Source: a virus
Length of the DNA stretch: 64,000 bases
Virus record (IMG/VR): IMGVR_UViG_3300013099_000017
Location: 1 to 64,000 of that record
Direction: 5' to 3' (one strand)
Shown: positions 1 to 64,000 of the stretch, in pieces
Position numbering within the stretch: position 1 is the stretch's first letter
Layout: every line of letters starts with the position of its first letter
Notes under the pieces: generated by a model
Databases searched by the model: none
What the model was told of the DNA's origin: nothing
What the model saw: the letters and a program-made list of their open reading frames with translations, nothing else
Position numbers and translations under genes: made by a program

Positions 1-1
1 A

Positions 2-1015
2 TCTAATATAATTGATGGTGGAATAGGTAAGGCATTATCTTTTGATGGTACAACAGAATATATTAATATTCCACATAATGCATTATTTGATTCTGTTGAT
101 GGTTATCTTATAGAAACTACTTATAAACCATTAACAACATGGAACCCTGCTAATCAAGATTACATTACAATTATATCAAAAAATGCGGTTTGGGGTACTG
201 CTGGTTTTTCACAAAATTTATATTTAAGAAATACATCAAATGATGTTAGATTAGAACATTATATGAGGGATGGTGGTAGATTAGTTAATATTTTGGGGAC
301 AGGTATAGTAGATTATACTGCTGATTTCAAATCACATTCATTTGTTTGTACTGCATTAACTGCTATTGATTCATATACAGATTCTTCTATTGATACACAA
401 GATGTTCAAACTCTTGTAACATCATATAATATGGGGTCAGATGATGTTCATATTGGATTAGGATATAGTGCTGATCCAAATGATGTTGGTTTCAATGGTA
501 TCATCCAAGAAGTTAGAATTGGAACATCAAGTAAACCTGTTGAATGGATAACAGCAAATGATCAAAGTATAAAAGATACTTTGATTATATATGAAAATAC
601 ACAATTTAGAACAATTTCCGGAACCATAACAGAAAGTTTTGATGTTGTGAATTGGTTGGCAAGAGCATGGTTAATGAGTGATGGTTCATTGTCTGCCGAA
701 GAAATTACATCAAGTGGCACATTTGATTTAACTATTCCATTTGAAAGATCTGATACACATATGGTAACCGTATCGCCTATAATTGGGGACAGTTGGATAG
801 AATCAAATATCACATTATTGGACGATTTGGTTTTTCCAACTAATCCAACAACAATACCATATTATTATAAATGTATTATTGCAGGTATAACCGGAACAAG
901 TGAACCAACATGGACAGTTGGAAATGGTGATCAAATTACAGATAGTGGTGTAACATGGGAATTAGTAGAAGGAATGATACAACCAATAACTCAATTTCCA
1001 GTAATTCCTAGCTAA
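2..1015 (+). CDS. Virion-type protein, 5'-truncated: LamG/concanavalin-like domain plus C-terminal carbohydrate-binding-like module
   Basis: Frame 2 is open from base 2 (SNIIDGGIGKALSFDGTTEYINIP..., LamG-type GKALSFDG motif) and in frame with the 263 ATG. C-terminus W..YYYKCIIAGITGTSEPTW..DSGVTW resembles CBM5/12-like phage tail modules. Confidence 0.65.
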   Translation, partial: SNIIDGGIGKALSFDGTTEYINIPHNALFDSVDGYLIETTYKPLTTWNPANQDYITIISKNAVWGTAGFSQNLYLRNTSNDVRLEHYMRDGGRLVNILGTGIVDYTADFKSHSFVCTALTAIDSYTDSSIDTQDVQTLVTSYNMGSDDVHIGLGYSADPNDVGFNGIIQEVRIGTSSKPVEWITANDQSIKDTLIIYENTQFRTISGTITESFDVVNWLARAWLMSDGSLSAEEITSSGTFDLTIPFERSDTHMVTVSPIIGDSWIESNITLLDDLVFPTNPTTIPYYYKCIIAGITGTSEPTWTVGNGDQITDSGVTWELVEGMIQPITQFPVIPS

Positions 1016-4000
1016 TGGCATATACACCAAATAACTCATATCAATTCAGTGAATATAATTCACCATCATCATCATTTAATTTTGATTTTGAAATTGAATT
1101 ATATCCTACTGTCTTATATTCAGGTGAAGAAAGTGTATTAGATGATTTAAAAATATTTCCATTTTCACCAGAATTACCATTTAATTTTGGTTTATGTGAT
1201 AAAGAATTAAATTGGGAATACAATAATGTGTGTACTCACAATAATTCATATACAGGTGAAAATACCTTTATTGAATTCACACAAGATAAAAATTATGAAT
1301 ATAATTTCGCTATATGTGATTTATGGGATTATGGTGATGATATTGAATTATCTGAAACATGTGGTATGTTTATTAATACTGGACAAAGTTGTGAATTTGA
1401 TATTATCACTTTCAAAAATCAAGAATTTAATTTTGATATTTGTGGTGATGGTAATATTAATGTAAGAAATAAAAATTTAACCAATATTCAACTTGATTAT
1501 TTAGAACCATGTGAAATCATATATAGAATGGAGCCTATTTATTCAGGTGAATCCATTTCAACTGCATTACATATTTCTGGAAAAAATTACCAATTTGATA
1601 TCACTTTATGTGATAGTGAAACAAATCCTCAACCAATTGATATAATACCTCACGTATTTTCTTTTAATAGACCGTGGAATTATATATGTTCATCAATAAC
1701 ACTTGATGCTTCTACTGGTGAAAGTGCGTCTGCTACTATTCTTGGTAGTTTAAAATTACCATTAGATCCTACTTATACAGGCGAAAGTGCCGATTTAACT
1801 AATTTAGGTTTAGATATTTCATTCACAAACATGAAGGGATATACAGGTGAAGAAGCTGATGTTGATTTCTTTACTAGACCATTTGTTACCTTTGATATTC
1901 AAAATCTTTCAGGTGAATATGGTGAAACCGATATATATCGTTCAATTTTTATTGGAACAGATATCACTTATACAGGTGAAGAAGTTGATGCTGATATGGA
2001 AACTATCGGACCAATTAATCCAATAACAGATAGTTATACAGGTGAAGAAGTTGATGCTGATTTTGCAATTACTGCAATATTAAACCCATTAATGTATTCC
2101 GGTCAAGAAGTTGATGCTGATTTAAAAGATGATCCATTAATTGAATTAGAAAATCCAACAATAGATACTGGTGAAGAAGTTGATACTGATTTGGAAATTT
2201 TCCAAGCACCAGCATTAACATTGGATTCTATGTATGGTGGTGAATTGGGGTCAAGTTATTTAAATGTAACTTATGCTTTGAGTTCTATTACTTATACAGG
2301 TGAATATGCCGAATTTAGTGTATTAAATTTAGATACTGTTTTTGCTGTTGATTATAATACAGGTGAAGAAGCTGATGCTGATATTAAAACAAATTCACCG
2401 GATGATTTGGAACCAAATGCTGATAGTGGTGAATATTCTGATGCATTTGTGGCAACATCATTAGTATTATTCCCTAGAACATATACAGGTGAATATAGTA
2501 ATGGTGCAATGAGTACAATACCTGCCATATATTTTGCTCCAAAATCATACGCTGGTGAACGTGCTGAAATTGATGAATTAATTGAAGAAACAGAATATTA
2601 TATTGCTATTGGTGGTGAATATTCTGATGCTGGATTATCAAGAGAAATTTCTTTTACACCATATAGTAATTGGACAGGTGAGGAAGTTAAAACAGAAGCA
2701 CTTAATTTAGAGTTCACTATATTTGAGGCTAATTCATTAATCAATGGTCAATCAATGAGTGTTGTATTCACAACCATTGCCGGACCTTCACTAGCATTTG
2801 ATTCTATGTGGACAGGTGAATATGCTGAATCTGAGACAGGAATTTTATATTATCCTATATTTATTTTAGATACAATTATCGGTTCACAGGTTATGTATGA
2901 TGGTTTGGGTGGTGCTGGTGGATTGAATTTCTGTACAGATTGTTGTCCAATACCAAATCAATTTGGTGAAAATGATGATCCATTAATTTTTGATGTTAGA
3001 CCACAAGACAGGGAAGTATGGGGTCGATGTGGTCCGGATGAAGATACACAATTCCATACAAGTCTAACGGCTGGAATTAGATTTGAACCTATTGCCTATC
3101 ATGGTGAATATGTTAAATCATACATAGACAAGCAATATATGGCTTTTGGTGAAATGGATGGGTCATGTGATGATGTTCTTGAATTTTGTGAACCATTAGT
3201 TTGTATTGATGGAAAAGATAGAGAGGGTGAGGATTGTGTTCACGATGATTTATATTGGTTATATAATAGAACACCAATTCCAACTAAATTACCAAGGGTT
3301 AATGAACTTGAACCTGTTATAACAACTGGCGAGAGAATTGTTTTATGGTGGGAACCTGTTGATGATTTTGTATCACGTATGGAACAAAAATTCACAGTTG
3401 ATTTAACACTTCCATCATTGGTGGATACTTTTTATACTGGTGAAGATTTTATTATTAGTTTATCGTATGATGAATCTGATTGGAAATATCCATTCAAATT
3501 AAATCGTGGTGGAGAACAAGGATACTTTACATTTGAAGCTAACGAGAATATGAGATTTTGTCCTGGATATTTAATTCCAAGAGGCGATAATGTTATATTT
3601 GATTTTGCTTCTGCAATATTCACAGAATGTTTTGGTTATTTTGCTAAAACAGGTGAAATGGTAAAACCTGTTGATTTATTAAGTGAAGCTGGAATGTCTG
3701 CGAGAAGTACAAAGAATGGTCAAGTTATGAAGTTCTTATTACGAGTGACTGGACCTTGGGAATTAAATTCTACTAATGGACAAAAATTTAGATTTGAGTT
3801 ATCAACTACTGTTCTTATAAAACCGAATAGAATTAAAAGTGGTCAATCTGCATTAGCACATTTATATCGTCCTCCTACATATTGGACTATGGCAAGTGGT
3901 GAAATGGCACGTTTAGCACAACTTGACGTATCATTGCCTGGAATTAGTTGGATAACCGAAGATGGTTGTATTGAAAATATATTCAACCCATTGACAGAAG

Positions 4001-4425
4001 ATGGTGATATTGATTTAGAGTATGAAAACTTTGAACGATGTGTTGAATTTATGCCTTACTTTGGTAAAGTTGAAGCGATATGTGATGATAGTGTTTATAT
4101 TTATCACGTTATAATAAGACCTGAAATGATGGGTAATAATTTTGTAGTTGATAAAATTTCATTTGCAACTGAAAAATTATTTAACTTAGAATGTAATTCA
4201 GGTGAAGATGTTTATATTCAAGAATATGTTGGTGAAGATGGAGCAGAAATTAATGTAGATTTAGAAACATTCCCTGTTATTCCATTAGATGATTTTAAAT
4301 TAATGGGTACTGGTGAGAATTCATTTTCTATACTAAATACTACAAATACATTTGAATTTGAATTATATAGTAGTGAAGAAGCTGATGCTATTGTTAATGG
4401 TGAATTAGTCTTGGAGTTTGGATAA
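1015..4425 (+). CDS. Large acidic repeat protein (about 34 x-[TSG]-G-[EQ] repeats), probable virion/tail-associated
   Basis: 1136-aa ORF with repeated YTGEEVDAD-like motifs, translationally coupled to its neighbours in the structural module. Confidence 0.6.
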   Translation: MAYTPNNSYQFSEYNSPSSSFNFDFEIELYPTVLYSGEESVLDDLKIFPFSPELPFNFGLCDKELNWEYNNVCTHNNSYTGENTFIEFTQDKNYEYNFAICDLWDYGDDIELSETCGMFINTGQSCEFDIITFKNQEFNFDICGDGNINVRNKNLTNIQLDYLEPCEIIYRMEPIYSGESISTALHISGKNYQFDITLCDSETNPQPIDIIPHVFSFNRPWNYICSSITLDASTGESASATILGSLKLPLDPTYTGESADLTNLGLDISFTNMKGYTGEEADVDFFTRPFVTFDIQNLSGEYGETDIYRSIFIGTDITYTGEEVDADMETIGPINPITDSYTGEEVDADFAITAILNPLMYSGQEVDADLKDDPLIELENPTIDTGEEVDTDLEIFQAPALTLDSMYGGELGSSYLNVTYALSSITYTGEYAEFSVLNLDTVFAVDYNTGEEADADIKTNSPDDLEPNADSGEYSDAFVATSLVLFPRTYTGEYSNGAMSTIPAIYFAPKSYAGERAEIDELIEETEYYIAIGGEYSDAGLSREISFTPYSNWTGEEVKTEALNLEFTIFEANSLINGQSMSVVFTTIAGPSLAFDSMWTGEYAESETGILYYPIFILDTIIGSQVMYDGLGGAGGLNFCTDCCPIPNQFGENDDPLIFDVRPQDREVWGRCGPDEDTQFHTSLTAGIRFEPIAYHGEYVKSYIDKQYMAFGEMDGSCDDVLEFCEPLVCIDGKDREGEDCVHDDLYWLYNRTPIPTKLPRVNELEPVITTGERIVLWWEPVDDFVSRMEQKFTVDLTLPSLVDTFYTGEDFIISLSYDESDWKYPFKLNRGGEQGYFTFEANENMRFCPGYLIPRGDNVIFDFASAIFTECFGYFAKTGEMVKPVDLLSEAGMSARSTKNGQVMKFLLRVTGPWELNSTNGQKFRFELSTTVLIKPNRIKSGQSALAHLYRPPTYWTMASGEMARLAQLDVSLPGISWITEDGCIENIFNPLTEDGDIDLEYENFERCVEFMPYFGKVEAICDDSVYIYHVIIRPEMMGNNFVVDKISFATEKLFNLECNSGEDVYIQEYVGEDGAEINVDLETFPVIPLDDFKLMGTGENSFSILNTTNTFEFELYSSEEADAIVNGELVLEFG

Positions 4426-5510
4426 TGTCTTGTGAATTGAATGAAAATACAATACCCTTAGATGCTGATATAATATATGAGGGTCATTTGGATGGATTTG
4501 GTGATGTTGACACATATTCATTTGATATGATTGAGAATGAAACAATTACATTCAAGGTGAATATTGTTAATGATAGTGGTTCAGGTACATTACCAAATGC
4601 CACATTAAAATTATTTAAAATATTTGATGGTAATGTAATTGATTTAGGAACATCATATTTACAAAGTCAGGTTAATGTATTTAACTATGATGGTGTTGTT
4701 GGGGATTATTATTTCTGTTTAGAAAACCTATATTCTTGTAATTATAGTGTGTTGGTAGAATTCACAGATTATGATGGTATTGTATTCACAAGGATGTATT
4801 CTTATTCAGGTGAAGCTATGGATGGTGAGTGGCCGATTGTTGAAATTCCACCATGCAATCAACCCGTGGCATATGAAATAACAAACGGTAAATTACCATT
4901 AGATATATCAAATGAACCGGAAGATTTTACATTTGAATCTGCTGGAATTATATATGGAGTTCCTGGAGAACAAGATTGTGAAAGTGATGATGATGAAACA
5001 CCAAGTTGGAACTGGAAACGATATGATGATGAAACCGGAATACATCCACTTGGCAAAGAATATGATTTCATAGTCAGAGCATATTTTATTCAATATCCAT
5101 ACGTTTTTATTGAAAAAGCATTTAAAATTTGTGTGTTTAATAATTGGGATTATGATAAACCTGATTTATTAAATCTACAAAGAACCGAATATGATGTTTC
5201 ATATGTTGAAGTAGAATTACCGGATCAATCACCATTATGTCCACCATGTACGGAGACTAAGGAAATTATTACAGAACGTATTATTAATTGGAAAGAATAT
5301 GATATAGAAGGATTCCTGAAACGTATGGACAAACTTATGTATGAAAAACAATGTAAAGTTAGACATGAATTACCTGAACTTGATAACGTTTATCATGAGC
5401 CTGAAATTATCATAAAAGAAGAAAAACTATGTGATATTTGTCCAGAAGATGAAGAAGAAAAACCATTTGTGTCTGAACCAATTCAATCTTGTCCGGTATG
5501 TACAGAATGA
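4425..5510 (+). CDS. Probable virion protein with PPC-like and Ig-like segments and a Cys-rich tail
   Basis: DVDTYSFD..ITFKV motif (PPC-like); YEITNGKLP..GIIYGVP (putative Ig repeat); CPPC/CDIC/CPVC in the C-terminus. Confidence 0.5.
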   Translation: MSCELNENTIPLDADIIYEGHLDGFGDVDTYSFDMIENETITFKVNIVNDSGSGTLPNATLKLFKIFDGNVIDLGTSYLQSQVNVFNYDGVVGDYYFCLENLYSCNYSVLVEFTDYDGIVFTRMYSYSGEAMDGEWPIVEIPPCNQPVAYEITNGKLPLDISNEPEDFTFESAGIIYGVPGEQDCESDDDETPSWNWKRYDDETGIHPLGKEYDFIVRAYFIQYPYVFIEKAFKICVFNNWDYDKPDLLNLQRTEYDVSYVEVELPDQSPLCPPCTETKEIITERIINWKEYDIEGFLKRMDKLMYEKQCKVRHELPELDNVYHEPEIIIKEEKLCDICPEDEEEKPFVSEPIQSCPVCTE

Positions 5511-5534
5511 TAAATAAGATAAAGGAGAATTACA

Positions 5535-5825
5535 TTGTCGGTTCCAATAGGTAGAATATCGGAAATATGTAGTGGACATCAATGTTATCCACCATCAATT
5601 GCTATTTCTGCAAGTTCTAACGTATTTGCGGAATTACTACCAGTTCACAGAGTTGGGGACAGTTACATACCACATTGCTGTTTAAGTTGTCATGGGATAA
5701 CAACAGCGAGGGGATCATCATCTGTTTATGTAAACGGTAGACCTTCTGCACATATCGGAGCTATGGCGAGTTGTAGTAGTGTAATGATAACCGGAGCATC
5801 AACCGTTTGGATTGAGGGATCTTAA
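5535..5825 (+). CDS. 5.4: PAAR-repeat central spike tip protein (gp5.4-like)
   Basis: GHQCYPP..ASSNVF, VHRVGD..PHCC..HG..ARGSSSVYVNGRP; TTG start after AAGGAG; directly upstream of gp25. Confidence 0.88.
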   Translation: MSVPIGRISEICSGHQCYPPSIAISASSNVFAELLPVHRVGDSYIPHCCLSCHGITTARGSSSVYVNGRPSAHIGAMASCSSVMITGASTVWIEGS

Positions 5826-6217
5826 TGAGACAAACACAAGAAAATTTTTATTCAGATTTAGATTTAACATTTAATACACATCCACTAAACAGTGATATAT
5901 CCGTATTATTTGATGAAAATAGTATTGAACAAAATATGTATAATATATTAATGGCAAATAATGGTGATGCTAAATTTCATCCCGAAAAATGTCTTGGTAT
6001 TAGGGATATGTTATTTGAACCTATTAATATTATCACAGAAGAACAATTAAGAATAAAAATAACAAATATATTAGAATCGTGGATGCCGAGAATTGAGGTA
6101 ATACACATTGATGTTGAATCAATTAGGGATGAAGGTTATAGAATAACAATATCATACATAACGATAAATATTGTAAATGAACAACAAACTGTATTGTTTT
6201 TAGATAGGATAAGATAA
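5825..6217 (+). CDS. 25: Baseplate wedge subunit gp25
   Basis: YSDLDLTFNTHP..DI..DENSI..NIL..G..FHP..G.GI..LFEP..WMPRI pattern. Confidence 0.92.
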   Translation: MRQTQENFYSDLDLTFNTHPLNSDISVLFDENSIEQNMYNILMANNGDAKFHPEKCLGIRDMLFEPINIITEEQLRIKITNILESWMPRIEVIHIDVESIRDEGYRITISYITINIVNEQQTVLFLDRIR

Positions 6218-6221
6218 CAAA

Positions 6222-8042
6222 ATGGGAAAAAATTTAAAAGTAAACAAACTTGATTTTGATGATATAAAAGAAAATTTAATTGAGTTTCTAAAAGGTCAAG
6301 AAAAATTTAAAGATTATAATTTTTATGGTTCTGGATTTGATGTTATATTAGATTCATTGGCATATAATGCATTTTATATGGGAACGTTTGCTCATTTGTT
6401 AGCCAACGAAGCATTTATTGATTCTGCTAATTTAAGAGAAAGTTTAACAAGTAAAGCCAAATTATTTAATTATATTCCAAAATCATCATTTTCTGCTATT
6501 GCTGATGTTAATGTCAAATTAGATATTAATGAAGATAATGAACCTGCTGATGAAAAGTTTTTAATTGAACGGGGTGAATTTGCGGAATCCGGTAATAATC
6601 TATCAGGTTTAATAAGAAAATTCATTTTAATTGATGATGTGTATGTTTATAACAAATCAATTGCAACAAGTGGTTTTCTTTATCAGACTGATACACTTGA
6701 AATATATGAAGGTGAATATATTACAGATCACTTCACAAAAGATATTTCACAAAATTCAACTTGGAACCAAGTATACAGATTAACAGCAAAAGATGTTGAT
6801 TATCGTACAATAAGAATTAAAGTATATGATAGTGATACAAGTAGCAATTATCATACATATAAATTAGCTTCTGATTTTATGTTAATTAATGGCGATAGTC
6901 AAGTATTTTTTATTACTACTGATGATAAAGGGTATTATGAGATATTATTCGGCAATGATGTTTACGGTAAAGCTCTTGAAGATGGAAATTACATTGAAAT
7001 AACATATGTCGAAAATAAAGGCGAATTGGGTAATGATGCATCATTATTTGATTATATTGGTAAAGATATAATTGGTAGAGATTTAATGCCTGTTGATGTA
7101 ACCATCAATACTGAAATGGATTCTGATGGTGGTCGTGGTGAAGAAACATTAGAAGAACTTAAATACAATGTACCACATCATTATAAACGTCAAAATCGTT
7201 TGGTAACTATTGAAGATTATAAGTCTGTTCTTTTAGCTGAATACAATAATATTCAATCTATTAATGTTTGGGGTGGTGAAGATAATTATCCTAAAGTTTA
7301 TGGTAGAGTATTTATTTCAATTAAACCAAAAATAGGTAATATTTTATCATCTAAGGCAAAAGAGAAAATACAAGAAACAATACTACACAAATATAACATT
7401 GTTACCATTGATACAACAATTGTTGATGTTGATTTCTTATACTTAAATTTAACAAATAATACCAAATTTAAACCATTAGATACGGATAAATCTGCTGGTG
7501 AAATTGCAAATTTGGTTAATGATACTATTCATGATTATGATGATTTTCAAGTATCACGTTTCGATGGTTATTATTCAGATGCTTCTTTATATGAGCAAAT
7601 ATTAAATGCAGATCCATCAATCATTAGTACATATAATAATATTACATTAGAAAAACAAACCAAACCATCATTGGAAACTTCACAATCTTATGTGATTGAT
7701 TTTAATGGTGCGATTTTTAAAAATACAATTCTAAGTAATGAATTTACATTTAGAGGATTACCAAGTTATTTTGATGATGATGGTGAGGGTAATATTATAA
7801 TCCATTATGAAAGTTTAATTGATGGTGCAAAATATACTTATCTTGATGAATATTTTGGTACAATTGATTATGATACTGGAATATTAAATACTTCCAATAT
7901 TATTATTGATAATATTACAGATGGTGATTTTTTAATTACAACCGCTACACCAATCGAACCTGATTTTTATCCTTTAAGAAATAACATTATTAAAATTAAT
8001 AAAGTATCAATCGAAGTGACCGAATATAATGACAATAAATAA
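6222..8042 (+). CDS. 6: Baseplate wedge subunit gp6
   Basis: LDFDDIKENL..FL..Q..FKDYNF.GSG..LD.LAYN N-terminus; QNRLVT.EDY, VWGGEDN.P..YGRVFISIKP. Confidence 0.93.
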   Translation: MGKNLKVNKLDFDDIKENLIEFLKGQEKFKDYNFYGSGFDVILDSLAYNAFYMGTFAHLLANEAFIDSANLRESLTSKAKLFNYIPKSSFSAIADVNVKLDINEDNEPADEKFLIERGEFAESGNNLSGLIRKFILIDDVYVYNKSIATSGFLYQTDTLEIYEGEYITDHFTKDISQNSTWNQVYRLTAKDVDYRTIRIKVYDSDTSSNYHTYKLASDFMLINGDSQVFFITTDDKGYYEILFGNDVYGKALEDGNYIEITYVENKGELGNDASLFDYIGKDIIGRDLMPVDVTINTEMDSDGGRGEETLEELKYNVPHHYKRQNRLVTIEDYKSVLLAEYNNIQSINVWGGEDNYPKVYGRVFISIKPKIGNILSSKAKEKIQETILHKYNIVTIDTTIVDVDFLYLNLTNNTKFKPLDTDKSAGEIANLVNDTIHDYDDFQVSRFDGYYSDASLYEQILNADPSIISTYNNITLEKQTKPSLETSQSYVIDFNGAIFKNTILSNEFTFRGLPSYFDDDGEGNIIIHYESLIDGAKYTYLDEYFGTIDYDTGILNTSNIIIDNITDGDFLITTATPIEPDFYPLRNNIIKINKVSIEVTEYNDNK

Positions 8043-9714
8043 ACTTGCCCCATTAATCAGAAGTCAACTACCTTCATATGCTCACGATAAATATCCAACG
8101 TTTGTTTCATTTATAACAACGTATTTTGAGTGGTTAGATGAAGAAAATAACTATTCATATTTCTTAAATGAATTTAAATCAAATATAGATATAGATCAAT
8201 CCAATGATAATTTTGTTGAACAATTTTTACAAGAATTTGTGGAAGGTATTCCAACATTTGATTTAAAGATACCAAAGAATGAATTAGTTAAATTAATTCG
8301 TGAATTTTACATATCAAAGGGTACAGAAGAATCATTTAAATTCATTTTCCGAGTATTATACAACAAAGACGTTGATATTTCATATCCAAGAGATTATGTT
8401 TTATCATCATCCGATAATACTTATGGTGGTGATTTTATAATGAATGTTAGTCGTGATATTAATAAAGAATATTTCATAACAGATGATAGCATTATATACA
8501 TATATGATAAGTTATCAGGATTAAGGGCATTTGTTGATCAACTACAAGAAAAAATTGATGTATTAGGAAATCATTATTTTCAGGCTTATCTATCATCTTT
8601 CGATAATGGTTTATATAATCAGGAAGATATGGAATTAAAACTTCAAATTGATGATATTATATACAATACAACTGTTATTAGAACAATTAATGGAATTGAC
8701 GTTATAGATCCAGGTATTGCATTTACAGTTGGTGATGATGTTTATATTGATACAGATTTGATTAATGGTAATAGTGATTTTTTTACAAAGATTACTGCTG
8801 TTACAAAAGGTAGAATTGAAACAGTTGATATTGATGATATTGGTGATAATTATGTGGTTGGTGATTTTATTGATGTTGTTAATAAACATTTGACTACTGG
8901 ATTTGGATTTTCTGCTACTGTTGCAAAAATTGGTGGTTCTGGTGGTGTATTGAGTATTGATATATCCAATGGTGGATTTGAATATGAAGATGAACAGAGT
9001 GGATATATTACATCTAATTTTTCTGGAATTGAACCACTTATTCCTGCATCTTTCACATTAAAGGGTGATGGATTAGGGTCAATTAAACGTTTTGAAATAC
9101 AAAATAGTGGTATCATTTATGATGAAGGAAGTGTTGTATTAAAAACAACTGGTGGGCGTGATGAAGATTTAATTCCCATATTCTCTAATATATTTGAAAC
9201 TCCTAAATCAACAGCAAATCAAAAGGGTTTTACAAGTTATAATAATGTATTGACAGATAGTTGGTATTATCAATATTTTAGTTATTTAGTGTCAAGTTAT
9301 GAGCAACCTAATCAATGGAAACATATTATTAAAAAAATATTACATCCTGCTGGATTAGCACAATTTAATAGATGGTTATATGAATCAGAATCAGCACCAG
9401 ATGATATTATTGGATTTAATAAAAATGTTGTTGATAGTATATTGACTAAAATATTTGAATTAATTTTAGAACAATCAAATAATCCATTTTTAATTGGTGT
9501 TGAAAGTAAAGTACAAGACACACATTATATATTCAATTCAGGTTATATAATGGTTGGACATAATTTAAGAGATTTAGATTCTGAGAAATGCTTACAAAAT
9601 TTCAATTGGTCTGCATCATTATGGTATGATGAATCCATTGAGAGCATTTTAAGTGGAAAATCAATTGAACTAAATACTATTAACGAAAGTTATATTACAC
9701 AAACAATTACATAG
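8029..9714 (+). CDS. 7: Baseplate wedge initiator, gp7-like
   Basis: LIRSQLP...YPTFVSFI..YFEWL, IREFY.SKGTEESFKFIFR.LY, LTDSWYYQYFSY, LHPAG; sits between gp6 and gp8. Confidence 0.75.
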   Translation: MTINKLAPLIRSQLPSYAHDKYPTFVSFITTYFEWLDEENNYSYFLNEFKSNIDIDQSNDNFVEQFLQEFVEGIPTFDLKIPKNELVKLIREFYISKGTEESFKFIFRVLYNKDVDISYPRDYVLSSSDNTYGGDFIMNVSRDINKEYFITDDSIIYIYDKLSGLRAFVDQLQEKIDVLGNHYFQAYLSSFDNGLYNQEDMELKLQIDDIIYNTTVIRTINGIDVIDPGIAFTVGDDVYIDTDLINGNSDFFTKITAVTKGRIETVDIDDIGDNYVVGDFIDVVNKHLTTGFGFSATVAKIGGSGGVLSIDISNGGFEYEDEQSGYITSNFSGIEPLIPASFTLKGDGLGSIKRFEIQNSGIIYDEGSVVLKTTGGRDEDLIPIFSNIFETPKSTANQKGFTSYNNVLTDSWYYQYFSYLVSSYEQPNQWKHIIKKILHPAGLAQFNRWLYESESAPDDIIGFNKNVVDSILTKIFELILEQSNNPFLIGVESKVQDTHYIFNSGYIMVGHNLRDLDSEKCLQNFNWSASLWYDESIESILSGKSIELNTINESYITQTIT

Positions 9715-9726
9715 GACATATAAACC

Positions 9727-11286
9727 GTGGCTTCAATTATTAAAGATAAAGCAAGAGTATTTAATGCGAACCAATTCTTGAATTTATTTTCAACTGGTTC
9801 AAATCAAACTTGGCAATCGGGTGCGATTTATTCAACGAATGATATTGTTATTAATAATTATCGTGAATATGTTGCTACAACTTCCGGTACTGCTGGAGCT
9901 ACTCCACCAACACACACAACGGGTGCTTTATCTGATGGTGGTGTTATTTGGCAACATGTTAAACCTGCCTTAGTTACAAATTATTACAATAATAATTTAT
10001 ATATGGTTCTTGGTAAAACTGATGCATGGGATGATGAACAAAATCCACCACAAGCAATGAATTATACAAAAGAAGATTATAATAATTTAAATGATGCATT
10101 GTTCTTTAAGAAACTGAGTTCTGCTAATGCTACTATGGGTATTAAAAGAAATCAATGGACAAGTGGTATAATTTACGATGCTTTCAGAACTGATTTAGAA
10201 TTAGATACAATTGAATACTATGTTACCAATAATTCAAATAGAATTTATATTTGTCTTGATAACAATGATGGAATACCATCAACATCTGAACCAACTGATA
10301 TTAATACAACATTTGATTCATTTAAAACTGGTGATGGTTATACTTGGAAGTTTGTTGGTGAAGTATCGGATGCTAATTTCATATCAACTGATTATATTCC
10401 TGTTATTAAGGTATTATCGGATAATGGTTCAAAACAATGGGAAATTCAACAAAATTCTAAATCACAAGCATTATTATATGTTAATGTGTTGGATGGTGGA
10501 GCCATATTTGTTGATGGTGTTCCATCCGTGGATGTTGATGGAACTGCAATAGGTATCGCTACTCTAACTGGTGGATTTTTAACTGAAATTACATTAACCG
10601 ATATTGGTTCTAATTATGATATAGCACCATATGTTGCTATTATACCATTAGGTGCTACTGATCTTGGCATACATCAACCAACAATGACAACCGATGTAAC
10701 TTTAGGTGAAGTAACAGGATTTACTATTTTAAATGGTGGTCAATATAATACAGCCAATGTAATTACTGCTACAATTAATTCAGGAACAGGTACAGGTTGT
10801 ACAATTGAACCAGAATTTACAGGATTTACATTAACCGGATTTACAATAACAAGTGTCGATGGTGGTTCAAATTATTCAGATACAGATACAATCACAATTG
10901 ATGATGGTGATGGAAATGTGGAAGCACATGATTTAGTTGTTAATTCACATCTTGGTACTGTTTTAGGATTAGGTTCAAATATACTCGAAGATTGTAATGC
11001 TAAATATATTATAATAAACGACAATATAATTGATGATGAATCAGGTTATATTGATACCGATGTTGATTTTAGACAAGTATCATTAGTTGTCGATCCAAAT
11101 GATATGGGTACAGATCTTGCAACTGCATTAAGATATTATGGTCCGGCAAGTTCAGGATATGCTGGTGCTAGTCTAAACCAAAAAATAAATCCAGTTTCAG
11201 GTAGTTTGATATACATTGATAACATTGAAGCAATTCAAAGAACATCAAACCAACAAGAAAACATAAAAATAATTTTGAAATTTTAA
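9727..11286 (+). CDS. 8: Baseplate wedge subunit, gp8-like, with an inserted CBM-like module
   Basis: MASII....RVFNA..F, LGKTDAW.DE..PP, R.QWTSG.IYD, YYV.N...IYICLDN, GDGYTWKF; C-terminal IYIDN..AI.R...Q.ENIKIILKF. Confidence 0.8.
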   Translation: MASIIKDKARVFNANQFLNLFSTGSNQTWQSGAIYSTNDIVINNYREYVATTSGTAGATPPTHTTGALSDGGVIWQHVKPALVTNYYNNNLYMVLGKTDAWDDEQNPPQAMNYTKEDYNNLNDALFFKKLSSANATMGIKRNQWTSGIIYDAFRTDLELDTIEYYVTNNSNRIYICLDNNDGIPSTSEPTDINTTFDSFKTGDGYTWKFVGEVSDANFISTDYIPVIKVLSDNGSKQWEIQQNSKSQALLYVNVLDGGAIFVDGVPSVDVDGTAIGIATLTGGFLTEITLTDIGSNYDIAPYVAIIPLGATDLGIHQPTMTTDVTLGEVTGFTILNGGQYNTANVITATINSGTGTGCTIEPEFTGFTLTGFTITSVDGGSNYSDTDTITIDDGDGNVEAHDLVVNSHLGTVLGLGSNILEDCNAKYIIINDNIIDDESGYIDTDVDFRQVSLVVDPNDMGTDLATALRYYGPASSGYAGASLNQKINPVSGSLIYIDNIEAIQRTSNQQENIKIILKF

Positions 11287-11296
11287 GAGAAGATAA

Positions 11297-14200
11297 ATGC
11301 CAAAGAAAACGTTTAATACAGATCCTTATTTTGATGATTTTGATGAAAGTAAGAATTTTCATCAAATATTATATAAACCAAGATTTCCTATTCAAACAAG
11401 GGAAATGAATCAGCAACAATCTATTATAAAAAATCAGATTGAAAGATTTGGTGATCATATATTTAAGCATGGTTCTATCGTGGAAGATACTATTCCAAAA
11501 TATATCAATGATATGAATTATGTTAGATTGAAAGATTTGGATACAAATAACGAAGCTGTTAAAACTGAATTAATATTGGGTAAAAAATTAATTGGTAAAA
11601 CTACTGGAATTACTGCCAAATGTCAATTAGCAACCGATATTACAGAAAATGATCCACCAACAATTTTCATTAATTATTTAACCAGTTCACTAGATGGATT
11701 ACATAAAGTATTTGAAAATGGTGAAGAATTGATTGTGTATGATGATCAGAATAATCCAGTTTATTCATGTTATGTAAGATGTCCAACATGTATTGGTTCT
11801 GTTGAACCTGCTACTGAAACTATTTATCCTACTGGAAAATCTGCAATATTTACTATTACACAAGGTATTTATTATGTGTTTGGTAGTTTTGTTTATACTC
11901 CAACTCAAACAATCATTTTAAAGAAGTATGATATTGATCCGAGCGTTACGGTTGGATTAAATATTATTCAAACTATTGTTACTGAACATGATGATCAAAG
12001 TTTATTAGATAATGCTTTAGGATATCCAAATTATACAAGTCCTGGTGCTGATCGTTATAAAATTCAATTAAGTTTAGAAAAAATACCAAATGATTCACCA
12101 GAACAAGATAATTGGATAAATATTGCAGTTATTGAATTTGGTATATTAAAAGAAATCAAAGATAAACCTGAATATGCTGACATTATGGATATGATGGCCA
12201 GACGTACATATGATGAATCTGGTGATTATACAGTAAAACCATTTTTAGTTAATTTCAAAAATTTATTAAAATCATCAAAAGATTCAACTGATGGTATTTA
12301 TTGGGCTGATGAAACTACACCACCTGAAACATTAGAAGATTATAAAAATAGATTTATTGCTACAATGAGTGATGGTAAAGCATATGTTAAAGGATATGAA
12401 ATTGAAAGATTATCCAATTCAAATATATCTATTGAACGTGCAAGGGATGAAGGTGTTATTGAAGATACAGCTATCCGTTATGTTCAAGGAAATTACATTT
12501 ATGTTGCGTTAAATCCTCAATCAAATACATATCCTTTATATGATACTGCTACTGAAAAATATGCGGTGGATTTTGAAAATGTTTCATTCTATGATGATTA
12601 TAATGTATGGGAAAATGGAGTGCCTGCATCAAGTTCTATTGGTGTGGCAAAAGTTAAATCACAATTAAATACTGGTAAAACCATAAAAGATTTTAGTGGT
12701 GCTGTTGATGTTCCTGTATTCAAATTATATTTATTTGAAATGAATATTACTTCACCAAGCACATTTAATGATGTTAAATCTGTATACAAATCTGGTATTA
12801 ATACATTTGCATGTAAAGTTTTAACTGATGATGAATGGACAGAAATTGATGCTGGTGCTGGAAATGGTTCAGGTTTAGAAGAACCTAAAATTTATGATCC
12901 TGATTCTAATATGATGTTAAGTAAATTAGCAGAACCTTGGACAAGTGGAATTAATAATGTTACAATGACAACCAGAAAGAAATTTACTGGTCAATCTAAT
13001 GCTGGTGGTGAATTTACCTTTTCTACTGGTACAAATGAATTATTTGAATCATTTAATCCTAATAAATGGGTATTCTCTGAAAAAGATGGTACAGGTAATT
13101 ACATATATGTACCCGTGGATTCAGGTCAAGTTTCAATAACATCAAATGCAACAAACCAAGATTGTGTTGTAACAGGCTTTGGAACAAATCAACAATGTTG
13201 TGTTATTGTGGATATTATATCAAATAATGTCCCTTCAAAAACTAAAAACTTAATTTCAACAAGTCTTAATATTGAATTAACTTCTGCTAATTTTAAAGAA
13301 TGGCATTTATTAAATCAAGTTGATGGTAGACGTATATTGTCAGTAACAAATATTACTGATCTTGATTCTGCTAATTGGTTTGATGTAACTTCTGATTTCA
13401 TATTCAATGATGGTGCAAAAGATAATACATATGATTTATGTAAAATACAAAGAACATTAAATTCAGAACCTACTTATGGTGGTGATAGTAAAGCAATCTA
13501 TGAGGTTGTTTTTGAATATTTTGAACATTTAAATACTAACAATGGATATATGTTTACAGCTTCATCATATCAGTCAATGATTGATGATGATAATCAAGAT
13601 TTCGATTATGAAGATATTCCTTTATATGTTTCTCAAAATGGCGAGGACTATGAATTAAGACGTTGTTTAGATTTCCGTGTTGATGAAGCTGATGATGGTC
13701 AAGGGGGTCAATTTGTTGAAACTGGCTATATACCTTCACACGATTCAAACATAATTCATGATATTACATTTTATTTACCAAGAATTGATAAAATTGTTAT
13801 TGATTCTATAAGTAAAAAATTTATTGCGGTTAAAGGAATACCATCTTTAAAACCTATTGAACCAAAAACACCAAAAGGTGCAATGGCTTTATATACAGTT
13901 AATATTGCTCCATATACACTTGATGTTAAAAGAGATGTGTATAAAAAGTATGTGAATAATCGTAGATTCACTATGAGAGATATTAGTAAGATTGAAAAAC
14001 GTGTTGATAATTTAGAATATTACACAACATTTACTATGCTTGAAAAAGATGCTGAATCAACATCCGTTAAAGATGCTAATGGTTTGGATAGATTTAAAAA
14101 TGGTTTAATCACAGATAATTTTGCTAATTTTACTGCTTCTGATACTAAACATCCAGAATTCAATGGTGCTATTGATATTAAAAATTATGAAATGCGTCCA

Positions 14201-17137
14201 ACTTTTTATACAAGAAAGATTCACTTATCTCTTAATGTCAATACATCTGAAAATTATCAAATAACTGGTAATATGATTACACAACCATATAGTAGTATTG
14301 TGTTTCAGAAACAATTATTATCAAGTAAAACATTATCTGTAAATCCATATTTCATTTTCAATTGGATAGGAACTCTTGAATTGATTCCATCTTATGATTC
14401 AGATAAACAAATTGATCGTAAACCTGATTTAGTTATTAATATTGATATTGGTATGGAAGGTGGTAATGATTTACCAGATGGTCAATTAAATGAAACATTA
14501 TTTGGAAATTGGGAACCAGTTGGTTTAAGAAATGTTGAAGATTCCGAAGTTGACGATCTTCTAACAGAAGGTTTAGACTTTGTTGGTAATGATAGTTTTT
14601 CAAGAGCATCCGTTGGTACACGCAGAGTAGTTGATGGTAGATTTGTACAAGCGGTTAATGTTGTTAAAGATGTTACTGATAGAAAATCATTGGGTGATAG
14701 AATTACTGATGTAAATATAATTCCATTTGTAAGAAAACAAGATATTCAATTTGTTGCTCAATCAATGCGTCCAAATACAGTTATATATCCATTTTTTGAT
14801 GATATAGATGTTTCTCAATATTGTAGACCATTAAACGGTTCAAATGGTGATGAATTAAAAACTACTGGTAATGGTGAATTTATTGGTGTATTTAGTGTAC
14901 CAAATACTGCTGATGTTAATTTCCATACTGGTGATAGAATATTTAAATTAACAGATGATTATATTAATTCTGATGATCCTGATACCACTACAACAACAGC
15001 AACAAGTAAATTTTGGTCTGGTGGATTAAAAACAGAAGTTCAAGAAACTATTTTAGATGTAGTTCATGAAGAAACTTTGGTGGTTGATGTTGTTGGTCCG
15101 GCTGTTCCACCACCACCTGCTCCACCATCACCACCAAGACTTGTATGCCCTTTAGGTTGGAGGACAGTACGGATGGCTGGTTTTCAACAATGTTTAGCAC
15201 CAAACCCACCTAGTGATCCAATTGCTCAATCATTTACAATTGAATTAGGTGATTCTACTGGTTGCTTCTTAACTGAAATTGATGTATATTTTTCATCTAA
15301 ATCTGATGAAGAACATGTTTGGGTAGAATTACGCCCAATGGTTAATGGATATCCTTCTGATAACAAAATATTACCATTTAGTCGTACTATTAAAGTGTCA
15401 AGTAGTGTTAATATTTCTGATGATGGTAGTTTACCTACACGTTTCACATTTGATTCACCTGTTTATGTTAGAAAAGACGAAGATTATTGTTTTGTTGTTG
15501 GTTCAAAAGATCAAGCATATCGTGTTCATGTTGCAAGATTAGGTGGTATGGGTAAAACTGGTGGTATGATTGCAACTCAACCATCAATGGGTTCATTGTT
15601 TAAGTCTCAAAATGGCAAAACATGGAACGCTGAACAAATGGAAGATATTAAATTCACTCTATATAAAGCAGATTTCAATCGTGATAACGATATGATTCTG
15701 AAATATATTGATAATGGATTTGCTGTTGATGATTTACCATATAATCCTATTGAAACAGAAATTAACTCAGATACTATTCGAGTTAAACATAGAAATCATG
15801 GATTTATTCCAGGCGATAAATTGTCTATGGATTTATTAACAAAAACACAATTTCAAATTGTTATTAAATCTGGTAATTTAATTGTCGGTCAAAAATTAAG
15901 TACAACTAGTACAGGTAGTTGTGTTGTCACATCATCAACATTTGTAGAAGATACGACAACTCCATCCGGTCATAGTGGTAAACGATATAATTGTACTGTT
16001 AAAGATATCATAGGTTATATTACTGCTGGTGAAGGAAATCTAGTTACCGCTAATCAATATATTGAAGAAGTTAAACAACCGTGGGTATTAGATAAATTAG
16101 ATATTGATCAAGTTCAGCTTACAAATTGGCAAAATGGATTATCTTCCTGTGTTGGTTATTTTGAAGAATCTATTAATGCTGATGTAAATGGTATACCATT
16201 AGATGCATTAACAAATCCTGTTCAACCCTTAATGGTATTGGATGTTGATTCATTAGATAGTTATACAATTGAAGTTGCTGGATATCCTGCTACTATTACT
16301 GGATTTACTGGTGGTGATGGGGGACAAGTTCAAGGACATGTTCAAGTTGATATGTTCAATCTTGGTATTGATTTCAAAAAGAATGATGCTACATTGAGAG
16401 GTGAATTAATAGGTACTACTCATGGTAGCACAAATTCAGTATTTGATAACTATAATCCTTCTCCATTAGTAGATTTTACAGATAACTCAAATCAAAATTT
16501 ATCACAACCAATAAAGGTTTCAAATCCACATAATAATGGTATTACTGGTGATAAATCTATGGATATTTCATTAATAGCAACTGCAATTAGTGGGGATGTT
16601 AATGTATCACCTGTATGTATGATTCCATCAATATCATTTACATCAATAACAAATCGTGTTGATTGGAATGATCAGGCACATTATGAGGTTGCTCCAAATC
16701 ATGATGCATTATGGGATTCAAATCCACAACCTGATAAAGCAAGATGGGTCGATGAAACAGATCCGGTAGATGGTAAAGAAACTGCTAAGTATATTCTTAA
16801 AAAAGTATCATTGTCAAATCCTGCTACTATGATAAAAATATATGCAGATATATTTAAACCAAATAATTCGGCTGTTGATTTTTATTATAAAACATTACCA
16901 GTGGATAAATCAACGGGTCTTGAAGAAGAATCGTGGATTTATGTACCATTTGATGATGAATTTGTATCATCAACTGCTGATGAATTTATTGAAGCATCAA
17001 TTACAATCGGTGATGAAGATTTAGGTCAAGCCCCAATTCCAGATTTTAAAGAATTTAGAATTAAAATGGTATTGAAAACTAAAAATACTGCTACACCACC
17101 GAGAGTTAAGAAATTCAGAGCAATTGCACTAACATAA
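11297..17137 (+). CDS. Large virion structural protein, DUF4815/VrlC-like
   Basis: FNTDPYFDDFDE.KNFH.IL.KP..PIQ.RE..Q.QSI...QIERFGDHIF..GS start; APGADR-like SPGADRYKI, RRTYDESGDY, RRFTMRDI..IE.RV..LEYYT, DPIAQSF motifs. Confidence 0.85.
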   Translation: MPKKTFNTDPYFDDFDESKNFHQILYKPRFPIQTREMNQQQSIIKNQIERFGDHIFKHGSIVEDTIPKYINDMNYVRLKDLDTNNEAVKTELILGKKLIGKTTGITAKCQLATDITENDPPTIFINYLTSSLDGLHKVFENGEELIVYDDQNNPVYSCYVRCPTCIGSVEPATETIYPTGKSAIFTITQGIYYVFGSFVYTPTQTIILKKYDIDPSVTVGLNIIQTIVTEHDDQSLLDNALGYPNYTSPGADRYKIQLSLEKIPNDSPEQDNWINIAVIEFGILKEIKDKPEYADIMDMMARRTYDESGDYTVKPFLVNFKNLLKSSKDSTDGIYWADETTPPETLEDYKNRFIATMSDGKAYVKGYEIERLSNSNISIERARDEGVIEDTAIRYVQGNYIYVALNPQSNTYPLYDTATEKYAVDFENVSFYDDYNVWENGVPASSSIGVAKVKSQLNTGKTIKDFSGAVDVPVFKLYLFEMNITSPSTFNDVKSVYKSGINTFACKVLTDDEWTEIDAGAGNGSGLEEPKIYDPDSNMMLSKLAEPWTSGINNVTMTTRKKFTGQSNAGGEFTFSTGTNELFESFNPNKWVFSEKDGTGNYIYVPVDSGQVSITSNATNQDCVVTGFGTNQQCCVIVDIISNNVPSKTKNLISTSLNIELTSANFKEWHLLNQVDGRRILSVTNITDLDSANWFDVTSDFIFNDGAKDNTYDLCKIQRTLNSEPTYGGDSKAIYEVVFEYFEHLNTNNGYMFTASSYQSMIDDDNQDFDYEDIPLYVSQNGEDYELRRCLDFRVDEADDGQGGQFVETGYIPSHDSNIIHDITFYLPRIDKIVIDSISKKFIAVKGIPSLKPIEPKTPKGAMALYTVNIAPYTLDVKRDVYKKYVNNRRFTMRDISKIEKRVDNLEYYTTFTMLEKDAESTSVKDANGLDRFKNGLITDNFANFTASDTKHPEFNGAIDIKNYEMRPTFYTRKIHLSLNVNTSENYQITGNMITQPYSSIVFQKQLLSSKTLSVNPYFIFNWIGTLELIPSYDSDKQIDRKPDLVINIDIGMEGGNDLPDGQLNETLFGNWEPVGLRNVEDSEVDDLLTEGLDFVGNDSFSRASVGTRRVVDGRFVQAVNVVKDVTDRKSLGDRITDVNIIPFVRKQDIQFVAQSMRPNTVIYPFFDDIDVSQYCRPLNGSNGDELKTTGNGEFIGVFSVPNTADVNFHTGDRIFKLTDDYINSDDPDTTTTTATSKFWSGGLKTEVQETILDVVHEETLVVDVVGPAVPPPPAPPSPPRLVCPLGWRTVRMAGFQQCLAPNPPSDPIAQSFTIELGDSTGCFLTEIDVYFSSKSDEEHVWVELRPMVNGYPSDNKILPFSRTIKVSSSVNISDDGSLPTRFTFDSPVYVRKDEDYCFVVGSKDQAYRVHVARLGGMGKTGGMIATQPSMGSLFKSQNGKTWNAEQMEDIKFTLYKADFNRDNDMILKYIDNGFAVDDLPYNPIETEINSDTIRVKHRNHGFIPGDKLSMDLLTKTQFQIVIKSGNLIVGQKLSTTSTGSCVVTSSTFVEDTTTPSGHSGKRYNCTVKDIIGYITAGEGNLVTANQYIEEVKQPWVLDKLDIDQVQLTNWQNGLSSCVGYFEESINADVNGIPLDALTNPVQPLMVLDVDSLDSYTIEVAGYPATITGFTGGDGGQVQGHVQVDMFNLGIDFKKNDATLRGELIGTTHGSTNSVFDNYNPSPLVDFTDNSNQNLSQPIKVSNPHNNGITGDKSMDISLIATAISGDVNVSPVCMIPSISFTSITNRVDWNDQAHYEVAPNHDALWDSNPQPDKARWVDETDPVDGKETAKYILKKVSLSNPATMIKIYADIFKPNNSAVDFYYKTLPVDKSTGLEEESWIYVPFDDEFVSSTADEFIEASITIGDEDLGQAPIPDFKEFRIKMVLKTKNTATPPRVKKFRAIALT

Positions 17138-17140
17138 ATA
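17133..17140 (+). promoter_or_regulatory. Late promoter variant CATAAATA
   Basis: Between structural genes; similar variants GATAAATA 5509-5516 (+) and CATAAATA 21507-21514 (-) precede structural genes. Confidence 0.55.
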
Positions 17141-17154
17141 AGAATGAGGTAAAA

Positions 17155-17379
17155 ATGAGTCAATTAAAAATAGAAAATACTGATTATACCAAAGATGATA
17201 ATACCGGAATTATTGTTAATAATAATAAGTCCGAGTATTTAAACGCTAGGGCAAGACGTTCTAAACAAAAAAGAGATCAAGAAAAAATCAATAATCTTCA
17301 ATCAGAATTAACCGATGTTAAAAGCACTATGGCTGAATTAGTAAAATTAGTACAGGATTTGAATAATGGCAATAACTAA
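17155..17379 (+). CDS. Small coiled-coil protein typically following DUF4815 genes
   Basis: 74 aa, KD..TG.IVN.N..EY then heptad C-terminus; preceded by CATAAATA and GAGG RBS. Confidence 0.6.
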   Translation: MSQLKIENTDYTKDDNTGIIVNNNKSEYLNARARRSKQKRDQEKINNLQSELTDVKSTMAELVKLVQDLNNGNN

Positions 17380-18442
17380 AATAAATGACCAAACAAAATT
17401 TTTAGGTTGGAAAGAAATTATCAACTTAATTATTGATGCAATTGGTGATAATGGAAATTTAACAACTGATGAAAAAATTACATTGGTTGGTGCTATTAAT
17501 GAAGTTGATGGTAATACCGATGTAAACATTCTTGCTATTGCTGATATCATTAGTGATATTGGTGATATTAATAATCTTACAACAACTGTCACCAGTAATA
17601 TTGTACAAGCTCTTAATGGTTTACAAACTGAAACAACTGCTAATGCTGATGCAATTGGTATCAATCAAACTGCAATTGGTTCCAATTCAACAAACATTGG
17701 TACTATTGGTGATTTAGATACGGTTTCAACTGATTTGGTTGAAGCGATTAATGAAGTTAATGGTAAAATCGATCATACTGGATTAAATCCTTATTTTGAA
17801 AACTTTGATAATAGTAGATTTTCATTAGATACGGGTATCACAATTTCAGCATTTAATAAAGGTAATTTATTAAATTCATACAATTCATCAACTATTACTG
17901 TTGGTGATAAATTTATTAACGATAATTCGGATAATGGCGGTTCTGCTGGAAATATGGGTGGGGATGCTATTACATTATTAGCTAAATTGGTTGTTGAAGG
18001 TAGATCCGAAGTTAGATATGGTTATGAATTTTTTATTGGTCAAATTACTGCTGGTGGTGGTACTGCTGATGTAATCAATTTCAATGCTACTGATTATTAT
18101 CCACAAACAACATCAAATGATAAGTATCTTGGTTCTATTAATGAATATATTACATGGGCTGGATATGTTGAAAATACAGATGCAGTTAATGATATTTTAA
18201 TCGGTTCAACACATCCAAACTTAACAACTTATATTGATGGTGTTGAAGAAGCAAATCCATATGAATTATCAAATGCTACTGGTTGGATTCACGTTAGACA
18301 GAAATTGTTCTTAACTCAGGAATTTAAAACAATATTTCCTTTAATCTCAGCAACATCTGGAAATGCTTCTGTTATAAATATTGCCTTATCTTGTTTATAT
18401 CGTGCCGATGTTCTTGATACTCAATTAGGGGTAGTTCAATAA
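17366..18442 (+). CDS. Fibre/neck-whisker-like protein
   Basis: Repeats of IGD..NL.T....LV.AINEV (coiled coil) followed by a globular C-terminal domain. Confidence 0.6.
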   Translation: MAITKINDQTKFLGWKEIINLIIDAIGDNGNLTTDEKITLVGAINEVDGNTDVNILAIADIISDIGDINNLTTTVTSNIVQALNGLQTETTANADAIGINQTAIGSNSTNIGTIGDLDTVSTDLVEAINEVNGKIDHTGLNPYFENFDNSRFSLDTGITISAFNKGNLLNSYNSSTITVGDKFINDNSDNGGSAGNMGGDAITLLAKLVVEGRSEVRYGYEFFIGQITAGGGTADVINFNATDYYPQTTSNDKYLGSINEYITWAGYVENTDAVNDILIGSTHPNLTTYIDGVEEANPYELSNATGWIHVRQKLFLTQEFKTIFPLISATSGNASVINIALSCLYRADVLDTQLGVVQ

Positions 18443-18801
18443 TGGCCACAGTTATTAATTTTGTTGTGGATGCTGGATCGAAATTTGAAGGTATTGCGAG
18501 TATTGTCAATGAGGACGGATCATTATTTGATTTATCTGATTATGAACCATTTGCTCAAATGAGAAAAAGTTTTTTCAGTGATCGCAATGTTGTAGAAATT
18601 CAGGCAACTATTGAGGGTGATCCTATAAATGGTGAAATTTTGTTGGAACTTGACCCTGCTGTTACTGCTGATTTACCTACCTTAATTTCTAACAATTGGG
18701 TTTACGATATCGAAGCTCGAAATCCTTTGGATGTTACAGACGTAAAACGTGTTGCGGAAGGTGTAATAACCGTTAATCCGAACGCTACTAAAAGCCCATA
18801 A
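18442..18801 (+). CDS. Conserved T4-like virion beta-sandwich protein
   Basis: DL..Y...AQMRKS....G.I.L.L....TA.L....VYDIE....V.RV.EG.ITVNP pattern. Confidence 0.6.
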   Translation: MATVINFVVDAGSKFEGIASIVNEDGSLFDLSDYEPFAQMRKSFFSDRNVVEIQATIEGDPINGEILLELDPAVTADLPTLISNNWVYDIEARNPLDVTDVKRVAEGVITVNPNATKSP

Positions 18802-18907
18802 AATAATCATTAATAATCTGATTTTTTTGGTTCATATTTATATTAATGAATTGTTCGATTGTTAATTTTCTCATAATATATTCCCATAATAAAGTGTTTC
18901 TGCCTTT

Positions 18908-18915
18908 TATAAATA
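18908..18915 (+). promoter_or_regulatory. T4-type late promoter TATAAATA
   Basis: Exact gp55 consensus upstream of structural ORF 19005. Confidence 0.8.
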
Positions 18916-19004
18916 GATACAGGCATGATACCAAGTTTAGAAAAGTGGTATCCTATACCTATTTATAACCGGAGAAAACACTTGAAAAATGAGAAGTCTG
19001 TCTA

Positions 19005-19919
19005 ATGCCATTGCAACCTCAGCGCAAAACTGCTACAATCACAGATAATTTAAATCTTAAAACAACTATCAAGACCAAGCACAATATTGGTGAAGCTGGA
19101 ATGGTTTCAGATAATGTTGAAGCGAGGGTTATAGGAATCCCTGGGCCAAAAGGTCAAGATGCTGGTGGTGAAATTGGTGATGTCAATTATACAAACTTTA
19201 CACCTGTTCCAGAAGATATTGGTGGGATCACGGCTGGCGAAACTTTTGATGATGTTCCAGTACAAACAATGTGGGATAAATTATTATATCCATATCAATA
19301 TCCAACTTTCACAAATTTTTATATGGGATCACAATCAACTGTAATTGAAGTTGGTTCTGCTGTTATTGGTGGCATAAGAACGTTTAATTGGTCAACATCA
19401 AATGATACCAATATTAAAACAAATACAATTAGAATATTACAAGATTCATCCCCAATTTATACCAATGGTGAAAATGATGGAACTCAGGATGTAAATATTG
19501 GTTCAGATATTATTAAGACTTCACCACAAACTCAATCATGGTTAATTGAATCGACAAATACAAAAGAAGAAATATTGACAAGAACATATTCTGTTAGGTG
19601 GCGTTGGTCAAATTACTTTGGAAATAATAATGAATTATCATTAGATGAAAGTGATGTTTTGGGATTATCCGATAGAAGTTTGGTAACATCATATTCCGGA
19701 ATATACAATTTTGTTGCTGGTGGTGGATATAAGTATATTTGTTATCCGGTATCATTTGGATTATATAATAAAGCTGTTGATGTTGATACCGGATTTGGAA
19801 TGGCTATGGAACCTGCTGAAATTTTAAACATTACTAATGGGGATGGTATAAGTGCAGATTATTATATTCACAGAACTACCAATTTTATTAATGGTGCTAT
19901 AAGGATACAATTATCATGA
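19005..19919 (+). CDS. Putative tail/virion protein
   Basis: 304-aa ORF downstream of TATAAATA; short GIPGPKGQD collagen-like patch; coupled to the next gene. Confidence 0.5.
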   Translation: MPLQPQRKTATITDNLNLKTTIKTKHNIGEAGMVSDNVEARVIGIPGPKGQDAGGEIGDVNYTNFTPVPEDIGGITAGETFDDVPVQTMWDKLLYPYQYPTFTNFYMGSQSTVIEVGSAVIGGIRTFNWSTSNDTNIKTNTIRILQDSSPIYTNGENDGTQDVNIGSDIIKTSPQTQSWLIESTNTKEEILTRTYSVRWRWSNYFGNNNELSLDESDVLGLSDRSLVTSYSGIYNFVAGGGYKYICYPVSFGLYNKAVDVDTGFGMAMEPAEILNITNGDGISADYYIHRTTNFINGAIRIQLS

Positions 19920-20362
19920 GTAAAATCCCAGGAACAGTTACATTATCGGGTATTATTGCTCCATCTGATGATCAGGATACTTATGCGGTTACGGAAGATA
20001 CCTATAATAAGGGTGGTCATAGAACAGTTGAAACAATTGCTGAACGAAACTTAATACCTTCTCTTAGACGAAAAGAGGGGATGTTGGTGTTTGTCCGTGG
20101 TGATGGTATCACATATCAGTTAATTAATGACCTATGGGAAATTTTCGCAGGTTCTAGTGGTGCTGGTGATAAACATGAAGTCTATACTCAGGGTGTGGCA
20201 AGTGCTATTTGGAACATCAATCACAATATGGGGAAATTTCCTTCTATTGATGTAATTGATACGGGTGGAACAAATGTGGAAGGTGATATATTGTATGTTG
20301 ATGCTGATAATATTATATTAACATTCTCAGCACCATTTACAGGTACAGCATATATGAACTAA
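19916..20362 (+). CDS. Putative tail-fibre-associated protein
   Basis: GG.RTV.TIAER..IP..RRKEGMLVFV N-domain and W.INHNMGKFPS..V.D..G..VEGD..Y.D.....LTFSAPF.G.AY.N C-domain, both common in large-phage tail proteins. Confidence 0.6.
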   Translation: MSKIPGTVTLSGIIAPSDDQDTYAVTEDTYNKGGHRTVETIAERNLIPSLRRKEGMLVFVRGDGITYQLINDLWEIFAGSSGAGDKHEVYTQGVASAIWNINHNMGKFPSIDVIDTGGTNVEGDILYVDADNIILTFSAPFTGTAYMN

Positions 20363-20787
20363 GCCATACCATTTTTAAATTTCAGATAATCAATTGCATT
20401 TTTTATTTGAAATCCTTTGGTGTGAATAGCTTTTAAAAATAGTTCAATTGCATCAATTTTTACTTTTTGTAATTCAACCTTTTCAATAATATCTAAAATT
20501 TCTTTATCACCACTTAATGCCCGTTCACGTTCAGCATTTGTATTATATTTAATTGGTGAAGTTTTACCATCTTTATAATCAGGATTTGAAACACCCTTAT
20601 AATAATCCATTTTCCATAAAACCATTTCATCCCGTTCACGTTTATATTTTATCATATACGCTTTTTCCATAGAATGTTGATTTATCCATTTTCCATAGAT
20701 ATATGGAATTCTTAATGCTTCATTATCCAATTCATCTGATATTTCTGAATCAACTTTAATTTCACCACTTATTTCTTGTAATCTCAT
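20359..20787 (-). CDS. uvsY: Recombination mediator UvsY
   Basis: L..EALRIP..Y.KW, YY.G, D.EI.....K..L....ID..E..LKAI..KGFQIKNAID..KF..G; likely start MRLQE (20787) after TAAGGAA (ORF track starts at 20820). Confidence 0.88.
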   Translation of the reverse strand: MRLQEISGEIKVDSEISDELDNEALRIPYIYGKWINQHSMEKAYMIKYKRERDEMVLWKMDYYKGVSNPDYKDGKTSPIKYNTNAERERALSGDKEILDIIEKVELQKVKIDAIELFLKAIHTKGFQIKNAIDYLKFKNGMA

Positions 20788-20797
20788 AATAAATTCC

Positions 20798-21280
20798 TTA
20801 TAGTGGATCATCCCCATCAATTATAAAATAATCATATTCCAATGTAACCATCCCCATTTGAGATTCTGGTTCTTCTGAGCCACTATCAAAGGATAAATCA
20901 CCTAATAAATTTGGAGCACAATTAATAAATTTAATTGATGTTTTTGGTGTTAAATCACCATTTAGAATATGCAATACTGCATCTGATCTTAAACTTTTAA
21001 AAGATGCTTTATCGAAGGCAATTTTTAATAACCAATAATAAACTTCTTTATAATTTTTTAAATCATCATCAACAAGAAATGTAATTGTCAAAGGATCAAA
21101 AATAATTTTAGATCCAGGCAAAACTAAATCTCTATGTGGTGTAGCAAAAACTGGCTGATCTGTACTGACACTTGGTAATTGACAATCTCTGACATGATAT
21201 GTAACATTTGGAAACATATCAATATCAAATTTAAATTGGTAATTCTTTAAAATGTTTGTTTGTACTTCTGTATTTGGCAT
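20798..21280 (-). CDS. 3: Tail completion / sheath stabiliser gp3
   Basis: N.L....FKF.I..FPNVTY......LP.VS.....PG.KI.FDPLTITFLVD.DLKNY.E.Y.W, LHIL, F.N..P..L..L.F. Confidence 0.82.
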   Translation of the reverse strand: MPNTEVQTNILKNYQFKFDIDMFPNVTYHVRDCQLPSVSTDQPVFATPHRDLVLPGSKIIFDPLTITFLVDDDLKNYKEVYYWLLKIAFDKASFKSLRSDAVLHILNGDLTPKTSIKFINCAPNLLGDLSFDSGSEEPESQMGMVTLEYDYFIIDGDDPL

Positions 21281-21484
21281 TTATATATAACCTAAATCAA
21301 ATCTCATTATTGTTTCAATAACACTTAAATCATTACGAGAGAAATTACTGGTAATTAAATTATCAGTTCTATTTTCGTAAACATCTTTAATGCTCATATT
21401 ATTATCGGACTGTTCAACTTGAACATCAATCATATGATCTTTATATTCAACATCTTCATATAATACTAATATATTATTACTCAT
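21281..21484 (-). CDS. Hypothetical protein
   Basis: 67-aa ORF with AGGA RBS, co-oriented with gp3/uvsY. Confidence 0.6.
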   Translation of the reverse strand: MSNNILVLYEDVEYKDHMIDVQVEQSDNNMSIKDVYENRTDNLITSNFSRNDLSVIETIMRFDLGYI

Positions 21485-21579
21485 TTTTATTCCTATTCAT
21501 TTCTTATATTTATGCCTTTGGCAATTGCCTACGGCAAGGATTATTGCTCTACATAATACCCTAAGTAGATCAATCCATA

Positions 21580-21635
21580 TCATTATTAACAGTGGAATTA
21601 TAACACTAGTTGAAATGTTGTCAACCCCTGTCAAG
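21580..21635. repeat. 56-bp dispersed direct repeat, copy 1 (copy 2 at 24311-24366)
   Basis: tcattattaacagtggaattata(a/g)cactagttgaaa(tg/cc)ttgtcaacccctgtcaag, 53/56 identical. Confidence 0.95.
21597..21624 (-). promoter_or_regulatory. Sigma70 consensus promoter, copy 1 of a duplicated element
   Basis: TTGACA-N16-TATAAT with extended TG, and a second TTGACA 10 bp upstream. Confidence 0.8.
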
Positions 21636-21712
21636 CATTTATTTTATAATATGAATATTTTGCATTGTTTATATGAATTTATTTCAATTATAATAAATAC
21701 CGAGACTTTTCA

Positions 21713-21767
21713 TAAGTCATTGATTTATAAGGATATTCTTATTATGCTCTAAGTCATTGATTTATAA
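21713..21767. repeat. 18-bp direct repeat taagtcattgatttataa x2
   Basis: Copies at 21713-21730 and 21750-21767. Confidence 0.95.
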
Positions 21768-21932
21768 CGAAAATGTACTTTTATTTGACGTTTAAATGGC
21801 GTTTTAATATGTGAATTGGTGTGGTAGGTAGGGTAAGTTTATTAAATGGTCATTTAAAGTGCATTTAATTTCAAAATTCTTTATTATTCAATAAGTTATC
21901 TCAATTTATACGCAAAGTTCAAAAATACAACA

Positions 21933-21940
21933 TATAAATA
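21933..21940 (+). promoter_or_regulatory. T4-type late promoter TATAAATA (uvsW)
   Basis: Exact consensus 30 nt upstream of uvsW, which is a late gene in T4. Confidence 0.8.
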
Positions 21941-21969
21941 GTATTATACAATGAAAAGGAAATTATATC

Positions 21970-23415
21970 ATGGTAGATGAATACACAATATACATAAGAT
22001 GGAAAAACTATACACATTTAATAGTTGAATGTGAATATGGGATAGCACAAGAATTTAATGATTTATTCTCATTTTATGCTAAAAATTATCGGTATATGCC
22101 CGATTTTAAAAATCATATATGGGATGGTAAGATCAGGCTATTTAATGTTAATAAACGTTTATTGCCTATTGGATTATTAAAAAGGTTGGTAACATATTGT
22201 AAAAATGATGGTTTAGAAATTATCATTGATGATGAAGTTAAAGAAAAATTAAAGGGTGATGATGTATCTATACCCGATTATAATTTACCATTTGAACCTT
22301 ATGAACATCAAGTAAGTGCTGTTGAACATATGTTATCAAAAAAACGTGGTTTAATTTTATCGCCTACATCTAGTGGAAAAAGTTTAAATTTATATTGTGC
22401 TTCCCGTTATAATGCTGAAAGAGGAAATAAAACTTTAATCATTGTTCCTACTGTTCAATTGGTCGAGCAATTAGCAAGTGATTTTGAGGATTATGGTTGG
22501 GATAGTGAAAAGTATGTTCATAAAATTTATGCAGGTAAAGATAAAACAACTGACAAGCCTGTAACTATATCAACATGGCAGAGTTTGGCTAAAATTCAAC
22601 AAAGTATTTTACATCAATATAATATGGTTATTGTTGATGAAGTTCATCTTGCTACTGCTGTTACCATTAAGGGTATTATGGAAAAATGTACCAAAGCTGA
22701 TTATAAATTGGGATTAACGGGTACTTTGGATGATACTAAGGCAAATAAGGAAACATTAATATCATTGTTTGGTGAAATATTTGTAGCCACTACAACAAAG
22801 GAATTAATGGATCAGGGTTTAGTAAGTGAATTGAAAATTAAAGCAATTCAGTTATCCTATCCGGAAGAAGTTTCAAAAATTGTTTCTAAGATGAATTATC
22901 AGGCAGAAGTTAAGTTCATGAAATCATATGAACCAAGAAATGCATTTATTGTTAATCTTACTAAAAAAATGCCAAATAATACATTAGTTTTGTTTCAACA
23001 TAAAGCACATGGTAAGGCATTGTATGAATCAATGAAAGATCACTCTGAACATGTTTATTATATTGATGGTGATACGGATGTCGATTTACGAACTGCTTAT
23101 ACTGATAAATTTGAACAACATGATGATGTTATTATAGTTGCAAGTTATGGTGTATTTTCAACAGGTATCAATAGTAAGAATCTACATTATATTATTTTTG
23201 CATCAAGTTATAAATCAAAAATTAAAGTTCTGCAATCTATTGGGCGTGGATTAAGATTACATGTTAATAAAAATGGAATCACATTATTCGATCTTGGTGA
23301 TAGACATAAATACTTAAAATACACAAATACAATTTTTAAACATTTCATTGAAAGAATAAAATTGTATGAAAAAGAAAAATTTAATTATAAAATTATGAAG
23401 GTAAATTTAAAATAA
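21970..23415 (+). CDS. uvsW: UvsW SF2 DNA/RNA helicase
   Basis: WDGKIRLF, SPTSSGKS (Walker A), DEVH, GLTGT, STGIN..NLH.IIFA..YKS.I..LQSIGR.LR. Confidence 0.96.
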   Translation: MVDEYTIYIRWKNYTHLIVECEYGIAQEFNDLFSFYAKNYRYMPDFKNHIWDGKIRLFNVNKRLLPIGLLKRLVTYCKNDGLEIIIDDEVKEKLKGDDVSIPDYNLPFEPYEHQVSAVEHMLSKKRGLILSPTSSGKSLNLYCASRYNAERGNKTLIIVPTVQLVEQLASDFEDYGWDSEKYVHKIYAGKDKTTDKPVTISTWQSLAKIQQSILHQYNMVIVDEVHLATAVTIKGIMEKCTKADYKLGLTGTLDDTKANKETLISLFGEIFVATTTKELMDQGLVSELKIKAIQLSYPEEVSKIVSKMNYQAEVKFMKSYEPRNAFIVNLTKKMPNNTLVLFQHKAHGKALYESMKDHSEHVYYIDGDTDVDLRTAYTDKFEQHDDVIIVASYGVFSTGINSKNLHYIIFASSYKSKIKVLQSIGRGLRLHVNKNGITLFDLGDRHKYLKYTNTIFKHFIERIKLYEKEKFNYKIMKVNLK

Positions 23416-23653
23416 AACCAAATCCCAAATCTTTAAATGTTTTTCCTAATGGTGACTCATTTAAAGATTGAAGATATTTTGATTTTCCTAAAGTGGTTTT
23501 ATGTATTACTTTATTTGAATTCTTACACCACCGATTAATAGTACCAAATCCTATTAAATCATTCATTAATTTTTTAGCACTATTGATATTTAATGCTTTT
23601 CCTTTTGGGGTGATATAATATCCTTTAAATGATGGGTGATTTTTTCCACTCAT
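23393..23653 (-). pseudogene. Homing-endonuclease C-terminal (DNA-binding) remnant
   Basis: 86 aa beginning SGKNHPSFKGYYITPKG (NUMOD-like, as in GIY-YIG/HNH C-termini); no nuclease domain; in-frame TAA 7 codons upstream; opposite strand to its neighbours. Confidence 0.55.
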
Positions 23654-23808
23654 TTTTAATTTTGTTATTGATTATTTTATAGACGGTATAAATATTAATA
23701 AGCATAGTAGCAATTCCGTTTAATTGTTATAGTGATTAGGGTGGTTAGATACTTCAATATCTTTCCATCTGTTAATATTTATACAGTGAGAATTTATAAG
23801 TATATACT

Positions 23809-23816
23809 TATAAATA
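23809..23816 (+). promoter_or_regulatory. Late promoter TATAAATA
   Basis: Upstream of ORF 23856; a second copy at 23687-23694 (+) and one on the minus strand at 23776-23783. Confidence 0.6.
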
Positions 23817-23855
23817 TATTGAACTACAAATAATGGATTTTAAAAGGATGATAGA

Positions 23856-24152
23856 ATGGTAAAATATATAAAAATGAGTAATGGGGAATTGGTATTGGGT
23901 AATGTTGTCAATCGAAGTGAATTTAATATTATTATTGAACATCCTATGTTGATAATTATTGATAGACATGCCAATAATGGAAGTTATTATATTGGTGAAT
24001 ATATGGCAATGGTAAAGGATGATCAAATTCCCTTATTTTACAAAGATATAATTTGTGTTGTTGAACCGGATGATGTTTTGTTAGGTCAATATAATGAAAT
24101 GTTCAGTCGAACCGAAGGGAATAAAAAAGAAACGAATCACAAGTATCATTAA
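23856..24152 (+). CDS. Conserved T4-like Sm-fold-type hypothetical protein
   Basis: KYIKMSNGE.VLG.V....IIIEHPM pattern, in the usual position between uvsW and gene 55. Confidence 0.6.
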   Translation: MVKYIKMSNGELVLGNVVNRSEFNIIIEHPMLIIIDRHANNGSYYIGEYMAMVKDDQIPLFYKDIICVVEPDDVLLGQYNEMFSRTEGNKKETNHKYH

Positions 24153-24173
24153 ATGTTTATTAATATTGTGTTT

Positions 24174-24205
24174 ATCATACAGATAATATTCCTTATTTGT
24201 ATGAT
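24174..24205. terminator. Hairpin, probable bidirectional terminator
   Basis: ATCATACAGATA/TATTTGTATGAT 12-bp stem with one G-U. Confidence 0.6.
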
Positions 24206-24310
24206 ATATATATTTTATGGGAAGGGTTAATTGAATTACTAAAATGATGCCTACGGCAACGGCAAAGCCGAATTCTTTCTTCTACATAATATATTATAGA
24301 TCCCTAACAT

Positions 24311-24366
24311 TCATTATTAACAGTGGAATTATAGCACTAGTTGAAACCTTGTCAACCCCTGTCAAG
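24311..24366. repeat. 56-bp dispersed direct repeat, copy 2
   Basis: See copy 1. Confidence 0.95.
24328..24355 (-). promoter_or_regulatory. Sigma70 consensus promoter, copy 2 of a duplicated element
   Basis: Same geometry as copy 1. Confidence 0.8.
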
Positions 24367-24425
24367 TAAAATAATTGGATTAATTAATAAAACATTGACA
24401 TATGTCAATGAAATGACGATATATC

Positions 24426-24454
24426 TTGACAATATATCCCATTCGTGGTATATT
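24426..24454 (+). promoter_or_regulatory. Sigma70 promoter of gene 55
   Basis: TTGACA-N17-TATATT. Confidence 0.8.
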
Positions 24455-24484
24455 GGTTAATGCCATTATATAAGGAAATATAAT

Positions 24485-24967
24485 ATGAGTGAAAAACGGA
24501 AAACGAATATGTATGTCGATAATAAGACATTTTATGTGGAAATTTGTAAATATAAAGAAGAACAGGCAAAAGATCCTGATACAGAATTGCGATTATATCC
24601 TATATTGGGTGAGGCAATTATATTAATTGGTACACGATTATTAAATCACCGATATTTTAGGAATTACAATTCTCAGGTAAAGGATGAAATGTTAGGGGAT
24701 GGTATTGAAAATTGTCTAAGGTATTTTAATAATTTTGATACTGAGTATAAAAACCCAAATCCATTTGCTTATTTTACACAAATAACATGGTGGGCTTTTA
24801 TTAGGCGTATAAAAAAAGAATATGCAGAACAAAATGGAAAAACCAAATTTGCTGATTATATGGATAATGATGATAGTTTTTGTATAGAAAAGCATGATAA
24901 TGGTCTGCATTTTAATAATAGTATGTTAGAATTTGAAAAAAATAAAGATCAGGAGCGTTTCTATTAA
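24485..24967 (+). CDS. 55: Late-transcription sigma factor gp55
   Basis: YVDNK.F, LG.AI..I..RL.....F.NY....KDEM..DGIENCL.YF.NFD....NPFAYFTQI...AFIRRI.KE. Confidence 0.96.
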   Translation: MSEKRKTNMYVDNKTFYVEICKYKEEQAKDPDTELRLYPILGEAIILIGTRLLNHRYFRNYNSQVKDEMLGDGIENCLRYFNNFDTEYKNPNPFAYFTQITWWAFIRRIKKEYAEQNGKTKFADYMDNDDSFCIEKHDNGLHFNNSMLEFEKNKDQERFY

Positions 24968-25120
24968 ATTTCTTATTCCTTTATTTGGATTTTTTCTTAT
25001 ATTTTTGGCTTCCCTTGTAATTATTGGGGGAAGTATGTTAATTATATCTCTTTTGGGATATATTAATTCATAATTGCTCATGATATAGTTGTTTGAATAA
25101 TTTTAAGGTATATTTTTGTT

Positions 25121-26191
25121 ATGGGAAAAAAAGTAGTTTTAATTAACGATGTTCATATTGGTGTTAGAAATGACAGCCAATATTATATGGATAGTCAATT
25201 GTTATTTTTTAAAGAACAATTCCTTCCATATTTTGATGATAATGGTATTAAAGATTGTTTTATTTTGGGTGATTTATTTGATCGCAGGAAATTTATAAAT
25301 TTTAATACGCTATATAAATTTAAAAGGGAGTTATTTGATGTTTTTGAAAGCAAAGGTGTTGCTGTTCATATCTTGGTTGGCAATCACGACACAACATATA
25401 AGAATACAAATGAAGTCAATTCACCAGAATTATTATTATCGGAATATGAAAACATAACGATATATACAGATCCACAAACAGTATCCTTATTGGGTATTCC
25501 TGTTGCGGTAGTGCCGTGGATCAATTCAGAAAATTATCAAGGGTTTCTAAAATATTCAAAAGATACAACCGCTAAAATTATGTTTGGTCATTTTGAAATA
25601 AAAGATTTCTATATGTACGCCAATTCAATTAAATGTGATAATGGATTTGAACATTCATTTTTCGACAAATATGATATGGTATTATCCGGACATTTCCATG
25701 AACAATCATCAAATGATAATATTCGTTATCTTGGAGCACCATCTGAATACAATTGGAATGATGCTGAGTGTAGTCGTGGATTTCACATACTTGATTTAGA
25801 AACAAAAGAGTTGACATTTGAAAAAAATAATGTTACCATTCATCATCGAGTTTATTATCAAGATGATTTTGATTTAATTAATTTTGATTTCAGTGTATAT
25901 CGTTCACAAGTTATTAAATTAATTGTTAATGAAAAAACAGATAATGATCATTATGATTTATTTGTTAATGCTATTAATAGTGTTAATCCTGAATCATTTG
26001 ATATTGTTGATAATACAGAATTTCAATTTATTGATGAAGATGATATTGATGAAGAAGCGTTAAAGTCGGAAAATTTAACAAGTATCGTACATAGTTATAT
26101 TGATGTACTTGATACAAATTTAGACAAAAAGAAAATTAAAAAAATGTTCAATGCATTATATGATGTTGTAGAGAATAATCAAGATGATTAA
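25121..26191 (+). CDS. 47: Recombination endonuclease gp47 (Mre11/SbcD-like)
   Basis: D.HIG.RND, LGDLFDRRK, GNHD..YKNT, FGHFEI, SGHFH metallophosphoesterase motifs. Confidence 0.96.
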   Translation: MGKKVVLINDVHIGVRNDSQYYMDSQLLFFKEQFLPYFDDNGIKDCFILGDLFDRRKFINFNTLYKFKRELFDVFESKGVAVHILVGNHDTTYKNTNEVNSPELLLSEYENITIYTDPQTVSLLGIPVAVVPWINSENYQGFLKYSKDTTAKIMFGHFEIKDFYMYANSIKCDNGFEHSFFDKYDMVLSGHFHEQSSNDNIRYLGAPSEYNWNDAECSRGFHILDLETKELTFEKNNVTIHHRVYYQDDFDLINFDFSVYRSQVIKLIVNEKTDNDHYDLFVNAINSVNPESFDIVDNTEFQFIDEDDIDEEALKSENLTSIVHSYIDVLDTNLDKKKIKKMFNALYDVVENNQDD

Positions 26192-26417
26192 ATTTCAACG
26201 TAAACGATTACCCATATGGTTTTTTATTTGTGATGATGTTCCAGATAATTTTACAGAATATCCATTGATGGAATTTGAAAGCAGATATGAATTAATAGAA
26301 TGGTTAAAATCTGTATTTGGTTCCGGTGATACTTATCAAATTACAGATGATGATTTTATTTTGCGGTATGGTGTGACATGTGGTTGGATTGTAAATAATG
26401 ATGGGGTTAATAAATGA
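26184..26417 (+). CDS. Hypothetical protein
   Basis: 77-aa ORF overlapping the gp47 stop. Confidence 0.55.
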   Translation: MIKFQRKRLPIWFFICDDVPDNFTEYPLMEFESRYELIEWLKSVFGSGDTYQITDDDFILRYGVTCGWIVNNDGVNK

Positions 26418-26587
26418 ATAAATTTTACGAAATATATATTAATAGTATTTATGTTGGTTGTGTTGTCGAGGAAGCAAGATTTACATATATTGATGATTTA
26501 CGTGGTGTTGTAATTGAAGGTCTTACTGATCAATTTGCCAAATTACCGGAAAGTGTTGATATTCGATTTAAATTGGTGGTTAGATAA
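26414..26587 (+). CDS. Hypothetical protein (57 aa, not in ORF track)
   Basis: MNKFYEIYINSIYVGC...FKLVVR; ATGA and TAATG overlaps with both neighbours. Confidence 0.55.
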   Translation: MNKFYEIYINSIYVGCVVEEARFTYIDDLRGVVIEGLTDQFAKLPESVDIRFKLVVR

Positions 26588-28314
26588 TGATATTATTTGA
26601 TACTGTACGTTGGAAAAATTTCTTATCGTATGGTGATGAATGGACAGAATTAAACCTTGCTGAATATTCAACTAATTTAGTTATTGGTGAAAATGGTGTT
26701 GGTAAGTCTGTACTAACGGAAGTAATGAGTTTTGTGTTATATGGAAAACCATTTAGAAAAATTAATAAACCCCAATTAATTAACTCAATTAATAATAGTA
26801 ATTTGGATGTGGAATTAACGTTTGCTGTTAATAACCATAAGTATAAAATTGTACGTGGAATGAAACCAAATAAATTTGAAGTTTGGGAAGATGGTGAATT
26901 ATTAAATCAAGATGCCAAAAGTAATGATTATCAGGTTTATCTTGAAAATGATGTATTGAGTATGAATTATATAACCTTTACACAATTGATTGTACTTGGG
27001 AAAGCTACTCATACTCCATTTATGCAATTGCCTGTTATGAAACGCAGGGAAATGATTGAACATCTTTTAGGTATATCAGTATTTTATGATATTAAAAGTT
27101 TACTTAAAGAAAAATTAAAGACAATTATATATGATAGACAAGTTGCCAATGATAAACTTGAATTGCAAAATGAAAAATTGACAATGAATGAGCGATACAA
27201 AAAGAATACAAGTGAAGATAAACAAAAGATTATCAATGAGTATTTAAATAGTATTAGCAATAAAGAAGATGAAATTCGTTTATTGGTGTCGGAAAATAAA
27301 GATTTAACCGATTATACAGCTCAATTAAAAACACAATTTGATGATGGTTTAGATGGTGAAATTGATAAACATAAAAATAGACAGAGGGATATACTAAATA
27401 AAATAAAGGGCATTGAAAAGAATAGTTATTTTTTTCAAGTTAATGATGAATGTCCAACGTGTACTCAAACAATTAATGATGATATAAAACACGAATGTAT
27501 TGAAAATAATAATACGCTATTGAAAAAATTAAAGATTGGAGAGACTATTAACGATGCCAAACTTATACAATTGTCAGAAATGCTTGATACGAATGTTGGA
27601 ATTCGGGATACTATTAGTGTCACTTGGAATACTATCAATAGTAATAATTCAATTCATAATCGCTTAAAATTAGATATAAAAGAATTGGAATTATCAATTA
27701 AAAAATATGATTCTGATGATATTGATGCAGGTGATATATTGGCTGATATTGAAAAAAATAAAAAAGATATTGTGAAATTTAAATCTCGTATTAAAAAATA
27801 TGATGAAGCAATTGAATATTATAAAATCATGGCTGTTATTTTAAATGATGATGGTGTAAAGTCATTAATTATCAAAAAATACTTGCCTTTATTTAATAGA
27901 GATATTAATAATTATTTACATACATTTGGACTTAATGTTAAATTTATTTTAGATGAACAATTTAATGAAATTATATTATCAAGAGGTAGAGATAACTTTT
28001 CTTATAATAGTTTTTCCGAAGGACAAAAATTAAGAATTGATTTGGCATTAATGATGTCATTTAGAAATTTATGTAAAATTAAAAATAGTGTGGATAGTAA
28101 TTTATTAATAATGGATGAAATTTTTGATAGTTCATTAAACCAACAGGGAGTTGATGCCTTTGTTGATATGTTGACTGAGCAAAAAGATATCAATACTTTT
28201 ATTATTACTCATACACCAGAAAAAATACAAGATCGGTTTGAGAATACAATTGAAGTTGTATTGTTAAATAATTTTAGTGAACTAAAAAAGGAAATACATG
28301 ATGAAAGATATTGA
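26587..28314 (+). CDS. 46: Recombination ATPase gp46 (Rad50/SbcC-like)
   Basis: WKNFLSYG, GENGVGKS, CPTC zinc hook, FSEGQK.RIDLA, MDEIFDSSL. Confidence 0.97.
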   Translation: MILFDTVRWKNFLSYGDEWTELNLAEYSTNLVIGENGVGKSVLTEVMSFVLYGKPFRKINKPQLINSINNSNLDVELTFAVNNHKYKIVRGMKPNKFEVWEDGELLNQDAKSNDYQVYLENDVLSMNYITFTQLIVLGKATHTPFMQLPVMKRREMIEHLLGISVFYDIKSLLKEKLKTIIYDRQVANDKLELQNEKLTMNERYKKNTSEDKQKIINEYLNSISNKEDEIRLLVSENKDLTDYTAQLKTQFDDGLDGEIDKHKNRQRDILNKIKGIEKNSYFFQVNDECPTCTQTINDDIKHECIENNNTLLKKLKIGETINDAKLIQLSEMLDTNVGIRDTISVTWNTINSNNSIHNRLKLDIKELELSIKKYDSDDIDAGDILADIEKNKKDIVKFKSRIKKYDEAIEYYKIMAVILNDDGVKSLIIKKYLPLFNRDINNYLHTFGLNVKFILDEQFNEIILSRGRDNFSYNSFSEGQKLRIDLALMMSFRNLCKIKNSVDSNLLIMDEIFDSSLNQQGVDAFVDMLTEQKDINTFIITHTPEKIQDRFENTIEVVLLNNFSELKKEIHDERY

Positions 28315-28621
28315 AGTAATTGATTGGAAAAAATATGATGAAAAGGAACATGTTATTGCATGGTTTTTACTTGAAGCTATGTCGAAACTTGGTATTGAAA
28401 AATTCATAGATATTGCTGAAACTGATGATGGTTTAACGAGTTTTGATAGTTCTAAAATTACCGTTGATCTGAAAGTTAATGGTATTCGTATATCTTTTGT
28501 GGATACAATGGAATTTCTTAATAGTCAAATGAATCAAATTCAAGAAGATGGTAAAGAGGAAGGTCAAGAAGAATTACGATCACTAATCATTAAAAATCTC
28601 GATATGATTATTGGTCGATAA
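28298..28621 (+). CDS. Hypothetical protein
   Basis: 107-aa ORF with AAGGA RBS. Confidence 0.6.
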   Translation: MMKDIEVIDWKKYDEKEHVIAWFLLEAMSKLGIEKFIDIAETDDGLTSFDSSKITVDLKVNGIRISFVDTMEFLNSQMNQIQEDGKEEGQEELRSLIIKNLDMIIGR

Positions 28622-28624
28622 TGT

Positions 28625-28822
28625 ATGAAAAATCAAGAAACTTGTACTCATACCCGTCATATTTTTGGACGGTGGGAAAAATCTCTTTACTATAGTGACA
28701 GTGAAGGTAGATTTGTCTATGGTGAAGAAGAATGGGTGGATGCTTATGAGTTGGATACCGTTGTTGATATTAATTTAAATCAATATAAATGTACTCAATG
28801 TGGAAAAATATTCAATTATTAA
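28625..28822 (+). CDS. Hypothetical protein with C-terminal CxxC
   Basis: 65 aa, CTH...YKCTQCGK. Confidence 0.55.
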   Translation: MKNQETCTHTRHIFGRWEKSLYYSDSEGRFVYGEEEWVDAYELDTVVDINLNQYKCTQCGKIFNY

Positions 28823-28830
28823 AATATTAC

Positions 28831-28859
28831 TTGACAGTAATGTATTATTATGCTACACT
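28831..28859 (+). promoter_or_regulatory. Sigma70 promoter of gene 45
   Basis: TTGACA-N17-TACACT with TG extension. Confidence 0.85.
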
Positions 28860-28904
28860 GGTCGAAATGGAAGTAAACTTAAACTAAAAAATGGAAAATA
28901 AATT

Positions 28905-29561
28905 ATGAAATTAACAAGTGCAACACTTAATGTGTTAAAGAATTTTGCTACAATCAATCAAGGTATTGTAGTAAATAAAGATAAACCCGTTTATACGAAA
29001 ACTGTTAGTAATACATTATTAGCAAAATGTGTATTCAGTGATTTGAATGAAACATTTGCAATGTATGATATTAGCACCTATTTACAAACGTTGTCATTAT
29101 TCGATGATCCGGATATTCAATTCAACGATGATAATATGCTGATTTCTGATGGTATTCAAAAAACAATCCGTCATTACAGTTCGATTGATGTTGTTGATTA
29201 TCCAGAAGATGAACAAATTGAAAGTATTGAAAGTTTAACAAAAGATTCAATTACAGATTTTGTCCTTTCTGGTGAACAATTATCAAAAATCTTAAAAGCA
29301 AGTGCTGTTATGAGATTTGATACTTTAGAATTTACATCAAATGGTAAAACAATTGAAGTGAAATTGTCTGATAGTTCAAATTGTACAGCCGATACATATG
29401 AAATGGATTTGGGTTTATGTGAGCGTGAATTTGAAGTAAAACTATTCGTTGATAATGTTAAAGTTTTACCTGCATCTTATAACGTATCTGTTTATGATAA
29501 TCTGGTTTGTTTCAAAAATGAAACACTATCTCTAACGTATTGGTTAGCCAAAGCTGATTAA
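28905..29561 (+). CDS. 45: Sliding clamp gp45
   Basis: MKL...TLNVLKNFATINQGI, FAMYD...YL..LSLFDDP.I.F, VLP.SY.V.V. Confidence 0.94.
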   Translation: MKLTSATLNVLKNFATINQGIVVNKDKPVYTKTVSNTLLAKCVFSDLNETFAMYDISTYLQTLSLFDDPDIQFNDDNMLISDGIQKTIRHYSSIDVVDYPEDEQIESIESLTKDSITDFVLSGEQLSKILKASAVMRFDTLEFTSNGKTIEVKLSDSSNCTADTYEMDLGLCEREFEVKLFVDNVKVLPASYNVSVYDNLVCFKNETLSLTYWLAKAD

Positions 29562-29586
29562 TGGATTATATATAATCATTTTAAAT

Positions 29587-29615
29587 GCACGATAACACAT
29601 TTAATGTTATCGTGC
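29587..29615 (+). terminator. Hairpin after gene 45
   Basis: GCACGATAACA/TGTTATCGTGC perfect 11-bp stem. Confidence 0.6.
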
Positions 29616-29630
29616 TAAATTGGAGTTAAT

Positions 29631-29840
29631 GTGAAAGAAACAAAAGTATGTACATGTTTGTGTCATGTTGATGGACAGAGTGTAACGCATATGTTTGATT
29701 GTTGTGAGTTATGTTATTCAAAATATATTGATAAAGATGGAAATATTGATATTGATCGCTGGGCAAAAGCATTTATATCTATTCACAAACATATACCATC
29801 ATTTAGAAAGAGTGGGAATGATGTATTGGTACATTTATAA
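29631..29840 (+). CDS. Hypothetical Cys-rich protein
   Basis: CTCLCH...H...CCELC. Confidence 0.5.
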   Translation: MKETKVCTCLCHVDGQSVTHMFDCCELCYSKYIDKDGNIDIDRWAKAFISIHKHIPSFRKSGNDVLVHL

Positions 29841-29852
29841 TAAGGAGATAAT

Positions 29853-30305
29853 GTGGAAATCATATTTAAAGATATAACAACTATTGAAAAAGGTTTTATT
29901 GCACATGGCGTTAATAGGCGTGTGAAAATGGGATCTGGTGTTGCTAAATCATTATATACCAAATGGGAGCAAGTTAAGATTCAATATATGAGTCGTAAAA
30001 ATCCTGTTCCAGCGTTAGGTAGTATTGATGAAGTTATTATCAATAAAGATTTATCGGTATTCAATTGCTATACACAAGAATTTTATGGGTTTGCAGGTGT
30101 TTATGCTAACATAACTGCTATTGTTGACTCTCTTGAAAAGGTGTGTAATGTAGCAAAAAATAATCTTATTACCACAATTTATATACCTAAAATTGGTTGT
30201 GATCGTGGTGGTTTAAGATGGGAAGATGTTGAACCGAAATTAAAGAAACTTGAAGATAAACACAATATTGAATTTGTTGTTTGTCGATATTTTGATAAAG
30301 GGTAA
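29853..30305 (+). CDS. Macro-domain (ADP-ribose binding/hydrolase) protein
   Basis: DIT.....FIAHGVN....MGSGVAK.L, FNCYTQ..YG, IPKIGC.RGGL.W..V motifs. Confidence 0.85.
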   Translation: MEIIFKDITTIEKGFIAHGVNRRVKMGSGVAKSLYTKWEQVKIQYMSRKNPVPALGSIDEVIINKDLSVFNCYTQEFYGFAGVYANITAIVDSLEKVCNVAKNNLITTIYIPKIGCDRGGLRWEDVEPKLKKLEDKHNIEFVVCRYFDKG

Positions 30306-30310
30306 TTATT

Positions 30311-31162
30311 ATGAGCAGTAAAGATAACTTAGGTGATCGTATTAAAAGTTATGAACGTTTGGAAACAGATAAATTTTTGATTCCAATGTTACCAACAATC
30401 GTTCGTTTAGATGGTCGGTCATTTAGTAAATTCACAAAATCATTTGAACCATTTGATGAAGATATGTCAAAAGCTATGGTGGAAACAACTAAATTTTTGG
30501 TTAAAGAATCTAATGCTTTAATTGGTTATACACAATCGGATGAAATCACATTAATTCTATATACAGATAATGTTGATTCACAAATATTTTTCAATGGTAA
30601 GAAACACAAATTGTTAAGTAATTTAGCATCATTAGCATCTGTAAAATTTTACGATGAATTGATTCATTTAAAACAAGTTAAAGATTTACCTGATTTATAT
30701 CCAAGTTTTGATTGTAGACTTTTTCAAGTTCCTACCAAAATGGAAGCATGGAACGCATTATTGTGGCGTGTACAGGATTCAATTAAAAACAGTATTCAAA
30801 TGCTGGCACAATCACATATTAGTCATACAGCACTACAAGGTAAAAACCAGAAACACCAACTTCAAATGTTAGATGATCTTGGTGTTCATTGGGAAGAATT
30901 ACCAAATCGTTTTAAGGAAGGTACATTTGTTCGTAAAGTGGTTTATGATAAATTGATTTATGAAGATGATCTTGAACGTGAAACCATCAAAGTAAAACGC
31001 AGTAAAGTTGATGTTGTTGATAATGGTTGTGATTTTAATAAAATTGAAAACCGAATTGAATACATTTTTGGTGATGATACAAATGCTGTTTATATTGATG
31101 TAAAAAATAAATCAGAAGGATTTATAAAAAATATTAAGAAAATATTTGCAAAAGCGGTCTGA
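30311..31162 (+). CDS. thg1: tRNA(His) guanylyltransferase Thg1-like 3'-5' polymerase
   Basis: LGDRIK.YE, VRLDGRSFSKFT, GYTQSDEIT (catalytic D/DE), FDCR.F, WR..D...NSI.M.A. Confidence 0.9.
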   Translation: MSSKDNLGDRIKSYERLETDKFLIPMLPTIVRLDGRSFSKFTKSFEPFDEDMSKAMVETTKFLVKESNALIGYTQSDEITLILYTDNVDSQIFFNGKKHKLLSNLASLASVKFYDELIHLKQVKDLPDLYPSFDCRLFQVPTKMEAWNALLWRVQDSIKNSIQMLAQSHISHTALQGKNQKHQLQMLDDLGVHWEELPNRFKEGTFVRKVVYDKLIYEDDLERETIKVKRSKVDVVDNGCDFNKIENRIEYIFGDDTNAVYIDVKNKSEGFIKNIKKIFAKAV

Positions 31163-31174
31163 GTGTGCTATACT
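31146..31174 (+). promoter_or_regulatory. Sigma70 promoter of the radical SAM gene / gene 44
   Basis: TTGCAA-N17-TATACT with TG extension. Confidence 0.75.
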
Positions 31175-31212
31175 GCTCAGATCATAAATAAATTAATGTT
31201 AAGGAGTTTAAC

Positions 31213-32202
31213 ATGAATAAAATAAAATTACCAACGGGCTTTCTTTTTACAGATACTTATTCAAAGGGTGAACTTGAAACTTTATCCATTGGGGATTATG
31301 GTAAATCGAAAAATATTAAAGCGGATTTTCTTGGATATACAAGGGAATTAAATGGTGTTCCGAGTGGCGAGATACAGCCATTACAGGAAAAATGGGTTAT
31401 TACTTTATCAACCCAATATGGTTGTCCAATGAAATGTACATTTTGTGATGTACCGGAAGTTGAATTTCGAGGCAATGCAACATTTCAAGATTTAAAAGAT
31501 CAATTATATAATGCATTTAAATGTTTCCCTGATGTAAAATATACAGATCGTTTAAATATACATTTTGCGAGAATGGGAGAACCAACATTTAATTCTGAGG
31601 TAATATCATTTAGCAATTGGTTATCTATTGCTAAACCTCAAATTCAAGAAGAATTGGGTATTAGAATTGAAGTTATACACCCTGTATTTACTACAATGTT
31701 GCCAAAGAGTGAGAAATCATTAGATCGTATTGCTCAGTTTGCAATTATTAAAAACCGAATATTTACTGGACAAGCAGGATTACAATTCAGTATTAATTCA
31801 ACATGTGATAAACAACGTGATGAAATGTTTAAGGGACAAGCATTGTCATTAGAACAAATTTCTAAATTCGCCAAAAAATTACCACCACCAATAGGCAGAA
31901 AATATTGTTTGAATTTTGCATATGCTTCTGGTAATGAATGTAATGGTGAAAAATTAGCAAAGTTATTTAATCCGGATAATTGGATGGTTAAGATTACACC
32001 AATTCATAATAATAATGCTTGTCGTGAAAATGGTATTGTAACTATTGATGGATATAGTAATTTTTATCCATATAAACAACCGGAACAAAGTTTTAAAAAT
32101 GCTGGGTTTGATGTATTAATTTTCATCCCTTCACAGGATGAAGAAGATGGATTGATTACATGTGGAAATGCTATTCTTGGGGGTAGCAAATTAAAGATTT
32201 AA
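31213..32202 (+). CDS. Radical-SAM enzyme, RlmN/Cfr-like
   Basis: STQYGCPMKCTFC (CxxxCxxC), RMGEP, LQFSINST, C-terminal ITCGN corresponding to the RlmN catalytic Cys (ACGQL). Confidence 0.75.
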   Translation: MNKIKLPTGFLFTDTYSKGELETLSIGDYGKSKNIKADFLGYTRELNGVPSGEIQPLQEKWVITLSTQYGCPMKCTFCDVPEVEFRGNATFQDLKDQLYNAFKCFPDVKYTDRLNIHFARMGEPTFNSEVISFSNWLSIAKPQIQEELGIRIEVIHPVFTTMLPKSEKSLDRIAQFAIIKNRIFTGQAGLQFSINSTCDKQRDEMFKGQALSLEQISKFAKKLPPPIGRKYCLNFAYASGNECNGEKLAKLFNPDNWMVKITPIHNNNACRENGIVTIDGYSNFYPYKQPEQSFKNAGFDVLIFIPSQDEEDGLITCGNAILGGSKLKI

Positions 32203-32226
32203 AATAAATTATGGAGATTTAAAAAT

Positions 32227-33174
32227 ATGGATGTTGTAGAAAACCAATTTTTGTTTGTGGAAAAATATCGTCCACAAACAATTAAAGATGTAATTTTACC
32301 AAAAAGATATAAATCAATTTTTAATGAAATTGTAAAGAAAGGCGATCACCAACATTTATTGTTATCGGGTGGAGCAGGTATTGGAAAAACGACAATCGCA
32401 AAAGCATTATGTAATGAATTAAAATCTGATGTACTTGTAATTAATGCTTCTGAAAATGGAAATATTGATACATTAAGAATACCTATCAGGAATTTTGCTT
32501 CAAGTGTATCAATAACAGCACGAAGAAAAGTTGTTATTTTGGATGAAGCTGATTATTTAAATGCACAATCTACACAACCTGCACTAAGAAGTTTCATGGA
32601 AGAATTCGCAAGAAATTGCCGTTTTATATTAACATGCAATTATGTTAATCGTATCATAGAACCATTAAGATCAAGATGTTCTGTTATTGAATTCAATTTA
32701 ACCAAACCAGAAAAATTAACTGTTGCCAAAGAATTTTTACATCGTACCGAAGAAATATTGAAATTGGAAGGTGTTGAATTTGATCGTCATGTAATTGGTA
32801 ATATAATTAAACAACATAATCCCGATTTCAGAAAAATATTAAATGAAATCCAAAGTAATATTGTTGATGGAAAATTAAATCAAAAATTAACTAATACATT
32901 ATCTGTTAATGATGTTGAAGATTTAACAGGTTGGTTAAAAAATAAAGAATTTAAATTATTGAGAGAATGGGTTGCTTTAAATAGTGATATTAGTTTGGTT
33001 GAATTAAATCACATGGTTTATAATAAACTTGATGTTATGTTGAAACCTCAATCAATTCCGGAAGCAATTATGATTATGAATGAATATCAATATAAGGTTG
33101 GGTTTGTTGCTGATCAGGAAATTAATACAATTGCGTTCTTTACAGAATTAATGATGTCGGTGGAATTTAAGTAA
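32227..33174 (+). CDS. 44: Clamp loader large subunit gp44
   Basis: LFVEKYRPQTI.D.ILP, GGAGIGKTT, INAS, ILDEADYL, SRC. Confidence 0.97.
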   Translation: MDVVENQFLFVEKYRPQTIKDVILPKRYKSIFNEIVKKGDHQHLLLSGGAGIGKTTIAKALCNELKSDVLVINASENGNIDTLRIPIRNFASSVSITARRKVVILDEADYLNAQSTQPALRSFMEEFARNCRFILTCNYVNRIIEPLRSRCSVIEFNLTKPEKLTVAKEFLHRTEEILKLEGVEFDRHVIGNIIKQHNPDFRKILNEIQSNIVDGKLNQKLTNTLSVNDVEDLTGWLKNKEFKLLREWVALNSDISLVELNHMVYNKLDVMLKPQSIPEAIMIMNEYQYKVGFVADQEINTIAFFTELMMSVEFK

Positions 33175-33476
33175 TGGATAGATTGAATCTAAATGTTCAC
33201 ATGGATATTATTGATAAACTTGTTCTTAACTTAGTGTCATGTAAGTTGAATGATGAACATACCAGAATAATGACAAGTTTTATGATTGAAAATTATTTGG
33301 ATCATAATGATATTTATGATTATATAGTTGTTTGTGATGAACGGAATAATTCACATATTGATAGTGGAATGTTAATATATGAGGTTATTATATATAATGA
33401 TGATACTAATCTGTATATATTCAGGCGTAAAGTTTATGATAAAAATGGTAAAGTTATAGTGGAGGTTATTGTATGA
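33174..33476 (+). CDS. Small protein resembling the tail-sheath (gp18) C-terminal domain, copy 1
   Basis: LNDEHTR....IENYL...IYDYIVVCDERNN...IDSG.LIYEV.I. Confidence 0.55.
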   Translation: MDRLNLNVHMDIIDKLVLNLVSCKLNDEHTRIMTSFMIENYLDHNDIYDYIVVCDERNNSHIDSGMLIYEVIIYNDDTNLYIFRRKVYDKNGKVIVEVIV

Positions 33477-33772
33477 GTGATAATAGTAGATTTAGTAAAT
33501 TGTTGAAAATAGTTGATGATTGTCTTTATCATTATTATACTATACTGAATGATACCACCACCAGAACAGGTTTAAAATTGATATTAAATGAAAGTCTGGA
33601 AAAATTTATTCAAGGTGATGAATTTATTATAATATGTGATGAACGTATTAATACACCAGATGTAATTGATAATCATGAATTAAGATGTTTGGTGCATGTT
33701 TATGATCAAGGTGTAGAATATTTAATCCAACGTAAATTAACATCTATGGGGTGTTCTTATTATGAAGAATGA
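33473..33772 (+). CDS. Small protein resembling the tail-sheath (gp18) C-terminal domain, copy 2
   Basis: LNDTTTR..LK..LNESL....EFIIICDERINTPDVIDNHEL...V.V. Confidence 0.55.
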   Translation: MSDNSRFSKLLKIVDDCLYHYYTILNDTTTRTGLKLILNESLEKFIQGDEFIIICDERINTPDVIDNHELRCLVHVYDQGVEYLIQRKLTSMGCSYYEE

Positions 33773-34163
33773 TGCATTTTATTATATTGGTTTAATTAAT
33801 ACAAAATCTGAAATGCCCGAAGATTCTGAAATTAAATTAAATTATCTTCCATTTTTAAGTAATCGTAATTTTAGTTATACTATTGATACTGTATTAATGG
33901 CTAATGAAATGAATCGTTTTCCAGATTGTAGCAAAGTGCTACAATTTAAATATTTGTTTCATGCAATTAAAAAACGAAAACGTTTTGCTAAGTGGACAAA
34001 ACCACAAAAACCTTCAATAGATTTTTTGATTGTTAAAAAGTATTATGGTTATAATAACAAAAATACAGAAATAGCAATGAAACTTTTAACCAAAGCACAA
34101 TTAAAAATCATTAAATCAAAAATGAATATTGGTGGTGATAAAAAAAGGAATTATGACGTATGA
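33762..34163 (+). CDS. 62: Clamp loader small subunit gp62
   Basis: Y.PF..NR..SY..DTV..ANEMN......LQF.YL...I.KRKRF.KW.K, VK.YYGY....A..LL. Confidence 0.93.
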   Translation: MKNDAFYYIGLINTKSEMPEDSEIKLNYLPFLSNRNFSYTIDTVLMANEMNRFPDCSKVLQFKYLFHAIKKRKRFAKWTKPQKPSIDFLIVKKYYGYNNKNTEIAMKLLTKAQLKIIKSKMNIGGDKKRNYDV

Positions 34164-34420
34164 AATTATTCTCAAATAATGACTATTATATTTATTGTTC
34201 TTCCCCTACTTTATGGGATACTAAAGAAGCAGGGGTAACGGGAAAATGGCGTATTGGTAATGATGGTGATTTTTTTCAAATTGAAATTTGGTATACATCA
34301 ACAAGACAAAAATGGATCTTTTTTAAAGAAAAATATCGATCTACTATATGGGTTGATGAAGGTGATATTCGAGTAAAAGAATATAACTATTATCAGGTAT
34401 TTGATTGTAAAAACACATAA
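34160..34420 (+). CDS. Hypothetical protein
   Basis: 86-aa ORF with a 4-nt (ATGA-type) overlap with gp62. Confidence 0.55.
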   Translation: MKLFSNNDYYIYCSSPTLWDTKEAGVTGKWRIGNDGDFFQIEIWYTSTRQKWIFFKEKYRSTIWVDEGDIRVKEYNYYQVFDCKNT

Positions 34421-34467
34421 TTTAATTATCCTAAATATGAATATAATAATAATATTTAGGATAAATT

Positions 34468-34920
34468 ATGAGGCAATCAAAAGAAGTTGATCCATTTTTG
34501 GATATGGGATTATTAATTAAATTAAAAGAACATGATGATTTTTTAAAAATTAAAGAAACCTTAACAAGAATTGGATATGAAGAATCAAACGAAAGCAGTA
34601 TATCAACATTACACCAAGTTTGTTATATATTACACAAACGGGGTCAATATGCAATAATTCACCAAAATGAATTGTTGGTATTGGATGGTAAAGAAAATAA
34701 AATAACGGAAGATGATTTAGAATGTAGAAATACAATAGTTAAATTGTTAAATGAATGGAATTTATTGAAAGTTGATAATCCGGAACTATTGAACTATCTA
34801 AAATTCAAACCAACACATGAAATAAAATTTGTGTCTTTTAAAGATAAAAGCAATTGGAATCTTGAAAGCCACTATAACATTGGAACTAAAAAAGGAAGTG
34901 ATCGTAATGGAAATAGGTAA
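34468..34920 (+). CDS. regA: Translational repressor RegA
   Basis: L...DDFLKIKETLTRIG......L.Q.C.ILHK.G.Y.I.H..EL..LDG, RNTI..LL.EW.L. Confidence 0.94.
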   Translation: MRQSKEVDPFLDMGLLIKLKEHDDFLKIKETLTRIGYEESNESSISTLHQVCYILHKRGQYAIIHQNELLVLDGKENKITEDDLECRNTIVKLLNEWNLLKVDNPELLNYLKFKPTHEIKFVSFKDKSNWNLESHYNIGTKKGSDRNGNR

Positions 34921-35539
34921 TTTAACAGAAGGTACAACAAAAAGTAATAGCAAGAAACAGAGTAGAGTTTCCAGACCAAAATCAGCACCACCATCCCCCA
35001 CTCCCATAGAAAAATTACCTTCATTGGGTATCTTTGAAATGTTTGAAGATGTTAAATCTATGGAACGTGCTACCAAAAATTCAGCATGTTATGACATATC
35101 ATCATATTTACCCAAAGGTAAAGCAATTAATGTATGGAATTTGAATAATCGTAAACGTGATGTATATTGTAAAAATGTATCACATCTTGAAACGGAATGT
35201 ATTGTTCTTGAACCACAAGATCGTGCATTAATTCCAACTGGTGTTCAATTGGATATTCCATTAAATTATTCTTTTAGATTACATCCGAGAAGTGGATTAT
35301 CTTTAAAAGAAGGAATTAAACTTAACAATTCCGAAGGTATTATTGATAGTGATTATTATCAGCAAGTATATGTAAGTGTGTTTAATTCTTCCGGTGCAAG
35401 AGTTTATATTGAAAATGGTGATCGTATCGCTCAGGGTGAATTACAATTAAGTGTTGTACATACAACCCGAAAAATGCGTAAACCCCCACAACAAAAAACA
35501 GATCGTGTTGGTGGAATTGGTTCAACTGGTAAAAAATAA
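34907..35539 (+). CDS. dut: Trimeric dUTPase
   Basis: T..SACYDI, IPTG, PRSGLS.K.GI...N..GIIDSDY, GDRIAQ, R.GG.GSTG motifs; likely ATG at 34907 after AGGAAG. Confidence 0.95.
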   Translation: MEIGNLTEGTTKSNSKKQSRVSRPKSAPPSPTPIEKLPSLGIFEMFEDVKSMERATKNSACYDISSYLPKGKAINVWNLNNRKRDVYCKNVSHLETECIVLEPQDRALIPTGVQLDIPLNYSFRLHPRSGLSLKEGIKLNNSEGIIDSDYYQQVYVSVFNSSGARVYIENGDRIAQGELQLSVVHTTRKMRKPPQQKTDRVGGIGSTGKK

Positions 35540-35586
35540 TATACCCACAATGGGATATATACAATATTATGTGTGTCTGCTATAAT
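35539..35586 (+). promoter_or_regulatory. CCCA-N3-TGGG palindrome promoter
   Basis: ATATACCCACAATGGGATATAT, then TGcTATAAT at 35578-35586. Confidence 0.7.
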
Positions 35587-35767
35587 GACGGAAATGATGA
35601 ATGAAAAACGAAAATGTGTTGTATGTTTGAAAGAAATTAAAAATTTTCATTCAGATTCATATCATATAACAATGGTTTTAAATGGTAAATTTATTAATGA
35701 TGCACATTTATGTTGTTCATGTTATTTAGAAAGTTTAAGATGTAAAAAAATTCCAATGATGGAATGA
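35573..35767 (+). CDS. Small zinc-finger-like protein
   Basis: CVVC...HLCCSC; the true start is probably a downstream ATG (35594/35597). Confidence 0.5.
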   Translation: MSAIMTEMMNEKRKCVVCLKEIKNFHSDSYHITMVLNGKFINDAHLCCSCYLESLRCKKIPMME

Positions 35768-36078
35768 TCAATAAAATAAAGGATTATATAATGAGTAATG
35801 AAGCTATTACACTTTCACCAAATGATTTGGTGAAAATTAATGCGTTGATTCGTGATGTTAGTGAAACTAAAACTAAAGTTGAACTTTTCAATGAAAGTAT
35901 GAAAAGTTCAAAAAAAGCAATGGTTGATACTATGAAAGAATCCGGTTTAACGGCAAGTCGTTTAAATATAATGATTGGGTTATATCATAATAACACACAG
36001 GAAGAATATTTTAACGAACAATCAGACATTGAAACATTAATGGAAAATACTTTTCCAGACAAACAAGGAAGTGAATAA
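35764..36078 (+). CDS. dsbA: dsDNA-binding protein DsbA-like
   Basis: L...IRDVS..K.K....NE, LN.M..LYH.......E...IE.L.E..F matches the T4 DsbA pattern as recalled. Confidence 0.7.
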   Translation: MINKIKDYIMSNEAITLSPNDLVKINALIRDVSETKTKVELFNESMKSSKKAMVDTMKESGLTASRLNIMIGLYHNNTQEEYFNEQSDIETLMENTFPDKQGSE

Positions 36079-36398
36079 TGCAAGACAAGATAGAAACAAA
36101 TAAGTTATATTTGTTGGTATTAAAAACGGGTGAAAATTTATTAGCAACAATTACAGAAACAGATGGTGAATACATTTTTTGTGAAAATTTAGTTGCGTTT
36201 ATGCCTGATCAACAAGGTAAATTACTTACAATTCCATATTTACCATTCAGCTTAGAAGATAACTGCGAATTTAATGCAACTGATGATATTCGTCATATGT
36301 TGACTCCAAATGCAAAATTAACTGAATATTACAATACAACATTCAGTAAAATTATCATGCCTGATAATAATTTAATGAAACCAACGTTATTGCCTTAA
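36078..36398 (+). CDS. Conserved T4-like Sm-fold-type hypothetical protein
   Basis: LLVLKTGE.LLA.I..., PYLPFS, P...L.EYY...FSKII.P. Confidence 0.6.
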   Translation: MQDKIETNKLYLLVLKTGENLLATITETDGEYIFCENLVAFMPDQQGKLLTIPYLPFSLEDNCEFNATDDIRHMLTPNAKLTEYYNTTFSKIIMPDNNLMKPTLLP

Positions 36399-36404
36399 TA
36401 ATTG

Positions 36405-36437
36405 GATATACTCAGTTTTGTTGTAACTGAGTATATC
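36405..36437 (+). terminator. Hairpin after ORF 36078-36398
   Basis: GATATACTCAGTT/AACTGAGTATATC perfect 13-bp stem. Confidence 0.7.
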
Positions 36438-36456
36438 ATTATAACGTAATTTGAGC

Positions 36457-36485
36457 TTGCAATTTACCCAATTGTTTGCTATAAT
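36457..36485 (+). promoter_or_regulatory. Sigma70 promoter upstream of the gene 43 unit
   Basis: TTGCAA-N17-TATAAT with TG extension. Confidence 0.8.
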
Positions 36486-36487
36486 GT

Positions 36488-36868
36488 TTGAAATTTAAGG
36501 AAAAATATATCATGAGTAAAAAGCAAAGTATAACTGAACGGATTCGAGATTATTATTGTTCATGGGATAATAAAAATGAATGGTTGGTTGAAAAGGGAAA
36601 GGTTAAAGAAGGACGTTTATTAAAAGAAGCATGTCTTGAAATTGAACGTCTTGAAGAATCTTATAATAAATTGAACGTAATTTATTATGACTTATACAGT
36701 AAAGATAGGTTTGATCGTGATAAACTAATTCAACCATATCAAGATAAGATTTATAAATTACATCATAAACTTCAAAACATATCTGAATATATTAAAAGTA
36801 TAGAATTTAAAAACAAAGATACTGCAAACATTATTCAATCAATGAAAAATACAATTGAGAAAAAATAA
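36488..36868 (+). CDS. Hypothetical coiled-coil protein
   Basis: ORF downstream of a sigma70 promoter; likely start ATG 36512. Confidence 0.5.
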   Translation: MKFKEKYIMSKKQSITERIRDYYCSWDNKNEWLVEKGKVKEGRLLKEACLEIERLEESYNKLNVIYYDLYSKDRFDRDKLIQPYQDKIYKLHHKLQNISEYIKSIEFKNKDTANIIQSMKNTIEKK

Positions 36869-36895
36869 AATTAATTAATAATTTAAGGATAAATT

Positions 36896-39457
36896 ATGTT
36901 TTATACAAACATTTCTCAAATGGGAAATAAATTTCTACATAGATATGTAGATGGAAGCGGTCATAAATATTCAAGATTTATAGATCATACTCCAAGTGTT
37001 TTTGTTCCATCAAATGAAGTTTCGGAATTTCAGGGCGTTAAGGGTGAAAACCTCAAAGAAGTATCGTTTGATAAAGTTGTAGATGCCAAAGAATATATAA
37101 AAACATATAAAAGTGTTTTGGAAATTCATGGACAATTACAATGGCGTTTATCATGTATTCAAAATCTATATCCAAATGATGTCAGTTTTGATATTAATAA
37201 AATTATAATTGCTACTATTGATATTGAAAATTTAATTGGTGATGAAGGATTTACAAAACCAGAAGAAGCGTTACAACCAATAACATCTATCACGGTTGGC
37301 GTTAGACATAATGGAACTAAACATTATTATGCTTTTTCTTGTATTGATTATATTGTTAAAGATGATGATGTTACCCATAAACAATGTGAAGATGAAGAAG
37401 ATTTGTTATTGAAGTTTCTTGATTTTTGGAAACGATTAGAACCTGATGTATTATCAGGTTGGAATTGTGCAGGATATGATGTACCATATATAATTAATCG
37501 TATATCAAACGTTTTAGGTGAACAATTTATTGGACTTATGGCTCCAAGTGCTTATAAACATAATAAAAGATATGCCGTATCATCAAGAACAACACCAGAG
37601 GGTGAAGTTATTTGGTCATTGGCAGGTATATCTATTATGGATTATATGTTGATGTATAAAAAATTCACATTTAAAACAAGAGAAAGATATTCTTTAGATT
37701 ATATTGCTTATATTGAATTAGGTGATAAAAAAATTGATTATTCTGAGCATGGAAATCTTGATGATTTGTTAAGAAATGATCCACAAACATATGTATCATA
37801 TAACATCAAGGACGTTAAATTAATTGATCGTCTTGATGATAAACTTAATATGTTTATGCTTACAACAAGTTTGGCATATATGACACACATTAATTATGAT
37901 GATGTATTTTCACAAGTACGATTATGGGATCAATTTATCTATGTTGAAATGATGAAAGATAAAATTGTTGTACAACCAAAAAAGGATTTTTCAAAGTCTG
38001 AAAAATATGAAGGTGCTGTTGTATTTGAACCTAAAATTGGAATGTTTGATTGGATTGTAAGTTTTGATTTAGATGGACTATATCCACATATCATGATGCA
38101 AAATAATATCAGTATTGAAAAATTAGTTGAATTTGATGATATTTCTCATGATCTGGATATTACACAATATTGGGATGAATATAGTGGCAAAATTGAATTG
38201 GGTATGAGTGTTGATGATTTTGTATCTGCTAAAGAGATACCAATAAAAAAATCATTATTATATCATAATTTAGCATTATCTGCTAATGGTTCGATGTATA
38301 AAAAAGATGAAGATGGTGTTATTCCAATAATGCTTAAACAATTATATCTTAAACGAAAAGTATTCAAAAAAGCCATGTTGGAAGCGGAACAAAAATCATT
38401 AGATTGTGATGATCCAGAAGAAAAAGCCTACTGGAAAAATGAACAATCAAAAAATAAAGTTATGCAAATGGCAATTAAGGTTTGTCTTAATTCATGTTAT
38501 GGAATGATAGGTAATGAGTATTCAAGATTTTATGATGTACGAATTGCAGAAGGTATTACAATGTTTGGACAGTTGGCTATTCGATGGGTATCGGAACGTG
38601 TCAACAATGAATTAAATAGAATTCTAAAAACAGATAATGTTGATTTTATTATTGCAGGTGATACAGATTCATTTTATTTCACATTAAAACCATTAGTTGA
38701 TAAACACTTTCCAGATAAAACACTTGATGAAAAAGTTGAATTGATTGATAAATTTGCTGAAAGATATGTTCAACCAATTATTCATAAAGCATATGATGAT
38801 TTGAAAGAATATATGAATTCATATGAACAAAAAATGAATATGTCAAGAGAAATTATTGCAAGCCGTGGATTTTGGAGAGCAAAGAAAAACTATGCATTAT
38901 TAATTCATAACTCAGAAGGTGTTGCTTATGATACACCAAAATTGAAAATTATGGGTTTAGAATCAGTTAGATCATCAACACCGGAAATATGCCGTAATGC
39001 TATTGAAGAAAGTGTTAAAATTATTTTAACTAAAAATGAAGCTGAATTGCAAACATATGTAAAAGATTTTGAAACCAAATTTAAAGGTTCCCCCATTATT
39101 GATATATCATTTCCAAGAGGTATTAATGATATTAAAAAGTGGACATGTCCATCTGGTTTTTTTAGTAGAACACCAATACATGTTAAGGGATCATTGACAT
39201 ACAATCGTATCATTGAAAGTCGTGATTTAAAAATGACTCCGATTAGAAATGGTAATAAAATTAAATTTATGTATTTAAAAGATCCAAATCCTGCTCATTG
39301 TAATGTAATATCATATCCAGATTACTTACCTGATGAATTTGGTTTAAATGAATATGTTGATTATCATACTCAATATATTAAAGCATATAAAAATCCAATT
39401 GATTCAATTTGTGATTGTATTGGATGGGAATCAACTAAAATAAGGAAATTATTCTAA
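36896..39457 (+). CDS. 43: Family B DNA polymerase gp43
   Basis: Exo motifs DIEN, GWN..GYD.PY..NR, YNI.DV; SFDLDGLYPH, K...NS.YG..G, AGDTDS, KK.YA, K.MG.E..RSSTP. Confidence 0.98.
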   Translation: MFYTNISQMGNKFLHRYVDGSGHKYSRFIDHTPSVFVPSNEVSEFQGVKGENLKEVSFDKVVDAKEYIKTYKSVLEIHGQLQWRLSCIQNLYPNDVSFDINKIIIATIDIENLIGDEGFTKPEEALQPITSITVGVRHNGTKHYYAFSCIDYIVKDDDVTHKQCEDEEDLLLKFLDFWKRLEPDVLSGWNCAGYDVPYIINRISNVLGEQFIGLMAPSAYKHNKRYAVSSRTTPEGEVIWSLAGISIMDYMLMYKKFTFKTRERYSLDYIAYIELGDKKIDYSEHGNLDDLLRNDPQTYVSYNIKDVKLIDRLDDKLNMFMLTTSLAYMTHINYDDVFSQVRLWDQFIYVEMMKDKIVVQPKKDFSKSEKYEGAVVFEPKIGMFDWIVSFDLDGLYPHIMMQNNISIEKLVEFDDISHDLDITQYWDEYSGKIELGMSVDDFVSAKEIPIKKSLLYHNLALSANGSMYKKDEDGVIPIMLKQLYLKRKVFKKAMLEAEQKSLDCDDPEEKAYWKNEQSKNKVMQMAIKVCLNSCYGMIGNEYSRFYDVRIAEGITMFGQLAIRWVSERVNNELNRILKTDNVDFIIAGDTDSFYFTLKPLVDKHFPDKTLDEKVELIDKFAERYVQPIIHKAYDDLKEYMNSYEQKMNMSREIIASRGFWRAKKNYALLIHNSEGVAYDTPKLKIMGLESVRSSTPEICRNAIEESVKIILTKNEAELQTYVKDFETKFKGSPIIDISFPRGINDIKKWTCPSGFFSRTPIHVKGSLTYNRIIESRDLKMTPIRNGNKIKFMYLKDPNPAHCNVISYPDYLPDEFGLNEYVDYHTQYIKAYKNPIDSICDCIGWESTKIRKLF

Positions 39458-39744
39458 TGAATATGAGTATAAGTAATGTGGATGATCCATATTTAAGAAA
39501 ATATGAAGTTGAAGTTGGTAGGGTTTATTTTGTAAGATTACCGGAAGATAAACCAAATGGTAAATTAACTAAAGTTAGAGTTAATGATATAACTGATACT
39601 TCAATTGTATTGAATAAGAATTGGGATGGTAAAGCAAGATGGAATATAATTGAAAATTATGAATATTCAAAAATTGATGTATTGGAAAAAATAAAAGATT
39701 TTTCAGATATAGCAAAGGATATACAACTTATGATGGGTAGGTAA
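39457..39744 (+). CDS. Hypothetical protein
   Basis: 95-aa ORF coupled to gp43. Confidence 0.55.
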   Translation: MNMSISNVDDPYLRKYEVEVGRVYFVRLPEDKPNGKLTKVRVNDITDTSIVLNKNWDGKARWNIIENYEYSKIDVLEKIKDFSDIAKDIQLMMGR

Positions 39745-40007
39745 TGAATAAATTACTCAAAAAAGAATATGATAAAGTTCCTGATTTTGTAAAAGAGAAT
39801 TTAGCAGAGGCTATTAATTGGGCTATGTTGGCACTTACCATACATGAAGGTGCTGGACACAATATTAATGTAACCGGAAATTCTGATAATCAGGTATGTT
39901 GTTGTTTTGATAAATCATCATGGAAAGCAGATCATTGTGGTGATTATATGGATACTGCAAGTGAAGCAGTCGTTTTAGCAGTATGTGAATATTTAATTGG
40001 AGAATAA
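39744..40007 (+). CDS. Hypothetical protein
   Basis: 87-aa coupled ORF. Confidence 0.55.
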   Translation: MNKLLKKEYDKVPDFVKENLAEAINWAMLALTIHEGAGHNINVTGNSDNQVCCCFDKSSWKADHCGDYMDTASEAVVLAVCEYLIGE

Positions 40008-40010
40008 ATA

Positions 40011-40238
40011 ATGAAAAGTGAAAAACAGTGGTTACTTGAAAAACAAGAAGAATGGAATATAAAGAAAGATCTAAAAATTTCAGAACTTGAACAAGAAATA
40101 TTAGAATTAAAAAAGAATTTAAAACAACATGAATGTGCTACTGATGCAATAACTCCGTGGTTGACATCTTCAATGAACGATATTTATTCTACATATCGAG
40201 AAGCGTATTTTGATTGTTTTGATGGGGATAAATTATGA
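40011..40238 (+). CDS. Hypothetical protein
   Basis: 75-aa ORF. Confidence 0.55.
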   Translation: MKSEKQWLLEKQEEWNIKKDLKISELEQEILELKKNLKQHECATDAITPWLTSSMNDIYSTYREAYFDCFDGDKL

Positions 40239-40456
40239 AAGTTGAAGATTGTTTGATTGAAGATTTAGAAAATCTTATTGATGTTGTCGAAATTATAAAA
40301 CAGGAAGGATCGTTGGCATTTGTTGTTAATTCAATATCGTTGGTCGATGGTGCTCCCGTTGAAAGGAAATTAACAGGATATGATTTATTAACTGAATACC
40401 ATGCCTCTATAATGGATAGAGTTGGCATTGTATTAAGTAATAATGGTTGTGTTTGA
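40235..40456 (+). CDS. Hypothetical protein
   Basis: 73-aa ORF with ATGA overlap. Confidence 0.55.
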   Translation: MKVEDCLIEDLENLIDVVEIIKQEGSLAFVVNSISLVDGAPVERKLTGYDLLTEYHASIMDRVGIVLSNNGCV

Positions 40457-40479
40457 TAAAAAATTAAAAAGGAATTTAA

Positions 40480-41481
40480 ATGAATGAGTTAATGAAAAAA
40501 GTATTTAAAAATACATCAAATCCATATGTTGATACATTGGAAAAGTCTGAATTATTGGATAAAAGTGATCCGATTGTAACAGAAATACCTGCATTAAATT
40601 TAATTTTATCAGGTGAAGTTGATGGTGGATTTAATTGTGGTATCACTACAATTGCAGGGGAATCTAAAAACTTTAAAACATTGTTTGGTTTGAATATGTG
40701 TAAAGCATTTTTAGATAAAAATCCAAAAGGCATTTTAGTCTTTTTTGATTCTGAATTTGGATCACCAAGATCATATTTTAATTTCTTTGGTAAAAGTGGT
40801 ACGGAACGTGTTATACATTTCCCTGTTGCAACTGTTGAAGAATTAAGAACCGAAATGTTAAATCAAATAGAAGGGTTTGATCGTGATGATAAAGTTATGT
40901 TCATGGTGGATTCTATTGGTAATCTTGCTTCAATTAAAGAAACTGAGGATAGTTTAGATGGTAAAACTACTGTTGATATGACAAGAGCTAAAATGATTAA
41001 ATCCCTGTTTAGATTGATTACTGCACGATTAATAATTAAAGATATTCCATTGGTTGTAGTTGGACACACATATCAAACGTTAGAAATGTTTTCTAAACAA
41101 GTTCTTGGTGGTGGTACTGGTACAATTTATGCAAGTGATACTATTATATTTGTTGGTAAGCAACAAGATAAAGATGGTAAAGAATTGCTTGGTTATAACT
41201 TTATATTAAAGTCTGAAAAATCCCGTTTTGTTCGTGAAAAAATGGCTATTCCTGTTAATGTTAAATATGTTGGTGGTATATATAAATATTCCGGTATGTT
41301 TGAACTTGCTGTTAAATATGAGATAATTTTAAATCCTACTAAGGGTTGGTATGAGTATAACGGCAAAAAATTAAGACGTAAAGAAGTTGAAGCTGATGAT
41401 GAAATGATGAAAGAAATTGTATCTAATGAAAAATTTAGACAATTGGTTCAAAGTGAATATCAATTGGATGATGTGTTATAA
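40480..41481 (+). CDS. uvsX: RecA-like recombinase UvsX
   Basis: T.IP.LN..LSG..DGG...G.T.IAGESKNFKT, FFDSEFG, DSIGNLAS.KE, DMTRAK..KSLFR, GGG.G..Y..D. Confidence 0.97.
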   Translation: MNELMKKVFKNTSNPYVDTLEKSELLDKSDPIVTEIPALNLILSGEVDGGFNCGITTIAGESKNFKTLFGLNMCKAFLDKNPKGILVFFDSEFGSPRSYFNFFGKSGTERVIHFPVATVEELRTEMLNQIEGFDRDDKVMFMVDSIGNLASIKETEDSLDGKTTVDMTRAKMIKSLFRLITARLIIKDIPLVVVGHTYQTLEMFSKQVLGGGTGTIYASDTIIFVGKQQDKDGKELLGYNFILKSEKSRFVREKMAIPVNVKYVGGIYKYSGMFELAVKYEIILNPTKGWYEYNGKKLRRKEVEADDEMMKEIVSNEKFRQLVQSEYQLDDVL

Positions 41482-41487
41482 TATTAC

Positions 41488-41516
41488 TTGACATGATATC
41501 AAATTCATGTTAATAT
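41488..41516 (+). promoter_or_regulatory. Sigma70 promoter
   Basis: TTGACA-N17-TAATAT with TG extension. Confidence 0.8.
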
Positions 41517-41545
41517 GGTTAAAATCAAAAATCAAGGTGAATGAT

Positions 41546-41989
41546 GTGAATAAAGATTGGATAGAATTTGATGGTAATAATTGGGCTGATGTTTTGCGTT
41601 TTCTTGTCAGTCATAATGAATATGGAGAATATATAAAACAGTTAGATGGTGATGAAATTATATCTTTTATTTCTAAATTATCGGCTGATATTAATGCTGT
41701 TGCAGGTGATGTGATTTCAATGAAAGATGGTGAAATGGAAATATTTTCTGCCGAAGAATGGAAACTGTACAGCAAACCAACAGATGTAAGTGAAGTTGAA
41801 CGATTATTGAATATTTTACGTGGTAATGTTCTTCCCGATGCTTATATCTTTGAAATGATTACAGCTATTTCAGATGATACTTTGTTTATTGAGCCAGTAA
41901 AATTTACAGATTGGCATAAAATTAATGGCATTTTTTGCAAAATTACAACAAATGAAACAACTAACAGCTATGAGGTAAATACAGTATGA
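41546..41989 (+). CDS. Hypothetical protein (paralogue of 41986-42399)
   Basis: Likely GTG start at 41546, because ATG 41507 overlaps the promoter -10 region; FDGNNW.DVL.FL. Confidence 0.55.
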   Translation: MNKDWIEFDGNNWADVLRFLVSHNEYGEYIKQLDGDEIISFISKLSADINAVAGDVISMKDGEMEIFSAEEWKLYSKPTDVSEVERLLNILRGNVLPDAYIFEMITAISDDTLFIEPVKFTDWHKINGIFCKITTNETTNSYEVNTV

Positions 41990-42399
41990 TGGTTAAATCA
42001 ATGAAATATAATGGTGAAAATTGGGAAGATATTCTATACTTCTTAAAAGGTGTCGGTGAATATCGAACTGTATTAGAATCGGATGGTGATACATTTGAAT
42101 CTTCTATGTATGTATATTTATCGGATGGTGAAGCAACAATACTTAATGTTAATGATTATGTTGCATATGTTGATGATGATATTGTAATATTTAGTGAACG
42201 TGATTGGATACGTTTCAATAGACCATCATATCTTATTGAATATGAACGGGTATTGAATCTTGTTTTTCCTGCAAGCGAAATTGGAACTAATGTTTTTGAA
42301 CTTGTTGGAGAAATAACAGGTTATGACGTTAAACCATATGGTAATCGTTGTGTTTGGATTTTAGGTGATCGAGTATTTGAGGTAAAAGCCAATGACTAA
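41986..42399 (+). CDS. Hypothetical protein (paralogue of 41546-41989)
   Basis: YNGENW.DIL.FL...IFSE.DW. Confidence 0.55.
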   Translation: MMVKSMKYNGENWEDILYFLKGVGEYRTVLESDGDTFESSMYVYLSDGEATILNVNDYVAYVDDDIVIFSERDWIRFNRPSYLIEYERVLNLVFPASEIGTNVFELVGEITGYDVKPYGNRCVWILGDRVFEVKAND

Positions 42400-42655
42400 T
42401 CATGAATATGCTATGAAATTGATATCCTTGTACACGGCATTATATGAAATCGAACAACACAAATATGATAATATTTGGAAATCATTTCATGAATGTTTGG
42501 ATGATAATGACATTGAATTTTCTGTTGTTAAATATGAATATGATGGAAATCATCAAAAAGGTCGATATGTAATTATATTTAATGATGATTTTTTTGTTAT
42601 CACTGTTGAATCAAAACATCATGGATACATAAAGTGGAGTATTGAAAATGAATAA
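42392..42655 (+). CDS. Hypothetical protein
   Basis: 87-aa overlapping ORF. Confidence 0.5.
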   Translation: MTNHEYAMKLISLYTALYEIEQHKYDNIWKSFHECLDDNDIEFSVVKYEYDGNHQKGRYVIIFNDDFFVITVESKHHGYIKWSIENE

Positions 42656-43730
42656 AGGGGTTAAATATGACAATGATAAACCAAGATGGGGATTGTTGCC
42701 ATATAAACAAGTAGAACAAATTGTTGATGTTTTAACCTTTGGTTCAAAAAAATATTCTGATGATAATTGGAAGAAAGTACCAAATGCAGAAGAACGTTAT
42801 TTTGATGCCATGTTAAGACATATCACAGAATATCGTTATGGTGATAAATCAGATACAGAAACAACTAAATCACATTTGGCTCATGCTATGTGTTGTGCTT
42901 TATTTTTAATGTGGTTTGATGATAATCCTGATGCTGAACGATTTTTTGATGATGATGTTGAAAAAGATGATATCTCTTTTGATTTGAAACCCGATGATAT
43001 TGAAAATTATTATTTTATGGGTGTGGATGCATCATTGAAGTTGATTTCTGATAATATTAAAAAAGGTGTTGTTGATCTTAAAACATGGGTTCAAGTAAAT
43101 ATAAAACGTGATGAAAATGGAACATATTATGAATATGTTGGTAAAAATTCACCACATTTTAAATTCAAAGAACATGATGGTGAATTAGAATTTTATATTC
43201 CCCCTGCCGATATAGTACCACAATTATCCGTTGAAGATATGTTTAATTTAATAAAACCATTAAAAGAGAATGATGGTATTTATCCAACAAGAATGAATCC
43301 ACTTAATAATTTAATTGGTCGTGGTGTTGCAAGTTTAACAACTGAACCAAATCCAATGCAAGATATAATAAAATCACTTGATGAAACTATATTAGATATT
43401 GAAAATGGTAATACAACTTGTCCTAGTGTTGATACAATACCAAAAAGTAATGCAAGTTTAACAACTGAACCGAATCAAGAACCATCTTGCTGTTATAGTA
43501 ATATGGGTAATGTTAAAACAAAATTATGTACACCAGAAGAAATATTGCGGTGTTTGCAAAAGTCTTGTGATGATGCAGGTCATGTTGGTAATAGTTGGTT
43601 TAAGCCAAATACAATGAAGTGTATGCATGGTGCTAACCAATATGCCTATATCGGTAAAAATTCTACCGCAAATTTTTTCTTTTTTGAATTGGTTGATAAT
43701 AAATTTAAACGGATATATAATAATGATTGA
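42648..43730 (+). CDS. dATP/dGTP diphosphohydrolase (DUF5664-like) domain fused to a long C-terminal extension
   Basis: G.KYD.DKPRW.LLP...V..IV.VLTFG.KKY...NW, RYF.A..RH, D.ET..SHLAHA.CC.LFL. Confidence 0.8.
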   Translation: MNKGVKYDNDKPRWGLLPYKQVEQIVDVLTFGSKKYSDDNWKKVPNAEERYFDAMLRHITEYRYGDKSDTETTKSHLAHAMCCALFLMWFDDNPDAERFFDDDVEKDDISFDLKPDDIENYYFMGVDASLKLISDNIKKGVVDLKTWVQVNIKRDENGTYYEYVGKNSPHFKFKEHDGELEFYIPPADIVPQLSVEDMFNLIKPLKENDGIYPTRMNPLNNLIGRGVASLTTEPNPMQDIIKSLDETILDIENGNTTCPSVDTIPKSNASLTTEPNQEPSCCYSNMGNVKTKLCTPEEILRCLQKSCDDAGHVGNSWFKPNTMKCMHGANQYAYIGKNSTANFFFFELVDNKFKRIYNND

Positions 43731-44190
43731 TCGTTTTTTTAAATTTATTGTTTTATGGTATACACGATTATTACCTTATAAATTAACCAAGTTTAATCAT
43801 TTTTTCATGAATGTTGCTTTACAATGTGCGAAATTATCACATTGTAAACGAAAACAAGTTGGTTGTGTTATAGTCAAGGGTGGAAATATTATTTCTATTG
43901 GTTATAATGGTACACCAGCAGGGGAAGATAATTGTTGTGAAGATGAAACAGGTGAATTAACAAAATACAATGTTATTCATGCAGAAGATAATGCATTAAG
44001 AAAATTAATGGTTAGCCATGAATCAAGTGTTGGTGCTGATGTTTATTGTACTTTGATGCCATGTGAACGATGTGCAAGTCTATTATTGTCTGCTAAAATT
44101 AAAAGACTTTTTTATCATCAAATTTATAGTTGTAAAAGTGGTATTCAAAAACTAGAAGAACATGGTGTAAAATGCGTAAAACTTTCATAA
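43723..44190 (+). CDS. cd: dCMP deaminase
   Basis: S.C.R.QVG.VIV....IIS.GYNGTP.G..NCCE, HAE.NA, T..PC..CA; likely ATG at 43723. Confidence 0.93.
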   Translation: MIDRFFKFIVLWYTRLLPYKLTKFNHFFMNVALQCAKLSHCKRKQVGCVIVKGGNIISIGYNGTPAGEDNCCEDETGELTKYNVIHAEDNALRKLMVSHESSVGADVYCTLMPCERCASLLLSAKIKRLFYHQIYSCKSGIQKLEEHGVKCVKLS

Positions 44191-44453
44191 AATTTGAAGA
44201 TATCCTTGCAGGTACTATATTCCCAAATCATACTATTTCATTTGGAAGATTGTATGATTTTGGTCGAAAATTTTCTGGTATTTATTTGAAAATTGTGTTA
44301 CCATCTATTAGAACAAAAGAAGTTTTGGATTTTTCAAATTATAATATGAAAAATGCTCCATGTAAAAAACATATTATGTTTAGATGGTTCTTTGACTTTA
44401 AAATTAAATCTAACTTTGAAACAAATAAAGCATGGATCGAATATGAAAAATGA
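44172..44453 (+). CDS. Hypothetical protein
   Basis: 93-aa ORF. Confidence 0.5.
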   Translation: MRKTFIKFEDILAGTIFPNHTISFGRLYDFGRKFSGIYLKIVLPSIRTKEVLDFSNYNMKNAPCKKHIMFRWFFDFKIKSNFETNKAWIEYEK

Positions 44454-44694
44454 TGAAACTGTTATAGATTCAATTGAGCAATATAAACGTGTTTTAGAGC
44501 AAACAGTAAAAGGTAAAGATGTTCGATTGTCAGTTGAATATTTTGCATTTTATGGTGCTCTTGATGCATTAATTAAGGTATATAAATCAATTACTTATTT
44601 AATTGATATTGATCATTTTGAAACGAATAAATCCGAAGCTGAGTTTATTCTTAATGAAATTGACATTTTATATAAAAAATACAATATAGGATAA
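44443..44694 (+). CDS. Hypothetical protein
   Basis: Likely start ATG 44443 (MKNDETVIDS). Confidence 0.5.
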   Translation: MKNDETVIDSIEQYKRVLEQTVKGKDVRLSVEYFAFYGALDALIKVYKSITYLIDIDHFETNKSEAEFILNEIDILYKKYNIG

Positions 44695-44697
44695 ATT

Positions 44698-45198
44698 ATG
44701 AAATATGTTAAATTTACAGGCAGTTTTAATAAATTAGAAGAACTTGGTTATGGTTATAAAACTTCCCATGGTGAAAAAGTTTTATGGGAAAAGGATAATT
44801 ATTCGATTTGGGTAAGTGGTTCATATTTACTGAATTCCGATCTTGATGATTATTTTCCTTTTATTGTGGAAAAGTTATTTACATTGGATATGGGTGATTT
44901 ACCATTTAGTAATATTAAAACTATTATAAATCCAAAAAAGATTATAGATAGTTTTTATCTGAATATTTATATACATTTAAAAACAAAAGAATGTAGTTTT
45001 AATAATCTTGATTTTGAGATTGGTCGTAAACTTGAACTTCAATCTTATCATGATGATAATAAATATTTTAATGAATGGGTTAAAGCATCCATTGATCCTA
45101 ATTCACTACAACCTTTAATTGAATTATATAATAAGGGTTGGGTTGAAATTGTAGAAGTTGATGTTGATGAAGAACTTGATTGGTTGTTAATAGACTAA
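44698..45198 (+). CDS. Hypothetical protein, tandem paralogue 1
   Basis: MKYVKFTG...LGY...IVEKLFTLD..LPF...L.PLIELYNKGW.EI.E. Confidence 0.65.
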   Translation: MKYVKFTGSFNKLEELGYGYKTSHGEKVLWEKDNYSIWVSGSYLLNSDLDDYFPFIVEKLFTLDMGDLPFSNIKTIINPKKIIDSFYLNIYIHLKTKECSFNNLDFEIGRKLELQSYHDDNKYFNEWVKASIDPNSLQPLIELYNKGWVEIVEVDVDEELDWLLID

Positions 45199-45204
45199 TG
45201 GAAC

Positions 45205-45666
45205 GTGATGATGAAATATGTTAAATTTACCGGAAAATATGCAGAGTTAAATAAACTTGGATATAAATTTCAAAAACTGTATGCCAATAATTATCAACAA
45301 TGGAATAAAAAAGATTATCGTATTTGGCGAAAGGGTTCAGAAGTAACTCATGATGGTTTAGGTCAAATGTTCCCGTCTATTGTGGAAAAATTATTTACAT
45401 TGGATATAAGTAATCTTCCATTTACAGAATCAGAATATATTATAGATTATTTTTTTATGTTCATTTATGTTCATAGAAAAACCAATACATGTATGTTTGA
45501 TAAAACAGATTGGTTTATTGGAATGAAGCGTGAAGTTGAATCTTATCAAGGTGAAGATGAAACCCTGTATTATGATAATCCTTGGAAAAAAGTAATATTA
45601 TCGGAAAGTTCATTAAAACCTTTAATCGAATTATACAATAAGGGTTGGATTGAAATAACTGAGTAA
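45205..45666 (+). CDS. Hypothetical protein, tandem paralogue 2
   Basis: Same N- and C-terminal motifs as 44698-45198. Confidence 0.65.
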   Translation: MMMKYVKFTGKYAELNKLGYKFQKLYANNYQQWNKKDYRIWRKGSEVTHDGLGQMFPSIVEKLFTLDISNLPFTESEYIIDYFFMFIYVHRKTNTCMFDKTDWFIGMKREVESYQGEDETLYYDNPWKKVILSESSLKPLIELYNKGWIEITE

Positions 45667-45715
45667 TATATCCCATTGTGGGTATATAAATATATAATTA
45701 ATTATGTAATACTAT
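45666..45715 (+). promoter_or_regulatory. CCCA-N3-TGGG palindrome promoter
   Basis: ATATATCCCATTGTGGGTATATA-N21-TACTAT. Confidence 0.7.
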
Positions 45716-45753
45716 GTGTGTTGATTAAGAAAAACTTCCAAAAGGAAAAACAA

Positions 45754-46161
45754 ATGTCGATTTATGTATATTCAGCAACATCAAAAACTTTGCCATTATC
45801 AATTAATGGTGAAATTGTTCAAGCGACATATTACAAATATACCCACAATCAATCATTAGAAAATGATTATAATTGGTTTGGTGAAAAATCTAAGGGGATT
45901 TTTAGTAAAATAAAATATTGGGCTGATCGTGCATTATCAAAGGCAAAAAGAGATAATGTTAAATATGTTATTGTTGGTGATGATGAATATCCTGATTTTC
46001 CACGTTCCGTATTTAAAGTAAGTTATGTTGATGATTTATCTTCCTTTATTTGGGATCATGATCCTAATCATTTACATACCCGTCTTGGTAGTTATCAAAA
46101 ATCGAAAATTGGTAAACGTGTTGTATATTTACCTTTACCTTCATCGAAAGGAAATCATTAA
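45754..46161 (+). CDS. Hypothetical protein, first gene of a promoter cassette
   Basis: ATG 45754 follows the conserved AAACTTCCAAAAGGAAA leader. Confidence 0.6.
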   Translation: MSIYVYSATSKTLPLSINGEIVQATYYKYTHNQSLENDYNWFGEKSKGIFSKIKYWADRALSKAKRDNVKYVIVGDDEYPDFPRSVFKVSYVDDLSSFIWDHDPNHLHTRLGSYQKSKIGKRVVYLPLPSSKGNH

Positions 46162-46307
46162 TGAACGTTAGAATTATAAAAATTGGTCAAAATGAATTCA
46201 ATGTGAATATCAAAGATGGTCAAGTTTCAACTGTCTCTACTGATTTGGTAGAGAATCTTACAACTGTTAATGTTAATGCAATTAAAGCTATTGTTGGTTC
46301 AAAATAA
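46161..46307 (+). CDS. Hypothetical protein (48 aa, not in track)
   Basis: MNVRIIKIGQNEF...; TAATG coupling on both sides. Confidence 0.45.
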   Translation: MNVRIIKIGQNEFNVNIKDGQVSTVSTDLVENLTTVNVNAIKAIVGSK

Positions 46308-46477
46308 TGAAAAAATTTAATGTATCATTCACTTATAGAGAAGAAGATTTTGATGATGTCTATGAAGGTGAAAGTGAAGATGATGTTATTGCTGTTATTG
46401 AGTGGAATTATGAAACGGATTCTTTTTATGATAATCACTATATAAGTAATTTAGAAATTGAGGAAATTGTAGAATGA
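46307..46477 (+). CDS. Small acidic protein (56 aa, not in track)
   Basis: MKKFNVSFTYREEDFDDVYEGESEDDV... Confidence 0.5.
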   Translation: MKKFNVSFTYREEDFDDVYEGESEDDVIAVIEWNYETDSFYDNHYISNLEIEEIVE

Positions 46478-46893
46478 ATTATTATTCTTTTGTTGTGGAT
46501 ACAGATTCTTATGCTGGAAATTTTGAACGTGAAATGACAGCATATGTTACGGGTGTTCTTGGTGATTGTGAAGTTGGATTAGATGAATCGGTGTTGTTTC
46601 ATGATGAAATGGATTTAGATTTAGATGAATTGATGTATCAAAAACCAAATGAACAAGGTACTCTTAGACCATGTGCGATTGAAAATACAGGGATAGAAAT
46701 ATATGGTGGTGTTGCTATATATTTCTATGAAGATCCATGTGCATATCTTGATATGTTAAAAGAGCGTTCATTGGAATATGCTAAAAAGAATAACATTCAA
46801 ATATTTAGTTTTAGAGTTCAATATATTGAGGAAAGTATCAAAATTACAGAAATTGAATATGAATCATGTAAGGATAAATCATGGAACATTTAA
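46474..46893 (+). CDS. Hypothetical protein
   Basis: 139 aa, FVVDTDSYAGNFEREM.AY.TG. Confidence 0.6.
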   Translation: MNYYSFVVDTDSYAGNFEREMTAYVTGVLGDCEVGLDESVLFHDEMDLDLDELMYQKPNEQGTLRPCAIENTGIEIYGGVAIYFYEDPCAYLDMLKERSLEYAKKNNIQIFSFRVQYIEESIKITEIEYESCKDKSWNI

Positions 46894-46934
46894 TTGATTT
46901 AGATCAATGAAATTATATTCCAATGTGATATAGT
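46894..46934 (+). promoter_or_regulatory. FNR-box class II-type promoter
   Basis: TTGAT-TTAG-ATCAA (46894-46907), -10 TATAGT 46929-46934, no -35. Confidence 0.7.
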
Positions 46935-46973
46935 ATATCTGTAATTAAGAGAAACTTCCAAAAGGAAAATACA

Positions 46974-47339
46974 ATGAGAATGACAGAACAAGTTATTGAT
47001 GATCTGATTGAAAAAATGCCAAGTGGTTCCGGTATTGATTGTGATTATAGTTGGACAAAATCAAATGGTAAATTAATCCTTCATAACTCATTTCATAATA
47101 TGAATGATGATGGTTATTATGATGGTTATTCCGAGTTTAAAGTTCATTTAATTTTGAAAGATGATGGGGAATGGATTTTAGATAAAATTCGTTTTGCCAA
47201 AAGTATTACAGATCCCTCCACTTACAGAAAATATTCAAATTATATATTACTTGATTATCTTTACGATACTTATATATGGAATATTGAAGAACGTAATTTG
47301 AAAGTTGGGGATTTTAATAATGCAATGGTAGATTTCTAA
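46974..47339 (+). CDS. Conserved phage hypothetical protein
   Basis: PSGSGID...SFH.MN..GYYDG; follows FNR-box promoter and leader. Confidence 0.6.
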   Translation: MRMTEQVIDDLIEKMPSGSGIDCDYSWTKSNGKLILHNSFHNMNDDGYYDGYSEFKVHLILKDDGEWILDKIRFAKSITDPSTYRKYSNYILLDYLYDTYIWNIEERNLKVGDFNNAMVDF

Positions 47340-47635
47340 TGATTTTAGATGCTGATTATAATTATGGTGGTTTATTTGATTTTGTTTCTACTGCATTTCC
47401 TGAATATAAGAAAAATTCAAAATGGGGAAAACATAAAAGACGTTATGTTGAAATTTTGGAAATGAAATTCAAACATGATATGAATTTTGAAGAAATTGGT
47501 AATGAATTAATGAATTATCAAACTGGTAAAGTTGGTGTTTCATCAACAGCAGTAAGGGATTTATATAACAAAGCATTACGTTTATTAAAATCAAAAGGCA
47601 CAATACAAGAATTAAACATTGATAATTATATTTAA
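47339..47635 (+). CDS. Stand-alone sigma-70 region 4-like HTH protein
   Basis: R..EILEMKF...MNFEEIGNEL......VS...VRDLYNKALRLLK resembles sigma region 4.2 (TLEEIG...VSRERVRQI..KALRKL). Confidence 0.7.
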   Translation: MILDADYNYGGLFDFVSTAFPEYKKNSKWGKHKRRYVEILEMKFKHDMNFEEIGNELMNYQTGKVGVSSTAVRDLYNKALRLLKSKGTIQELNIDNYI

Positions 47636-47647
47636 TTCTGTTATTAT
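47619..47647 (+). promoter_or_regulatory. Sigma70 promoter (DUF2958 unit)
   Basis: TTGATA-N17-TATTAT with TG extension. Confidence 0.6.
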
Positions 47648-47678
47648 ATAATCTAACTTATCCATTAAAGGAAACAAA

Positions 47679-48086
47679 ATGTCAAACTTTAAAAAATCTG
47701 ATGCAGTTCAATCATTAAAAAATTTAAAACCATTTGTTCCAGCTTTTCAGTTATCTATTTTAGCAGGACTTATTGATGGTGAAGAAGGTCAATATTTTAT
47801 TGATACTGTTGTTGAATTGGATTATTTAATTCAACAAATGCCAAAAACTTATGAACAGGATGGAAAGGGTGATCAAGCTGTTGCTTATTTACATTATTTC
47901 ATGGGTGGTATGGATTGGTACATTACTGAAAAAGATATGGAAGATGAACAGTTTCAAGCCTTTGGTTTAGCTAATCTTGGTTATGGTGCTGAACTTGGTT
48001 ATATTTCTATTGAAGAACTAAAAGCAAATAATATTGAAATTGATTTACATTTTACACCAACAATGGTTGGCAATTTAAAGAAATAG
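47679..48086 (+). CDS. DUF2958-like protein
   Basis: MPKTYEQDGKGD.AVAYLHYF.GG.DWYITEKD, AFG.A.LG...ELGYISI.EL. Confidence 0.75.
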   Translation: MSNFKKSDAVQSLKNLKPFVPAFQLSILAGLIDGEEGQYFIDTVVELDYLIQQMPKTYEQDGKGDQAVAYLHYFMGGMDWYITEKDMEDEQFQAFGLANLGYGAELGYISIEELKANNIEIDLHFTPTMVGNLKK

Positions 48087-48391
48087 TGTTATACTTGTAT
48101 TTTATCACTTCACAGAAGGAAAACAAAATGTCCGATACTTATGACCAAGCTGAAAAAGCTATGAGAGATTTATTAGATGCTTCTAATGTTATGGGGTCTA
48201 ATGATGATATTGCTCAGGCTATTTCAAACGTGCTATTGAGAGAGCATAGAACGCTACAACAAGCATTTTTTCGTTCCTTTAAACAAGCTATGGATGGTTA
48301 TTCTAAAGGTGGCTCAGATGGTCGGAATGAGGGTGCTATTCAATTAGCAAAAGAAATCCATAACTCTGATGTTTATTTACCATTTGTTTAG
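48086..48391 (+). CDS. Hypothetical protein
   Basis: HRTLQQAF.R....DGRNE.A motif; the true start is probably the internal ATG (MSDTYDQ). Confidence 0.55.
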   Translation: MLYLYFITSQKENKMSDTYDQAEKAMRDLLDASNVMGSNDDIAQAISNVLLREHRTLQQAFFRSFKQAMDGYSKGGSDGRNEGAIQLAKEIHNSDVYLPFV

Positions 48392-48552
48392 GGAATATGA
48401 TTATGTATATTGTTCGTGATTTGGAAACGGGTCGTTATTTGATTAACCTATGATACAGTTGATGAAATTGAGAAAATTATCTTATCGTGGGATCATACTT
48501 GGCATGATTTTGAAGTTGTTAAATTAATTGTACATTCAAGAACAAACAGATC

Positions 48553-48594
48553 TTGATCTAGATCAATGTAATTTTGGATAAATTTTAATATAAT
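48553..48594 (+). promoter_or_regulatory. FNR-box class II-type promoter
   Basis: TTGAT-CTAG-ATCAA (48553-48566), -10 TATAAT 48589-48594. Confidence 0.75.
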
Positions 48595-48632
48595 ATAATC
48601 TGAATTGAGAAAAACTTCCAAAAGGAAATCCA

Positions 48633-48785
48633 ATGAACTTATTTGAATTAGACCAAATCATCAATCAACTGATTGAAGAAAATGATCCAAGTAATAATGA
48701 ATTAATTTCGTTTTATTACAGAAAACGTGATGAACTTGTTGTTGTCCTTTCTAAAAAAATTAATGAGATAATTAAAAATGCCTAA
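48633..48785 (+). CDS. Hypothetical protein (50 aa, not in track)
   Basis: ATG directly after the conserved leader; MNLFELDQIINQL... Confidence 0.55.
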   Translation: MNLFELDQIINQLIEENDPSNNELISFYYRKRDELVVVLSKKINEIIKNA

Positions 48786-49170
48786 TGTTAATATTACCGT
48801 GTATCATGTGATTGTTGGTGAACTTAATGTTGCCAATTGGAAATTAATTCGTGAATTGGCTTATAAAGCTGAGGACAATAAAAAAAGATTAACTGATATG
48901 TTTATCAATGGTGATTATTTTACTGCCGTTGCAGATATTACTAATTCTACATTAGATGATGCTTATCGTTTAACCAATAGCATCGAAGAAGGTTGGTGGA
49001 AAAATGAAGAAGTTACCCCACTATTTAAAGCAAGTGGTGCAAAGTCAACTGATATCGGTGATATAATGATGGTTGAAATTCCACTTGAAGCAAAAACAGA
49101 AAATGATGCAATCGCTCACTATGAATTATATGTAGTTGCTCCGATTGGTTTTGTTAAAATTGATGGATAA
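48778..49170 (+). CDS. YodL-like domain protein
   Basis: L..AY.LTN....W.....KSTDIGDIM.V......YVV..IGF.KI. Confidence 0.55.
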   Translation: MPNVNITVYHVIVGELNVANWKLIRELAYKAEDNKKRLTDMFINGDYFTAVADITNSTLDDAYRLTNSIEEGWWKNEEVTPLFKASGAKSTDIGDIMMVEIPLEAKTENDAIAHYELYVVAPIGFVKIDG

Positions 49171-49175
49171 TAATT

Positions 49176-49352
49176 ATGTTAAGATTAAAAGTTAAAGCAG
49201 AGGGCGATACTGAACAAGATTTGGTTAATGCTCTCGAAGAAGTAATTCGTTTAGTTGAAATTGGCAACCGTGAAGGATTTGATATGAATACTTCCGGTGA
49301 GTTCAATTTTGAACTTGAAGAAGATGATCTATTATATTTTCCGGAAGCATAA
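49176..49352 (+). CDS. Hypothetical protein (58 aa, not in track)
   Basis: MLRLKVKAEGDTEQDL..ALEEV.R....G..EG.D....G.FNF. Confidence 0.5.
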   Translation: MLRLKVKAEGDTEQDLVNALEEVIRLVEIGNREGFDMNTSGEFNFELEEDDLLYFPEA

Positions 49353-49359
49353 TGAAAGA

Positions 49360-49388
49360 TTGGTAATTTTATTTAATTGTGTTATACT
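49360..49388 (+). promoter_or_regulatory. Sigma70 promoter
   Basis: TTGGTA-N17-TATACT with TG extension. Confidence 0.6.
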
Positions 49389-49420
49389 ATGTACATATTA
49401 AGAACGGAAATTAATAAAAC

Positions 49421-49576
49421 ATGAAAAGGCTAAAGTTGAATCCTATGAAAAATCCAAGAAACCCATATTACAATCATCCTTTGATGTCTAAGTCTCATGC
49501 TCATGTAAAATCTGAGAAAGCTAAAAGACGTAAAAACAAGGTTGATTTAAATAAATCTGTTGAGCTGGAGAAATAA
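49421..49576 (+). CDS. Small basic protein (51 aa, not in track)
   Basis: RNPYYNHPLMSKSHAHVKSEKAKRRKNK; downstream of a sigma70 promoter. Confidence 0.5.
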   Translation: MKRLKLNPMKNPRNPYYNHPLMSKSHAHVKSEKAKRRKNKVDLNKSVELEK

Positions 49577-49577
49577 A

Positions 49578-49907
49578 ATGTTAGAATATGGTGATAGATA
49601 TATCTTAATTGAACATGGTGATGTATTTGCAGGTGGTTGGGATCAATTAATTGATTGTTTTGGAATTGATTCTGAAACACTTGAAGAATTTTGTCGTTTC
49701 CATGATTACACATATACACTCAGTTTATATAATTCTGCCGATAAACTTAATAACGAATTACATAAGTTGTACAAGTATTTGAGCCAACCAAATGAAATTG
49801 TTGATTCCAGCAACAAAGATTATGATGATGGAATTGATACCGGATTTGAACATATTGCTGAAAAACTAAAAGTGATTATTGAAAGTTTTGAAAAGGATAC
49901 TTATTAA
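49578..49907 (+). CDS. Hypothetical protein
   Basis: Likely start ATG 49578. Confidence 0.5.
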   Translation: MLEYGDRYILIEHGDVFAGGWDQLIDCFGIDSETLEEFCRFHDYTYTLSLYNSADKLNNELHKLYKYLSQPNEIVDSSNKDYDDGIDTGFEHIAEKLKVIIESFEKDTY

Positions 49908-50099
49908 ATGAATATTGGATCAAAGGTTTTAATTATTGGTGGTAATCATACAGGTGAATTTGGTACATATCTTTATCATAGTCATGATAGTGGTTATTAT
50001 GTGCCATTTGTTCTCTTGCCTGATGATCCTATTGATAAGTATTGTGGTGAACGTTTAAATATGAACTATCGTTGTGTATATGGTCGAGCAAGAAAATGA
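49908..50099 (+). CDS. Hypothetical KOW-like protein
   Basis: IGSKVLIIGG.H.GEFG. Confidence 0.5.
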   Translation: MNIGSKVLIIGGNHTGEFGTYLYHSHDSGYYVPFVLLPDDPIDKYCGERLNMNYRCVYGRARK

Positions 50100-50148
50100 T
50101 ATATCCCATTGTGGGTATATACTCCATTGTTAAATTATGAGATACTAT
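50099..50148 (+). promoter_or_regulatory. CCCA-N3-TGGG palindrome promoter
   Basis: ATATATCCCATTGTGGGTATATA-N21-TACTAT. Confidence 0.7.
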
Positions 50149-50205
50149 ACTTGTGGTGAGGGGAAAGGTTCCCCAATTAGATAAACTTCCAAAAGGAAAT
50201 TCAAA

Positions 50206-50562
50206 ATGGCTTATATTAGCAACGAAGATGTTAAAGAAATCAGAAACAATATTAAGAAAGCATTTCCAATTAAAGAAGGTTGGAAATTTTCAATCAGAAG
50301 GCTTAATCACAGTGAAGTAAATGTAGCCATTATGCAATCACCAAAATCACACGGCTTTGAAGGTGATGAACAAGTTAATCAATATTATATTGATGAACAT
50401 TATAAAGATTTGCCATTACAAAGAGAAATGTTGTCTAAACTTAATGACATCATTAAAGAAAAATGGTGGGATGAATCAGATTCTCAGAGTGATTATTTCC
50501 ATTGTGCTTATTACTATACAATCCATATCGGTAAATGGAATAAGGATTGTGTTTCTGTTTAA
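50206..50562 (+). CDS. LPD29-like (large polyvalent protein-associated) domain protein
   Basis: IR..IKK.FP..KFSIR....S.V.V.I, W.D.SDSQSDYFH.AYY..I.IGKW.K. Confidence 0.6.
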   Translation: MAYISNEDVKEIRNNIKKAFPIKEGWKFSIRRLNHSEVNVAIMQSPKSHGFEGDEQVNQYYIDEHYKDLPLQREMLSKLNDIIKEKWWDESDSQSDYFHCAYYYTIHIGKWNKDCVSV

Positions 50563-50603
50563 TTGATCTAGATCAATGTATTTTTTCTCAATCCTGATAT
50601 ACT
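50563..50603 (+). promoter_or_regulatory. FNR-box class II-type promoter
   Basis: TTGAT-CTAG-ATCAA (50563-50576), -10 TATACT 50598-50603. Confidence 0.75.
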
Positions 50604-50649
50604 GTATTTGTGATTGAGAAATAAGATAAACTTCCAAAAGGAAATCAAA

Positions 50650-50919
50650 ATGAGTAATTTTAATTCTTCCGTTATAAAAGAAATCGCTAATTGTACCGAA
50701 TATAATGATCATTGTCGGGCATTGATATTAGCATCCAAAATGTTGGGATATAGCAAACTTGAACAAGTTTTTACAAAAGTTGGCGAAATAGCAAACATTG
50801 AAGGTGGTTATGATTCAAAATTGATGGAATATCGTTATTCCCGATATCAAGAGTTAATGCTTCTTGCAGAAAATGACTTAACTGGTTTACAATTTCAAAA
50901 TCTTTATGGAGCATTTTAA
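50650..50919 (+). CDS. Hypothetical protein
   Basis: ATG 50650 after the conserved leader; YNDH..A. Confidence 0.6.
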   Translation: MSNFNSSVIKEIANCTEYNDHCRALILASKMLGYSKLEQVFTKVGEIANIEGGYDSKLMEYRYSRYQELMLLAENDLTGLQFQNLYGAF

Positions 50920-51207
50920 ATGTATCAATCCACTATAACCAACACAAGAGATTTGAAAGTTACAATTTCAAAAGATAACGATATTCGGTTTAAAGTTCCG
51001 GAAGATAAACAGGATTTATATGATCTTGATTTAATCGCTGATAAATTGATGGAATATCCTGTTATTGTCGAATCAACATTAACACTCAGGGGTAAATTGG
51101 ACAAACATAAAAAAGTGTCATTAACTACTCAAAATGGTAGTAAAGCAAACAGAAAACGCAATCGTGTTTATACTGTTTTCTTTGAAGATGATGAAATTTA
51201 TGTCTGA
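50920..51207 (+). CDS. Hypothetical protein
   Basis: 95-aa ORF. Confidence 0.5.
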   Translation: MYQSTITNTRDLKVTISKDNDIRFKVPEDKQDLYDLDLIADKLMEYPVIVESTLTLRGKLDKHKKVSLTTQNGSKANRKRNRVYTVFFEDDEIYV

Positions 51208-51254
51208 TAATTTTTTTTAGATATTGCAATATTAATAACAAAAATTTTACTTGC

Positions 51255-51557
51255 TTGTACCATTGGTCTAATTGTTATATTATTAGGAGCAAAATAATGG
51301 ATTCATATGATAAGTTTTTAAATGATATTGGTTCTTATGATGTTGTTTATCGTGATGTTAAAGTGGAAGATCAAAAGGGTGTTAATGATTACATCAACAT
51401 GATTTTGTTTTTTGAAGAATATGTTAATAGCATAGAAGTTTATACGGATATGTGGTTATCAACTGTCAATGAATGTCTTTATAGCCCAATTTGTGCATAT
51501 GAAGCATGTATTGTTAATGGAAATAAATATTATATAATTATTGGTATTGGAGATTAA
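51255..51557 (+). CDS. Hypothetical protein
   Basis: Likely start at the internal ATG after AGGAG (MDSYDK). Confidence 0.5.
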   Translation: MYHWSNCYIIRSKIMDSYDKFLNDIGSYDVVYRDVKVEDQKGVNDYINMILFFEEYVNSIEVYTDMWLSTVNECLYSPICAYEACIVNGNKYYIIIGIGD

Positions 51558-51746
51558 ATGTTAAAACGTGAAGAAAAAGTATTATATGATTTAATGGATA
51601 AGTGGAATACTCCAGGTGCAATGTCATATTCAGCAACAGCAGATTTTGATGAAGGGGTTGATATTGGTCGTGAAAATTGTGCAGATGAATTATTGTATGA
51701 ACTTGAAAAATTAATGAGGATTACTGAAAATGGTAAACTTAAATAG
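51558..51746 (+). CDS. Hypothetical protein
   Basis: 62-aa ORF. Confidence 0.5.
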   Translation: MLKREEKVLYDLMDKWNTPGAMSYSATADFDEGVDIGRENCADELLYELEKLMRITENGKLK

Positions 51747-52281
51747 AAATTTAATAAAATCTCAAAATCTTACAGATACAGATATATTGGAATTAGAACA
51801 ATTACATGAAACCCGTGAAGCTCTATTTCAATTAATGGCAGATTTGGATATTGATGATGATTTGCCATTACTTAGAACATATGTTGTTTTACTTGAATCA
51901 CTTGAATATAACATGCAACGTGTCTGGAAATTTGAACAAAATAAAGACTATCATACATGGTGGTTTAGATCTCCACATTGTACATGTGGTTGTGGAAATC
52001 AATGTAAATTACATTCAGGGTTCGTGAATTCTGAACAAAATTCTGGTCTTATTTCAGCATTAAAAACTTTTCGCAATGAATTTACAAATTTATACAAATT
52101 GGGATTAAGTATTGTTGGTGGTAAACAGATTGAAGATGGATTATATACATCCGAGAAAACCGATCCAGAAAAAAGTTTAGCATTATATAATTCATATTTT
52201 AATGTGGAAGATGGTAAAATTGTTTCCGTTGGTGAAGAACGTGTGCGTGATGGTGGAATATTTTGGATAGCTAATAAATGA
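51730..52281 (+). CDS. Hypothetical protein
   Basis: LEY.MQ..WKF.....YH.WW...PHCTC motif. Confidence 0.6.
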   Translation: MVNLNRNLIKSQNLTDTDILELEQLHETREALFQLMADLDIDDDLPLLRTYVVLLESLEYNMQRVWKFEQNKDYHTWWFRSPHCTCGCGNQCKLHSGFVNSEQNSGLISALKTFRNEFTNLYKLGLSIVGGKQIEDGLYTSEKTDPEKSLALYNSYFNVEDGKIVSVGEERVRDGGIFWIANK

Positions 52282-52478
52282 GTTGTGAATTAAATGAAGG
52301 TGTTCCTTGTGAAGATTGTACCCGTGATTATTGTCCGGATATGGTTAATGATGCATTAAGGGTGTGGTATGAGATTCATTCATCAATTGCATATCATGAA
52401 CAAAAAATTGAAAAACTTGAATATGAAAAAGTTGAATGGCTAAAAGAACATAAAGTTTTATTAACTTCATCAATATAG
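52278..52478 (+). CDS. Hypothetical Cys-containing protein
   Basis: C......CEDC...YCP. Confidence 0.5.
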   Translation: MSCELNEGVPCEDCTRDYCPDMVNDALRVWYEIHSSIAYHEQKIEKLEYEKVEWLKEHKVLLTSSI

Positions 52479-52487
52479 GAAATTAAA

Positions 52488-52808
52488 ATGAAAAAATTAT
52501 TATTAGTATCGCTTTTATTAATGAGTGGATGTTCGAGTTTACAACCATCCACATATACCAATTATAATACACCATATGGCAACGTGGTAAAGGCTACAGG
52601 TACGGCCGCAAATAACTCAGCCTTGGCTAACACAAGTTATAATTGTCCATCATGTGCCATTTCTGGTGGCAATGGTGGGGGTTCGAGAGGTATAACCAAT
52701 TATAATGGTCAAATGGATACGATGGGTAAAATTACCCATGATGCTATTCGTAGTTTATCATTTTCAATTTCAGACAAAATCAATGAATCAATTCGTGATT
52801 CATTTTAA
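52488..52808 (+). CDS. Putative lipoprotein
   Basis: MKKLLLVSLLLMSG-C signal peptide II/lipobox. Confidence 0.75.
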   Translation: MKKLLLVSLLLMSGCSSLQPSTYTNYNTPYGNVVKATGTAANNSALANTSYNCPSCAISGGNGGGSRGITNYNGQMDTMGKITHDAIRSLSFSISDKINESIRDSF

Positions 52809-52823
52809 ATAAGGAAATATATA

Positions 52824-53096
52824 ATGTTAGAAAAATATAAAGAAGGGGAATTAGAAAATGTAAGAAATCGCTTGTATTTTCTTCAAGATTTAAAAAATGT
52901 TTTAGAAAAACATAATGCTAATTTTGAAATTGAAACATTCCAAACCAGTGTGAAATTTACATATGATTTGAATAATGATGGTCGTAATAGTCAAGTTAGA
53001 AATTTATTAGCTGATTATTCAGGTGAAATTTGGGATGATGATATTCAACGTCTTATTGAAAATGAAGAAAAAGAACTTATATATTTAGGGAATTAA
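52824..53096 (+). CDS. Hypothetical protein
   Basis: 90-aa ORF with AAGGA RBS. Confidence 0.55.
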   Translation: MLEKYKEGELENVRNRLYFLQDLKNVLEKHNANFEIETFQTSVKFTYDLNNDGRNSQVRNLLADYSGEIWDDDIQRLIENEEKELIYLGN

Positions 53097-53099
53097 ATA

Positions 53100-53402
53100 A
53101 TGCTGAATAGTTTAATTATTGATAAAAATCGTTTAATTTCTTTACAATCTACATTTTTAAGGGATGATCAATTTAATTATAATAAATTCGATAGTAATTG
53201 TGAATTAAGTGATTTAGATTTTCAAGATATTTATTTACTTAATAAAAATTTACTGATGAATTTGGATTTGTTTATTGTTACTGATAAAGATCAGTATGTG
53301 GTATTTAAAAATCGTGTTGATGGTAATACGGGAACAATCAAACAACTGAAAACATTAAAAAGTTATATTGCTTATTTGGAAAGTCATTATGATGAAAATT
53401 AA
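53100..53402 (+). CDS. Hypothetical protein
   Basis: 100-aa ORF. Confidence 0.5.
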   Translation: MLNSLIIDKNRLISLQSTFLRDDQFNYNKFDSNCELSDLDFQDIYLLNKNLLMNLDLFIVTDKDQYVVFKNRVDGNTGTIKQLKTLKSYIAYLESHYDEN

Positions 53403-53589
53403 AAAAGTTTTGATGGATGTAAATGGTTTATATTATTGTGGTACACATGATAATAAAATTATATGGGATGATCATCCTGATTCTGCTACCGATATTAGAA
53501 ATTCCAATTGGGATTTTTATGGATGGGAAGTTGATATATTGGATAAAATGGTTTTAGAAGTTAAAGAATATGTGGAGTATTTTTCATGA
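53368..53589 (+). CDS. Hypothetical protein
   Basis: Likely start at the internal MMKIKK. Confidence 0.5.
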   Translation: MLIWKVIMMKIKKVLMDVNGLYYCGTHDNKIIWDDHPDSATDIRNSNWDFYGWEVDILDKMVLEVKEYVEYFS

Positions 53590-53843
53590 GTAAGTTCAAT
53601 GAACGTAAAAGGCGTAAAATTGAATTTTTATGTGATTTAAATAATGTATTAATAAAACATGATGCAGAAATCATTGCAGATATTCAATCAACAAATGGTG
53701 GTATGGATGATGGGATGTTTATGTATTTCGATTTAAATCAGGGGGATTATTGTCAATTTGATCAAGAATTGGATCATGGGAATGTTGAATGTCGCATTGA
53801 TTCTAATACAATTTACAATATATTAAATAGATTAAATAATTAA
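53586..53843 (+). CDS. Hypothetical protein
   Basis: 85-aa ORF. Confidence 0.55.
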   Translation: MSKFNERKRRKIEFLCDLNNVLIKHDAEIIADIQSTNGGMDDGMFMYFDLNQGDYCQFDQELDHGNVECRIDSNTIYNILNRLNN

Positions 53844-53892
53844 TATATACCCACAATGGGATATATACGAAAATGATATAATGTGTTAAGAT
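53843..53892 (+). promoter_or_regulatory. CCCA-N3-TGGG palindrome promoter
   Basis: ATATATACCCACAATGGGATATATA, then TGtTAAGAT at 53884-53892. Confidence 0.65.
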
Positions 53893-53921
53893 CATGATTA
53901 AACTAAAAAAAGGTAAATAAT

Positions 53922-54188
53922 ATGATAAGTTCTAAACAGGTGATCGATTTACATCAAGCACTAAACAATGGAAAAACCATTATGGTTGAATTCCTTAAAG
54001 CAGATGGTTCAAGTCGTGAAATGACATGTGTTAATAGTCCGGAAGTTGCTGGAATTACTGATTGGGATTATAAAGGTGGTAAAAGTCCGTCAAGTGGCGA
54101 AAATCATCAAGTTGTGTTTGATGTTGATAAGAACGAATTCCGTTCATTCTTATATTCAACTGTTCAGAAATGGGCTATTACAAAATAA
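53922..54188 (+). CDS. SH3/WYL_2-like (DUF2693-type) protein
   Basis: VEF.K.DGS.R.M.C......VFDVDK.EFRSF. Confidence 0.7.
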   Translation: MISSKQVIDLHQALNNGKTIMVEFLKADGSSREMTCVNSPEVAGITDWDYKGGKSPSSGENHQVVFDVDKNEFRSFLYSTVQKWAITK

Positions 54189-54349
54189 TCACTTGGGGTA
54201 TTAAATGACAAGTTGTAATGAGTGTAAAAAAACAGAAGAATGTCGTTATATAAATCTTGAAGAAACATGTTTAAGTTGTAAATTCGATACTATGTTTTTT
54301 AATTTTACTGATGTAGATCCATGCAATACATGTTTCCAAGGTTCAAATT

Positions 54350-54580
54350 ATGTTGCATTTGTGGATTATTTCAATGATTAAATCTTCAATAATTAAACCA
54401 CTAATAATTGTAATTCTTGTTGCAATTTTATGTGGTTTAATATATGCTATGGTTGAAAGTAAGAAAAATACTTTCACATTCTTAGATTATCAGGCACGTT
54501 GTAATGATGCAGGTGGTGTAGTTGTTTTTACATTACCGGATTATACTTGTTATGAAAATCAAATAATAATTGAACGGTGA
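54350..54580 (+). CDS. Small membrane-anchored protein (paralogue of 54811)
   Basis: N-terminal TM, C...GGVVV....CYENQI. Confidence 0.55.
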   Translation: MLHLWIISMIKSSIIKPLIIVILVAILCGLIYAMVESKKNTFTFLDYQARCNDAGGVVVFTLPDYTCYENQIIIER

Positions 54581-54810
54581 ATCAATAATGACAATGAATA
54601 GATTTATATTAAAAAATATAAAAACGGGACAATATCTTTGGATGTTGATCCTGAATCAGATCAAAAAATAAAACTTAATTTTACTGATGATATTAATGAT
54701 GCGTATTATTTTGATGATGAACAAATTTCATATCATCGTGAATATTATTTTGGTAATACAGATTATAAAAAATATAATCTTGAAATTGTTTATATTATGG
54801 GCGATAAATA

Positions 54811-55053
54811 ATGAAAAACGATATGTCAAAACTTGATTGGATTGTTGCTGGAACTATAACGTTTTTAATTGGTCTTGTGTTTATGGTTGCTATGATTAAA
54901 GGAGAGGCAAATAAAGAAATTTATGAAGATTTTAGTTCAGCCTGTTTAAAAGAAAATGGTATTGTTGTAAACAATAAAAACAAGATGGGGTTTGAGTGTT
55001 ATCAAAATCAAATTCTTGTTGATTATTATGATACATATAATAATCATGAGTAA
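54811..55053 (+). CDS. Small membrane-anchored protein (paralogue of 54350)
   Basis: N-terminal TM, C...NGIVV....CYQNQI. Confidence 0.6.
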   Translation: MKNDMSKLDWIVAGTITFLIGLVFMVAMIKGEANKEIYEDFSSACLKENGIVVNNKNKMGFECYQNQILVDYYDTYNNHE

Positions 55054-55164
55054 TTGGTATAAAGTCAAATATCTATTTTATAATGTATCTTTTGAAAGTA
55101 CATTAATTGCTGATAGCATTGAACAAGCTAAAACAAGATTAGGCAATAATATAACAATTATTGA

Positions 55165-55356
55165 ATGGGAAATATTATGATTAGAATTATCGTTGATACA
55201 GAAAAAGAAAAAGAAAGATTATTAGAAGAATCTTTGTTTATTCATAAACAGAGACATATTGATATTAATTTTTGCAATACATTGGCTCATATATACACAT
55301 ATCCTGATATTATTGAAGTTACAAAAAAAGAGAAAACTGGTAGGTTTGTGTCATGA
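55165..55356 (+). CDS. Hypothetical protein
   Basis: 63-aa ORF. Confidence 0.45.
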   Translation: MGNIMIRIIVDTEKEKERLLEESLFIHKQRHIDINFCNTLAHIYTYPDIIEVTKKEKTGRFVS

Positions 55357-55461
55357 TTACAGATAAAGCAATTGATACTGTAATGTGTGCGTTAGGATTG
55401 GAAAATTTTCTTAGGCGAAATATATTCAAACGTTGGTCAAATTATCAAGGTATCGTTAAAT

Positions 55462-55755
55462 TTGAAGAAATTTGTGAACATGAAATTCAATGGTTTTTCC
55501 AAAGCCATTTATCAAAAAATATACATACATAAGGAACAAATAATGTTAATAAGAAGTGATATGTTATGTATGACTAATGTACAATGGAATAAATTTGAAT
55601 CCATTTTTGGTAAAGGTGATATTGTTGATTTATCAATAAAAAAATTATATGATGAAGTTGGTTTGATTTCATTTAAGACAGTATTAACAAATGAAGATGA
55701 AAATTTATTTATTCATTATTTATATCGGTACGATAAATTAAAAAGGAACACATGA
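55462..55755 (+). CDS. Hypothetical protein
   Basis: 97-aa ORF. Confidence 0.4.
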   Translation: MKKFVNMKFNGFSKAIYQKIYIHKEQIMLIRSDMLCMTNVQWNKFESIFGKGDIVDLSIKKLYDEVGLISFKTVLTNEDENLFIHYLYRYDKLKRNT

Positions 55756-56089
55756 AATGATTGAATGTTATTTTAGGTGGTGTGAACATCATTACAAAGA
55801 TGAACCATTTTGTAAATTAGATAAATGTGTTGCTACAAAAGAACAAATGATGAAATTTACGGAATTGAGAAAAGATGATTTAACCATCTTAGTAAAAAAA
55901 GATACCGAAGGGGTATTATGAAAGATCGAATGGAATATAATAAACGTGGTAAGAAATGGGTAATTACAAAACCCAATGGTGTGAATATTGCTTATACGTT
56001 TGATGAAATGGTTGAAATGAAAAACATTTTAAAACATTTAATTAAAATAGAACAACTTAACGAAATTAACAAAAAAGGGTAAATTTATT

Positions 56090-57076
56090 ATGATAAAAGT
56101 GGAAGGTAAAAAAGGTATTTATGCAGAAATAGTTGCTGATTCTGTAAGTGAAAATGGTGATCGATTAACAACATTCCGATTACATTATCCAAGAATAATT
56201 CATGCAGAAGTAATGACACATCGAATGTTTTCCCGAAATGCATCAAGTTCAAGAGCAATTCCAGTTAAAACAATTTTAGAACAGGTTAATGAAAATCCTG
56301 CAATGCCCGTTCAATTTGGTAAAAATAAATCAGGTATGCAAGATGATGGTGAACATGCTGAACTAATTCAACTTGATTATGTTGATGAATGTGGTGATCA
56401 GCAACTTCAATTTATTACTCCGGAAGAATTTTGGGAATTGAGTGCGGTTTCTGCCAGTGAATTTGCTGAAACATTTGCTGATGCTGGTTATCATAAACAA
56501 GTTTGTAATCGTTTATTAGAACCATATCAATATATGAATGTTATCGTTAGTATGACCGATATTGATAATTTTTGGCATTTGCGTTTACACAAAGATGCTG
56601 ATCCAACATTTGTTAATTTATCTGAATGTATGAAAGATGCTTATGATGAATCAATTCCAGAAAAAATAGTAGATGAAGATTATCATCTACCATTCATTGA
56701 TAAAATACATCCTATTGTCGGACTGACTAAATATTTTGCCGATGATATTGAAATTACATTGGAAGAAGCAATTAAAATTTCAATATCATTATGCTGTCAA
56801 GTAAGTTATCGTAAATCGGATTTCTCAATTGAAAAAGCAATTAAAATTTGGGATATGTTAGTAACAATGAATCCGGTACATGCTTCACCATTAGAACATG
56901 TTGCTAAACCATTTTCTGATGGTGAATACATTAAACGGGCAATCATTCAGGAAAAAATTGTTGAAGCTAAATTGCTTGGTATTGATGCAATGTATTGTGG
57001 TAATTTCAGGGGTTGGATACAATATAGAAAAGGTGTTAAGAATGAAAATATTTCCATTTTTAATAACTGGAAATAA
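56090..57076 (+). CDS. thyX: Flavin-dependent thymidylate synthase ThyX/Thy1-like
   Basis: ADS....RLTTF.L.YPR.IHAE.MTHR.FSRNASSSRAIP, HKQ..NRLLEP, F..LR.H.DA.P, H.SPLEH.A. Confidence 0.78.
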   Translation: MIKVEGKKGIYAEIVADSVSENGDRLTTFRLHYPRIIHAEVMTHRMFSRNASSSRAIPVKTILEQVNENPAMPVQFGKNKSGMQDDGEHAELIQLDYVDECGDQQLQFITPEEFWELSAVSASEFAETFADAGYHKQVCNRLLEPYQYMNVIVSMTDIDNFWHLRLHKDADPTFVNLSECMKDAYDESIPEKIVDEDYHLPFIDKIHPIVGLTKYFADDIEITLEEAIKISISLCCQVSYRKSDFSIEKAIKIWDMLVTMNPVHASPLEHVAKPFSDGEYIKRAIIQEKIVEAKLLGIDAMYCGNFRGWIQYRKGVKNENISIFNNWK

Positions 57077-57115
57077 ATATGTATATGTGTATAAATAATC
57101 CAAAAGGAAAATATT

Positions 57116-57391
57116 ATGAAAGTTGTACCAATGTTAAATGAAGTGGGGAATGTAGTAAAGAACCAATACACTTATTATTTTGAAGGTTGTTATATACTTC
57201 AATCATATGATCGATGGACGGTAAAAATTGAAGGGGATGGTCAAATTTATCTTGATGAAAAATCATGGGATGCTTCAAAAACTACTGCAAAATACAGAAA
57301 TCAATTTTTGAATATGGGTACAAATGAAATTCATGAAAAAATTAAAACTGGTGAAATTAAAGTGATTAATCTTAATGGGGATTCATCATGA
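57116..57391 (+). CDS. Hypothetical protein
   Basis: NQY......LQSY...V......WD.S.TT.KYRNQFL. Confidence 0.6.
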   Translation: MKVVPMLNEVGNVVKNQYTYYFEGCYILQSYDRWTVKIEGDGQIYLDEKSWDASKTTAKYRNQFLNMGTNEIHEKIKTGEIKVINLNGDSS

Positions 57392-57582
57392 GTTCATTTT
57401 CATTTGGTAATAAAGTAAGAACTATGCAACGGGCAGATCTTGAACAATTGGTTTTTAAAATGGAAGATCAATTATTAAATGTAATTGATGATGAAGCTCG
57501 TCTTAATCAAGAGGGGGAGATTTTACCTGCTGACAGACAACCTGATCATGTTGCTGAAATTATGAGGTTAATTGAATTTTAA
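57388..57582 (+). CDS. Hypothetical protein
   Basis: 64-aa coupled ORF. Confidence 0.5.
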   Translation: MSSFSFGNKVRTMQRADLEQLVFKMEDQLLNVIDDEARLNQEGEILPADRQPDHVAEIMRLIEF

Positions 57583-57854
57583 TGGATACTCATACATATT
57601 TTGGTTTATGTGCAGATCATGATTGGGAATTTTTCAGAAACTATTTTAATTCTGATAATAAAGAACAATCTTTGAATGGTGAAGAAGAATCAAATACACT
57701 ACTTTATCATTATCGAAAATGTAGTGTATGTCGTGATATTTATGATGCTTGGTATACCTTTAAAATTATTAATAAAGGTGAAGGCATAAAACCAAATTTT
57801 GATGATTTTATAGGGGATGTTTATGAAGGAGTGGAAAACTCAAACGGATGCTAA
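57582..57854 (+). CDS. Hypothetical protein
   Basis: 90 aa, CSVC. Confidence 0.5.
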   Translation: MDTHTYFGLCADHDWEFFRNYFNSDNKEQSLNGEEESNTLLYHYRKCSVCRDIYDAWYTFKIINKGEGIKPNFDDFIGDVYEGVENSNGC

Positions 57855-58054
57855 TAGCAACAAAAGCTGGAACAATAAATGCACTAATTATGATTGTCCG
57901 GAACATGTAAATAATTATCAAGTTGGTAATTGTAGACTTGGTATAAATTTCAGGGGATGTAAGATAGCTAAAAAAGCTAAAAAATATTTTAAATAATATC
58001 CCATTGTGTAATAATATAATCTGAATTGAGAGAAAACTTCCAAAAGGAAATGAA

Positions 58055-58270
58055 ATGAGTTTTGAAGCAAAAATTGCAGTCTTATATGATTTTGATGGAT
58101 TTCGGGCTAATGTTGTAGAAATCATTACCCGTAAAATTCAAACTATAGGACGGGGTTCAAAAGAAAAACGTTTTATTTCTTATAAGGGTAAACGTCAAGA
58201 TGTGTTTACTTTACCTAATTGTTATCTTGATACTACTCCATTTTGTATTTCAGTAAGGAATTATAGTTAA
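58055..58270 (+). CDS. Hypothetical protein
   Basis: ATG after the conserved leader. Confidence 0.55.
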   Translation: MSFEAKIAVLYDFDGFRANVVEIITRKIQTIGRGSKEKRFISYKGKRQDVFTLPNCYLDTTPFCISVRNYS

Positions 58271-58482
58271 TGTCTAAACTTAATAAATTCAAAAAAGTTG
58301 CTCAATTTTTATATTCTATGGATTATTATTCGTTTGTGGAAATAACCCAATTTGATAATAATGATTCTATATATTGTGCTTGTAAATGGGATGAATTTAG
58401 ACGTAATCCACTTGGTGAATTCTTGGAGTATGATGAAGAACTTCAACAGCAATTTGTGGATTATATTAATAATGCAGTATGA
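58270..58482 (+). CDS. Hypothetical protein, tandem paralogue 1
   Basis: KLNKFK.VAQ.LYSM...EFL.YDEELQQ.FVD.INN. Confidence 0.6.
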   Translation: MSKLNKFKKVAQFLYSMDYYSFVEITQFDNNDSIYCACKWDEFRRNPLGEFLEYDEELQQQFVDYINNAV

Positions 58483-58735
58483 TAATGGTGTTGAAATTAT
58501 CCAAGATTGGCAGAGCATAAATAGTAATGAATCTAATAAACTTAATATTTTCAAGTCAATTGCACAATCATTATATTCAATGAGTTATGAAACGTATACA
58601 CATATAACGAATTTTAATGATGTTCATTATAATTGGATTCAATGGGAAGCATTTAGTCGAGATAGAATTGTTGAATTCTTGAATTATGATGAAGAACTTC
58701 AACAAAGATTTGTTGATTTTATTAATAATAAATAG
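58472..58735 (+). CDS. Hypothetical protein, tandem paralogue 2
   Basis: KLNIFK.IAQ.LYSM...EFL.YDEELQQ.FVD.INN; likely ATG 58472. Confidence 0.6.
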   Translation: MQYDNGVEIIQDWQSINSNESNKLNIFKSIAQSLYSMSYETYTHITNFNDVHYNWIQWEAFSRDRIVEFLNYDEELQQRFVDFINNK

Positions 58736-58845
58736 GTTGTAATAATGAATGAATATGTAGGAATTTTGGGTTATATTGAATTGTGGGCTATTGTCCCATA
58801 TACTCATATGGTTGTGTTTCAAATATCAGAATGGATTAAATTATA

Positions 58846-59169
58846 ATGGGAGTTTTTGGGGGACGTTATTCAAGTTCATGTAATCGACAATATGATCGTA
58901 ATGATAATACCGCACCAAATCCAAATAAATTTAAATTCAGTATTTTACGTGTAATTCAAGGTAAAAATGATTTAGTGTTTTTAGAAGTTCATTATCCGGA
59001 TTGTATAACATATGATGGTATTAAATATATTGTTATGAATTCATCTTTAATTGAATGGTCTAATTTTCACGAACTTGATCCACATTTTATTGAAGGAAAT
59101 AATGTTATAGCAAGATTTGCACCAACACAAGATGGTTATGGATATGCTATGAATATGATAGGAATGTAA
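58846..59169 (+). CDS. Conserved phage hypothetical protein
   Basis: PNPNKFKF.I......L.VHYPDC..YDG.K, LDPHF.E....ARF.PT..G. Confidence 0.65.
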   Translation: MGVFGGRYSSSCNRQYDRNDNTAPNPNKFKFSILRVIQGKNDLVFLEVHYPDCITYDGIKYIVMNSSLIEWSNFHELDPHFIEGNNVIARFAPTQDGYGYAMNMIGM

Positions 59170-59171
59170 TT

Positions 59172-59321
59172 ATGAATGGTTTACAATGGGAACTTGATTG
59201 GGTTTGGAAAAATCGTGATCAATATTGTTGTGATTTACATGCATTGTCTGTTATTGAAAATATTAAAAAACGGTATCAGATTAACAAATTAAAAGATGAA
59301 ATTGAAAAATTGAAAAAATAA
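59172..59321 (+). CDS. Hypothetical protein (49 aa, not in track)
   Basis: MNGLQWELDW...; ends immediately before tRNA-Arg. Confidence 0.4.
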   Translation: MNGLQWELDWVWKNRDQYCCDLHALSVIENIKKRYQINKLKDEIEKLKK

Positions 59322-59322
59322 T

Positions 59323-59402
59323 ACGCTTGTAGCTCAGTCCGGAATTAGAGCAGGGTGCTTCTAACGCCCGTGTCGAGGGTTCAAATCCCCCCTAGCGTAC
59401 CA
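59323..59402 (+). tRNA. tRNA-Arg(UCU)
   Basis: Acceptor ACGCTTG/CTAGCGT (one T-T mismatch), D stem GCTC/GAGC, anticodon arm GGGTG-CTTCTAA-CGCCC, T loop GGTTCAAATCC, encoded CCA. Confidence 0.9.
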
Positions 59403-59404
59403 AA

Positions 59405-59644
59405 TTAATGTTTGTGTTGATGATCATCTTTATGTAAATGATCACCATCAACATGAAGATAACCATCAAAATCATCAAAGAAATCATCGTGATGAAGATA
59501 ATAATCTTCCAATAAATTATCATTTAACATACAATCACATTCACTATAATAAGTATATTTTGCATTTGTTGTTATATGATATCCTATAAAAAAGACTGCA
59601 ATAAGAAATAATATATATGTAATTTTCATAATTGTAATATTCAT
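59405..59644 (-). CDS. Membrane-anchored His/Asp-rich protein
   Basis: N-terminal hydrophobic helix, CDC, tail YLHHDDFFDDFDGYLHVDGDHLHKDDHQHKH; local base composition flips to minus-strand coding. Confidence 0.6.
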   Translation of the reverse strand: MNITIMKITYILFLIAVFFIGYHITTNAKYTYYSECDCMLNDNLLEDYYLHHDDFFDDFDGYLHVDGDHLHKDDHQHKH

Positions 59645-59749
59645 GTTTATATTTATTAATTTACAAAAGTAGGAATTTACCTATACACAAATATGTTAAA
59701 GTGTGAGACAATTCACATATTGAAATAAAAAAAGAAAGGAAAATAAATC

Positions 59750-60001
59750 ATGGCAAATTTTAAAGCTCGTTTTGATAATGATACTTTTTTGAATTTTGGA
59801 ACAGTTAATGAAATTGTGAAATCCAAATCAACCGCAGGTGTTTTTATTGAAAGTATTGAAATCAATCCCATTGAATGTGGGGTTTTAACTCCAATAACTT
59901 TTAAATTTCTGGCTTTATTTGAAACTTTAACTTTGGATATAATTAACCGTTTGGAACACGGTGAATTTGATACACTCTTAAATGAAATGGATAGTGTATA
60001 A
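59750..60001 (+). CDS. Hypothetical protein
   Basis: 83-aa ORF with AAGGA RBS. Confidence 0.55.
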   Translation: MANFKARFDNDTFLNFGTVNEIVKSKSTAGVFIESIEINPIECGVLTPITFKFLALFETLTLDIINRLEHGEFDTLLNEMDSV

Positions 60002-60122
60002 CGAATATGATGGTCAGTATATAATGACATCATGTAAAATCATTTACACTAATGTAGATGGTTTAAGGGACTAACTTATAGGGTATGGATACCCACAAAC
60101 TTTAATATTAAGGAAATATAAA

Positions 60123-61205
60123 ATGAAAAATGTAATTTTAAGTGCAATTGTTGCACTAACGCTTGCCTCTGGTGTTGCGTTTGCTACTGGTTATGATTAT
60201 AGTGGTGGTGTTGTAGCTGGATCTCAGGGTTCAGGTGAAGCATCTTCGGGTGGTAATGGTCGAACAGGTGGAACGGTAACTCAATCCTCAACTTCTCAGG
60301 CGTATAATGAAACGGGTGCAACCGCTTCAAGTGTGAAAAACGGTGATAAAGTTGATGTGACTGCTACTACACGTTCTGCTGGTTTTACTGTACAATCTTC
60401 ACAAACTACTCAGCGTGGAAATGCTCAGGGGTCAACGGGATCGTTAGCTGTTCAAGGTGGTTCTGCTAATGCTAACGCTGATGGTAGTGTTCGTGATCGT
60501 GATGGTACTATTAGCTGGGATGGTAATTGGGGAACTGCTAACGCTTCGGGTGATGCTAGTGTATCGTCTAAGTCTGCTCAGGGTTCCGGTGGTTTAACAT
60601 TTTCTTCTGGAAATGGAAAATCTACATATGGTACTGATAGTTATGCAGGAAATGCATCTTATGCAGGTGTTGAAGTTGATGCTGATGCTTCTCGTAATGT
60701 GACAGGTGTGCAATTATCATCTTATGGTGAATCTTTTGGTGGTAATGGACAAATTGTTAATGGTACTCAGCGTGGTAATGCGTTTGGTGTAGCAGGGGCA
60801 ATTGGTGGTCAAGAAGGTTCTGCTCAGGGTAATGCTGGTGGTGGAATTGTATTTGGACAAGCTACTGGTTGGACAAGTGGTGTAGCAGGGGCAGGTCAAG
60901 CATCTAATGCTTCAAATGCTGATGTTAAATCTGGTGGTGTTGTATTTGGTGTTAATGGTGGTGATGCTCGCTCTATTACAAATACAGGCTCATGGAATGG
61001 TTCAAATTCCGGTGTAGTTGGTACTACAACTCCTGATAATAGCTTAACATCTGTTAATACATGGGGCAATGAAGGTGGCGGATCAAATTCCAACACTGTA
61101 AATCGTGATCGTGGCTTTGCAGGTGCAATTGGTGGTGGTAATGCTACTAATAGTGGTTATGGTAATGGTGTAGGTGGTTTCTCTACTTATGGTAATCCTC
61201 AGTAA
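60123..61205 (+). CDS. Secreted Gly/Ser/Asn/Gln-rich low-complexity protein
   Basis: Signal peptide MKNVILSAIVALTLASGVAFA; no Cys, repeated QRGNA.G / GAIGG; visibly higher GC than its surroundings. Confidence 0.75.
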   Translation: MKNVILSAIVALTLASGVAFATGYDYSGGVVAGSQGSGEASSGGNGRTGGTVTQSSTSQAYNETGATASSVKNGDKVDVTATTRSAGFTVQSSQTTQRGNAQGSTGSLAVQGGSANANADGSVRDRDGTISWDGNWGTANASGDASVSSKSAQGSGGLTFSSGNGKSTYGTDSYAGNASYAGVEVDADASRNVTGVQLSSYGESFGGNGQIVNGTQRGNAFGVAGAIGGQEGSAQGNAGGGIVFGQATGWTSGVAGAGQASNASNADVKSGGVVFGVNGGDARSITNTGSWNGSNSGVVGTTTPDNSLTSVNTWGNEGGGSNSNTVNRDRGFAGAIGGGNATNSGYGNGVGGFSTYGNPQ

Positions 61206-61213
61206 AGGAAACT

Positions 61214-61253
61214 AATTTATTACACATCATTTAATCATGATGTGTAATAAATT
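61214..61253 (+). terminator. Long hairpin after the Gly-rich secreted gene
   Basis: AATTTATTACACATCAT/ATGATGTGTAATAAATT perfect 17-bp stem. Confidence 0.7.
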
Positions 61254-61276
61254 TTAAACAACAAAGGAAATAAATT

Positions 61277-61900
61277 ATGAAAAAAATTATAGTGTTAATG
61301 ATATTAAGTATGTTCTTATTATCATCTAATGTTTTTGCAGATAATAACGGAAATCTTAATCGTGTCTCCGGTGAAACAACTTCTGCTAATGTACAGGGTG
61401 TTCAATCAGGATCATTATCAGGATCATATTTAGGTTTAGATCAATCTGATCATTCTACTACAACTATTGATGCAAGTGATTTAAGTAGAAGTGTACCAAG
61501 TGTATTTTCGGCAGGTGTTACGGCAGGTGGTTCAAATCCATGTATCGTTTCAGTTGGTGGTGGTGCTGGGTGGCAAGGTGCTGGATTTAACTTTGCAAGG
61601 GCTTATAATGATGGTGAATGTCAAGTTCGTGAAAGTTTACGTTTGATTGTTGCTATTTTGCCTAACACAAGTGATGTTGGTTCACAAATGTTAATTCGTG
61701 AAACAGCGTGTCAATCTGATATTTTTTGGCAGTCAATGGAGCGTGTTTATATTGCTACAAAAGATACCCGTTTTTTATGTACAACACCAAGACCAGAAAA
61801 TAAACCAATTGCTATTCGTGATCGTGTTCAGGAAGAAATTATCAGAACACAGGCTCCAAAAAGATCATTTGAATCTCAAAAAATCAACGATGTGTTTTAA
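61277..61900 (+). CDS. Secreted protein, conserved phage family
   Basis: Signal peptide ...SSNVFA; VPS......NPC..SVGGG.G..G.GF......D.EC..RE. Confidence 0.7.
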   Translation: MKKIIVLMILSMFLLSSNVFADNNGNLNRVSGETTSANVQGVQSGSLSGSYLGLDQSDHSTTTIDASDLSRSVPSVFSAGVTAGGSNPCIVSVGGGAGWQGAGFNFARAYNDGECQVRESLRLIVAILPNTSDVGSQMLIRETACQSDIFWQSMERVYIATKDTRFLCTTPRPENKPIAIRDRVQEEIIRTQAPKRSFESQKINDVF

Positions 61901-61912
61901 GGGGAAAATGAT

Positions 61913-62149
61913 ATGAAAAAAATATTAATAGCTTTATTTTTAATGTTCAGTTTCAATATTGTTAGTGCTTTGGAAGTTGAACCAGTTGATGAAAATCTTC
62001 CTGATACTGATACATCTGTATTAAAATCAAATGATATGGATGATCCGGTGTTTGGGTTAGGTGATAATTTACAGGGACCGAACTCCCATTTACAATATAA
62101 CACGATACCTGTTTCACAGGGTATGAAGGTTCAACAACCAAAGTTGTAA
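61913..62149 (+). CDS. Small secreted protein
   Basis: Signal peptide MKKILIALFLMFSFNIVSA. Confidence 0.65.
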   Translation: MKKILIALFLMFSFNIVSALEVEPVDENLPDTDTSVLKSNDMDDPVFGLGDNLQGPNSHLQYNTIPVSQGMKVQQPKL

Positions 62150-62173
62150 GCGTGTTTGAAATTGTACGATAAT

Positions 62174-62202
62174 AAAAAACATCAAGTGATTGGTGTTTTT
62201 TT
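62174..62202 (+). terminator. Intrinsic terminator after the secreted-protein cluster
   Basis: AAAAAACATCA-loop-TGGTGTTTTTTT. Confidence 0.55.
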
Positions 62203-62205
62203 GTT

Positions 62206-62254
62206 AATATCCCATTGTGAGTATATACATTTATTAACTAATAAACGATACTAT
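62206..62254 (+). promoter_or_regulatory. CCCA-N3-TGGG-type palindrome promoter (one substitution)
   Basis: AATATCCCATTGTGAGTATATA-N21-TACTAT. Confidence 0.65.
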
Positions 62255-62294
62255 GCTTATCGTTTAAAGATAAATTTTCAAAAGGAAATAAATA

Positions 62295-62870
62295 ATGAAT
62301 ATTGTTAATGTTGCATTTAAAAATGCAGTTGTTGAAGTATTAGCTCAATATGGTTTTCGTTTAGGTTTAAATAATCTTGATCGCAAATACAATGTGATTT
62401 ATCATGATAATATTGATCGTTTCACATTAGAATATCGTGAATTTCATGGTAGAATCTCACTCCGTTTAGATGGTACAACAATCACAAACTCTCGTAAAAT
62501 TGATTATTATGAAGATGATGAAAAAGCATTAGTCAATCTTACTTCACGGTTGAAACGTATTCTAAAAAATGAACGTGAATATAATGAATTGCGTGTCAAA
62601 CGTGATAATGCAAATCGTGATAATAAAGCGAAAATTGCAGAAAAGATTGATGGTTTCAATAATCGCAAAGGTGGTCATAGTATTGTTGTTGATCCGGATT
62701 CATTGGAAGATGAATATTCTCAATTAACTGTTTTTTATCGTTCATACGAATTTATTGCAAAAGTTGATGAAGAAGGTCTTTTATTTACAAGACAAAATTT
62801 ATTAAATAAACCAACTGAGGATTTACCATTAGATAAGTTGACAGGTATTGTTGATATTTTGGTAGATTAA
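62295..62870 (+). CDS. Hypothetical protein
   Basis: 191 aa downstream of a palindrome promoter and a degenerate leader. Confidence 0.6.
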   Translation: MNIVNVAFKNAVVEVLAQYGFRLGLNNLDRKYNVIYHDNIDRFTLEYREFHGRISLRLDGTTITNSRKIDYYEDDEKALVNLTSRLKRILKNEREYNELRVKRDNANRDNKAKIAEKIDGFNNRKGGHSIVVDPDSLEDEYSQLTVFYRSYEFIAKVDEEGLLFTRQNLLNKPTEDLPLDKLTGIVDILVD

Positions 62871-62945
62871 TATCTCTTTATGGGTATTCATTATTACATA
62901 ATTAAATGTAATAATGATTTCAAGATTAATTAATAGGAAATAAAA

Positions 62946-63494
62946 ATGACTAAATTATTTACTGCTAAATATGAAAGTGATGAAGATGTTGAATCATTCA
63001 CATTAGAGTTTGATGAAATTGATGAATTATTGGCAATTGTTGAACCAATTGAAGATGATTATTTCATTGATCGGGATGATATTAAAATCACTTGGAATTC
63101 CAATGCTGATGAAGGTGATGAAATTGTCAAGTTTTTGTATAAGTTGAACGATCTTACAATGGATGAAATGGTAAACACTTATGATGGTGATTATGATGAT
63201 TATCTGGAAAATGGTGATCTCTTTTATCAATTCATGTATTTAACTGAATATAATTCATATGATGCTGAAACCGCTATGGAAAAGGCTGATGATGTTTCAA
63301 TTTATCAGGGTGATGCAGAAGATTATGTGGAGCAATTCACAAAAGATTGTAATGGTGAAATTCCACAATTTTTAGAGTTTTATATTAATTGGGAACAAAT
63401 GGCAAGTGATTTTGTTCGTGATGGTGAATTGCTTGAACTTGATGATATTGTCGGTGGTGATAACGTTTGGGTTACTAATGGTAATTCAATGTAA
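62946..63494 (+). CDS. ardA: ArdA-like antirestriction (DNA mimic) protein
   Basis: Very acidic; C-terminal IYQG.AEDY.E.....EIP.FL..YI.WE..A.D...DG as in ArdA. Confidence 0.7.
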   Translation: MTKLFTAKYESDEDVESFTLEFDEIDELLAIVEPIEDDYFIDRDDIKITWNSNADEGDEIVKFLYKLNDLTMDEMVNTYDGDYDDYLENGDLFYQFMYLTEYNSYDAETAMEKADDVSIYQGDAEDYVEQFTKDCNGEIPQFLEFYINWEQMASDFVRDGELLELDDIVGGDNVWVTNGNSM

Positions 63495-63504
63495 TATTAA
63501 ATTT

Positions 63505-63579
63505 GGGTCTGTAGTTCAACTGGTCAAACGTGCCACTCATAATGGCTTATTTCAGGTTCGAGTCCTGACAGACCTACCA
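63505..63579 (+). tRNA. tRNA with CAU anticodon (elongator Met or lysidine-dependent Ile2)
   Basis: Acceptor GGGTCTG/CAGACCT, anticodon arm TGCCA-CTCATAA-TGGCT, T arm TCAGG-TTCGAGT-CCTGA, discriminator A + CCA; lacks initiator features. Confidence 0.88.
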
Positions 63580-63596
63580 AATTGAAGGATTGTATT

Positions 63597-63740
63597 ATGA
63601 AAAAGAATAAAACAAAACAACGTAAATTGCGTAAATGTGAACAGGGTATTAAAACAAAATCTCATAATCGGGGATGTAAATATACACTTGGTGCTAATGG
63701 ATTTGTTCCTTCATTTATAGCTGATTCCTTCCGATTATAA
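63597..63740 (+). CDS. Small basic hypothetical protein (47 aa)
   Basis: MKKNKTKQRKLRKC...; GAAGGA RBS. Confidence 0.35.
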   Translation: MKKNKTKQRKLRKCEQGIKTKSHNRGCKYTLGANGFVPSFIADSFRL

Positions 63741-63743
63741 ATA
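63736..63743 (+). promoter_or_regulatory. Late promoter TATAAATA
   Basis: 27 nt upstream of ORF 63771. Confidence 0.65.
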
Positions 63744-63770
63744 CAAGCATTATATAATAAAGGAAACGTA

Positions 63771-64000
63771 ATGAAAAATGTTTTAATAGCAATAGTATTT
63801 TTTGCAATAATGATTACTATTGGTCAAGTTCGTGCAGAGAGATCACCATTTAATGAAAATTATTATAATCGGATATGGTGTGCAGAAAAAGGTGGGGTTC
63901 CAGAATTCAGATTGGATGATGGTAAACGTGTTGATTGTTTGTTACCGGATTATGCAGTCGAAGCAGATTGGGCTAATTATAAAGCCTATGAATCAATTGG
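63771..64000 (+). CDS. 3'-truncated signal-peptide protein with a PD-(D/E)XK-like motif
   Basis: MKNVLIAIVFFAIMITIGQVRA then WC.EKGG..EFRLDDGKRVDCL...YAVEADW...KAYESIG; open to the window end. Confidence 0.65.
   Translation, partial: MKNVLIAIVFFAIMITIGQVRAERSPFNENYYNRIWCAEKGGVPEFRLDDGKRVDCLLPDYAVEADWANYKAYESI

What the first reader, a model, noticed from the sequence alone, without database searches (positions are those of the whole stretch)
29853..32202. Macro domain + Thg1-like + RlmN-like radical SAM trio inside the replisome operon: possible tRNA protection/repair module
Seen: three adjacent genes between 45 and 44 with intact catalytic motifs. Macro has HGVN..MGSGVA; Thg1 has RLDG and SDE; the radical SAM has CxxxCxxC, MGEP and a C-terminal TCG. 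Established: Thg1/TLPs add G-1 to tRNA-His and repair 5'-truncated tRNAs; E. coli RlmN makes m2A37 on tRNAs including tRNA-His and m2A2503 on 23S rRNA; macro domains remove ADP-ribose added by toxins such as DarT. Inference: a counter-defence unit that restores or shields translation substrates attacked by tRNA-targeting and ADP-ribosylating defences. The co-occurrence of Thg1 and an RlmN-like enzyme, which share tRNA-His as a substrate, is notable.
Basis: partly seen in the sequence, partly recalled or inferred. Interest (0 to 1): 0.7.

Follow-up and report, generated by a model that had tools for sequence, protein, structure and literature searches.

The report
Three-gene accessory island in phage
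Three real accessory genes sit between the sliding-clamp and clamp-loader genes of an uncultured T4-like phage. They look like separately mobile counter-defence genes, not one tRNA-repair machine: an ADP-ribose-handling macro domain, a tRNA 5'-end repair polymerase, and an uncharacterised RlmN-shaped radical SAM enzyme that recurs in NAD operons.

Summary
Three intact, co-oriented genes (macro 29853-30305, Thg1-like 30311-31162, radical SAM 31213-32202) lie between gp45 and gp44 of a 144-kb IMG/VR T4-like phage.

- **Conservation.** The trio recurs in two close relatives of the same clade, once with shuffled order. A third relative has only Thg1. 71 more distant T4-like loci have none of the three.
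- **Radical SAM (rSAM).** It travels alone: 77% identical in an unrelated phage, and 1 of 15 other rSAM-bearing viral records has Thg1 and 1 has this macro. It has the RlmN/Cfr fold (Z 22). It lacks RlmN's resolving Cys118 (Thr64 here), lacks the N-terminal RNA-binding domain, and scores far below the RlmN/Cfr cut-offs. It belongs to a very large, mostly viral, uncharacterised clade (phrog_24834). That clade sits inside NrtR-type NAD-salvage operons in four independent contexts. This scan had already noted the family on other DNA.
- **Macro.** It is 32-42% identical to macro proteins inside phage NAD-reconstitution operons (Adpp, an ADPR-1''-phosphate phosphatase, 2026 preprint).
- **Thg1.** It is a bacterial-type Thg1-like protein, and the record carries no tRNA-His gene.

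Best reading: a cargo island of independent counter-defence genes, two of them NAD/ADP-ribose-linked.

The parts
28905..29561 (+). gp45 sliding clamp (left border of the island)
   Evidence: Pfam gp45-slide_C 22.7 bits, below the 25 cut-off. Syntenic gp45 homologues in 71 of 80 T4-like loci. 72-78% identical in clade relatives L221, L223 and L228.
29631..29840 (+). Small Cys-rich ORF (69 aa), no family; not part of the trio
   Evidence: No Pfam or PHROG hit. Its homologue in L221 lies upstream of gp45, so it is not linked to the trio.
29853..30305 (+). Stand-alone macro domain protein (150 aa), phrog_335, Adpp-like
   Evidence: Pfam Macro 25.3 bits. phrog_335 'phosphatase' E 3e-26. Model pLDDT 91.9. 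Fold matches: BT1257 TM 0.88, TARG1 0.80, DarG 0.81, Poa1p 0.76-0.79. 42% identical to the macro in the NMNAT/Nudix-NamPT-macro operon of Rhizobium phage RHph_I1_18. 32% identical to the macro in the Prs-macro-Namat operon of Vibrio phage K412.
30311..31162 (+). Bacterial-type Thg1-like protein (TLP), 283 aa
   Evidence: PF04446 99.1 bits. phrog_4717 E 2e-74. Best solved relative is the B. thuringiensis TLP 4kgk, E 1e-31, with RLDG and SDE aligned. Eukaryotic Thg1 chains score only E 2e-9 to 1e-6, and the archaeal TLP 5axk 1.5e-5.
31213..32202 (+). RlmN/Cfr-fold radical SAM enzyme of an uncharacterised, mostly viral clade (phrog_24834), 329 aa
   Evidence: phrog_24834 E 5e-115. More than 7,200 homologues, with the top 120 at least 63% identical. 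VIA Z 22.2 to RlmN residues 83-363 and to 6fz6; Cfr Z 16.1; other rSAM enzymes 13.7 or less. C71/C75/C78 cluster, C317 in TCGN, and T64 at the C118 position.
32227..33174 (+). gp44 clamp-loader large subunit (right border of the island)
   Evidence: AAA 64 bits, DNA_pol3_delta2, Gp44_lid. 599 of 600 matched IMG/VR stretches were confirmed as relatives, and the 80 kept are 48-55% identical.

Best explanation
The gp45-gp44 junction of this T4-like clade is an insertion hot spot holding three separately acquired accessory genes. They are co-oriented with the replisome genes and no terminator-like site separates them, so co-transcription is likely; it is inferred, not shown. (1) The macro protein is a member of the phage 'phosphatase' macro family (phrog_335). 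It most likely hydrolyses a free ADP-ribose derivative, such as ADPR-1''-phosphate made by RES-type NAD+ phosphorylases. That would return ADPR to the NAD pool and support the phage's own NAD+ reconstitution genes (an NMNAT-Nudix ORF and a NamPT-family ORF, about 105 kb away). (2) The Thg1-like protein is a bacterial-type 3'-5' polymerase. It most likely rebuilds 5'-truncated host tRNAs, in parallel with the phage RNA ligase. (3) The radical SAM protein has the RlmN/Cfr catalytic core: a [4Fe-4S]/SAM site plus a C-terminal Cys on a CG(N/Q) loop. It lacks RlmN's RNA-binding N-domain and its resolving Cys118. It most likely carries out a Cys-mediated radical methyl (or methylene) transfer onto an NAD-related or adenine-nucleotide small molecule, not onto A37 or A2503. 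Its chemistry and substrate are unknown. Macro and rSAM share an NAD/ADP-ribose theme but are not obligately coupled. The three genes do not form one machine. Shown here: gene identities, folds, missing RlmN features, distribution and gene contexts. Inferred: all activities and substrates.
For: Island variability within the clade: L223 has gp45-macro-Thg1-rSAM; L221 has gp45-x-Thg1-x-macro-rSAM-rSAM2-gp44; L228 has gp45-x-Thg1-gp44 only. Of the 71 loci among 80 more distant T4-like ones that show both gp45 and gp44, most have a gap of 36-180 bp, and none of the 80 holds any of the three genes. rSAM autonomy: it is 77% identical in an unrelated temperate-type phage, L222. It has no conserved neighbour in 17 phage loci. 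Whole-record searches of 15 rSAM-bearing viral records found Thg1 in 1, this macro family in 1 and NAPRTase in 1. Three of the four records rated 100% complete have none of them. rSAM fold and missing features. rSAM inside NAD operons: PncB-PncA-rSAM-NadE-DUF5662-NrtR in four gut alphaproteobacterial MAGs; rSAM-NMNAT-NrtR-x-ADP-ribosylglycohydrolase in an archaeal MAG, 64% identical; PncB-rSAM-rSAM-rSAM-NadE-x-NadD-NrtR on a 165-kb viral contig, and rSAM-NMNAT-like on another. Small-molecule hints: fusions of a QueT-type ECF transporter component, the rSAM and an MTA/SAH nucleosidase. Macro. The phage's own NMNAT+Nudix, NamPT and RNA ligase. Thg1-like type and its RNA-repair or anti-defence neighbours elsewhere; Iyer et al. 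2021, PMC7824862.
Against: All three genes are kept in three members of the clade despite order shuffling, and macro and rSAM are present or absent together in 4 of 4 clade genomes. That is also what a functional link would give, although n is small and the genomes are related. Most phage copies of the rSAM have no NAD gene nearby, so the NAD link rests on about four independent contexts out of about 50. The rSAM fold is that of an RNA methylase, and no small-molecule substrate is known for this fold. In this genome the macro is not next to the NAD genes. By fold it cannot be separated from the TARG1/DarG glycohydrolases. No activity was measured.
Confidence: 0.55

Rival explanations
1. One reading: one tRNA protection and repair module. 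The macro removes ADP-ribose from RNA ends, or clears Appr-1''-p from NAD-dependent RNA repair. The Thg1-like enzyme restores tRNA 5' ends. The rSAM installs m2A37-type methylation on the same tRNAs.
For: The trio is kept in three clade members, even after reordering. The rSAM has the RlmN fold. Poa1p-type macros do act downstream of Tpt1 in tRNA splicing (PMC7824862). A 72%-identical rSAM lies on a contig with a Tpt1/KptA gene about 5 kb upstream. The phage has an RNA ligase.
Against: The rSAM lacks the RlmN N-domain and C118 and scores far below the family cut-offs. It occurs alone in unrelated phages rated complete. No Tpt1 gene was found in the record. No tRNA-His gene was found. L228 keeps Thg1 without the other two.
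Confidence: 0.12
2. The rSAM is an RNA (rRNA or tRNA) or DNA adenine C-methyltransferase acting alone. It would remodel host ribosomes or tRNAs, or mark phage nucleic acid. The NAD-operon contexts would be incidental.
For: The best structural matches are RlmN and Cfr, clearly above all other rSAM enzymes. The C-terminal CG(N/Q) Cys is conserved across the family. About 60-65% identity across very different phages fits a universally conserved target such as rRNA. DNA methylase genes lie nearby in L222 and L006.
Against: It has no RNA-binding N-domain and no C118, and C118 mutants of RlmN stay cross-linked to RNA (titles of 5hr6 and 5hr7). NrtR-regulated NAD operon contexts recur in bacteria, archaea and a virus. 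Fusions to transporter and nucleosidase domains point to a small molecule.
Confidence: 0.2
3. The macro protein is an orphan DarG2-like antitoxin that removes DarT2-type ADP-ribose from phage DNA. This would parallel the NADAR protein AdfN, which counters DarTG1.
For: The best NCBIfam hit is DarG (33 bits). The fold is close to DarG macrodomains, TM 0.77-0.81. Orphan antitoxin-like ADP-ribosylglycohydrolases are proven in T4-like phages for DarTG1 (PMC11825919).
Against: The DarG hit is 33 bits against a 250 cut-off and covers only residues 86-143. The TARG1 catalytic Lys position (DarG has the equivalent Lys, from memory) is an invariant Gln in this family. The nearest phage relatives sit in NAD reconstitution operons.
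Confidence: 0.1

Closest known systems
RlmN / Cfr (class A radical SAM RNA methyltransferases)
   Same: Same catalytic core fold: Z 22.2 over 263 residues to RlmN, 16.1 to Cfr. Same CxxxCxxC cluster motif and GEP motif. Same C-terminal Cys in a CG(Q/N) loop at the position of the methyl-carrier Cys355. The family profile hits true RlmN full-length at 55-107 bits.
   Different: No N-terminal RNA-binding domain; the alignment starts at RlmN residue 83. The resolving Cys118 is replaced by an invariant Thr64. It has its own conserved 55-residue N-terminal beta-rich extension and two further invariant Cys in the phage group (C232, C270). Curated RlmN/Cfr models score only 17-27 bits against cut-offs of 290-633. 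Gene contexts are NAD salvage, cysteine-hydrolase plus flavoprotein cassettes, and transporter fusions.
Adpp, the macro-domain ADPR-1''-phosphate phosphatase of phage NARP1-AP operons (Osterman et al. 2026 preprint, 10.64898/2026.01.28.702374), and yeast Poa1p
   Same: Same size, a single macro domain. Same PHROG-type family ('phosphatase'). 32% identical to the macro inside a Prs(Adps)-macro-Namat operon, and 42% identical to one behind NMNAT/Nudix-NamPT. Fold match to Poa1p, TM 0.76-0.79.
   Different: Here it is not adjacent to the NAD genes, and the phage has NARP2-type genes with no Prs-like Adps. Identity to the characterised Vibrio phage Gary protein was not measured. By fold, BT1257, TARG1 and DarG score as high or higher.
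Bacterial Thg1-like proteins (e.g. Bacillus thuringiensis TLP, PDB 4kgk) and jumbo-phage Thg1 genes
   Same: E 1e-31 to 4kgk, with the catalytic RLDG and SDE motifs aligned. 45-49% identical to jumbo-phage 'tRNA-His guanylyltransferase' genes. Phage Thg1 has already been interpreted as 5'-end tRNA repair (PMC7824862).
   Different: It sits in a roughly 144-kb T4-like phage between clamp and clamp loader, not in a jumbo phage. It has a C-terminal extension of about 40-70 residues. No phage tRNA-His gene was found.
NrtR regulons of NAD metabolism
   Same: Relatives of the rSAM lie in operons with PncA, PncB, NadE, NadD/NMNAT, ADP-ribosylglycohydrolase and an NrtR (Nudix + winged-helix) regulator.
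   Different: No paper in the held library contains both 'NrtR' and 'radical SAM'. The window itself has no NrtR-type regulator next to the rSAM.

Membership tests
RlmN/Cfr (class A radical SAM methyltransferases) | CxxxCxxC [4Fe-4S]/SAM motif and RlmN-type core fold | tested here: met
   C71/C75/C78 are invariant. VIA Z 22.2, rmsd 3.1 Å, 263 residues aligned to RlmN 5hr7; Cfr Z 16.1; next rSAM enzymes 13.7 or less.
RlmN/Cfr (class A radical SAM methyltransferases) | C-terminal methyl-carrier Cys (E. coli C355, in a CGQ loop) | tested here: met
   C317 in TCGN is invariant in the phage group, and CG(Q/N) is nearly invariant across the wider family. Relatives align to RlmN models up to positions 341-352 of 355. 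The structural alignment runs to RlmN residue 363.
RlmN/Cfr (class A radical SAM methyltransferases) | Resolving Cys seven residues before the cluster (E. coli C118) | tested here: not met
   The profile alignment to a true RlmN puts invariant Thr64 at that position.
RlmN/Cfr (class A radical SAM methyltransferases) | N-terminal RNA-binding domain, and a score above the curated family cut-off | tested here: not met
   Structural alignments start at RlmN residue 83. TIGR00048 scores 26.8 bits against a cut-off of 290, and only residues 58-131 match.
Thg1 / Thg1-like proteins | Thg1 palm domain above the Pfam cut-off, with the catalytic acidic motifs (RLDG, SDE) | tested here: met
   PF04446 99.1 bits against 29.2. 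The motifs align with 4kgk.
Thg1 / Thg1-like proteins | Bacterial TLP type rather than eukaryotic tRNA-His-specific Thg1 | tested here: met
   E 1e-31 to the B. thuringiensis TLP, against 2e-9 to 1e-6 to eukaryotic Thg1 chains. The region that carries the eukaryotic anticodon-recognition motif aligns with the TLP sequence instead.
Thg1 / Thg1-like proteins | 3'-5' nucleotide addition to tRNA 5' ends | not testable with these tools
   Needs an enzyme assay.
Macro domain, Adpp/Poa1p-like ADPR-1''-phosphate phosphatases | Macro fold with ADP-ribose-binding motifs | tested here: met
   Pfam Macro 25.3 bits against 22. Model pLDDT 91.9; TM 0.76-0.88 to BT1257, TARG1, DarG and Poa1p. HGVN, MGSGVA, NCYTQ and IGCG..GGL are conserved.
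Macro domain, Adpp/Poa1p-like ADPR-1''-phosphate phosphatases | Position inside a NARP1 (Adps-Namat) operon | tested here: not met
   There is no Prs-like gene in the record. The NamPT and NMNAT-Nudix genes are about 105 kb away. Homologues at 32-42% identity do lie in such operons.
Macro domain, Adpp/Poa1p-like ADPR-1''-phosphate phosphatases | Phosphatase activity on ADPR-1''-phosphate | not testable with these tools
   Shown only for the Vibrio phage Gary protein, in the preprint.
DarG / TARG1 ADP-ribosylglycohydrolases | Catalytic Lys (TARG1 K84), and for DarG the C-terminal DarT-binding domain | tested here: not met
   The phmmer alignment puts Gln75 at the K84 position, and Gln75 is invariant in the family. 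The protein is a single 150-aa domain. The DarG model scores 33 bits against a cut-off of 250.
QueL (queuine lyase, radical SAM) | Homology to C. difficile QueL, next to QrtT and QueK | tested here: inconclusive
   The QueL sequence could not be fetched. Only 2 of 301 Clostridia genomes hold a member of this rSAM family, which does not fit the reported frequency of QueKL in gut Clostridia. QueT fusions do exist.

The most novel reading that the evidence does not exclude
The radical SAM gene is the first-noticed member of a very large, mostly viral clade of RlmN-fold enzymes that act on NAD+, ADP-ribose or a related adenine nucleotide rather than on RNA. Possible reactions include C-methylating or otherwise radical-modifying the dinucleotide or an ADPR-derived immune signal. 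On this reading it is a new NAD-centred counter-defence activity, which in this phage clade travels together with an Adpp-like macro phosphatase.
Probability: 0.2. Interest if true: 0.85.

Novelty: new variant of a known kind. Interest (0 to 1): 0.55.

Why it matters
NAD+ depletion and ADP-ribose chemistry are now central to phage-bacteria conflict (NARP1, NARP2, NARP3, aRES/Adpp).

The rSAM family is conserved at about 60-65% identity across unrelated phages. It has more than 7,000 sequence clusters and no assigned function. It is embedded in NrtR-type NAD operons in bacteria, archaea and viruses.

That makes it a concrete, testable candidate for a missing reaction in NAD/ADP-ribose metabolism or its viral manipulation. 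It also shows that the RlmN/Cfr scaffold exists in a form that cannot use the textbook two-cysteine mechanism.

The island itself illustrates how T4-like phages stack separately mobile counter-defence genes at the clamp/clamp-loader junction. It also warns against annotating these rSAM genes as 'RlmN', as JGI's automatic names do.

Tried and rejected
- **Close DNA relatives.** Megablast of the island against 50,697 phage records gave no match.
- **Single-protein pattern scans.** IMG/VR scans with Thg1 and with the macro found no confirmed relatives, a limit of the method.
- **QueL (queuine lyase) reading of the rSAM.** It was prompted by QueT-rSAM-nucleosidase fusions. I dropped it as the main reading. 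The C-terminal domain is an MTA/SAH-nucleosidase type that may simply clear 5'-deoxyadenosine and SAH. Only 2 of 301 Clostridia genomes have a family member. The QueL sequence and the PNAS paper could not be obtained.
- **Cellular cassette hydrolase as nicotinamidase.** I asked whether the isochorismatase-family hydrolase in the cassette (36 of 48 loci, together with a TrxR-like flavoprotein) is PncA. This is not supported: the best hits are RutB, BiuH and YcaC, all far below cut-off.
- **Extra rSAM genes.** Those beside the family in L221 and L005 are not related to each other.
- **DUF5662 in the own genome.** The search was uninformative, because the control rang nowhere.
- **Close macro homologues.** Two homologues at about 49% identity (P0292, P0313) have no rSAM, Thg1 or NAD-gene homologue by tblastn and no such Pfam label among their neighbours.
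- **Complex prediction.** I did not run it, because I do not claim that these proteins bind.
- **Literature.** No paper in the held library contains both 'NrtR' and 'radical SAM', and none that turned up describes this rSAM clade.
Full report
**1. What is there**

The window is the first 64 kb of a 144,243-bp IMG/VR virus record, about 79% complete and about 29% G+C. Its replication genes are T4-like: gp46 is 38% identical to those of cyanophages and Methylophilales phage Melnitz.

Between gp45 (28905-29561) and gp44 (32227-33174) lie four co-oriented ORFs:
- a 69-aa Cys-rich ORF;
- a 150-aa macro protein (29853-30305);
- a 283-aa Thg1-like protein (30311-31162);
- a 329-aa radical SAM protein (31213-32202).

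Family searches confirm the assignments:

| Gene | Pfam | PHROG |
|---|---|---|
| Macro | Macro 25.3 bits (cut-off 22) | phrog_335, E 3e-26 |
| Thg1-like | Thg1 99.1 bits (cut-off 29.2) | phrog_4717, E 2e-74 |
| Radical SAM | Radical_SAM 22.8 bits (below cut-off 29.5) | phrog_24834 'unknown', E 5e-115 |

No + strand terminator-like site interrupts the row.

**2. Is the trio a unit?**

Among 80 more distant T4-like loci (gp44 48-55% identical), 71 show both gp45 and gp44. Most have a gp45-gp44 gap of 36-180 bp, some 0.3-2.3 kb. None of the 80 contains any of the three genes.

Close relatives found through identical-protein look-ups show a variable island:

| Locus | Gene order | Identity to window |
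|---|---|---|
| L223 | gp45-macro-Thg1-rSAM | 77%, 77%, 86% |
| L221 | gp45-x-Thg1-x-macro-rSAM-second rSAM-gp44 | Thg1 71%, macro 57%, rSAM 81% |
| L228 | gp45-x-Thg1-gp44 only | Thg1 65%, gp44 81% |

So Thg1 is in 4 of 4 clade members. Macro and rSAM are in 3 of 4, always together. This is one lineage, so it is weak evidence of linkage.

Outside the clade the rSAM moves alone:
- It is 77% identical in a temperate-type phage with Cro, YfdP and DNA methylases (L222).
- It is 59-64% identical in 16 IMG/VR loci and 55% in Bacteroides phage Versailles, with no conserved neighbour at all.
- Whole-record searches of 15 such viruses found Thg1 in one (about 35 kb from the rSAM), this macro family in one, and NAPRTase in one. 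Three of the four records rated 100% complete have none of them.

Two macro homologues at about 49% identity also lack rSAM or Thg1 neighbours. Jumbo phages that carry both Thg1 and a macro keep them about 25 kb apart. An obligate three-part module is therefore not supported.

**3. The radical SAM protein**

*Size of the family.* It has more than 7,200 homologues at E <= 0.001. The best 120 are all at least 63% identical. The nearest ESM Atlas clusters are 73-91% viral.

*Fold.* The model (pLDDT 73.7) matches RlmN (Z 22.2, 263 residues, RlmN residues 83-363), the unpublished 6fz6 methyltransferase (Z 22.2) and Cfr (Z 16.1). All other radical SAM folds score 13.7 or less. A family profile hits genuine RlmN full-length at 55-107 bits. 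This is a sister clade of RlmN/Cfr.

*Where it departs from RlmN.* It fails defining features:
- Curated models give 17-27 bits over residues 57-134 against cut-offs of 290-633.
- RlmN's N-terminal domain is absent. A conserved beta-rich 55-residue extension takes its place.
- The resolving Cys118 position is an invariant Thr.
- The C-terminal Cys (C317, TCGN) is kept. C232 and C270 are invariant only in the phage group.

*Gene context.* Relatives at about 30% identity from Asgard and Thermoplasmatota archaea and many bacterial phyla sit in a conserved cassette with an isochorismatase-family cysteine hydrolase and a thioredoxin-reductase-like flavoprotein. This holds in 36 of 48 loci, and fusions exist. 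Others are fused to a QueT-type ECF transporter component and an MTA/SAH nucleosidase.

Phage-type members (44-64% identical) lie inside NAD operons in four independent contexts:
- PncB-PncA-rSAM-NadE-DUF5662-NrtR in gut alphaproteobacterial MAGs;
- rSAM-NMNAT-NrtR-x-ADP-ribosylglycohydrolase in an archaeal MAG;
- PncB-rSAM-rSAM-rSAM-NadE-x-NadD-NrtR on a 165-kb viral contig;
- rSAM-NMNAT-like on another viral contig.

Earlier notes of this scan had flagged the same family in NAD operons on other DNA. I re-derived two of these contexts independently. No paper in the held library links NrtR and radical SAM.

I infer a substrate related to NAD or adenine nucleotides rather than RNA. The confidence is modest, because most phage copies have no NAD neighbour.

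**4. The macro protein**

The model is confident (pLDDT 91.9). It falls in the TARG1/DarG/Poa1p/BT1257 group of macrodomains and cannot be resolved further by fold. The TARG1 catalytic Lys position is an invariant Gln, within a conserved NCYTQ motif.

The family is very common in phages: 1,258 records matched a relative. Its best phage matches are the macro behind NMNAT/Nudix-NamPT in Rhizobium phage RHph_I1_18 (42%) and the macro between Prs and Namat in Vibrio phage K412 (32%). The latter arrangement is the NARP1-AP pathway. Its macro protein, Adpp, was shown to dephosphorylate ADPR-1''-phosphate and so defeat the aRES NAD+ phosphorylase defence (preprint 10.64898/2026.01.28.702374).

The present phage encodes an NMNAT-Nudix ORF and a NamPT-family ORF at about 136.8-140.4 kb (NARP2-like). 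It has no Prs-like gene. An Adpp-like role is the best-supported reading. An orphan DarG2-like role remains a rival.

**5. The Thg1-like protein**

Its closest solved relative is the B. thuringiensis Thg1-like protein (E 1e-31), with the catalytic motifs aligned. Eukaryotic Thg1 is far more distant.

Relatives at 45-49% identity are in jumbo phages, where they have already been read as 5'-end tRNA repair enzymes (PMC7824862). In Vibrio phage D181 the gene lies near a nucleotidyltransferase, an RNA ligase and Pnk. A 54% relative sits beside an Acb1 anti-CBASS gene.

The record has only tRNA-Arg(TCT) and tRNA-Met(CAT), with no tRNA-His. It has an RNA ligase at 76.3 kb and no Tpt1. Repair of 5'-damaged host tRNAs is the most likely role. 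A specific link to tRNA-His or to the rSAM has no support.

**6. Verdict**

The 'tRNA protection module' reading is largely not supported.

The island is best seen as stacked, separately mobile counter-defence genes at a hot spot. Two of them (macro and rSAM) point to NAD/ADP-ribose metabolism. The macro and Thg1 genes are new members of known kinds.

The rSAM is the interesting part. It is a huge, uncharacterised, mostly viral variant of the RlmN/Cfr scaffold that cannot use the canonical two-Cys mechanism and recurs in NAD regulons. All activities remain to be tested.

Noticed in passing
own genome beyond the window, about 136.8-140.4 kb (G000:C1:136792-137760 and 139662-140426): A 350-aa ORF combines NMNAT (CTP_transf_like) and NUDIX domains, and a 465-aa NamPT/NAPRTase-family ORF lies nearby. 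Together they resemble the NARP2-type NAD+ reconstitution pair of KVP40-like phages.
   Followed up: partly
own genome beyond the window, G000:C1:76343-76969: An RNA ligase (PF09414, 86 bits, 347-aa ORF). The phage therefore has RNA-repair capacity far from the Thg1-like gene.
   Followed up: no
window 33174-33772: Two small tandem ORFs (100 and 99 aa) lie between gp44 and the gp62-like gene (33762-34163). They are weak paralogues (31% over 68 residues, E 5e-4) sharing a CDER motif. They are absent from relative L228, where gp62 follows gp44 directly.
   Followed up: partly
L221:7103-8089: In a clade relative, a second and unrelated radical SAM gene (328 aa, Radical_SAM + Fer4_12, MoaA/SPASM-like scores of 50-78 bits) sits between the RlmN-fold rSAM and gp44.
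   Followed up: partly
L130-L179 (e.g. L151:4351-6840, Candidatus Heimdallarchaeum): A widely distributed three-gene cassette joins an isochorismatase-family hydrolase, a thioredoxin-reductase-like flavoprotein and the RlmN-fold rSAM. It is found in archaea and many bacterial phyla (36 of 48 loci), with fused forms. Its function is unknown.
   Followed up: partly
L099:6001-8445 and L182: Single 807-814-aa proteins fuse a QueT-type ECF transporter component, the RlmN-fold rSAM and an MTA/SAH-nucleosidase-like domain.
   Followed up: partly
contig of P0400 (no DNA held): A Thg1-like gene (54% identical) lies directly downstream of an Acb1 (anti-CBASS) gene and near a SIR2 gene, on a 13-kb contig that also carries a Rep3_C gene.
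   Followed up: no
window 29631-29840: A 69-aa ORF with several CxxC-like Cys/His clusters lies between gp45 and the macro gene. It has no family match. Its homologue in L221 lies on the other side of gp45.
   Followed up: no

Follow-up and report, generated by a model that had tools for sequence, protein, structure and literature searches.

Few protein modules of contractile injection systems are as conserved as the inner domain of the tail sheath. In T4, full-length sheath protein gp18 self-polymerises into polysheaths, a fragment comprising residues 1–510 does not polymerise, and Domain IV maintains the connectivity between subunits (PMC3004832). The "handshake" of the sheath is a four-stranded sheet composed of two domain I strands and of the N-arm and C-arm donated by other subunits, and the sheath initiator, a stand-alone protein resembling domain I, engages the same arms (PMC13450770). 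The sheath initiators gp25 and TssE (PF04965, GPW_gp25; PDB 5IW9, 5IV5, and 6GJ1) are natural stand-alone proteins of about 130 amino acids (aa) that have a sheath domain I-like fold and participate in the handshake (PMC13450770). A further small phage protein of interest here is Cd.3 of T4 (DUF7355, PF24051), a conserved early protein of unknown function; in the T4 record an early promoter is noted between cd.2 and cd.3.

Here, we describe two proteins of 100 and 99 aa that are homologous to the C-terminal part of gp18 Domain IV (PDB 3J2M, 9MKB, and 9EV2; PF17482, Phage_sheath_1C), with which they share sequence, invariant motifs, and predicted fold at 25–28% identity. Unlike gp18, they consist of only about 100 residues, have neither the N-terminal arm nor the PF04984 core nor the surface domains, and have their genes in the clamp-loader operon, not next to that of the tube.

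Two coupled genes between gp44 and gp62

The window analysed comprises the first 64,000 nucleotides of IMG/VR record IMGVR_UViG_3300013099_000017. The phage is uncultured and T4-like, and it is also represented by a 207-kb contig. The 144-kb record opens within the baseplate module, and its other end carries nucleotide and NAD genes. As originally predicted, two tandem reading frames of about 100 codons are wedged between genes 44 and 62, all on the plus strand; the flanking genes were identified by Pfam and PHROG profiles. ORF1 (33174..33476, 100 aa) follows gp44, the large subunit of the clamp loader (32227..33174; PF00004, PF21328 Gp44_lid, and phrog_168 with E 1.8e-104), whereas ORF2 (33473..33772, 99 aa) precedes gp62, the small subunit (33762..34163; PF16790 with E 6.8e-10 and phrog_225 with E 4.8e-30). 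Inspection of the sequence revealed that the four genes are translationally coupled by overlapping start and stop codons: the gp44 stop codon overlaps the ORF1 start in TAATG, the ORF1 stop overlaps the ORF2 start in ATGA with a GGAGG located 7 nt upstream of ORF2, and gp62 starts 11 nt inside the end of ORF2. Genes for a Macro and a Thg1 protein are located just upstream of gp44.

The coupling, the common strand, and the lack of a T4-type late-promoter consensus suggest that both proteins are probably expressed from the replication operon. Between 23.8 and 41.3 kb, neither strand carries a TATAAATA consensus, which is weak evidence for timing because the whole window shows no enrichment of this motif either (14 observed, 22 expected). 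A scan for sigma-70 promoters was uninformative in this AT-rich DNA (58 found, 58 expected).

A full-length sheath gene is absent from the 144-kb record according to searches with the profiles PF17482, PF04984, phrog_23, and phrog_10581. The gp25 of the phage is encoded at 5825–6217, beside gp6 (PF04965, E 6e-8).

Homology to the C-terminal end of the tail sheath

ORF1 and ORF2 are homologs of the last approximately 100 residues of the T4-type tail sheath protein gp18, with a likeness far beyond chance. Both match the PHROG family phrog_10581 ("tail sheath"; E 2e-4 for ORF1 and 9.5e-5 for ORF2) at profile positions 836–893 of 915. In tblastn searches against phage records the best E-values were 2e-6 and 2e-5, with 187 and 228 matching records, respectively; all of the 80 matches listed fall at an annotated tail sheath gene, apart from a few records in which the place is unannotated or labelled "hypothetical". 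A profile built from ORF1, ORF2, and one ortholog (A1) aligned with residues 548–648 of solved T4-type gp18 proteins of 656–659 residues (E 3e-6 to 6.5e-5). On its own, neither ORF matches PF17482 even at E ≤ 1 or reaches the threshold of any Pfam family; the profile comparison ties them to the PF17482 family as divergent members. The two are also recognizably related to each other (31% identity over 68 residues, BLASTP E 5e-4), and the motif that the original prediction had described as common to both is visible in their alignment.

The copied region thus corresponds to the C-terminal part of Domain IV, the inner domain on which gp18 polymerisation depends. It had been proposed that these copies lack the rest of the sheath, including its terminal strand. 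The former part of this proposal stands, since both proteins start at a position corresponding to gp18 residue ~548 and everything N-terminal of it is missing, including the PF04984 core, which has no match anywhere in the 144-kb record. The latter part does not: the profile alignment spans the PARSINYITLNF-like strand, and AlphaFold2 places strands at the C-termini of ORF1 (residues 80–88 and 94–99) and ORF2 (residues 81–90 and 93–95). In the models, the C-terminal strand seems to complement the sheet of its own protein. By eye, the C-terminus of ORF2 (T-x-x-G-x-S-Y-x-E) also resembles the sheath end TATGVSFEE of relatives.

AlphaFold2 models, made with an alignment of family members, have high confidence for ORF1 (pLDDT 89.1, pTM 0.82) and ORF2 (pLDDT 95.4, pTM 0.86), and T4-type sheaths are their best meaningful fold matches. 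The ORF1 model superimposes on T4 gp18 (chain 9mkb_AK) with a probability of 0.98 and an rmsd of 1.6 Å over 74 columns at 28% identity. For ORF2, the T4-type sheaths 9ev2 and 9mkb ranked top in Foldseek (probability 1.0, TMq 0.62–0.67). The original prediction of isolated sheath C-terminal modules within a replication gene block is therefore supported by sequence profiles and fold alike, the match to the sheath C-terminal domain having been found both with the PHROG and gp18 profiles and with Foldseek. The N-termini (MDRLNLNVHMD in ORF1, MSDNSRFSKLL in ORF2) lie within the first helix of the fold and carry no twin-arginine signal (RR.FLK followed by a hydrophobic stretch); both are intact, well-folding proteins that have no signal peptide and are cytoplasmic.

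A VIA comparison of the ORF2 model yielded Z-scores of 8.5–8.9 for sheaths and a 135-residue baseplate-cup chain, with 2.2 Å rmsd over 80 residues for a sheath at Z 8.5. That chain, from phage KP1, is presumably the gp25 counterpart and scored 8.9 over model residues 1–97; T4 gp25 reached 7.2–8.1, and a chain of the T6SS baseplate, which we take to be TssE, 6.6. Unrelated enzymes, however, fall in the same range, with inositol monophosphatases at up to 8.3 and pantothenate synthetases at up to 8.1, so that the fold by itself does not decide the likeness to gp25-type chains (Z 7.2–8.9). In contrast to gp25, the two proteins carry the sheath-specific NNTP..ID motif and are encoded outside the baseplate module. 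A gp25 paralog is ruled out by this location and by the lack of PF04965 matches to ORF1 and ORF2; moreover, the phage has its own gp25.

Cd.3 resembles the two proteins in size, predicted fold, and early-gene position. In a BFVD fold search, DUF7355 proteins were matched with a probability of 1.0, among them Cd.3 of VR7 (TMq 0.59, TMt 0.63) and the proteins of Cronus and EcS1 (TMq 0.59). Kinship with DUF7355 nevertheless found no support at the sequence level: an hhalign comparison of profiles A3 and A5 gave a probability of 0.7%, PF24051 was not matched, and DUF7355 does not contain the sheath motif.

A family of stand-alone mini-sheath proteins

ORF1 and ORF2 belong to a large, widespread, and fast-evolving family of stand-alone "mini-sheath" proteins that phages, mostly uncultured ones, encode in their early or accessory regions. 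As far as literature searches found, this family is undescribed; they returned nothing specific on stand-alone sheath C-domains, on defence systems that sense the sheath, or on decoys derived from structural proteins. In related lineages, the location is conserved. The two-gene stretch in six compared loci (L003–L008) is identical to that of the window except for one substitution. Three further lineages carry orthologs with 36–79% identity in the same slot between gp44 and gp62, one mini-sheath gene each: ORF1 orthologs are present in L009 (P0003) and L012 (P0004), and an ortholog of ORF2 (P0005) in L010 and L011. An IMG/VR search with profile A1 retrieved seven loci with 30–33% identity.

An exhaustive profile search retrieved 620 matches at E ≤ 1e-3, among them many stand-alone relatives of 90–200 aa from early regions of uncultured phages. 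The long matches listed align near their C-terminal ends, and the mini-sheath profile scores 100–135 bits at the extreme C-termini of full-length sheaths. PF17482 is matched by 56 of 85 short relatives (E ≤ 0.01, best 1.6e-15). A twin-arginine pattern is present in 25 of the 86 short relatives listed, with PF10518 matched in 3, and three relatives carry the domain joined to a T4-type portal fragment (PF07230); two of these fusions (P0037 and P0043) are located amid small genes without matches to structural families. Gene contexts differ by lineage and include the clamp-loader slot, positions beside YAcAr and a methyltransferase or beside the anti-defence gene Gad2, and a position before the DNA polymerase gene; Gad2 neighbours one relative and YAcAr two. 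Among 2679 phage records with a sheath match, only 42 additional matching places were detected, and the four listed records with two such places are large-genome phages of 263–386 kb.

Comparison of 50 sheaths with 89 mini-sheath proteins, column by column, separated two sets of positions. FE.ND..TR, DY.VVCDE.NNTP..ID, and L..DV are conserved in both groups, whereas the helix DR.NVRRL, G52, Y54, the hairpin IKP.R..E.I, and the first residue of the C-terminal arm are conserved in the sheaths only, these strand and helix positions being relaxed in the small proteins. Across 85 divergent short relatives the shared motif is invariant or nearly so. ORF1 and ORF2 contain both invariant elements, ND..TR and VVCD(E).NNTP..ID, with slight deviations in the latter: ORF1 is missing the P (NN-SHID), and in ORF2 an I replaces the first N (RINTPDVID). 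ORF2 additionally ends in a GC.YY motif common to P0005 and P0008.

The mini-sheath proteins evolve about twice as fast as the sheaths, with a mean tree distance of 3.25 among the former versus 1.49 among the latter. For the same genome pair, dN/dS was 0.63 for ORF1, 0.09 for gp44, and 0.18 for gp62; in this one close pair, with a roughly estimated 26 non-synonymous and 11 synonymous changes, the value of ORF1 is indistinguishable from neutrality. In the tree, ORF1 and ORF2 are placed in separate old clades (support 0.81 and 0.95) far from any sheath, which indicates that the capture of the domain is old. A recent tandem duplication is ruled out by their different clades and their identity of 26–31%.

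Possible functions in phage–host and phage–phage conflict

The best reading, which we infer from these observations, is that the mini-sheath proteins act as soluble mimics of the sheath in conflict, either antagonizing an immune sensor or poisoning foreign contractile machines. They would not be used for building the tail of the phage itself. Instead, they would mimic the most conserved surface of the sheath, namely the loop and helix start ND..TR together with the strand and loop VVCDE.NNTP..ID, and they would be made ahead of the real sheath and bind whatever recognizes this surface. They would antagonize a factor of the host, most likely a sensor of the immune system that detects the conserved sheath core and that a bound mini-sheath protein would occupy without providing the full-length polymerising ligand; the two divergent paralogs could cover different sensor variants. 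We tentatively put such antagonism of a host sensor forward as a possible function, at somewhat less than an even chance. Mimicry of the decoy type is somewhat favored by the retention of the polar motif while strand and helix positions conserved in sheaths were relaxed, and by the fusion of some relatives to portal fragments. Recognition of the portal by Avs-type sensors is well established. Furthermore, the fast evolution of ORF1, the large tree distances among the mini-sheath proteins, and the separate clades resemble an arms race, and Gad2 and YAcAr beside relatives as well as Macro and Thg1 upstream of gp44 also count for sensor antagonism. On the other hand, a mimic that binds a sensor could trigger rather than block it, and the literature searches found no defence system that senses the tail sheath; a 2026 survey names the sheath only as a possible, unidentified target (PMC13581612). 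If exported, the relatives with Tat-type signals, about a quarter of the short ones listed, would moreover miss cytoplasmic sensors, so that the family may lack a single function. These relatives fit neither an immune decoy nor a dominant-negative cap well.

Such a cap or assembly poison, directed against co-infecting myophages, host tailocins, or T6SS, is the other form of mimicry in conflict, and we regard it as doubtful. The mini-sheath protein would offer the acceptor sheet of the handshake, and either sheath growth would stop at an incorporated copy, which lacks the N-terminal arm needed for extending the lattice, or unassembled subunits would be sequestered. The copied region is indeed what gp18 needs to polymerise, the arm-binding sheath initiator is a stand-alone precedent, the ORF2 model is similar not only to sheaths but also to gp25 and TssE (Z 6.6–8.9), and early-gene placement and fast evolution fit competition between phages. 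However, the relaxation of the hairpin and arm positions conserved in sheaths is unexpected for a protein that docks into lattices, the sheath of the phage itself would need to be spared, the relatives with Tat signals would end up in the wrong compartment, and the fusions to portal fragments have no place in a sheath lattice. As a regulator or chaperone of tail assembly in the phage itself, the mini-sheath protein might hold the arms of newly made subunits and so avert premature polysheath until baseplate and tube are ready. The self-polymerisation of full-length gp18, the presence of the matching domain in the small proteins, and the maintenance of a mini-sheath gene between gp44 and gp62 throughout the four related lineages sampled would agree with this role, which we consider quite unlikely nonetheless: cultured T4-like phages do without such a gene, as the small number of extra places in sheath-matching records illustrates, the genes sit with replication genes and no late-promoter consensus was found nearby, relatives bear export signals, and evolution faster than that of the sheath is not what would be expected for the partner of a slowly evolving protein.

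The variation in gene context between lineages and the several destinations suggested by the Tat-signal subfamily could also reflect a small exapted domain whose job is unrelated to sheath partners, for example an alpha/beta module binding replication, nucleotide, or membrane targets, in which the motif only holds the fold. The fold is a common two-layer alpha/beta arrangement, and enzymes score in the range of sheaths. Polar residues (N, D, T, R, C, D, E, N, N, D), however, make up most of the retained invariant positions, and these coincide with the ones invariant in sheaths, which argues for a kept interaction over mere packing and makes exaptation of this kind unlikely. Very improbable, and already largely refuted, is the view that illegitimate recombination copied the 3' end of a sheath gene into the clamp-loader operon and left non-functional relics. 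The pairwise dN/dS is not clearly below 1 and neither ORF alone reaches a Pfam threshold, but none of the contigs seen has a broken reading frame, nor do orthologs down to 36–42% identity, the frames are coupled and ORF2 is preceded by GGAGG, the motif is nearly invariant, the AlphaFold2 models are confident, and the capture was old. Similarly, the genes are not fragments of a broken full-length sheath gene, the alternative named in the original prediction, since at least eight contigs carry them intact and one is retained in the slot by each of three related lineages.

Whatever the target, a large and fast-evolving free-standing family among early genes, sometimes with an export signal or a portal fragment, suggests a role for the sheath module beyond tail building. 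Should the soluble sheath mimics block immune sensors, they would mark the sheath as a sensed phage pattern and help to track down the sensor; should they act as poisons of foreign sheaths, they would represent naturally occurring inhibitors of T6SS, tailocins, or the tails of myophages. It is conceivable, though rather unlikely, that they provide the first cases of "virion-epitope decoys" as a general phage strategy, in which stand-alone copies of the best-conserved parts of virion proteins (the sheath core, in some cases with a portal fragment), expressed early, blind host pattern-recognition receptors, and this would imply an undiscovered class of bacterial tail-sheath sensors. The slot between gp44 and gp62 is notable in itself, as a tightly coupled gene pair that harbours cargo genes in four related lineages.

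Sheath C-terminal domains as separate small proteins

ORF1 and ORF2, the tandem small genes between gp44 and gp62, encode proteins that share 31% identity over 68 residues (E 5e-4) and that each hit the tail sheath profile PHROG 10581, over positions ~836-893 of its 915. In tblastn searches of 50,697 phage records, ORF1 matched 187 and ORF2 228 records (best E 2e-6 and 2e-5, respectively), and all 80 rows listed fall in an annotated tail sheath gene or, in a few records, where the annotation is absent or reads 'hypothetical'. A three-sequence profile (ORF1, ORF2 and an orthologue) aligned with residues 548-648 of the 656-659 in solved T4-type gp18 chains (E 3e-6 to 6.5e-5), from the DRINVRRL helix to the PARSINYITLNF strand inclusive. 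The original prediction had described isolated sheath C-terminal domains devoid of the terminal strand; it was wrong on the strand, because the alignment with gp18 runs through PARSINYITLNF.

AlphaFold2 models built with an 85-sequence family alignment predict for both proteins a pair of helices and then three to four strands (pLDDT 95.4 and pTM 0.86 for ORF2; 89.1 and 0.82 for ORF1). Against the PDB, Foldseek ranks T4-type sheaths highest for ORF2 (prob 1.0, TMq 0.62-0.67, 22-25% identity), and T4 gp18 is the one good structural hit for ORF1 (28% identity and an rmsd of 1.6 A across 74 columns, prob 0.98). VIA-align placed ORF2 at Z 8.0-8.9 to sheaths of phages and eCIS and at Z 6.6-8.9 to chains of the gp25/TssE (sheath initiator) type, but such fold scores are middling on their own, since unrelated alpha/beta enzymes also reach Z 8. 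The sheath assignment therefore rests jointly on sequence and predicted fold; we regard the identification of ORF1 and ORF2 as sheath C-terminal domain mini-proteins (minis) as secure. In BFVD, the DUF7355 proteins of phages VR7 (Cd.3), Cronus and EcS1 resemble the ORF2 model in predicted fold. T4 Cd.3 (cd.3, L029:5335-5610) is itself a DUF7355 protein (PF24051 at E 1e-32); comparison of the profiles revealed no kinship in sequence (probability 0.7%).

In T4, gp18 residues 1-510 are unable to polymerise, and Domain IV (residues 1-24 plus 510-659) forms the inner sheath lining and links the subunits whether the sheath is extended or contracted (PMC3004832). Solved structures of myophage tails show a four-stranded 'handshake' of two inner-domain strands with the N-arm and the C-arm of two other subunits, and the sheath initiator, a stand-alone protein of the same fold, engages the arms likewise (PMC13450770). 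The minis are thus copies of the gp18 polymerisation module that lack its N-arm. A column-by-column comparison of 50 sheaths with 89 minis found FE.ND..TR, DY.VVCDE.NNTP..ID and L..DV conserved in both, whereas the DR.NVRRL helix, G52, Y54, the IKP.R..E.I hairpin and the C-arm start are conserved in sheaths only. Divergence among minis is about twofold that among sheaths (mean tree distance 3.25 versus 1.49), and in one genome pair dN/dS was 0.63 for ORF1 versus 0.09 for gp44 and 0.18 for gp62.

Gene order and origin of the pair

The window covers the initial 64 kb of an IMG/VR record (144 kb, 29% G+C, 79% complete by CheckV estimate) from an uncultured T4-like myovirus. On the plus strand, a gp45-like clamp (28905) is followed by a Macro domain protein (29853; PF01661 at E 1.5e-5), a Thg1-like 3'-5' nucleotidyltransferase (30311; PF04446 at E 2.4e-28), a radical-SAM-like protein (31213; a weak match at E 1e-4, under the Pfam cut-off), gp44 (32227-33174), ORF1 (33174-33476, 100 aa), ORF2 (33473-33772, 99 aa), gp62 (33762-34163), an 86-aa ORF, RegA, dUTPase, a DsbA-like protein and gp43 DNA polymerase (36896). 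The pair (33174-33772) is indeed wedged between genes 44 and 62. The gp44-ORF1 junction reads TAATG and that of ORF1 and ORF2 ATGA, with GGAGG ahead at a 7-nt spacer, and ORF2 overlaps gp62 by 11 nt. Because the junctions are coupled and no T4-type late-promoter consensus (TATAAATA) was found in 23.8-41.3 kb, both genes are likely co-transcribed with the clamp-loader genes. The Macro, Thg1-like and radical-SAM-like genes directly 5' of gp44 (29853-32202) may form a cluster for counter-defence or RNA repair within the replication block.

Close copies occur on at least 8 contigs (longest 207,615 bp), and in six loci compared (L003-L008) the two-gene stretch differs from the window by a single substitution, N39S in ORF2. 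Three related lineages carry one mini in the gp44|gp62 slot: an ORF1-type gene in L009 (79% identical) and in L012 (about 36-42%, varying with the alignment), and an ORF2-type gene in L010 and L011 (41%). The near-identical frames and the retained slot rule out a broken sheath gene, and the homologues did not prove to be fragments of one. In the domain tree, ORF1 and ORF2 fall into separate mini-only clades (support 0.81 and 0.95), apart from a compact cluster of full-length sheaths. The two genes therefore stem from an ancient duplication or were acquired twice, and are no recent tandem copy.

The wider family and its possible function

HMMER, run exhaustively against 1.84 billion representatives, returned 620 proteins at E<=1e-3. 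Among the best 150 of these, about 86 are short (65-231 aa), M-initiated and not sheath fragments, and 56 of 85 short relatives reach the sheath C-terminal family PF17482. The mini profile scores 100-135 bits against full-length sheaths, on their extreme C-termini. Nearest neighbours in the ESM Atlas include several clusters of ~100-aa hypothetical proteins, mostly viral. Cultured phages gave 2721 matching places in 2679 records, so that the design is rare there; the four records listed with two matching places belong to large-genome phages (263-386 kb). Our literature search found no publication on stand-alone sheath C-terminal minis, a design that appears undescribed within the sheath and gp25 handshake-domain proteins.

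Wherever genomic context was looked up, it was an early or accessory region. In L013, L015 and L016 the mini belongs to a T4-like replication block and has YAcAr and an N6 methyltransferase as neighbours; the YAcAr gene (PF10686) is immediately 5' of the mini gene and overlaps it for two separate minis, P0113 and P0025 (L013:38-421, L015:9654-10004, L016:2515-2865). In L017 and L018 a mini is located just 5' of a split DNA polymerase. On a 175-kb phage contig (L014:9387-10004), a gene for Gad2 (PF26128, Gabija anti-defence) overlaps the start of a Tat-type mini gene; Ro60/TROVE and Macro genes are found at the same locus. A twin-arginine pattern is present in 25 of the 86 short relatives among the best 150, and in many of these it resembles a typical Tat signal (MNRRNFLK... 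type); it is absent from ORF1 and ORF2. Such an N-terminal signal precedes a hydrophobic stretch in P0113, P0065, P0122, P0119, P0141 and about 20 more, and P0141 has a lipobox-like LMGC. The C-terminal tail ..Y..AMKV(V/I)E recurs in several minis (e.g., P0015, P0089, P0143). Three longer relatives (P0037, P0043, P0123) fuse the domain to a T4-type portal fragment (PF07230, profile positions ~200-307); small genes without structural-family hits surround P0037 and P0043 (loci L028:7574-8521 and L027:206-1798), and P0037 and P0123 have an N-terminal ~110-aa region in common.

The minis look like conflict genes rather than assembly factors, because they are small, fast-evolving, divergent paralogues in early-gene positions, keep the conserved polar face of a virion protein while its lattice-forming parts are relaxed, and occasionally have portal-fragment fusions and anti-defence neighbours. 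These features lead us to favour, tentatively, a soluble mimic of the conserved sheath core, which would occupy a host factor recognizing that core. The main weaknesses of this reading are that no host sensor of the sheath is known and that the Tat-type relatives are unfit for a cytoplasmic decoy. It is less likely that the minis cap or poison foreign contractile machines. We consider an exapted, unrelated binding role unlikely, and slightly more so that they regulate sheath assembly in the phage itself. That the minis are relics is very improbable.

Other genes of the source record

The baseplate block (5535-11286) comprises PAAR (PF05488, 5535), gp25 (PF04965, 5825) and gp6-, gp7- and gp8-like wedge proteins, and is followed by a 1946-aa ORF (11297-17137). 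The 144-kb record, which opens in this module and closes among ribonucleotide reductase (RNR) and NAD-salvage genes, contains no full-length sheath gene. In the RNR large subunit (1113 aa; L026:1406-4744, record 126405-129746, outside the window), residues 351-392 match an HNH endonuclease and precede the main RNR match at 450-1112; this arrangement suggests that a homing element or an intein has been inserted. At L026:11769-15529, likewise outside the window, a cytidyltransferase/Nudix (NadR/NMNAT-like) gene lies close to one for nicotinamide phosphoribosyltransferase (phrog_448, E 8e-148), and the two make up an NAD-salvage pair. Phages use such pairs against NAD-depleting defences.

Follow-up and report, generated by a model that had tools for sequence, protein, structure and literature searches.

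FNR-type palindromes in exchangeable promoter cassettes of a T4-like phage: a possible link to a host CRP/FNR-family regulator

In a metagenomic contig of a T4-like phage, palindromes of the form TTGAT-N4-ATCAA (type A boxes) make up the upstream part of promoter cassettes that resemble PeSLs. The geometry of these boxes, together with the cassettes that carry them, suggests, without proving it, that a regulator of the CRP/FNR family supplied by the host may control accessory genes of the phage; we consider this reading plausible but tentative. That the boxes act as a strict oxygen switch is possible but doubtful.

The contig (IMG/VR record IMGVR_UViG_3300013099_000017; 144,243 bp, estimated 79% complete) was analysed in a window, the whole 64,000-nt stretch at its positions 1 to 64,000, and further scans were made over all 144,243 bp. 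Homologues of gp6, UvsW and gp43 and a gp46-like homologue identified the phage as T4-like, as had been claimed. The record is an IMG/VR metagenomic contig, not a coliphage, and with such an uncultivated contig E. coli FNR, or any host FNR, is not a given. A megablast search of the 45-52 kb region against phage records produced no matches. Relatives of the DNA polymerase had at most 42% identity in IMG/VR, and none were found in genome contigs. The same DNA polymerase is present on a contig of 0.2-1 Mb, and the related contig L121 reaches about 4.9 kb beyond the contig end. No pointer to the host came from the leader pattern described below, which in genome contigs gave seven single, apparently chance matches in unrelated MAGs, or from a protein atlas search with the C5-methyltransferase, which returned viral clusters only. 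An Rfam scan of the window found two tRNAs and nothing else.

About 22 cassettes of one build are spread between small variable ORFs of the contig. The order of parts is a palindrome, a weak -35 (aTGtaA), 17 bp, a -10 that is mostly TGn-extended, an optional GC-rich stem-loop, a leader with a Shine-Dalgarno sequence, and ATG. In six cassettes the palindrome slot holds a type A box; the commonest occupant of the slot is a type B palindrome. The features of the window are as follows.

45668 to 45687, no strand assigned: type B palindrome (ATATCCC..GGGTATAT class), which takes the promoter slot in place of type A, in the cassette before the ORF at 45754
46894 to 46907, no strand assigned: type A box 1 (TTGATTTAGATCAA), centre about -40.5, directly after the stop codon of ORF 46474-46893
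46926 to 46934, plus strand: extended -10 of promoter 1 (TGa TATAGT), 21 nt after the box; hexamer at 46929-46934, weak -35 slot AATGAA
46952 to 46976, plus strand: shared leader with Shine-Dalgarno sequence (AAACTTCCAAAAGGAAA) and ATG of ORF 46974-47339
48553 to 48566, no strand assigned: type A box 2 (TTGATCTAGATCAA), centre about -41.5
48589 to 48594, plus strand: -10 of promoter 2 (TATAAT), without TGn; a second, overlapping TATAAT at 48594-48599
48612 to 48635, plus strand: shared leader and ATG of ORF 48633-48785
50101 to 50120, no strand assigned: type B palindrome, in the cassette before ORF 50206-50562, with full stem-loop and leader
50563 to 50576, no strand assigned: type A box 3 (TTGATCTAGATCAA), centre about -40.5, starting right behind the stop codon of ORF 50206-50562
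50595 to 50603, plus strand: extended -10 of promoter 3 (TGa TATACT); hexamer at 50598-50603
50628 to 50652, plus strand: shared leader and ATG of ORF 50650-50919
62207 to 62226, no strand assigned: type B palindrome of another cassette

The original prediction placed TTGAT-N4-ATCAA at 46894, 48553 and 50563, and exactly these three matches were present in the window. Its estimate of 0.3 chance hits per 64 kb was somewhat low; shuffles of the window had a mean of 0.76 matches, with three or more in 2 of 100 shuffles. The scan of the entire contig found eight matches compared to 1.75 expected, six of them at promoters; the additional promoter copies, outside the window, start at 77281, 93723 and 98981. 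The six promoter copies share the form TTGAT(C/T)TAGATCAA and are all intergenic, while plus-strand ORFs of at least 45 aa leave about 9% of the contig uncovered. The remaining two matches (79251 and 139996) fall within coding sequence, in about the number expected by chance. Boxes with one mismatch (about 45 elsewhere in the contig) lie away from promoter cassettes, mostly in coding-looking sequence, and none is at a promoter. The combination of a box with an extended -10 at the correct spacing was observed five times over the whole contig, compared to 0.005 expected. Within the cassette, the type A box is the leftmost conserved part and adjoins upstream stop codons. The box itself contains TGA and TAG stops, and position 77284, the last of the RNA ligase 2 gene, falls within a box.

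The predicted promoter geometry agreed with its earlier description. The hexamers TATAGT, TATAAT and TATACT follow the three boxes of the window after 21, 22 and 21 nt. With the first base of the -10 set as -12, the box centres fall at -40.5, -41.5 and -40.5, and all six copies of the contig are centred at -40.5 or -41.5 relative to the predicted -10, a class II-like position. The -35 element, said to be missing, is indeed poor: the slot hexamers of the six promoters (AATGAA, ATGTAA, AATGTA, ATGTAA, AGGTAA and AATGTT) have at most three of six matches to TTGACA. As a candidate -35, TTGATC was ruled out because 29-30 bp would separate it from the -10. An extended -10 (TGn) was found at five of six promoters on the contig, including two of three in the window, so that these promoters could function independently of an activator and may be constitutive. 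At galP1, an extended -10 occurs together with CRP at -41.5. The exact common leader AAACTTCCAAAAGGAAA, then ATG, follows each of the three window promoters, also as described.

Comparison of the copies showed the type A box to be an island of conservation, under sequence-specific constraint. Within the box the pairwise identity was 0.98, compared to 0.45 in the spacer and 0.31 over the 20 nt that precede the box, with a random expectation of 0.30; the spacing from box to -10 is strictly constant despite the diverged spacer sequence. The upstream elements form discrete classes with invariant arms rather than a continuum. The central CTAG is kept in five of six copies on the contig and in most relatives. 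TCTAGA occurs five times on the contig, each time in a box, although CTAG is avoided (observed/expected 0.42). E. coli FNR does not need the central CTAG. Its conservation beyond that need may point to a binder whose requirements differ from those of FNR, or to a different role of the box.

Type B palindromes are always associated with promoters and occur in both orientations; an 11-nt partial match at 137135 is coding. They resemble no CRP/FNR site, and the slot is thus used by at least one other factor or function. The idea that they are stand-alone terminators at gene ends was rejected, as the full-length minus-strand copies are all inverted within plus-strand promoters.

Conservation in related phage contigs, proposed as a check of the original prediction, was observed: the -40.5/-41.5 position is kept at 65-85% nucleotide identity. 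For example, the box is retained before orthologues of genes 50650 (in relative L123) and 99078 (in L092). The relatives also hold the CRP consensus TGTGA-N6-TCACA in the same slot, which fits recognition by CRP/FNR-family proteins. These CRP-type boxes are centred at -41.5, -52.5 or -61.5. The offsets of 11 and 20 bp correspond to about one and two turns of the helix, and in one -41.5/-52.5 pair the difference is an indel of exactly 11 bp. Those at -52.5 adjoin a perfect TTGACA/17/TGn-GATAAT promoter, which should need no activator. Some of these boxes could be terminators, e.g., the one in L083, which has a fold of -10.7 kcal/mol and a T-run. All three palindrome classes occur together in single relatives (L092 and L113). 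In IMG/VR, the box-plus-leader pattern gave chance coding matches only, and the leader alone one true relative, L023.

Orthologous junctions showed that cassettes have been swapped, gained and lost between relatives. The junction 48391/48633 has a type A box here versus a CRP-type box with TTGACA in L084. Before gene 93823, the studied contig has type A, L097 an inverted type B, and L128 no promoter. Conversely, the orthologue of 48128 in L088 is preceded by a type A cassette that the studied contig lacks at this place.

Setting aside the two coding matches, type A boxes were found only at promoters of small accessory genes. The genes after cassettes are mostly ORFans without a link to anaerobiosis, and most early genes have no recognisable family. 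Two gene labels of the original prediction were not supported: the "sigma-4" ORF 47339-47635 scored 19.9 bits where Pfam sets a cut-off of 24.1, with no PDB relative and no PHROG, and no YodL match was found anywhere in the contig. A search of the contig for Crp-HTH, cNMP, HTH_3, HTH_17, RHH_1, Sigma70_r4_2, MotA and AsiA found no such domain. This disfavours a recognisable binder encoded by the phage; with the contig about 79% complete, a phage regulator could sit in the missing part.

Under the host-regulator explanation, the cassettes would split the accessory genome into small transcription units, and the type A palindrome would be a putative DNA operator to which a dimeric host regulator of the CRP/FNR family binds. 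From its place near -41.5, this regulator would stimulate RNA polymerase in the class II manner, and the accessory operons would come to depend on a signal of the host. Where a regulator is specific to TTGAT-N4-ATCAA, the usual signal is low oxygen, NO or redox state. We infer the binding of a protein to the box, its CRP/FNR family membership and oxygen as the signal from the features given above. The suggestion that the phage uses the host oxygen sensor stood in part. The constrained boxes, their predicted class II position, the weak -35 and the boxes of relatives were borne out; the idea of anoxia logic specific to certain genes fared worse, as orthologous junctions with a different upstream element or no promoter argue against it. 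A wider and equally doubtful proposal is that PeSL-type cassettes are interchangeable sensor versions (FNR-type, CRP-type and the third palindrome), whose swapping would rewire the inputs of accessory modules. The inputs would then be oxygen/redox, cAMP/carbon or a further signal, and a single symmetric substitution (TTGA to GTGA) would be enough to exchange one input for the other.

Among other explanations, chance in AT-rich DNA, or recent functionless duplication, is close to negligible. The shuffles that reach three matches and the expected number of coding matches are compatible with it, but the frequency of boxes with a correctly spaced extended -10, the intergenic location of all six copies and the retention of the box in relatives are not; as the flanks are diverged, the copies are not recent duplicates. 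We regard as rather unlikely that the palindrome is the operator of a dimeric regulator, an activator or an early shut-off repressor, encoded by one of the phage ORFans, with the FNR match due to convergence or mimicry. Such a regulator would exert middle-mode-like control in a T4-like phage without MotA/AsiA, neither of which was found in the contig. It would account for the maintenance of all 14 box positions, central CTAG included, beyond what FNR needs, and for a slot that also holds the phage-specific type B palindrome at promoters in either orientation; the many early genes of no recognisable family and the incomplete contig leave room for it. On the other hand, eight family searches over 144 kb revealed no recognisable DNA-binding domain, the three classes in single relatives would require three phage regulators, and two of the classes exactly equal the two specificities that are best known within a single host family.

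Less probable still is that the palindrome is a PeSL stem-loop only, acting as a hairpin in RNA or DNA, as a weak terminator or insulator, or as a point of homology or recombination at which cassettes are shuffled, with no transcription factor involved and with constitutive extended -10 early promoters. The architecture is that of published PeSLs (PMC4122927). The replacement, gain or loss of cassettes at orthologous junctions is consistent with this explanation, as are the leftmost position of the box next to upstream stops, the stop codons it carries (with the RNA ligase 2 end within one box), the extended -10 at five of six promoters, and the CRP-type boxes of relatives that fold well and precede T-runs. 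However, type A boxes form as RNA only weak hairpins, from -1.7 to -5.4 kcal/mol, without a U-tract, and the flanking bases do not lengthen the pairing consistently. Their arms are invariant rather than covarying while the neighbouring sequence is random, and the spacing to the -10 is constant while the spacer has diverged. An exact known protein-site consensus in two sister classes would also be unlikely for an arbitrary hairpin.

If a CRP/FNR-family protein of the host does bind the boxes, a virulent T4-like phage would read host physiology via host global regulators in choosing its accessory modules. As the promoter cassettes move between genes, regulation could evolve by cassette exchange, and PeSL stem-loops would gain a regulatory role beyond termination and recombination. 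Should the phage itself encode the binder, this protein would be a candidate for exerting middle-mode control in those T4-like phages in which MotA/AsiA are missing.

Class II FNR/CRP promoters of Enterobacteria include narG, nirB and dmsA (FNR) and galP1 (CRP, extended -10). The promoters described here resemble them in a perfect TTGAT-N4-ATCAA, whose predicted centre is near -41.5, in a weak -35 and in a -10 that is good and often extended. They differ in the conserved central CTAG and in their setting, with mobile cassettes of a lytic phage and ORFans instead of respiratory genes. With the MotA/AsiA system of T4 they share a box, here a putative activator box, instead of a -35 and a retained, often extended sigma70 -10. 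The MotA box of T4 middle promoters, however, is asymmetric (TGCTT) and centred at -30 (PMC2988021), whereas here the palindrome lies at about -41, and the contig gave no MotA_activ or AsiA match.

PeSLs are known from the T4-like phages RB49/phi1, PST/T4 and nt-1/KVP40 (PMC2839356, PMC4122927). In the published description, a stem-loop lies just 5' of a sigma70-like early promoter, with a Shine-Dalgarno sequence and ATG at the 3' end, in hyperplastic regions and in association with indels (PMC4122927). The cassettes studied here likewise have a palindrome or stem-loop 5' of a sigma70-type promoter and a Shine-Dalgarno sequence with a start codon at the 3' end; they occur in many dispersed copies between small variable ORFs and are associated with insertion, deletion and replacement. 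The published accounts treat PeSL stem-loops as terminators whose stems are lineage-specific, and not as sites for transcription factors (PMC2839356, PMC4122927), and these stem-loops precede a good -35, whereas here the palindrome overlaps the -35 slot. Further differences are the discrete classes (the FNR consensus, the CRP consensus in relatives, and a third class) and the second GC-rich stem-loop and 17-nt invariant leader after the promoter.

The original statement that no such case had been described in T4-like phages needs qualifying, since sites for NtcA, a regulator of the CRP/FNR family, were predicted in all 16 T4-like cyanophages analysed (PMC3037559). The NtcA sites have the form GTA-N8-TAC, respond to nitrogen status in a known host and were not reported in interchangeable cassettes (PMC3037559). 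Common to both systems are multiple sequence-inferred sites for a global regulator of the CRP/FNR family of the host before genes of a lytic T4-like phage. If the host-regulator reading is true, the cyanophage precedents of NtcA and PhoB would be extended to oxygen/redox and cAMP-type inputs.

Within the window, a pattern scan returned exactly three copies of the FNR-type box TTGAT-N4-ATCAA (type A), at 46894, 48553 and 50563, compared to 0.76 expected from shuffled window sequences (three or more matches in 2 of 100 shuffles). The original prediction had described these boxes as replacing the -35 element of accessory-gene promoters, and its details held. The -10 hexamers, TATAGT, TATAAT and TATACT, follow the box by 21, 22 and 21 nt, no good -35 is read at any of the three promoters, and all three have the invariant leader AAACTTCCAAAAGGAAA and then ATG. 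With the first base of the -10 taken as -12, the box centers fall at -40.5, -41.5 and -40.5. In the whole contig (G000, whose coordinates run past the window) there were eight perfect matches, while 1.75 were expected. Two of them (79251 and 139996) lie within coding sequence and differ from the other six in the central bases.

Intergenic type A boxes, of the form TTGAT(C/T)TAGATCAA
46894
48553
50563
77281
93723
98981

All six intergenic boxes are located 21-22 nt ahead of a -10, which is extended in five cases. About 45 one-mismatch boxes are scattered over the contig, mostly in coding-looking sequence, and none of them is at a promoter. Both strands of the palindrome contain the stops TGA and TAG, so an ORF running into the box can be closed in two of its three frames; in one box, positions 2-4 (G000 77282-77284, in segment L138 of the contig) are the TGA that ends the RNA ligase 2 gene (76244-77284).

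Among the six copies, identity was 98% in the box, 45% in the spacer and 31%, the random level, in the 20 nt upstream. Every one of the five TCTAGA sites of the contig falls inside a box, even though the tetramer CTAG is avoided (observed/expected 0.42). The conserved box next to a random upstream flank, together with the confinement of TCTAGA to the boxes, argues that type A is maintained by sequence-specific selection and not by recent duplication. Strong depletion of several 4-bp palindromes was seen contig-wide: CGCG is absent (8.6 expected), the observed/expected ratios are 0.13 for GGCC, 0.27 for GCGC and 0.56 for AGCT, and GATC is mildly depleted (0.80), a pattern consistent with restriction avoidance.

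Approximately 22 promoters of the contig have one common build, in the order palindrome, weak -35, 17 bp, -10 (mostly extended, TGn-GATA(A/C)T), optional GGGG..CCCC stem-loop, leader with a Shine-Dalgarno sequence, and ATG. The upstream slot is occupied either by type A (6 copies) or by a second palindrome, type B (~19 copies), of the ATATCCC..GGGTATAT class with arms ATAYCY/RGRTAT. Type B copies are promoter-associated without exception, occur in either orientation, and always precede a TATACA-like -35 situated 17 bp ahead of the -10. After inversion an RNA hairpin would no longer have its G.U pairs, so type B appears to behave like a DNA operator.

Type B palindromes
35539-35558
45668-45687
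50101-50120
53845-53864
57996-58008, truncated copy
62207-62226
~13 further copies, past the window

Other promoter types were observed as well. A T4-type late promoter, TATAAATA, is positioned at 57090-57097 and is followed directly by a leader variant and a gene that begins at 57117. A near-consensus sigma70 promoter occurs four times, with TTGACA 16-17 bp ahead of TATAAT and the -35 in tandem in at least three copies.

Near-consensus sigma70 promoters
~21600-21640, minus strand
24330-24408, minus strand
G000 ~87440-87470, plus strand
G000 134651-134745, plus strand

A palindrome, TTGACATATGTCAA, precedes two of these four, and a ~100-bp repeat (21706-21804 and 87256-87354) lies close to such promoters and is also present in the relatives L095 and L127. 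The repeat and promoter copies could represent a small RNA or true immediate-early promoters.

The contig, of which the window makes up the first 64 kb, is linear, 144,243 bp long, with 29% G+C and an estimated completeness of 79% (IMG/VR record). Genes for a gp6-like baseplate protein, UvsW, a gp46-like protein and a family B polymerase mark the phage as a T4-like myovirus, though a distant one; the nearest polymerases are those of marine cyanomyoviruses, at 41% identity. Past the window we found genes for RNase H, RNA ligases, DNA ligase, NAMPT, an intein-bearing DnaB-like replicative helicase with a LAGLIDADG homing-endonuclease insert (L140:7056-9425 = G000 111056-113425) and an intein-bearing NrdA, the class I ribonucleotide reductase large subunit (L141:2405-5746 = G000 126405-129746), as well as a gene matching the Druantia DruA family at 77 bits (L141:18046-19278, G000 142046-143278); L140 and L141 are segments of the contig. 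The genes served by type A promoters are ORFans (DUF2958, LPD29, AAA_33 kinase and others) and differ between relatives. Two labels given to such genes were not sustained: the "sigma-4" ORF scored 19.9 bits against a threshold of 24.1, with no PDB relative found, and for the "YodL-like" label a search of the contig gave no YodL match.

Megablast and polymerase searches found no close relatives in the phage or IMG/VR collections. A leader scan of metagenomes detected ~35 short contigs, all from a small number of JGI samples, with 65-85% nucleotide identity, local synteny and cassettes of the same build. One of them, L121 (Ga0164318_10007535), matches the final 5.6 kb of the contig at 99.9% identity and runs ~4.9 kb past its end (L121 1-4888), into sequence common to L023 and L090. 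There is also a record of the DNA polymerase, identical in sequence, on a contig of 0.2-1 Mb, so a complete genome probably exists.

Type A centered at -40.5/-41.5 recurs in relatives L088, L092 and L123, and a TTGAC half-site variant in L097, L113 and L128; the box is kept ahead of orthologues of genes 50650 (L123) and 99078 (L092). A third class in the slot of relatives, type C, is TGTGA-N6-TCACA, often flanked by AA(A/G) and (C/T)TT, and matches the CRP consensus.

Type C boxes by center
-41.5, in four different promoters, directly adjacent to a degenerate -35
-52.5, six promoters, 9 nt ahead of a perfect TTGACA
-61.5, one promoter

One -41.5/-52.5 pair is exactly an 11-bp indel apart. All three types occur together on single contigs (L092, L113). 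At the 48391/48633 junction the phage contig has type A, while L084 has a CRP-type box plus TTGACA; before gene 93823, the phage contig has type A and L097 has type B, inverted, while L128 lacks a promoter; and one type A cassette of L088 has no counterpart in the phage contig. Because the upstream element varies at orthologous junctions, the cassettes are mobile modules. The sole perfect TGTGA-N6-TCACA of the phage contig (59702-59717) is in a divergent intergenic region, between an apparent small minus-strand ORF (~59410-59630, by eye) and the gene starting at 59751, with no -10 at class II spacing. The unrelated viral contig L143 (IMGVR_UViG_3300007747_000009, 108.9 kb, 35% G+C) has at 11303-11345 a terminator followed by an exact copy of the 14-mer and, after 23 nt, an extended -10, possibly an independent instance of this promoter design.

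The type A box is predicted to be an operator for a CRP/FNR-family regulator of the host, a reading we consider quite possible but hold tentatively. Types A and C are exact matches to the two canonical specificities of this family and differ at the discriminating base pair (TTGA vs GTGA); the arms are invariant beside random flanks, the spacing to the -10 is rigid despite diverged spacers, and the box positions are offset by roughly whole helical turns. An extended -10 is compatible with activator dependence, as galP1 combines it with CRP at -41.5. No Crp-HTH, cNMP, HTH_3, HTH_17, RHH, sigma region 4, MotA or AsiA domain was recognisable in the ~79% complete contig, which favors a host factor over a phage-encoded binder; the latter is unlikely, although it could be one of the ORFans or be encoded in the roughly one-fifth of the genome that the contig lacks. 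Slightly less likely again is a purely structural or recombinational role in the cassette, as type A forms only a weak fold as RNA (-1.7 to -5.4 kcal/mol) and lacks a U-tract. Chance is extremely improbable, with a box plus extended -10 at 21-22 nt spacing expected 0.005 times in the whole contig, and other roles make up a small remainder.

Whether a host regulator at these boxes would sense oxygen, as the original prediction of an anoxia switch by FNR had it, is a separate matter, and a true oxygen/redox switch seems somewhat doubtful. The conserved central CTAG is more than E. coli FNR needs, type B shows that the slot also serves another factor or function, and the ORFan targets change between relatives. 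The -52.5 CRP-type boxes, some of which could be terminators, adjoin near-consensus promoters, which also weighs against a specific FNR switch.

Among known systems, the PeSLs of T4-like phages are composite stem-loop/early-promoter/SD cassettes through which shuffling occurs in hyperplastic regions (PMC4122927). The cassettes of this phage have the same anatomy and, structurally, belong to the PeSL kind; what appears new is a palindrome lying across the -35 slot, in versions that match transcription-factor consensus sites. In function, the type A promoters are candidates for class II FNR/CRP promoters, which they resemble in sequence. A published precedent, likewise based on sequence, for lytic T4-like phages using host regulators of the CRP/FNR family is provided by the NtcA sites of cyanomyoviruses (PMC3037559).
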